A DNA stretch of 20,785 nt from Myxococcota bacterium (GCA_036339465.1 JAYZAY010000094.1:1-20785), one strand, 5' to 3'. Positions 1 to 20,785 are shown, counted from the stretch's first letter. Program-made: numbers and translations. The notes: generated by a model from the letters alone, not told the origin.

Positions 1-151
1 CCTAAGCAGTAGGCACTTAGAGGGTCTTGCACCTCTCCTCTGGGAACAGATCGCTCCAAACTCGATTCCACTTCTGACTGCGACATGCATTTTGATTGTG
101 ACCTTGCCCCAACAAGGTTATAGCCCTTCTCAGTCATCCAAGGAAAAACCT

Positions 152-1528
152 ATGCATCCTTGTATTCTTAAGCACCCGTGTTTCATCCCCACCTTTCTCG
201 TCTTCATTATTTTGAGCGCCTGCACAGGCTCAGACCGCAGCGTATCCCAAATTCCAATTCCCCAATACCCTCAACTTAACCTCACCAGCACCGAAGATCT
301 CAGCGGTTTTCCCACCGCAATTCACATTACAGAATTAACCACCCAAGATGCATACTTATCCCTTTTCACCACCGAAAAAACCGCCTCGTTGGTGGTTTTA
401 GAAAATACCGACAATCAATGGGAAAAACACACCGAACAAAACATCTCAATTTCCGACTCCGGGTTTTCATACTACGACCTTAAGGACCTGAAACCCAACA
501 CAGCCTATGCAAGTTACGCATTGAGTATCGATCACACCCGCCGGACCTCGATCACGTTTTTCCGGACACCCATCGATAGCGGTACCACTCGACTGATCCG
601 CTTCGGCGCCACGAGTTGCTTCGGAAGCAATAATCGCCCCTGGGCACCGCTTAACCATGCTGCCGCCCAAAACCTCGATTTCTTCCTCTTACTCGGTGAC
701 ACCGTCTATGCTGACCAATCCCAAAACCTTCAAGGCTATCGGGACTTCTGGAGCTATACCCAAAGTGTGCCCGGCTTCCGTAACTTGGCCAGTTCGACCT
801 CCCTCTATGCCACCTGGGACGACCACGAAATCGTCAACAACTGGCCCCTGAATAATGCCGCAACCCCTGAACGTCTCGAATGGGCCAGTCAAGCATTCTT
901 CGAAGCCCTACCTTGGCGAAAAAAACGCTCGGGCATAAGCCTATGGCGTTCCTACACATGGGGCGACCAAGTTGAGATGTTCATCTTAGACAGCCGAAGC
1001 GAACGTTCCAACAACGATTACATATCCAAAGAACAAATGGATTGGCTCAAAGTGGAACTCAGCAACAGTGCTGCCAACTTCAAACTCATTCTCTCTAGTG
1101 TACCGGTCACGGACATGGGAGATCTGGTGGGGGAATTTTATGCGAAAGACCGGTGGCAAGGCTACCCGACTCAAAGACAAGAAATCCTCGAACACATCGA
1201 CAACAACAAGATATCAGGTATCTATTGGTTGGCAGGGGATCTCCATTTTGGGATGATGAGCCACCTTTCTCCTGAAGGGGAGCCCGGTGCGAATAACTGG
1301 GAAATCATTGTCGGCCCCGTAGGCAGCCCAGTGCTTCCCTTAGTTTCCTCGAACCTAATTGAACCCGGTGACCAATACCCGCATCTTATTGCAAAATGGA
1401 ATTACGTGCTCTTTGAAGCCGATCCCATAACCCATAATCTTGAGGTCCAATACATCGGCAATGAAGGCAATGTACTTTTTCGCAAAACCCTTTTAAGCAA
1501 GGGTAACCAAACCGACACCGAACAATAA
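152..1528 (+). CDS. phoD: Alkaline phosphatase D (PhoD) family metallophosphoesterase, probable lipoprotein
   Basis: PhoD motifs ATSC, LLGDTVYAD, WDDHEIVNN, LDSR, DRWQGY and AGDLH are present. I prefer ATG 152 (AAGGA upstream) over the TTG at 92. A hydrophobic N-terminus ends in a lipobox-like ILSA-C. Confidence 0.85.
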   Translation: MHPCILKHPCFIPTFLVFIILSACTGSDRSVSQIPIPQYPQLNLTSTEDLSGFPTAIHITELTTQDAYLSLFTTEKTASLVVLENTDNQWEKHTEQNISISDSGFSYYDLKDLKPNTAYASYALSIDHTRRTSITFFRTPIDSGTTRLIRFGATSCFGSNNRPWAPLNHAAAQNLDFFLLLGDTVYADQSQNLQGYRDFWSYTQSVPGFRNLASSTSLYATWDDHEIVNNWPLNNAATPERLEWASQAFFEALPWRKKRSGISLWRSYTWGDQVEMFILDSRSERSNNDYISKEQMDWLKVELSNSAANFKLILSSVPVTDMGDLVGEFYAKDRWQGYPTQRQEILEHIDNNKISGIYWLAGDLHFGMMSHLSPEGEPGANNWEIIVGPVGSPVLPLVSSNLIEPGDQYPHLIAKWNYVLFEADPITHNLEVQYIGNEGNVLFRKTLLSKGNQTDTEQ

Positions 1529-1655
1529 GACTCATCCCCTAACCAACCGGTCACACTCAACCCGGAAAGGCAACTGGATTTAAAGGGGCCATTGGATCTG
1601 GTTATCCCAAAGTCTACGGCGACTTCCGGTCGAAAAAACCTAAAGATTTGAGATT

Positions 1656-3890
1656 CTAACGCAAGGCTTTGGGTTTTCGGCTCAATATAATAGAGGCACA
1701 TTCACACTCATAGGCCACTCGTATCGCTGGGTTATCCAGAAGGTCTTGATACATCAAGCGGCCAAGTCCCAAAATGACCAAATCATAATCCTTGCAACAT
1801 TCCAAAATCGTCTCCGGTGGGGTTTGACTACGACGCACCTGCACCGTGCTTCGACTCCATGTTTTCACATCCGCCAAACGATTAATACTCTCTACCACCG
1901 AATCAACCTGCTGATTTGTGGCCGCGTCAGGCACGAGGGAGAGAAAAGTGATTTCTGGATTCACCTCCCGACACAAGCTCGCCAAAAAGCGCGCTCTCAG
2001 CTCATGTTCCTTGCCCCGGCCAGCAACGGGCACCAAAATCCGTCGGATTTTCGAAAGCTCCCAGTTCGGTGGACTTTTCATCAAGGCCACGTCGCACCCA
2101 ATTTCTTCGATCAGCGAATGGACATCGTAATTCTTGGTCCACTGAGCCAGTTGCCCCAATCCCAAAAGAAGGCTTTCACACCGATGAATCTTTGCCACTC
2201 TTCGAATTTCCTCCCAGGGCTGCGCCGCGCGGGTAATCAGTGCCTCGGGCGTATAACCTCGAGCATACGACTCAGCCAAAGCCGCACGAATCACCGCCTG
2301 GGCATTGTGAAGTCGCATTTCCATCTCATGTTCATCGTGGTCAGTCACCACACTGAGCACCAACACTCGACCCACTTCACTGGGAGCCAAAGCATTGGCA
2401 ATGCCAACCATGGCTCCAGCTTGAGTCGGATTTGCCACTGGCAATAACACAAACGGGCTCCGTCCCCGGAGCTGAATCAAAGTGAGATCCCATCCCTCCG
2501 CCGAGGCATCTACAAGCTCCGCCCCTTCGGCAAAAAGAGAAAAATAGAGTATCCCCCCTAGCCCCAACCACAATACGAGAATCAGCCCTGCTCCCGGAAC
2601 TGAAACCGCTTGAAAAATAGCCAAGGCGAAACAGGCCCCCCCCCCAACCACAGGAACCAAAGGGAACCATGGGGTTAGAAATGCGTGTTCCTGGGGCCCG
2701 ATTCGTTTCCTCGCCAAGTAGGTCGCGCCGTGGGTCAATGCAAATGAGAGCAAAAACACCAAACTGGCCGCCGCACCCGCTCCCGCTAAATCAGGTACCA
2801 TCAGCACAATGGCCACCAGGGTTAGCGTCGTTACGTAAATAGCCATAACCGGCGTTTGTCTTTTGGGATGAAGTTGAGAAAATACTCTGGGCAACGTTCT
2901 GTCATTGGCCATCGATAGCGCCACCCTCGAGGCAGCCATGAGATTGGCTCGAAGCGCGGAAAGCGTCGCCATGATGGCCGCAAGAATCACCATCCAGTAG
3001 CCAAAGTCTCCCATGTAAATCTTGACCGCCAACGCCACCACTGTCTCGGGATCTGCCGCAGCCATCTCGGAAATATTGACCCCGGGTTGAGTCCCCACCG
3101 TCGACACCAAAAACAAAAGTGGAATATAAATAATCAGAGCAATTCCCAAAGAGAGCAGCATGGAGCGCGGAATCACAGATTTTGGATTTTTCACCTCACC
3201 GGCCACCGTGGCAATCAAATCAAATCCTTGCAACGCAATAAAGGTAAAACCCATGGCAGTGAAGAGCCCCATCGCCCCTTGGGAAAAAAATGGGTCCAAG
3301 GCTGCAGAAGTTTCTCCCAGAGGTTTGACCACCAAAGCCAGCACCCCAGAAACAATGAGGACAATAAAAAGGGCGACTTTTCCATAGGTGGGAATTTCCC
3401 CTCCCCCTGTGTTTTTCCGAGTCAACGAAAGGGCATAGACCAACGAAGGCACAATCGCCAAGACCAGGACAGTCGATCGACTGTCCAACCATGCCGGGTA
3501 TGGGCCTCCCAAGAGCAAGGGCCAAAGACTCTTAATCAGAAGGCTACCATACGCCGCAAAGCCCAAACCATAGAGCACCCCCGCCACAATATAAGCGAAC
3601 CAAATAAACCAACCCATCACAAAGGCCACACGCACCGAAAGAACTTTCTTCGCAAACGTGTAAACCCCACCTGATTCAGAAAAAGTGGTCGAAATCTCCG
3701 CAAAACTTAGGGCAGTCAGAACCGCGACCATCCCATTCAGAAGAAAAGCCAAAAGAGCGCTGGGGCCTGTCGCCTGAAATGCCACCCCCGCCAAGACTAA
3801 AATCCCCCCCCCCACAATCGCGCCCACACCAATGGTGGTGGCCTCACGCAGACCTATGGTTCGTCGGGTATCGATTGAGTGTTCAGACAT
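1656..3890 (-). CDS. APC-family amino acid permease fused to C-terminal universal stress protein (USP)-like domains
   Basis: About 12 hydrophobic segments with APC signatures GAIVGGGI, AEI...SGGVY, GFDLIATVAGEVKNPK and ASRVALSMANDRTLP. The C-terminus has two USP-like units (VLLPVANP...LLLG...CDVALMK and ILVPVAG...DLVILG). I prefer start ATG 3890 because GGAGG lies upstream; the ORF track extends to 3965. Confidence 0.85.
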   Translation of the reverse strand: MSEHSIDTRRTIGLREATTIGVGAIVGGGILVLAGVAFQATGPSALLAFLLNGMVAVLTALSFAEISTTFSESGGVYTFAKKVLSVRVAFVMGWFIWFAYIVAGVLYGLGFAAYGSLLIKSLWPLLLGGPYPAWLDSRSTVLVLAIVPSLVYALSLTRKNTGGGEIPTYGKVALFIVLIVSGVLALVVKPLGETSAALDPFFSQGAMGLFTAMGFTFIALQGFDLIATVAGEVKNPKSVIPRSMLLSLGIALIIYIPLLFLVSTVGTQPGVNISEMAAADPETVVALAVKIYMGDFGYWMVILAAIMATLSALRANLMAASRVALSMANDRTLPRVFSQLHPKRQTPVMAIYVTTLTLVAIVLMVPDLAGAGAAASLVFLLSFALTHGATYLARKRIGPQEHAFLTPWFPLVPVVGGGACFALAIFQAVSVPGAGLILVLWLGLGGILYFSLFAEGAELVDASAEGWDLTLIQLRGRSPFVLLPVANPTQAGAMVGIANALAPSEVGRVLVLSVVTDHDEHEMEMRLHNAQAVIRAALAESYARGYTPEALITRAAQPWEEIRRVAKIHRCESLLLGLGQLAQWTKNYDVHSLIEEIGCDVALMKSPPNWELSKIRRILVPVAGRGKEHELRARFLASLCREVNPEITFLSLVPDAATNQQVDSVVESINRLADVKTWSRSTVQVRRSQTPPETILECCKDYDLVILGLGRLMYQDLLDNPAIRVAYECECASIILSRKPKALR

Positions 3891-4202
3891 CAAACCTCCG
3901 GGTATGAGGACCCGAACAAGATTGAAACGATTCGCCAAAATTTTATGGAGAACCATTGAAGCCAATCATGGAGTAATCGGTCTAAGAAAAATCCCCCACG
4001 GCCCATAAACCCAAGTGCCAAAAGCACGGCACCTAGATGGCCCCAGAAAATAGAGCCTAAAAAAGGCCTAAAGTTCGCCCCATAAATTCGCTTTGGCAAC
4101 ACCAACTTGGTAAAAGTTTTCAGAATGATGCTTGACGCACTGACCCAAATTATCGTCTATTGGGCTGCAAATTTTTTAGAGACCCCTTAAATGAGGACGG
4201 CT

Positions 4203-5876
4203 ATGAGCGCGGATAAAATTTTATTGGATTATGTTTATGAAAATGAAGCCACCCACAGCACCAAAATCTGGCTCACCCAGCCCTTAGGCAATGGTCAAGC
4301 CAAAACCTACACCTGGGCAGAAGCAATGAGCGAAGCCCGCCGCATGGCCAATCACTTGAAATCATTGGGTTATGAGCCAGGTAGCAATATTGGGATCTTG
4401 TCAAAGAATTGCGCGCATTTTATGATCTCAGAGCTCGCGATCTGGATGGCAGGCCATTGTACGGTGGCCATTTTCCCAACCGTGAACCAACAGACTGCTG
4501 CCTATATTATCGAGCATTCCGAATTAAAACTGCTCTTTGTAGGCAAGCTCGACCTTCCTGATTGGACAGAAATTCAGCAGGGTGTGCCCGCTACCCTTCC
4601 ATGCGTGGCCTACGGCCTAGCCCCCACCAACACCTATGAGAAATGGGACGATATCGTTGCCAAGGCTGCACCCATTGAAGGTAACCCGGCAAGAAAATCT
4701 TCGGAACGCGCTATTATTATCTATACCTCGGGCTCCACCGGAAAACCCAAGGGCGTGGCCCACGGATTTGGACCCATGGCGATATCCGCACAAGGTATGG
4801 TGCGAGAATTAAAGATTGGACCACAAGACCGGTGCCTATCCTACCTTCCTTTGGCCCATGTATTTGAACGGGCCTACATTCAATGCACCTCGCTTATCGC
4901 CAGAAGCCATGTCTACTTTGCGGAAAGCCTCGATACCTTTGTCGCTGACCTACAAAGAGCTCGACCCACCATCTTTATTTCCGTGCCACGCTTATGGCTC
5001 AAATTTCAACTGGGCGTCTTCAAAAACATGCCCAAGGAAAAACTCGAATTTCTCCTTAAAGTCCCGATTCTTTCCGGCGTCGTTAAAAAGAAGATTCTTA
5101 CGAAACTAGGACTCAACCACGTTCGCCTCGCCGGCAGTGGTTCGGCCCCCATTCCCGCCGAGCTCATCGCTTGGTATCGTAAATTAGGCCTAATGTTACT
5201 GGAAGGCTACGCCATGAGTGAGGACTTTGCCTATTCGCATTTGTCCACCGAGACCCATAACGAGCCTGGCTACGTGGGCGTCCCCTATCCTGAAGTTCAG
5301 GTAAAAATCAGCGACGCCGGGGAAATCCTCATCAAGTCCCCCGGGAAGATGCAAGGCTATTATAGAGAAGAAGCCATGAGCGCTGAATGCTTCACCGACG
5401 ATGGCTATTTCAAAACCGGGGACCGAGGTGAGCGAAAACCCGATGGGCTCTTGAAAATCACCGGTCGGGTCAAAGAGATTTTTAAGACCTCCAAGGGAAA
5501 ATATGTGGCCCCCGCACCCATTGAAAATATTATCAACAACGATGAGCATGTAGAGCTCAGCATCGTCACGGGATCCGGGCAACCCCAACCCTACGCTCAA
5601 GTGGTTTTAGCTGAAGACCTCCGAGGGAAAATCAACGAAGGCAATCTAAAGGATGAAGTCCATTCCGCCCTGGAGTCCCTTCTTTCCAGGGTCAATGCCA
5701 AAATAGAGCACCATGAACAGCTGCAATTTATCACCGTGGTTAGCCAGGAATGGACCACCGCCAATGGCTTCCTAACCCCCACCATGAAGATTCGGCGCTC
5801 CGCAATTGAGCAAGCATGCGAACCCAAGGTGGAAGGGTGGTACAACACCAAGCAAAAAGTAATATGGGCCGAATAA
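4203..5876 (+). CDS. Long-chain-fatty-acid--CoA ligase (AMP-binding enzyme, FadD-like)
   Basis: Motifs YTSGSTGKPKG, SYLPLAHVFER, EGYAMSE, FKTGD, ITGRVKEIFKTSKGKYVAP and LTPTMKIRR. I prefer ATG 4203 (GAGGA upstream); ATG 4191 is the alternative. Confidence 0.9.
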   Translation: MSADKILLDYVYENEATHSTKIWLTQPLGNGQAKTYTWAEAMSEARRMANHLKSLGYEPGSNIGILSKNCAHFMISELAIWMAGHCTVAIFPTVNQQTAAYIIEHSELKLLFVGKLDLPDWTEIQQGVPATLPCVAYGLAPTNTYEKWDDIVAKAAPIEGNPARKSSERAIIIYTSGSTGKPKGVAHGFGPMAISAQGMVRELKIGPQDRCLSYLPLAHVFERAYIQCTSLIARSHVYFAESLDTFVADLQRARPTIFISVPRLWLKFQLGVFKNMPKEKLEFLLKVPILSGVVKKKILTKLGLNHVRLAGSGSAPIPAELIAWYRKLGLMLLEGYAMSEDFAYSHLSTETHNEPGYVGVPYPEVQVKISDAGEILIKSPGKMQGYYREEAMSAECFTDDGYFKTGDRGERKPDGLLKITGRVKEIFKTSKGKYVAPAPIENIINNDEHVELSIVTGSGQPQPYAQVVLAEDLRGKINEGNLKDEVHSALESLLSRVNAKIEHHEQLQFITVVSQEWTTANGFLTPTMKIRRSAIEQACEPKVEGWYNTKQKVIWAE

Positions 5877-5994
5877 GCAGCCTCCTATTTCCTCACTGGC
5901 CATGGGGGCATTTCTTTTCCAGAAGATTATTCTCGTATCCAAATAATTGAAGCGAAGATTATAAATAGGGGATGGTTCTGGGGTGAAAAACGCC

Positions 5995-6034
5995 ATAAAA
6001 AAGGGGCACCAACCCATTCGAGGTGGTGCCCCTT
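5995..6034 (-). terminator. Rho-independent terminator downstream of nrdB
   Basis: Perfect 11-bp inverted repeat AAGGGGCACCA (6001-6011) / TGGTGCCCCTT (6024-6034), followed on the minus strand by a T-run. It lies about 25 nt after the nrdB stop, between convergent genes. Confidence 0.75.
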
Positions 6035-6060
6035 GGCTGCTTTCCTAGATGAGAGCGCAG

Positions 6061-7059
6061 TTAGAAGGCTTCGTCGAAGACAACATCTCCTTCAATCGCA
6101 ACTTGATATGCCGAAACTCGACGTTCGAAGAAATTGGTCAATTCTTGAACATCCTGCAAATCCATAAATGAAAATGGATTCTTAGATTTAAACTGGGGCG
6201 GAAAACCTAAATTCCCTAACCGCTGGTCCGAAACATACTCGAGGTATTGTCGCATATTCGTCAATGACAATCCTGAAATACCTTCGGAGAGAATGTCGTC
6301 AGCGAATGCCATCTCAACATCCACCGCTTCCTTCATCATTGCATATATCTGGTCTTCAAGTTCCACCGTGAAAATTTCAGGTTCCTCTTGGCGTACGGTG
6401 TCGATCACTTCAAATGCAAAGCGCATGTGACAACTCTCATCTCGAAAAACCCAATTGGTACCCGACGCCAAGCCATGCAACAATCCTTTGCTTCTTAGAA
6501 AATAGACGTAGGCAAAAGCAGCAAAGAAAAAGAGACCCTCGATACACGCCCCAAAGCAAACCATATTCAGGATGAATCTACGTTTCTCTTCAACTGTCTT
6601 TAAGGATTCCAAGTCGTTGATCGAATCCATCCACTTAAAACAAAACTCCGCTTTTCTCTTAATGGATGGAATATTGTGGATGGCCGAGAATGCCATCTCT
6701 CGCTCTTTATGATCGGGGATATACGTGTCCAGCAAAGTGAGATAAAACTGCACATGCAACGCTTCCTCGTAAAGCTGACGGGATAAATACATCCGTGCCT
6801 CAGGCGAATTCACATGTTTGTATAGATTGAGCACCAGATTGTTGGCGACAATGGAATCACCGGTTGCAAAAAATGCCACCAAGCGATTGATCAAATGATG
6901 TTCCGCCGGACTAAGCTTGTGCTTCAGATCCCGAACATCTGTGGAAAAATCCACTTCTTCCACAGTCCACGTATTCTTAATGGCATCGCGATACATCTCA
7001 TAAAATTCGGGGTACTGCATCGGGCGTAGGGTCAAATTTAAGCCTGGTTGTAATAACAT
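6061..7059 (-). CDS. nrdB: Ribonucleotide-diphosphate reductase class Ia beta (R2) subunit
   Basis: Ferritin-like R2 motifs FFATGD, EEALHVQFY (ExxH plus radical Tyr), IEGLFF, RDESCH and C-terminal NFFERRVSAY. Adjacent to nrdA. Confidence 0.96.
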   Translation of the reverse strand: MLLQPGLNLTLRPMQYPEFYEMYRDAIKNTWTVEEVDFSTDVRDLKHKLSPAEHHLINRLVAFFATGDSIVANNLVLNLYKHVNSPEARMYLSRQLYEEALHVQFYLTLLDTYIPDHKEREMAFSAIHNIPSIKRKAEFCFKWMDSINDLESLKTVEEKRRFILNMVCFGACIEGLFFFAAFAYVYFLRSKGLLHGLASGTNWVFRDESCHMRFAFEVIDTVRQEEPEIFTVELEDQIYAMMKEAVDVEMAFADDILSEGISGLSLTNMRQYLEYVSDQRLGNLGFPPQFKSKNPFSFMDLQDVQELTNFFERRVSAYQVAIEGDVVFDEAF

Positions 7060-7081
7060 CTTCTTCCTCGTTCCCTTTCAG

Positions 7082-9526
7082 TTATTGGCAAGCTTCACAG
7101 GATTCTGGGTTTTCCAAGGAGCAGGCCAACGCTTCCTCATCCTTATAGGCTTTCTCGTTTGCAACCGTGGTTTTCGCAATCTTTGTCGCCGGCCGTGAAC
7201 GAAGGTAATACGTGGTCTTGATCCCGCGTTTCCAGGCATAGAGATACATGGATGAGAGCTTCCCTATGGTGGGCGTTTCCATAAATAGATTCAGTGACTG
7301 ACTTTGATCGATGAACGGAGAACGTTCAGCGGCCATATCGATCAGTGAACGCATGGGGATTTCCCACACTGTCCGGTAAATCTCACGGAGCTCTTCTGGG
7401 ATTTCTTGGATACCCTGAATGGAGCCCTCAGCCAACTTCACCTTTTCCTGAATCTGAGGTGTCCACAATCCCCGTTCCTTCAATTCATGAATCAAATAAT
7501 GATTGATCTGGATAAAATCTCCGGAGAGTGTTTCCCGCTTAAAAAGATTGGCTACTTGTGGCTCGGTACACTCGTAAACCCCAGCGATGGTTGCAATGGT
7601 CGCCGTCGGTGCAATGGCAATCACCAAGGAATTACGCAGACCATGTTTCATGATGTCCCTACGGAGCGCCCCCCACCTGTCTGAGTCTTCTGGCTTCACA
7701 TCCCATAGGTCGAAGCAGAGATTTCCTTTGGCCGCCCGGGTCTCATTGAAAGACTCATGGGCACCTTTCTTCTTCGCAAGCTCACAGGAACAATGCATGG
7801 CCGCATAGAGAATTTCCTCCTGGACCTTCCTAGATATTTCTCTGGCACGAGGAGAATCAAATGGGATTTTCAATTTGAAAAACACATCCTGAAGCCCCAT
7901 TAACCCCATGCCTACCGGCCGCCATTTCTGATTTGAGCTGAGCGCTGCTTGCGTTGGATAGTAGTTAATATCAACCACTCGATCCAAATAAATCACTGCC
8001 GTGGTTACCGTTTCCCGAATGGCCGCATAGTCGAGGTCTGTGCCTTTTACAAATTTAGAAAGATTCAAAGATCCCAAATTACAAACCGCGGTCTCTCCCT
8101 CGGAAGTAACCTCAATAATCTCCGTACACAAATTAGAAGAATGCACCATATTCCCAGGTTTACCGGTCTGATTACTCTTGCTATTACAGGGATCCTTAAA
8201 GGTCATCCACCCATTGCCGGTTTGCGCTAAGGTCCTCATCATTCGCAGATAGAGCTCCCGCGCGGGAACCTGCTTGACATATTTCTCTTCTTTCTCCGCT
8301 CGGACGTAGTGGCCCTCGAATTCCTCCCCGTAGGTATCAATGAGTTCAGGTACCCGCTTAGGGTCAAAAAGAGACCATTGTTCGTCTCCTTCCACACGCT
8401 TCATGAATAGATCGGGGATCCAGTTCGCAAGATTCAGGTTATGGGTCCGTCTCCCTTCGTCGCCTGTATTGTCCCGCAACTCTAAAAACGATTCGATATC
8501 CGCATGCCATGTTTCAAGATAAACACAACAAGCCCCTTTTCTTCGACCACCCTGGTTCACCGCAGCCACCGACGCGTCAAGGGTATTTAGAAAGGGAACG
8601 ATGCCTGAGGATTGACCATTGGTGCCACGAATCAGAGACCCCTCACTTCTCACTCGGTGATAGGCCAAACCAATGCCCCCGGCATGCTTCGAAAGCTTAG
8701 CAATCTCTGTATACCGGCCGTAAATCGATTCTAAATCGTCCATGGGCGAATCAAGAAGATAACAGGATGACATCTGTGGGTGCCGAGTGCCCGAGTTAAA
8801 TAGGGTCGGCGAACTCGGTAAATACCGCAGCTGTGAAAGGATATTATAAAATTCGATGGCCTCCGTTGGATTTTCCGACAGGCCACAGGCGACCCGCATC
8901 AAAAAATATTGGGGCGATTCAATCACATCTCGATTCTCAGGATGCTTCAGCAAATAACGGTCGTAAAGCGTCCGCAAACCAAAATACTGAAAGAGTTCAT
9001 TGCGTCCATGATCCACCGCATCGTTTAGCTTCCGGTTATTCTCCATGATGAATTCGTAGGTCCGCCCAGCCACCAATCCCAATTCATAGCCAGTGCGAAC
9101 GGATTGGGAAAAGGCATGGATCTCCTGATTACGAACTTCCTTATCGATAAATGTTCCCAGAAGCTGACTGGCCAAGAGTGAATACTCGGGCTCCTCAGCC
9201 ATCATCGAAGCCGCCGTCTGAATCGACAACTGGTCGAGTTCCTTCGTTGTTGCCCCATCATAAAGCCCACTGATGGTTTTGGTGGCGATCCGAATCGGAT
9301 CAACATCCGTCAGGCCTCCTGAACATCGTGTAATCGCCTTAACAATTTTATTTAAATCAACCGGCTCTAAATCACCGTTTCGCTTTCTTACTTGCATTCG
9401 CCTTTTTCTCCCGGAGGCTGGTCGAGTTTCGTCAGAACCCTGCGACCCTTCGTACCCTGCGCTATTTGCCTCGCTCGATGCCTTTTGGTCACCCGCTGGT
9501 ACTTTTTTCGTTTCAAACCTGAGCAT
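7082..9526 (-). CDS. nrdA: Ribonucleotide-diphosphate reductase class Ia alpha (R1) subunit with ATP cone
   Basis: ATP cone (MQVRKRNG...), SPTLFNSG, SSCY, SNLCTEI, CNLGS, APTAT, KTTYYLR and a C-terminal CEAC redox tail. Strong GGAGG upstream of the start. Confidence 0.97.
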   Translation of the reverse strand: MLRFETKKVPAGDQKASSEANSAGYEGSQGSDETRPASGRKRRMQVRKRNGDLEPVDLNKIVKAITRCSGGLTDVDPIRIATKTISGLYDGATTKELDQLSIQTAASMMAEEPEYSLLASQLLGTFIDKEVRNQEIHAFSQSVRTGYELGLVAGRTYEFIMENNRKLNDAVDHGRNELFQYFGLRTLYDRYLLKHPENRDVIESPQYFLMRVACGLSENPTEAIEFYNILSQLRYLPSSPTLFNSGTRHPQMSSCYLLDSPMDDLESIYGRYTEIAKLSKHAGGIGLAYHRVRSEGSLIRGTNGQSSGIVPFLNTLDASVAAVNQGGRRKGACCVYLETWHADIESFLELRDNTGDEGRRTHNLNLANWIPDLFMKRVEGDEQWSLFDPKRVPELIDTYGEEFEGHYVRAEKEEKYVKQVPARELYLRMMRTLAQTGNGWMTFKDPCNSKSNQTGKPGNMVHSSNLCTEIIEVTSEGETAVCNLGSLNLSKFVKGTDLDYAAIRETVTTAVIYLDRVVDINYYPTQAALSSNQKWRPVGMGLMGLQDVFFKLKIPFDSPRAREISRKVQEEILYAAMHCSCELAKKKGAHESFNETRAAKGNLCFDLWDVKPEDSDRWGALRRDIMKHGLRNSLVIAIAPTATIATIAGVYECTEPQVANLFKRETLSGDFIQINHYLIHELKERGLWTPQIQEKVKLAEGSIQGIQEIPEELREIYRTVWEIPMRSLIDMAAERSPFIDQSQSLNLFMETPTIGKLSSMYLYAWKRGIKTTYYLRSRPATKIAKTTVANEKAYKDEEALACSLENPESCEACQ

Positions 9527-10013
9527 TGCCCCCTCCGACTTCCATTTTTAATCGCTTTTTCGATCAATCTTCCAATGACGTTGCACCCGGCCCCAGCAGA
9601 CCCACGCAAGTCTGCGAGAACACTATTGAATGTCTAATCATTTATTAAATGAAATCGAGATATTCAGTCTCCTGCCACCACCGGTGTCAGAAAAACCCTT
9701 ATTGTCGCCAATCCCACAGTTGCGCTATTGCAATCGCCTGTGTCAGTTAAGCCCGTCTATGTATTCCAAAATTCCTATCCGACTCAGCGTCATTGCGGGC
9801 TGCAACTTCCTGCCGACCCTTTAATTGTTAAATCACCACCCCTAACAGGTCAACGAGAATTGGCAACGTAATGTATCGCAACGTACGGCGACGTACATTA
9901 TAGATCGATAGGGTGAAAAATTTGAGGGTTCTCACGACATGACTTATGGGAAAGCCCTCCAACACACTAAAATCGCTTTCTGTTTTCACAATTCTGCAAT
10001 TTTTGACACGCCT

Positions 10014-10706
10014 TTACGCAGCCCCATATTCACGATAATATCGGTTGATTTTCGCCAGATGCTCACCCGTCGGGTCATAGGTTTCCTGCTTAGACTCCTC
10101 TGAAAGCCATGCTATTAGGTCTTTTATCGAAATTAACGACGCTGCCTTAAGGCCGTATTTCTCCTGCACCTCCACCATAGCCCCTTGATTCCCATCACCT
10201 TTTTCCATTCGGTCCACAGACACGACCAGCCCCACAAGATCCACGTGTTTCCCTTTGAGAATCTCCAATGTTTCCCGTACTGAAGTGCCTGCGGTAATCA
10301 CATCCTCAATGATAACAACCTTTGGTTTGGGGCCACTTTCAGAAGAAAACGTCTCCCCAATTAAAGCCCCCCCCTCTCCATGATCTTTTACCTCTTTGCG
10401 ATTGAACGTCACGCTGACGTCACGGGCAAAACCTGTACTCAAACTCACAGCCGCAGCACTTGCCAAAGGGATCCCTTTATAAGCTGGGCCATAGAGTCCA
10501 TCAAACTCATTCCCAAATTCAGAAACCATTAACTCGGCAAAAAAGTCACCTAATTTCTTAAGCATTGCCCCAGAACGGTACCGCCCTGAATTAATAAAAT
10601 AGGGACTCTCACGACCACTTTTGGTGGTAAAAGTCCCCAACCGAAGGACATCAGCTTCTAACATAAACTCGATAAAATCGTTTTTGCGCTCAGCACTTAA
10701 TCCCAT
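10014..10706 (-). CDS. pyrE: Orotate phosphoribosyltransferase
   Basis: Motifs GTFTTKSGRESPYFIN, GPAYKGIPL, FNRKEVKDHGEGG and the PRPP loop IIEDVITAGTS. Confidence 0.95.
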   Translation of the reverse strand: MGLSAERKNDFIEFMLEADVLRLGTFTTKSGRESPYFINSGRYRSGAMLKKLGDFFAELMVSEFGNEFDGLYGPAYKGIPLASAAAVSLSTGFARDVSVTFNRKEVKDHGEGGALIGETFSSESGPKPKVVIIEDVITAGTSVRETLEILKGKHVDLVGLVVSVDRMEKGDGNQGAMVEVQEKYGLKAASLISIKDLIAWLSEESKQETYDPTGEHLAKINRYYREYGAA

Positions 10707-10709
10707 GCT

Positions 10710-11537
10710 CTACTCCCTACAAATGTTATTTCCTTGAATCTCCCAAACATCGTCGCACAACGAGATTCTGTCACCCAACCCCATCTCAGCCCACTCCCAA
10801 TCGGCTTTCTTCAAGCCTTCACCCTCAGTTTCGTCATAACGAGAATGCCACGGCATCAAAATCGAAAAAGGAGTCACCCCGGCCTTTGAAAACTTGGGCA
10901 TCAAAGGAAAGACCTTTCGGTTACCAAGATGAGTTACAAGTTCACCCAACCCGGGAAATTGCGACAATTCCCCAAGCATCCAGAGCGTAGGCGGGGCCAA
11001 CACCAATTCCCTCTCCTGAGCCTCCCTTAACCAAACCGCCGCCGAAGCCCAGCGCCAATTGGCCACTTCCCTTTCAGAAGGACAAATCTCAAGCCCCAAA
11101 TCTCCAACTAAACCGATGAAAAACCAAGTGTCATAGCGCCGACGTTCCGCTGACGGGGTAATCCAATGGCTAAAGAGAGACAAGACTGAAGCCTCTGTTT
11201 CACCCACCGATTCCCCGGAGACTAAATCCACCAAGTCCGACACTTTAATCCCAACCTCTTCTTCCATCTCCCGCAAAGCACATCTCCAAAGAGAGTGGTC
11301 CAAAACGACCCGTTCGTCCCGGCCAATCAAGGCCCGCCGAAATAATCCCGTGAAAATATCATCATAAACTCCCTCCGGATCTGCATCCTCAGCGGCGACC
11401 TTGCCACCGGGAAACGCATAAGCCCCCCCCATAAACCGCTGGGTGTGGGGCCTCTGAATGAGGAGATATTCCAACTCAGATTTATCTTTTGATTCTCGTA
11501 ATAGGATGACTGCGGCTGCATACACCGGTGATACCAT
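10710..11537 (-). CDS. Nudix hydrolase, NUDT19-like subfamily with split Nudix box
   Basis: AAAVILLR, FMGGAYAFPGGKV...D, an insertion, then ALREMEEEVG, HWITP...RRYDTWFF and LAPPT. ATG 11537 has GGAG upstream; the ORF track starts at GTG 11555. The stop is 3 nt from the pyrE start. Confidence 0.8.
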   Translation of the reverse strand: MVSPVYAAAVILLRESKDKSELEYLLIQRPHTQRFMGGAYAFPGGKVAAEDADPEGVYDDIFTGLFRRALIGRDERVVLDHSLWRCALREMEEEVGIKVSDLVDLVSGESVGETEASVLSLFSHWITPSAERRRYDTWFFIGLVGDLGLEICPSEREVANWRWASAAVWLREAQERELVLAPPTLWMLGELSQFPGLGELVTHLGNRKVFPLMPKFSKAGVTPFSILMPWHSRYDETEGEGLKKADWEWAEMGLGDRISLCDDVWEIQGNNICRE

Positions 11538-11590
11538 TGTGATTGCTCCATACACTCAAGTGGGTCTAAGCCCACAACAACCCAAACGAC

Positions 11591-13330
11591 CTATGGATGC
11601 TTTTTGCCCCATGAGTCTTTGAGCGCAACAGTACGGTTAAAAACCAAAGCCCCTGGTTTTGAATCCACGGAATCGGAGACAAAATAACCTACCCGTTCAA
11701 ATTGATAGCAGCTTTCGGCATCATCATCTGCGACACTTGGCTCGATGAACGCTTTCACCACTTGAAGAGAGTCAGTATTCAGGAAATCGGTGAAGCTCTT
11801 TGCTTCCATAGCGACATCAGGTTGCTCCACATCGAAGAGCCGGTCGTACAGCCGAACCTCAACGGGCAAACCATGCTCGGCCGAAACCCAATGAATCACC
11901 CCCTTCACCTTGCGCCCCTCTGGTTTCTTGCCCAAAGTATCTACGTCGTAGCTACATTTGAGCTCAACAATGTTCCCCTCTTCGTCCTTAATCACTTCCT
12001 CGCATTTTATAACGTAGCCGTAGCGCAGCCGAACCTCTTTTTGCGGCGCGAGCCTGAAGAATTTTTTGGGGGCATCTTCCATAAAATCATTGCGGTCGAT
12101 GTAGAGTGTCTTTCCAAAGGGAAGCTTGCGGGAGCCTTCCTTTGGCACGTCGTGGGGAAAAGAAGGACCTTCCAACCACTCCACCTTTTCCGCCGGATAA
12201 TTATCGAGGGTTATCTTTAAGGGCTCTAAAACACACATGCGACGTGGGGCCAATTGATTCAAATCATTGCGCACACTGAATTCTAACTGTGCCATGTCCA
12301 CCAGGCTATTGGCCTTTGCCACCCCAACCCGCTCGCAGAAATCTTGAATTGCTGCCGATGTGTAGCCCCTTCGCCTCATACCCGCGATGGTAGGCATACG
12401 TGGGTCATCCCACCCCGCCACATCCCCATTTTCAACCAAAGCCCGCAACTTCCTTTTGCTCATCACGGTATAACTGAGATTCAATCTCGCAAATTCAAAT
12501 TGCTGCGGGGGCGGCTCACAATCAACCTCAGCTTCATGGACCAACCAATCATAGATATCTCGGTTATTCTCAAATTCGAGCGTGCAAATAGAGTGGGTGA
12601 TGCCTTCGATGGAATCAGAAAGACAATGCGCAAAATCGTACATAGGGTAAATACACCAAGCGTCCCCACTTCGGTGATGATGGGCATGACGAATGCGGTA
12701 CAAGAGTGGGTCCCGCATTTTCATATTGGCAGCGTTCATGTCTATGTTCGCCCTAAGCACATGTTCGCCGTCGGCGTATTTCCCTTCCCGCATCTCTTCA
12801 AATAGCTGAAGATTCTCCTCCACACTCCGAGAGCGGTAAGGGCTTGGTTTACCAGCTTCCTTAACTGTTCCCCGGTAAATTCGGATATCCTCCTCACTAA
12901 GACTGCAAACGTAGGCCTTCCCCTTCTTGATCAGAGTCACCGCAAAACCATAGAGTTTCTCAAAATAATCCGAAGCATAGAAAAGCTTCTCTCCCCAATC
13001 AAACCCCAACCACTTCACGTCCCGCTGAATGGAATCCACATATTCGCTGTCTTCGGCCAATGGATTCGTATCATCCATACGAAGATGACAGATGCCATGG
13101 TAGTCCCTAGCCAAACCGAAATTCAGGCAAATGGATTTTGCATGACCAATGTGAAGATAACCATTGGGTTCGGGCGGAAACCGCGTCACAACGCGACCAC
13201 TGTGCTTACCAGAAGATAAATCCGATTCCACGATTTGCCGAAGGAAATTCGAAGGTGCCTTTTCGCTTCCCTCAGACTCAGACTCAGACTCAGACTCAGC
13301 TACGACGCCACCTGCATTGACCTCACTCAT
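11591..13330 (-). CDS. glnS: Glutamine--tRNA ligase
   Basis: [18 protein letters not shown] (HIGH), [25 protein letters not shown] (KMSKS equivalent), [14 protein letters not shown] and [11 protein letters not shown] 13330 has GAGGAGG upstream; the ORF track extends to 13390. Confidence 0.96.
13271..13299. repeat. Hexanucleotide microsatellite (CTCAGA)x~4.8 within the glnS 5' end
   Basis: ctcagactcagactcagactcagactcag is read directly from the sequence. It encodes the ESESESESE run on the minus strand. Confidence 0.9.
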
Positions 13331-13582
13331 ACTTCCCTCCTCTACAAAACCGTTGAGCAACCACCGAGAATTCGAAGAGGGCCGTAGCATCGAAACCTCT
13401 GCCCCGCAACCAATCCCTCCGCCCCTTGAACCGAAAATTCACAGGCTGGAGAGGAGAGAGCGGCCTGAACTTAGCGAGGCTTTGAACCTGGCTCAAAAAA
13501 CGAGTCACGCGGGATCCCAAGCTTGTCCTATCCTGTGGTAATCATTGCGATAGGAACGCTTTTTGGATTATGAAGGCTTTTA

Positions 13583-14296
13583 ATGAAACTATCGGAACCA
13601 GCCGATTCGGTGCTTTTTGTCGGCGATATTCAGGGTTGTGCCAATGAACTGCGTGCGCTCCTACAAAAAGCCAACTTCAATCCCGACAAACATCAACTCA
13701 TTCCCCTCGGAGACACGATTAACCGAGGCCCCAAAAGTCTCAGCGTACTAAAAACCCTACAAATCGCCGGCGCGGAGCCTATCCTAGGGAATCATGAGTA
13801 TTTTCTTCTCAAGGCACTCAGCGGTGAAAAAAGTGCTGCCTGGCTAAGGGATCAAACATTTATCCAAGAGCTCCACCGCACCAAAAATCCAAGCCGATGG
13901 GTCGACTGGATCTCAACTTGGCCATTGTCAATTTCGGGACGGGGATGGCTCGCGGTCCATGCGGGGGTCCACCCTCAGCTGCCCCCCGAAAAAACGCCCG
14001 CCAAATTCCTTTTAACCGTGAGGGTCTGTGATAAAATGGGCGCCTATCCAAAAAAATGGTCCGGCGATCTTCACTCAATTCCCTCAGGCTATCGCCCTTG
14101 GTATCACTACCAGCATACGAAGACACAAAATGGAAAGATATTCTACGGACACTGGGCTAGAAAAGGCCTAACGGTTCGTAAATCAACCATTGGGCTCGAC
14201 ACCGGATGTCTCTACGGAGCACAACTCTCAGCCTGCTGGTTTCCTTCGGGACAACTCATCCAGGTCCCATCCCAGCAACCCAAACAATTCACCTAA
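13583..14296 (+). CDS. Metallophosphoesterase, ApaH/PPP-like (symmetrical diadenosine tetraphosphatase-like)
   Basis: Motifs VGDIQGC, LGDTINRGPKS, LGNHE, VHAG, YGHWA and LDTGCLYG. Confidence 0.8.
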   Translation: MKLSEPADSVLFVGDIQGCANELRALLQKANFNPDKHQLIPLGDTINRGPKSLSVLKTLQIAGAEPILGNHEYFLLKALSGEKSAAWLRDQTFIQELHRTKNPSRWVDWISTWPLSISGRGWLAVHAGVHPQLPPEKTPAKFLLTVRVCDKMGAYPKKWSGDLHSIPSGYRPWYHYQHTKTQNGKIFYGHWARKGLTVRKSTIGLDTGCLYGAQLSACWFPSGQLIQVPSQQPKQFT

Positions 14297-14309
14297 AAAC
14301 ACTTGGAAC

Positions 14310-14708
14310 TCATACTTTTCCAAGTTGGGTCTGGAGATAATCCCTGAGAATTCCACAAGAATCAGATTCAATGTGCTCACGAAAACAAACCGCAATACGG
14401 TTCCTGGGATAGTAAAGGCTGCAAAATTCCACGCGCATAACCTCGCAATCGCTTTCGAATTCACCATTGGGAAACATCATTTGAAGACCCGCTTTTGCTC
14501 CCACCAGCTCACCGGCCAACCCCTCCCCTTGCTCCACCTCCAGCAGCGCGCCATGCATGGATAAATCATCCACCATGCCGATAAACCGCTTCTGCCCCAC
14601 CATCAAGCTGAAGGGAACATGCTTAATCTGAGCGCGTTCGGCGAGACGACGGTCTTTCCCTGTTTTCCCACGTAATTGCCACTCTTTTATCATTGCGGCC
14701 AACCGCAT
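14310..14708 (-). CDS. Stand-alone PilZ domain protein (c-di-GMP receptor)
   Basis: RxxxR (RRLAER) and DxSxxG (DLSMHG) motifs with beta-rich spacing and a terminal helix. GGAGG lies upstream. Confidence 0.8.
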   Translation of the reverse strand: MRLAAMIKEWQLRGKTGKDRRLAERAQIKHVPFSLMVGQKRFIGMVDDLSMHGALLEVEQGEGLAGELVGAKAGLQMMFPNGEFESDCEVMRVEFCSLYYPRNRIAVCFREHIESDSCGILRDYLQTQLGKV

Positions 14709-14890
14709 ATTCTCTCCTCCGACTGGGCTTCCTGCTGATTGCTACACCATGATCGCAATGAACACCTTCACAATGCAAGAGTCCTGTGGGCCCTTAATCC
14801 CAATTAATTCGTGACAAACGTATATTGCGCGGTTAGGGATCGAGGCGCCTTAGGAACCCAAATATCAACCAAGCTGCGAGTCTTGAATCC

Positions 14891-15589
14891 ATGAACCACA
14901 ACGCCACTCAATTGCATGCCGACCCCGAAAAGGAAGGCGTGACAAAATTTTCGAGCCAACACAAGACCGCCCCCATTCCCACAACTTGGAATTCACAACT
15001 CCAGAAGTTACTTGGCTGGAGAACCGTGGCCTTCGACCTTGGAGCAATCGGTATAGATCCCAATCGTTACCAAGGTTTAGGCTACGGAAACTTCTCCATT
15101 CGAATTCCTCCCGCCTATCGGGAAACGGGCAAACGTTCGTTCCTAGTAACTTGCACACAAACCAGTGGCCCCAGACGGATTAACCCTGATGCGGTGTGTG
15201 CGGTACTTAAATACTCAACCGCGAAAAACGCCGTGGTCAGTATGGGCCCCTGTCGCCCCTCATCGGAATCTCTCACCCATGCAACGATCTACGACCTGGA
15301 TTTTCGAATTCAATCTGTTATCCACGGCCACATTCCAAACTTGTGGCGATTTGGCATCAACAACCAGTGGCCCACCACACCTGAGCACGTCGCTTATGGC
15401 ACCACTGCCATGTGTCAGGCCGTGCGAAGGCTCTACCGCAACACAGACCTCCCCACCCGCAAGCTCCTATTGATGGGCGGACATGAAGACGGCGTCATTG
15501 CCTTCGGTCGATCCCCCCAAGAAGCATTCACCCATTTTTCAGCAGGTCTCGCTCAATCCTATGGTCAAAACGAGAACAGGGCCGTCTAA
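14891..15589 (+). CDS. Class II aldolase/adducin family protein
   Basis: GYGNFSIR, PSSESLTHATIY, VIHGH, YGT and GHEDG give the class II aldolase fold with three His metal ligands. The substrate is unknown. Confidence 0.8.
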   Translation: MNHNATQLHADPEKEGVTKFSSQHKTAPIPTTWNSQLQKLLGWRTVAFDLGAIGIDPNRYQGLGYGNFSIRIPPAYRETGKRSFLVTCTQTSGPRRINPDAVCAVLKYSTAKNAVVSMGPCRPSSESLTHATIYDLDFRIQSVIHGHIPNLWRFGINNQWPTTPEHVAYGTTAMCQAVRRLYRNTDLPTRKLLLMGGHEDGVIAFGRSPQEAFTHFSAGLAQSYGQNENRAV

Positions 15590-15612
15590 CTTGTGCCCAA
15601 ACGACCGATGTC

Positions 15613-16428
15613 TCAAATGATTTTTTTCTCCGTCGGGCTTCTATAAGCCATATCCACCTCACCACTCACCTCCCGAAAAAAGTGAGACAACCCTTTGGGA
15701 ACCGTGAAAAAAGCCCCATTGGCCCCACTCGCCAGCCGCTCGAGAATCAACCAAGCCACCCAAGGATTCGCGCATAGGGCCAAGTGCGTCCCTGGCACCA
15801 TCCAGTTTTCAGGTTGCACGGATTCAAATTCCAAACAATCCCACCAATTCACGATACCGTCCCACCGACAAACCACCGAAGTAATCGGCACCGCCACACG
15901 AGTCAGTCTGGGGATGCGGTTGGAGCTGGACTTCGCTACACCGCGCATGGCCCGTACCCCATGATACAGCCATCCCACCCGCGTCGAAGTCTGCATCCCA
16001 TGAATTGGGCTTGCCAACATGATAACCCGTTCTACCAAATCAGGTGCTTCAGCAGCCAGGGTTCGGGCCATCACACCACCCAAGCTCCAGCCAATCAAAG
16101 TCACCCGTTTACCTTCCCCTTGCTGGTGCATTTCGCGCAAACGAATATGCATGGCCTCCTTAATGCCCGGCAAGAAACCAAAATTCGGACCTCGTTCCCA
16201 ACGGAAAACCTTGTAACCGCTTGATTCCAGTAATCTTCTTAGGGGACGCGTATGATAATCCACCGTGCCCATCCCAGGCAGAACCCAAACGGGTTGCCCC
16301 AGACCCTTCTCCCCTAAAAGCCTCAGTCCACGGGCCACAAGCCGCATCTGCAAATAATCCATGGGAGCCCGGGCTTCGAGCAAAGCCTGAAAAAACGGCG
16401 GAGGAGAATGATTGGTCTGTGCATTCAT
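15613..16428 (-). CDS. Alpha/beta hydrolase (esterase/lipase family)
   Basis: VWVLPG oxyanion region, nucleophile elbow GWSLGG, DGIV acid and GTH histidine. Confidence 0.85.
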   Translation of the reverse strand: MNAQTNHSPPPFFQALLEARAPMDYLQMRLVARGLRLLGEKGLGQPVWVLPGMGTVDYHTRPLRRLLESSGYKVFRWERGPNFGFLPGIKEAMHIRLREMHQQGEGKRVTLIGWSLGGVMARTLAAEAPDLVERVIMLASPIHGMQTSTRVGWLYHGVRAMRGVAKSSSNRIPRLTRVAVPITSVVCRWDGIVNWWDCLEFESVQPENWMVPGTHLALCANPWVAWLILERLASGANGAFFTVPKGLSHFFREVSGEVDMAYRSPTEKKII

Positions 16429-16563
16429 CGCTTACTTACTTTATAACACGCCCCGTCGAGAAAATGCGAACTCCCCGTTTTGCTATCCCTTGCGAAAAAC
16501 CGGCGCCGAGGATATCCACAAAGCGACACACCACCCCTTTATAATAGAATAGGAGCAACCATC

Positions 16564-17451
16564 ATGAGAATTGGGGTTGATTTAGGTGGGACCAAAGTCG
16601 AAGGTATTCTCGTTAACGACCAATTGGAAATATTGGAACGCATTCGAAAACCCACCCCCAACACTGAAGGCTACCCAGCCATCCTTAGAACCATCATCGA
16701 ATTAATAGGCGAGTTGGATTCCAGAGCCGGCCAGCCATGTCACATTGGGATCGGCACGCCTGGCGCTCTGTCTCAAGTCACAGGCCGCATGAAAAACAGC
16801 AATACCCTAGTCCTCAATGACCAACCCCTCAAAGAGGACCTCGAATCAGCGCTAAACCGCAAGATAAAAATGGCCAATGACGCCAATTGTTTTGTGCTTT
16901 CAGAGGCCATTGATGGGGCCGCTAAGGGTAAGAGCGTGGTCTTCGGTATCATTTTGGGAACCGGTGTCGGGGGCGGCATCGTCATCAACCAACAGGTCAT
17001 CGAAGGCCTCCACGGCATCGGGGGTGAATGGGGCCACAACGAATTGGACCCCAAGGGCCCCATGTGGTTTGATGGGCGCCCGGGTTGTGTGGAATCCTTT
17101 CTCTGCGGCGGTGCCCTAGCCCGTGAGTATGTGGGCCACGGCGCCCCGGAAGGCTCCACTTCTCACAACTTGGTCGAGGATATGCGCAACGGCAATGGGC
17201 TGGCCATCAAGACCTTCGATGAATGGATCGACCGTTTTGGGAAAGCCCTTTCGGTGGTTCTCAATATTCTGGACCCAGATGTGGTCGTCTTAGGCGGAGG
17301 ACTCTCAAACATCGATGAGATCTATGAAAAAGCACCAGCGGCTGCCGCCAAATATATCTTCAACGACGAAATACGAACCCCCATCGTTAAAAACGTCCAT
17401 GGGGATTCCAGTGGCGTGCGGGGTGCAGCCCTTCTCTGGCCCAACCCTTAA
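16564..17451 (+). CDS. ROK family sugar kinase (Mak/fructokinase-like)
   Basis: Motifs IGVDLGGTK, GIGTPG, KNSN, ANDANCF, GIILGTGVGGG, GEWGH, LDPDVVVLGGGLSN and HGDSSGVRGAA. I prefer ATG 16564 (AGGAG at 16551) over the TTG at 16480. Confidence 0.9.
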   Translation: MRIGVDLGGTKVEGILVNDQLEILERIRKPTPNTEGYPAILRTIIELIGELDSRAGQPCHIGIGTPGALSQVTGRMKNSNTLVLNDQPLKEDLESALNRKIKMANDANCFVLSEAIDGAAKGKSVVFGIILGTGVGGGIVINQQVIEGLHGIGGEWGHNELDPKGPMWFDGRPGCVESFLCGGALAREYVGHGAPEGSTSHNLVEDMRNGNGLAIKTFDEWIDRFGKALSVVLNILDPDVVVLGGGLSNIDEIYEKAPAAAAKYIFNDEIRTPIVKNVHGDSSGVRGAALLWPNP

Positions 17452-17466
17452 GGTTTTGTCTCAGAT

Positions 17467-17820
17467 ATGATAAATTGGCTCAAGCAACGAAGGACCAAAA
17501 CAGTGCAACCACCACCCATCACAGATTTTTCTGACCTCGAAGGAAACCCCATCCACTTGGTGCTTTATCAGTATGCCAGCTGCCCATTTTGCCGAATGGT
17601 TCAGTCCGCCCTCCGCGACCTAAACTATCAGATATCCCAAAAAGACACCCTGCGCGACAAGGAAGCCCGCATGGAACTCAACCGTGTGGGTGGGAAAAAC
17701 CAAGTTCCCTGCCTCTTCATTAATGGCAAGCCACTTTATGAATCTCAGGATATTGTTCATTTCTTACGAACACAAATTCGGCCTATCCCCAAACCGGAGC
17801 CCCAAGAAAATGGACCATGA
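17467..17820 (+). CDS. Dithiol glutaredoxin-like protein
   Basis: CPFC active site, QVPCLFING cis-Pro motif and LYESQDI. Confidence 0.85.
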   Translation: MINWLKQRRTKTVQPPPITDFSDLEGNPIHLVLYQYASCPFCRMVQSALRDLNYQISQKDTLRDKEARMELNRVGGKNQVPCLFINGKPLYESQDIVHFLRTQIRPIPKPEPQENGP

Positions 17821-18226
17821 AGCAGAACAAATTGCGCAATTTCTCAAGAGTCCAAGCTTCGGCGTGGTCGGTGCATCCCAAGACCGCACCAAATACGGCA
17901 ATAAAGTTCTGCGCTGTTATCTCCAGCACGGGCACTCGGTGGTCGCTATCAATCCCCGAGGGGGTAGAATCGAAAAACAACCGACCTTTGAAAATGTGCG
18001 TGGGTTGCCGCCCGAAATCCAGAGCCTGTCTCTGATTACCCCACCCCACATCAGTGAAGAGGTCATCCAAGAAGCGGCACAGGGCCATATTCGAAATATT
18101 TGGCTACAACCCGGTGCGGAGAGCCCCCGGTGCCTGGAAATTTGTCAGGCCCACGGCATCAATGTGATCGCAGGCGGGGCGTGTTTGCTGGTGGTCTTAG
18201 GCTACCGAGACCACTACGAACCATAA
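17810..18226 (+). CDS. CoA-binding protein (YccU-like Rossmann fold)
   Basis: FGVVGAS...KYGNKV, INP, IWLQPGAE and CLLV motifs. ATG 17810 overlaps the glutaredoxin 3' end; the ORF track start at 17684 is too far upstream. Confidence 0.85.
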   Translation: MDHEAEQIAQFLKSPSFGVVGASQDRTKYGNKVLRCYLQHGHSVVAINPRGGRIEKQPTFENVRGLPPEIQSLSLITPPHISEEVIQEAAQGHIRNIWLQPGAESPRCLEICQAHGINVIAGGACLLVVLGYRDHYEP

Positions 18227-18278
18227 TCCATTGCATTCCACACAGACCATGGGCAAATGGGCTCTAGGGAGGAGATAA

Positions 18279-18764
18279 ATGATGATACCATCGGTTTTGC
18301 TCACATCGGTCCTTTTCACAGCGCCTAAGATTGGCGATACTGCACCCGATTTCACCATCAGTGATACGGCGGGCCTGTCCCACCAGCTCTCTAAGATGGT
18401 GCGTGAAGGTCCTGTAATCCTGGCATTTTTCCCCAAAGCTTTTACCGGCGGCTGAACGAAAGAACTCAAGGCGTACCAGGCTGGTTACGCGCAAATTCAA
18501 AAGTTAAAGGGCCAAGTTCTCGCCATTTCGGGCGACAAATTGGATACCATGAAAAAGTTCAAAGCTTCCCTTACGGCCGATTATCCGTTTATCGCCGATC
18601 CAGAGGGCCAGCTCCTCAAGCTCTTTGACGTCAAATACCCACTCTTTACGGTGGCCAAACGCATCACCTTTGTGATCGGTAAGGACCGGAAGGTTTTGAA
18701 GGTTTTTGAGGGGTCCAACGCCCTAGACCCCAACCACGCCATCAATGCCTGTATGAATTATTAG
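18279..18764 (+). CDS. Selenocysteine-containing peroxiredoxin (AhpC/TSA, BCP/PrxQ-like), 161 aa, TGA 18453-18455 read as Sec59
   Basis: Manual translation from ATG 18279 (GGAGG at 18268-18272): [161 protein letters not shown]. The TGA falls exactly at the peroxidatic Cys of PxxxTxxC, and the catalytic Arg128 is retained. The ORF track entry 18540..18764 is its C-terminal portion in the same frame. Confidence 0.9.
18471..18490 (+). promoter_or_regulatory. Putative bacterial SECIS element
   Basis: Hairpin GCGT-ACCA-[GGC]-TGGT-(T bulge)-ACGC begins 15 nt after the in-frame TGA. The apical loop starts with G, 23 nt after the codon. Confidence 0.7.
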
Positions 18765-19066
18765 GAGAATCCGTATTGTATCGGGAATTTACGAGGCACA
18801 CTAAAAAGAAAATAAGTGCCTTACTACCAGGGGAGAGCTCGGGCCACCAGAGTTCCAATCACGCTTACAAGAAGGACACTTGTTACCAACGCCCCCTAGA
18901 ATACTCCCCAAAAACCCAGATAAGCCAACTTGAGCCACAAACCCAATTTAACCTACCAGCTGGATTTCACTAAACAATCGCATATCGAGTGGTGTCTTTA
19001 GCCTTGAAGATGACAAACTGTTGACATATCAGACTCACCAGCACCCAAGAGAAATTCGGAGAAAAA

Positions 19067-20218
19067 ATGTCTAAAGTTGCATTGGTGATGGGCACACGAC
19101 CGGAAGCTATCAAACTAGCGCCACTGGTCAAAAAACTTGAACAAGCCGAAGATCTCAAAGGAATTGTCTGCAGTACGGGACAACATAAGCAAATGTTGGA
19201 ACAAGTGTTTAAGATATTCGATATCGAACCTGATTTCGACCTGGGCCTAATGCAACAAAACCAGACACTCACAGGTCTAACCTCGCGGGCGCTCACGACC
19301 CTCTCCCAACTCTTCCAAGAAGAAAAACCCGATATTGTAGTCGTTCAGGGCGATACGACAACCGCTTTTACCGGAGCGCTAGCAGCATTCTACCACAAGA
19401 TCCCAGTCGCCCACGTCGAGGCTGGATTACGAACCCATAACCTCCACTCTCCGTGGCCGGAGGAGGGAAACCGAAGCCTGATCGGTCGGCTCGCACAACT
19501 TCATTTTGCCCCGACTCAATGGAGTGCCAACAACCTACGCCAGGAAAACATCGCCGATAAAGACATCATCGTCACCGGTAATACGGTTATCGACGCGCTT
19601 CTTTACGTGCAGGAAAAACTGCAAAGCCAAGAGCTTACAATTGACGGAATTCCTTCGGAGGTTCTAAAGGGGAATGAACAACTAGTCCTTATCACCGGTC
19701 ATCGCCGCGAAAGCTTTGGAGATGGATTTAAAGATATCTGCAACGCCATCGTCAAACTGTCTGAGCGACACCCCGACACTCACTTTGTTTACCCCGTACA
19801 CTTGAATCCGAATGTGCGAAAACCGGTTTTTGATATCCTTGGCAATACAGCAAACCAAAACATCCACCTAATTAATCCACTCGAGTACGAACCTTTTGTT
19901 ATGATGATGCAACGCTCCACTCTTTTGTTGACCGATTCAGGTGGCGTTCAAGAAGAAGGTCCCAGCCTAGGAAAACCAGTACTCGTGATGCGGGAAACCA
20001 CCGAACGTCCCGAAGGAGTCGAAGCTGGAACCGTCAAGCTTGTGGGAACCGACTTCAACAACATCGTCGAAACGACAACCCAACTGTTGGAAGACCGCGA
20101 TGCGTATGAAGCCATGGCGAAAGTTAAAAATCCCTATGGCGATGGTAAGGCATCTGACCGAATTGTCGCTGAGATTCGCAGCTACTTGAACCCCACTTCC
20201 AAGAACACAAAAAACTAA
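19067..20218 (+). CDS. wecB: UDP-N-acetylglucosamine 2-epimerase (non-hydrolysing)
   Basis: Motifs MGTRPEAIKLAP, TGQH, VQGDTTT, HVEAGLR, PWPEE, TGNTVIDAL, TGHRRE, TDSGGVQEE, TERPEG and NPYGDG. Confidence 0.96.
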   Translation: MSKVALVMGTRPEAIKLAPLVKKLEQAEDLKGIVCSTGQHKQMLEQVFKIFDIEPDFDLGLMQQNQTLTGLTSRALTTLSQLFQEEKPDIVVVQGDTTTAFTGALAAFYHKIPVAHVEAGLRTHNLHSPWPEEGNRSLIGRLAQLHFAPTQWSANNLRQENIADKDIIVTGNTVIDALLYVQEKLQSQELTIDGIPSEVLKGNEQLVLITGHRRESFGDGFKDICNAIVKLSERHPDTHFVYPVHLNPNVRKPVFDILGNTANQNIHLINPLEYEPFVMMMQRSTLLLTDSGGVQEEGPSLGKPVLVMRETTERPEGVEAGTVKLVGTDFNNIVETTTQLLEDRDAYEAMAKVKNPYGDGKASDRIVAEIRSYLNPTSKNTKN

Positions 20219-20229
20219 CCCGGATTCTC

Positions 20230-20785
20230 ATGGTCCCCCCTCAAGAAAAGACACACCCCAACAAGACTGAAGACTCCGCACCACCGCAGCTTTATGAGTC
20301 AACCCTCACTCTACTAGAACACCTAAATTCACTCCAAGAGCCACTGACCAATCACGTGGACAATCTCTCCGATTACTTACATCAAATTGAGCGAGATCCT
20401 GCATGGAAAGTTTACGTCGGCTACCGACATTTTAAGCGATTTTTCATTAGAGGAAGTTTAAGGGAAAAGCGCCAATTTATCCGTTGGGCACTCGGAACCC
20501 TATGGAGCAGGCTCTTAAATCGCCCGAATAACAACCCCTTCAGCGAGAGCTTTAAGCTCCCCTACCCAAGCCCATTACTCCAAAGCCTGGCTTCCACATT
20601 GCATACCAATTCGATCCCAAAAAATCCGCAAGCACTTAGGCAGAACCTGGACAAACTAAATCACGGCTTCCAAAATATTCTCCAACACTCAAAACAAAGA
20701 AATACTATTCTTGACTCCGTCGAGACAGCCGAAATATACGAAGAGATTCGCCGCGTCGTTCAAGACAAAAAAGTCATTATTTTTA
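20230..20785 (+). CDS. Partial ORF running off the window end; possibly the N-terminus of a surface-polysaccharide protein (e.g. glycosyltransferase)
   Basis: Open frame from ATG 20230, 11 nt after the wecB stop, for at least 185 codons: MVPPQEKTHP...IERDPAWKVYVGYRHFKRFF...EEIRRVVQDKKVIIF. The function is inferred only from context. Confidence 0.55.
   Translation, partial: MVPPQEKTHPNKTEDSAPPQLYESTLTLLEHLNSLQEPLTNHVDNLSDYLHQIERDPAWKVYVGYRHFKRFFIRGSLREKRQFIRWALGTLWSRLLNRPNNNPFSESFKLPYPSPLLQSLASTLHTNSIPKNPQALRQNLDKLNHGFQNILQHSKQRNTILDSVETAEIYEEIRRVVQDKKVIIF

Follow-up and report, generated by a model that had tools for sequence, protein, structure and literature searches.

Results

A peroxiredoxin frame interrupted by one TGA

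The stretch of DNA analysed here, hereafter the window, comprises 20,785 nucleotides from a Myxococcota bacterium (GCA_036339465.1, JAYZAY010000094.1:1-20785), and all positions are counted from its first letter. On the + strand, positions 18279..18764 form a single frame of 161 codons, which opens with an ATG at 18279, closes with a TAG at 18762-18764 and contains one TGA (18453-18455, codon 59); we annotate it as a complete coding sequence for a putative Sec-containing PrxQ/BCP-type peroxiredoxin of 161 aa. A Shine-Dalgarno-like sequence, GGGAGGAG (18267..18274, +), can be read directly in the DNA 4 nt 5' of the start codon, and because an in-frame TAA (18276-18278) stands directly ahead of the ATG, the start is fixed at 18279 and a longer N-terminus is ruled out. 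Translation with table 11 breaks the frame into one ORF of 58 aa (18279-18455) and another of 74 aa that starts at a TTG (18540-18764). The read-through product matches the Pfam AhpC-TSA family with 100.5 bits (cut-off 26, E 8.1e-29), in an alignment that takes in residues 18-140 and profile positions 1-122 of 124 and so extends over both sides of the TGA, and it also matches Pfam Redoxin (60.7 bits). The original prediction had described this locus as a complete AhpC/TSA frame with a ribosome-binding site, intact in both halves and interrupted at the catalytic position by one TGA, and each of these details was borne out.

The residues FFPKAFTGG directly precede the TGA and place it at the peroxidatic position of peroxiredoxins (P52-x3-T56-x2-U59). 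In the read-through translation the active-site motif thus reads P52-K-A-F-T56-G-G-U59 (PxxxTxxU; 18432..18455, +). The active-site tetrad of peroxiredoxins consists of the Pro and Thr of PxxxTxxC, the peroxidatic Cys or Sec, and a conserved Arg. The last of these we take to be R128 (codon at 18660..18662, +), which occupies an invariant column in an alignment of 15 sequences, as do P52, T56 and C/U59. Ahead of the first strand motif, KIGDxAPDF, lies an uncharged hydrophobic segment of 16 residues (18279..18326, +); nearly all homologs start with an uncharged hydrophobic stretch of about this length, and residues 1-10 have low pLDDT in the AF2 model. This segment may serve as a leader or an anchor. 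One homolog (G023) has a lipobox-like ...AFAAC at its N-terminus, and classic signal peptides are seen in more distant database relatives.

A PrxQ/BCP-class protein by sequence and predicted fold

In order to place the protein among the peroxiredoxins, a profile of 15 homologs was compared with the PDB. The best match was M. tuberculosis BcpB (5epf, E 5.6e-34), followed by A. pernix BCP (2cx3, E 6.1e-30) and Sulfolobus Bcp1 (3drn, E 2.4e-29), and the top four matches (5epf, 2cx3, 3drn and 2ywn; E 5.6e-34 to 8.5e-29) all belong to BCP/PrxQ, with AhpE (~2e-20) and AhpC (~1e-15) behind them. An AF2 model of the window protein, built on a 15-row alignment, reached a pLDDT of 91.3 and a pTM of 0.86, and the top Foldseek matches to it were all peroxiredoxins (E down to 2.1e-16, TM 0.73-0.85), including BcpB 5epf (TM 0.83), Bcp1 (0.81) and AhpE (0.83-0.85). 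Family profile, P52/T56/U59/R128 tetrad and thioredoxin-type Prx fold (in the AF2 model) together identify the product as a peroxiredoxin (PF00578). Among the NCBIfam models the equivalog of E. coli-type Bcp, NF006960, came nearest, although its cut-off was not reached (58.7 bits against 140). Membership in PrxU (NF040737) was rejected: PrxU would share with the window protein the character of a Sec-containing peroxidase of AhpC/TSA fold, but it is longer (233 profile positions) and of a different Prx class, and the score of 36.3 bits lies far below the cut-off of 270. With both scores below their cut-offs and BCP/PrxQ structures as first matches, we assign the protein to the PrxQ/BCP class, and neither to the Bcp equivalog nor to PrxU.

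The redoxin fold is also common to oxidoreductases of the ResA/TlpA type (ResA 41 bits; PDB ResA at E ~1e-14), and this, together with the hydrophobic N-terminal leader and the signal peptides of distant relatives, would suit a real selenoprotein, perhaps located in the cell envelope, that serves chiefly to exchange thiols and disulfides with a partner protein or to act on it as a redox relay, and not to remove peroxide in bulk. We consider such a role unlikely, given that all four residues of the peroxiredoxin tetrad, P-T-(C/U)-R, are invariant, that the protein has no CxxC or UxxC motif, and that, in sequence as well as in fold, its best matches without exception fall into the BCP/PrxQ and AhpE classes of peroxiredoxins.

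TGA and Cys codons alternate at the catalytic position

Using the read-through protein as query, we searched 41 related genomes, including the window's own, and obtained matches in 38. The 15 best matches, one per genome (E <= 7.6e-34), constitute the closest-homolog set. Here the catalytic codon is TGA in eight cases and TGC in seven, always in the same alignment column, namely the Cys column of FFPKAFTxG[C/U], and in five remoter homologs (E 7e-21 to 3e-16) the residue there is Cys without exception. A wider scan of named genome records with the pattern FFPKAFT[PGS]G returned at least 598 stretches, and in the best 80 of these, which we analysed, the catalytic codon is TGA in 48, TGC in 29 and TGT in three. 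The predicted Sec codon of the window (UGA, codon 59; 18453..18455, +) accordingly aligns with TGC and TGT of the Cys homologs. By record title, 74 of these best 80 loci come from myxobacteria; the titles name Myxococcus, Corallococcus, Archangium, Cystobacter, Hyalangium, Anaeromyxobacteraceae and Haliangium, all of which belong to the Myxococcota. The recurrence of TGA at one and the same codon, in 8/15 closest homologs and 48/80 further loci, is not what chance would produce.

The sequence beyond the TGA is as well preserved as that before it. For example, identity to the window protein in the homolog G001 is 29/57 (51%) before the TGA and 60/101 (59%) after it, and in G021 it is 33/57 (58%) before the catalytic codon and 51/102 (50%) after it; identity being equal on both sides, the downstream sequence is constrained like the upstream one. 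The alternation of Cys and TGA at codon 59, flanked by conserved sequence in both directions, which the original prediction had put forward as a check, was therefore found, and relaxed selection on the TGA copy, which it had named as a possible refutation, was not.

From 244 candidates in protein databases we retained 117 full-length relatives (E <= 1e-20), in which the catalytic site is Cys in 96, W in one and outside the strict pattern in 20; ten of these 20 were listed, nine of them reach the site, and all nine have Cys. Sec is recorded in none of the 117 full-length relatives, which are named peroxiredoxin, redoxin domain-containing protein or peroxiredoxin Q/BCP. Together with the splitting of the window frame by table 11, this agrees with the earlier statement that gene callers split or miss Sec forms.

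A SECIS-type hairpin accompanies the TGA

Inside the coding sequence, beginning 15 nt after the TGA, lies a candidate bSECIS-type hairpin, GCGUACCA-GGC-UGG(U)UACGC (18471..18490, +), which has 8 bp, one bulged U and the structure ((((((((...))).))))), with the apical loop GGC at 18479-18481. The bSECIS model given in the Fig. 2 legend of PMC13188914 has an apical loop of 3-9 nt with G in its first two positions, an upper stem of 4-16 bp, a distance of 16-37 nt from the UGA to the apical loop, and an MFE of at most -7.5 kcal/mol. The window hairpin lies within each of these limits: its loop of 3 nt starts with GG, its stem has 8 bp with the bulged U, 23 nt separate the UGA from the loop (18456-18478), and its energy is -8.8 kcal/mol (18466-18495). 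The bacterial SECIS search that the original prediction had called for was in this respect successful. Folded alone, the hairpin does not stand out significantly from shuffled sequence (z -1.21; 25 of 200 shuffles did as well), nor is there a significant signal in a 68-nt stretch folded alone (z +0.34), so that the argument for a SECIS rests on the comparison of homologs. An Rfam scan of 18200-18800 gave no match to a SECIS family; its sole match, a gltS RNA with 23.2 bits (gathering score 47.5, E 0.71), was taken as chance.

In the closest-homolog set, RNAfold placed a hairpin at the same offset in all eight TGA forms and in none of the seven Cys forms. When columns 19-25 were paired with 32-38, ungapped, 83.9% of the cells were paired in the TGA forms versus 57.1% in the Cys forms, and the largest differences fell on the three pairs that are least dictated by the protein. 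These are pair 21-36, present in 7/8 TGA forms (6 G-C, 1 G-U) and 1/7 Cys forms, pair 24-33 (6/8 and 2/7), and pair 25-32 (7/8 and 0/7).

Larger alignments were assembled for both types. That of the TGA forms holds 53 sequences (51 distinct rows), made up of the 48 wider-scan loci plus L021, L022, L025, L034 and L035, and omits three TGA loci of the closest-homolog set that duplicate the records L076, L103 and L105; that of the Cys forms holds 37 sequences (36 distinct rows), made up of 32 wider-scan loci plus L029-L033, and omits L023 and L026, whose records recur as L061 and L095. The clade consensus is a hairpin of the form GCGUACCG-GGAC-CGGUACGC, with an 8-bp stem (columns 19-26 with 31-38) and a 4-nt loop, GGAC; at least 90% of the 53 TGA forms have G in the first two loop columns (27-28). 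Over this stem, 95.1% of the 408 cells of the 51 distinct TGA forms are paired, compared with 63.9% in the 36 distinct Cys forms, and registers slid as controls gave 16-37% in the TGA forms. Compensatory changes, of which there are none in the eight TGA forms of the closest-homolog set, are seen only in the 53-sequence set: G-C to U-A at pair 19-38 in three sequences and A-U to U-A at pair 23-34 in two. Pair 21-36 is G-C in 25 and G-U in 25 sequences of the large TGA set. In the TGA forms, none of 500 shuffles reached the observed pairing or covariation score, a statistic that is inflated by the relatedness of the sequences. The encoded A-Y...Y-A residues also hold part of the stem, which is why 57-64% pairing persists in the Cys forms.

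The hairpin of the window departs from this consensus in its bulged U and in having A in column 26, a variant that is seen besides only in G001 and L108; G001 differs from the window by an A-U to U-A swap in the bulge register. These comparisons mark the predicted SECIS-type hairpin as specific to TGA forms.

The genome encodes the machinery for Sec insertion

The source genome is a draft of 102 contigs with a completeness of 92.8%. It contains a tRNA-Sec (70.6 bits, cut-off 47; anticodon TCA according to ARAGORN), SelA (439.9 bits) and SelB (301.5 bits) side by side on contig C27, the latter full-length with 2-580 of the 581 profile positions covered, and SelD (300.5 bits), the three proteins all scoring above their cut-offs; the Sec machinery that had been inferred from the window is thus present in full. 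The gene for SelD has an in-frame TGA of its own (context SSAG-U-AAK), and on contig C14 a second AhpC-like gene reads PKADTSG-U-IAEGC, that is, a Sec-BCP with a Cys at +5. In these two genes, hairpins with a G-first loop of 3 nt (GGU and GUU) follow the UGA at 20 and 17 nt, resembling the GGC of the window at 23 nt. Among the related genomes, SelA was found in seven of the eight with a TGA form, the exception being G021 (81% complete), and in three of the seven with a Cys form; it was not found in the other four Cys-form genomes, whose completeness is 84-97%.

Independent sequence data also gave TGA at codon 59, in contigs from three runs (X1, X3 and X6) that belong to three studies. The X1 contig, possibly from the source sample, covers 18253-18800 with one difference (18338), the X3 contig covers 18380-18571 with none, and the X6 contig covers 18410-18655 with two (18458 and 18461); the last comes from an RNA library, which is not in itself proof of transcription. 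All three differences are synonymous. Run X2 was left out, as it gave only pieces of 33-34 nt with 90-95% likeness and unlike flanks, which are probably from other organisms.

These results bear on whether the TGA is read at all. That table 11 splits the frame, that many relatives carry Cys and that the window hairpin is weak when folded alone are what one might expect of a nonsense pseudogene, in which a Cys-peroxiredoxin was killed by a change from TGC or TGT to TGA and yields a fragment of 58 residues or nothing. Such a history is very improbable, however, because TGA stands at the same codon in homologs of several families in the counts given above, the sequence after it is conserved as is that before it, the strain variants are only synonymous although two of them lie just after the TGA, and a SECIS-type hairpin specific to the TGA forms occurs in a genome with the full Sec machinery.

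Equally improbable is the reading of TGA as another residue, be it through reassignment (to Trp or Gly) or through near-cognate read-through (giving Trp or Cys). The single database relative called with W at the site speaks for it, but reflects only the reading of some gene caller. Of 17 ORFs checked in the window, three (the conserved genes for PilZ, alpha/beta-hydrolase and glutaredoxin) end in TGA, as the original prediction had pointed out for these genes, the genome has a dedicated tRNA-Sec as well as SelA, SelB and SelD, the TGA of codon 59 is followed by a hairpin at a distance suited to a SECIS, and the codon occupies a redox-active Cys position that would be functional only with Cys or Sec. 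As for a sequencing or assembly error that hides a true TGC or TGT, a prior possibility to which the 102-contig draft state of the genome lends what weight it has, contigs from three studies (one of them maybe from the source sample) and 55 homologous loci in other assemblies that also read TGA leave it a negligible chance.

We conclude that the product of 18279-18764 is very probably a true selenoprotein, in which Sec occupies the peroxidatic site (PxxxTxxU) of a peroxiredoxin of the PrxQ/BCP class. The selenoprotein with a TxxU motif that had been predicted from the window alone is in this way supported by the homologs, the hairpin and the Sec machinery.

Sec and Cys forms are interleaved in the family tree

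A quick maximum-likelihood tree was computed from 90 rows (53 Sec and 37 Cys forms) and 142 columns, with the catalytic column masked, and was left unrooted. At least 13 switches between Sec and Cys are needed on it, five of which are forced by well-supported branches. Shuffled Sec/Cys labels needed 28.8 switches on average, and none of 500 shuffles gave a number as low as 13. Five Cys forms that are nested within Sec clades (L058, L043, L059, L063 and L046) keep 7-8 of the 8 hairpin pairs, and the deeper Cys clades keep 2-5. This looks like the replacement of Sec by Cys, which would have left a decaying "fossil" SECIS in some Cys forms; with a tree that is quick and unrooted, the direction from Sec to Cys is drawn from the hairpins and not from the tree.

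Discussion

Relation to known selenocysteine peroxiredoxins

Peroxiredoxins with Sec in a TxxU motif are a long-known and abundant family of bacterial selenoproteins (PMC1794560, PMC1088965, PMC13188914). Table 1 of PMC1794560 counts 12 Sec-Prx, with no Sec-to-Cys direction recorded for Prx in that table, and Table 3 of the same paper assigns three to Anaeromyxobacter dehalogenans, a myxobacterium; the 2026 review PMC13188914 names the motif PxxxTxxU and places Prx (PF00578, TxxU) before its heading "Predicted with high confidence". With the family as these accounts describe it (COG1225, PF00578), the window protein shares the fold family, PxxxTxxU with a peroxidatic Sec, the existence of homologs that have Cys at this site, and a predicted bSECIS that follows the UGA directly. 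We see no categorical difference from the family as described there; what the clade of the window adds is modest, namely a single Cys at +99 in the last helix and an N-terminus that is short, hydrophobic and without charges. The available portions of PMC1794560, PMC1088965 and PMC13188914 describe neither this Cys nor this N-terminus.

Compared with the structures of BCP/PrxQ enzymes, i.e., BcpB (5epf), Bcp1 (3drn) and A. pernix PrxQ (2cx3/4gqf), which are the best matches by profile (E 5.6e-34 to 2.4e-29) and by fold (TM 0.73-0.83), the tetrad is the same, but these three enzymes use Cys where the window protein is predicted to use Sec. AhpE is as similar in fold as BCP (TM 0.83-0.85), but its profile likeness (E ~2e-20) is weaker than that of BCP/PrxQ, and both AhpE and Prx5 are Cys enzymes.

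A C-terminal Cys as probable resolving residue

The only Cys of the protein, Cys158 (codon at 18750..18752, +), follows Sec59 at a distance of 99 residues, sits in the last helix of the AF2 model (151-159) and is a candidate for the resolving Cys. A C-terminal Cys is kept in 14 of the 15 closest homologs and in 79 of the best 80 loci (of at least 598), in 75 of which it stands at exactly +99, and the stretch from the active site to this residue contains no second Cys. Prx5 uses a resolving Cys in helix alpha5. For PrxQ, PMC4749874 places the resolving Cys in helix alpha2 (+5) in ~60% of the members and in alpha3 in ~6%, and the same paper describes a resolving Cys in helix alpha5 for members of AhpE and treats alpha5 as a recognised intramolecular position in peroxiredoxins. 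The window protein has no Cys at the alpha2 and alpha3 places of PrxQ, and the place of Cys158 resembles the alpha5 resolving Cys of AhpE and Prx5, to the extent that the source describes it. Judging from this conservation and placement, Cys158 is likely the resolving Cys that forms a selenenylsulfide, an arrangement that would be a modest variant among PrxQ.

Proposed mechanism

Hairpin anatomy, spacing, machinery and homolog comparison suggest that the hairpin at 18471-18490 would recruit SelB with Sec-tRNA(Sec), so that Sec would be inserted at UGA 59 instead of termination. By the chemistry of the family, the selenolate of U59, positioned and activated by P52, T56 and R128, would then reduce H2O2 or an organic hydroperoxide and be converted to the selenenic acid, which Cys158 would probably resolve to the selenenylsulfide; a reductant of the thioredoxin or glutaredoxin type may regenerate the enzyme. 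Two genes upstream on the same strand lies a glutaredoxin gene (17467-17820), which is suggestive as such a reductant. A tblastn comparison of five window neighbours with the flanks (~1.5 kb) of 14 homolog loci found none of the five there, the glutaredoxin gene and the CoA-binding-domain gene included, and a conserved operon with these two upstream genes was accordingly rejected; as the glutaredoxin gene is not a conserved neighbour, gene context lends no support to a partnership with it.

A more far-reaching reading, which we offer tentatively and hold to be possible rather than probable, is that these proteins form a distinct sub-type of PrxQ, found mainly in the Myxococcota. Its nearly invariant lone Cys at +99 would resolve Sec or Cys through an alpha5-type selenenylsulfide in place of the alpha2 or alpha3 arrangement that PrxQ usually has, its short uncharged leader would bring the enzyme to the membrane or past it, making it a selenoperoxidase of the cell envelope, and repeated swaps from Sec to Cys would have left decaying fossil SECIS elements behind.

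Significance for the organism and the family

General knowledge of selenoproteins is unchanged by the finding, and with an enzyme type that was already known, the result is mainly a correction of annotation: the practical gain lies in mending a gene that is split or lost under table 11. For the organism, at least three predicted selenoproteins (the window peroxiredoxin, the second BCP and SelD) point to active use of selenium by this genome. For the family, the clade, in which 53 Sec forms stand beside 37 Cys forms and the putative bSECIS is compact and conserved, supplies a natural and clean data set on which Sec/Cys interchange and the decay of SECIS elements could be studied, and it includes cultured myxobacteria that carry the TGA form, such as the Archangium gephyra strain to which locus L055 belongs, and are suited to testing both the incorporation of selenium and the role of the C-terminal Cys.

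Further selenoproteins and tRNA-Sec in the source genome

The genome from which the window derives (G000) encodes a second Sec-containing BCP-type peroxiredoxin, at C14:26490-26855 on the reverse strand (locus L042), with the motif PKADTSG-U-IAEGC. Its product carries a Cys at +5 from Sec, which is the usual BCP resolving position, and a strong hairpin with a GUU loop lies 17 nt downstream of the UGA. SelD of this organism is itself a selenoprotein: the reading frame of its gene on contig C85 (34722-35633, forward strand; locus L018) includes a TGA, giving SSAG-U-AAK, and this codon is followed 20 nt downstream by a hairpin with a GGU loop. The tRNA-Sec gene is found on the same contig, ~10 kb from selD (45754-45847, reverse strand).

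Genomic neighborhood and habitat

Directly upstream of the peroxiredoxin gene and on the same strand (forward), the window holds a glutaredoxin gene and a gene with a CoA_binding_2 domain (17467-18226), an arrangement that was not found beside any of the 14 homolog loci inspected with flanks of ~1.5 kb. Since the longest CoA-binding ORF, from a GTG at 17684, overlaps the glutaredoxin gene by 137 nt, the true start of this gene is probably later; its Pfam domain begins near 17858. Downstream, a UDP-GlcNAc 2-epimerase gene (19067-20218, forward strand) is overlapped on the opposite strand by a 108-residue ORF lacking a Pfam match (18970-19296, reverse strand), which is probably not a gene, and is followed by another ORF without a Pfam match (20230-20784, forward strand) that extends past the window end. 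The stretch occurs chiefly in marine and seawater metagenome runs from several studies, three of the runs containing at least half of its words, and the source organism therefore appears to belong to a marine lineage.

Termini of the protein

Nearly all clade members share an uncharged hydrophobic N-terminal stretch of ~16 residues ahead of the first strand (18279-18326 in the window), and export or membrane anchoring of the window's selenoprotein is possible. The homolog in the related genome G023 has an Arg-rich start followed by a lipobox-like ...AFAAC, and classic signal peptides were seen in one further homolog (L122) and in several distant database relatives. At the catalytic position, one full-length database relative among the protein matches checked has W; most likely, the gene prediction there applied a different genetic code and translated a TGA (Sec) codon as Trp.

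The window's protein has only three residues beyond the conserved C-terminal Cys; many Myxococcaceae/Archangiaceae homologs (L043-L099) bear a low-complexity, P/A/K/E/D-rich tail of 10-30 residues there. Among 80 loci (the best 80 of at least 598 matches to FFPKAFT[PGS]G), this Cys is absent from L108 alone, which shares the variant hairpin (bulged U, GGC loop) with the window and clusters with it and the related genome G001 on the tree.

SECIS-type hairpins in Cys-containing homologs

Several Cys-form loci placed beside or within Sec clades on the tree retain a SECIS-type hairpin 55 nt after the catalytic TGC/TGT, either complete (8/8 pairs in L058, L059 and L063) or nearly so (7/8 in L043 and L046), and the deeper Cys clades keep just 2-5 of the eight pairs. 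This distribution suggests recent Sec-to-Cys replacement, which left decaying "fossil" SECIS elements in some of the Cys-form genes.
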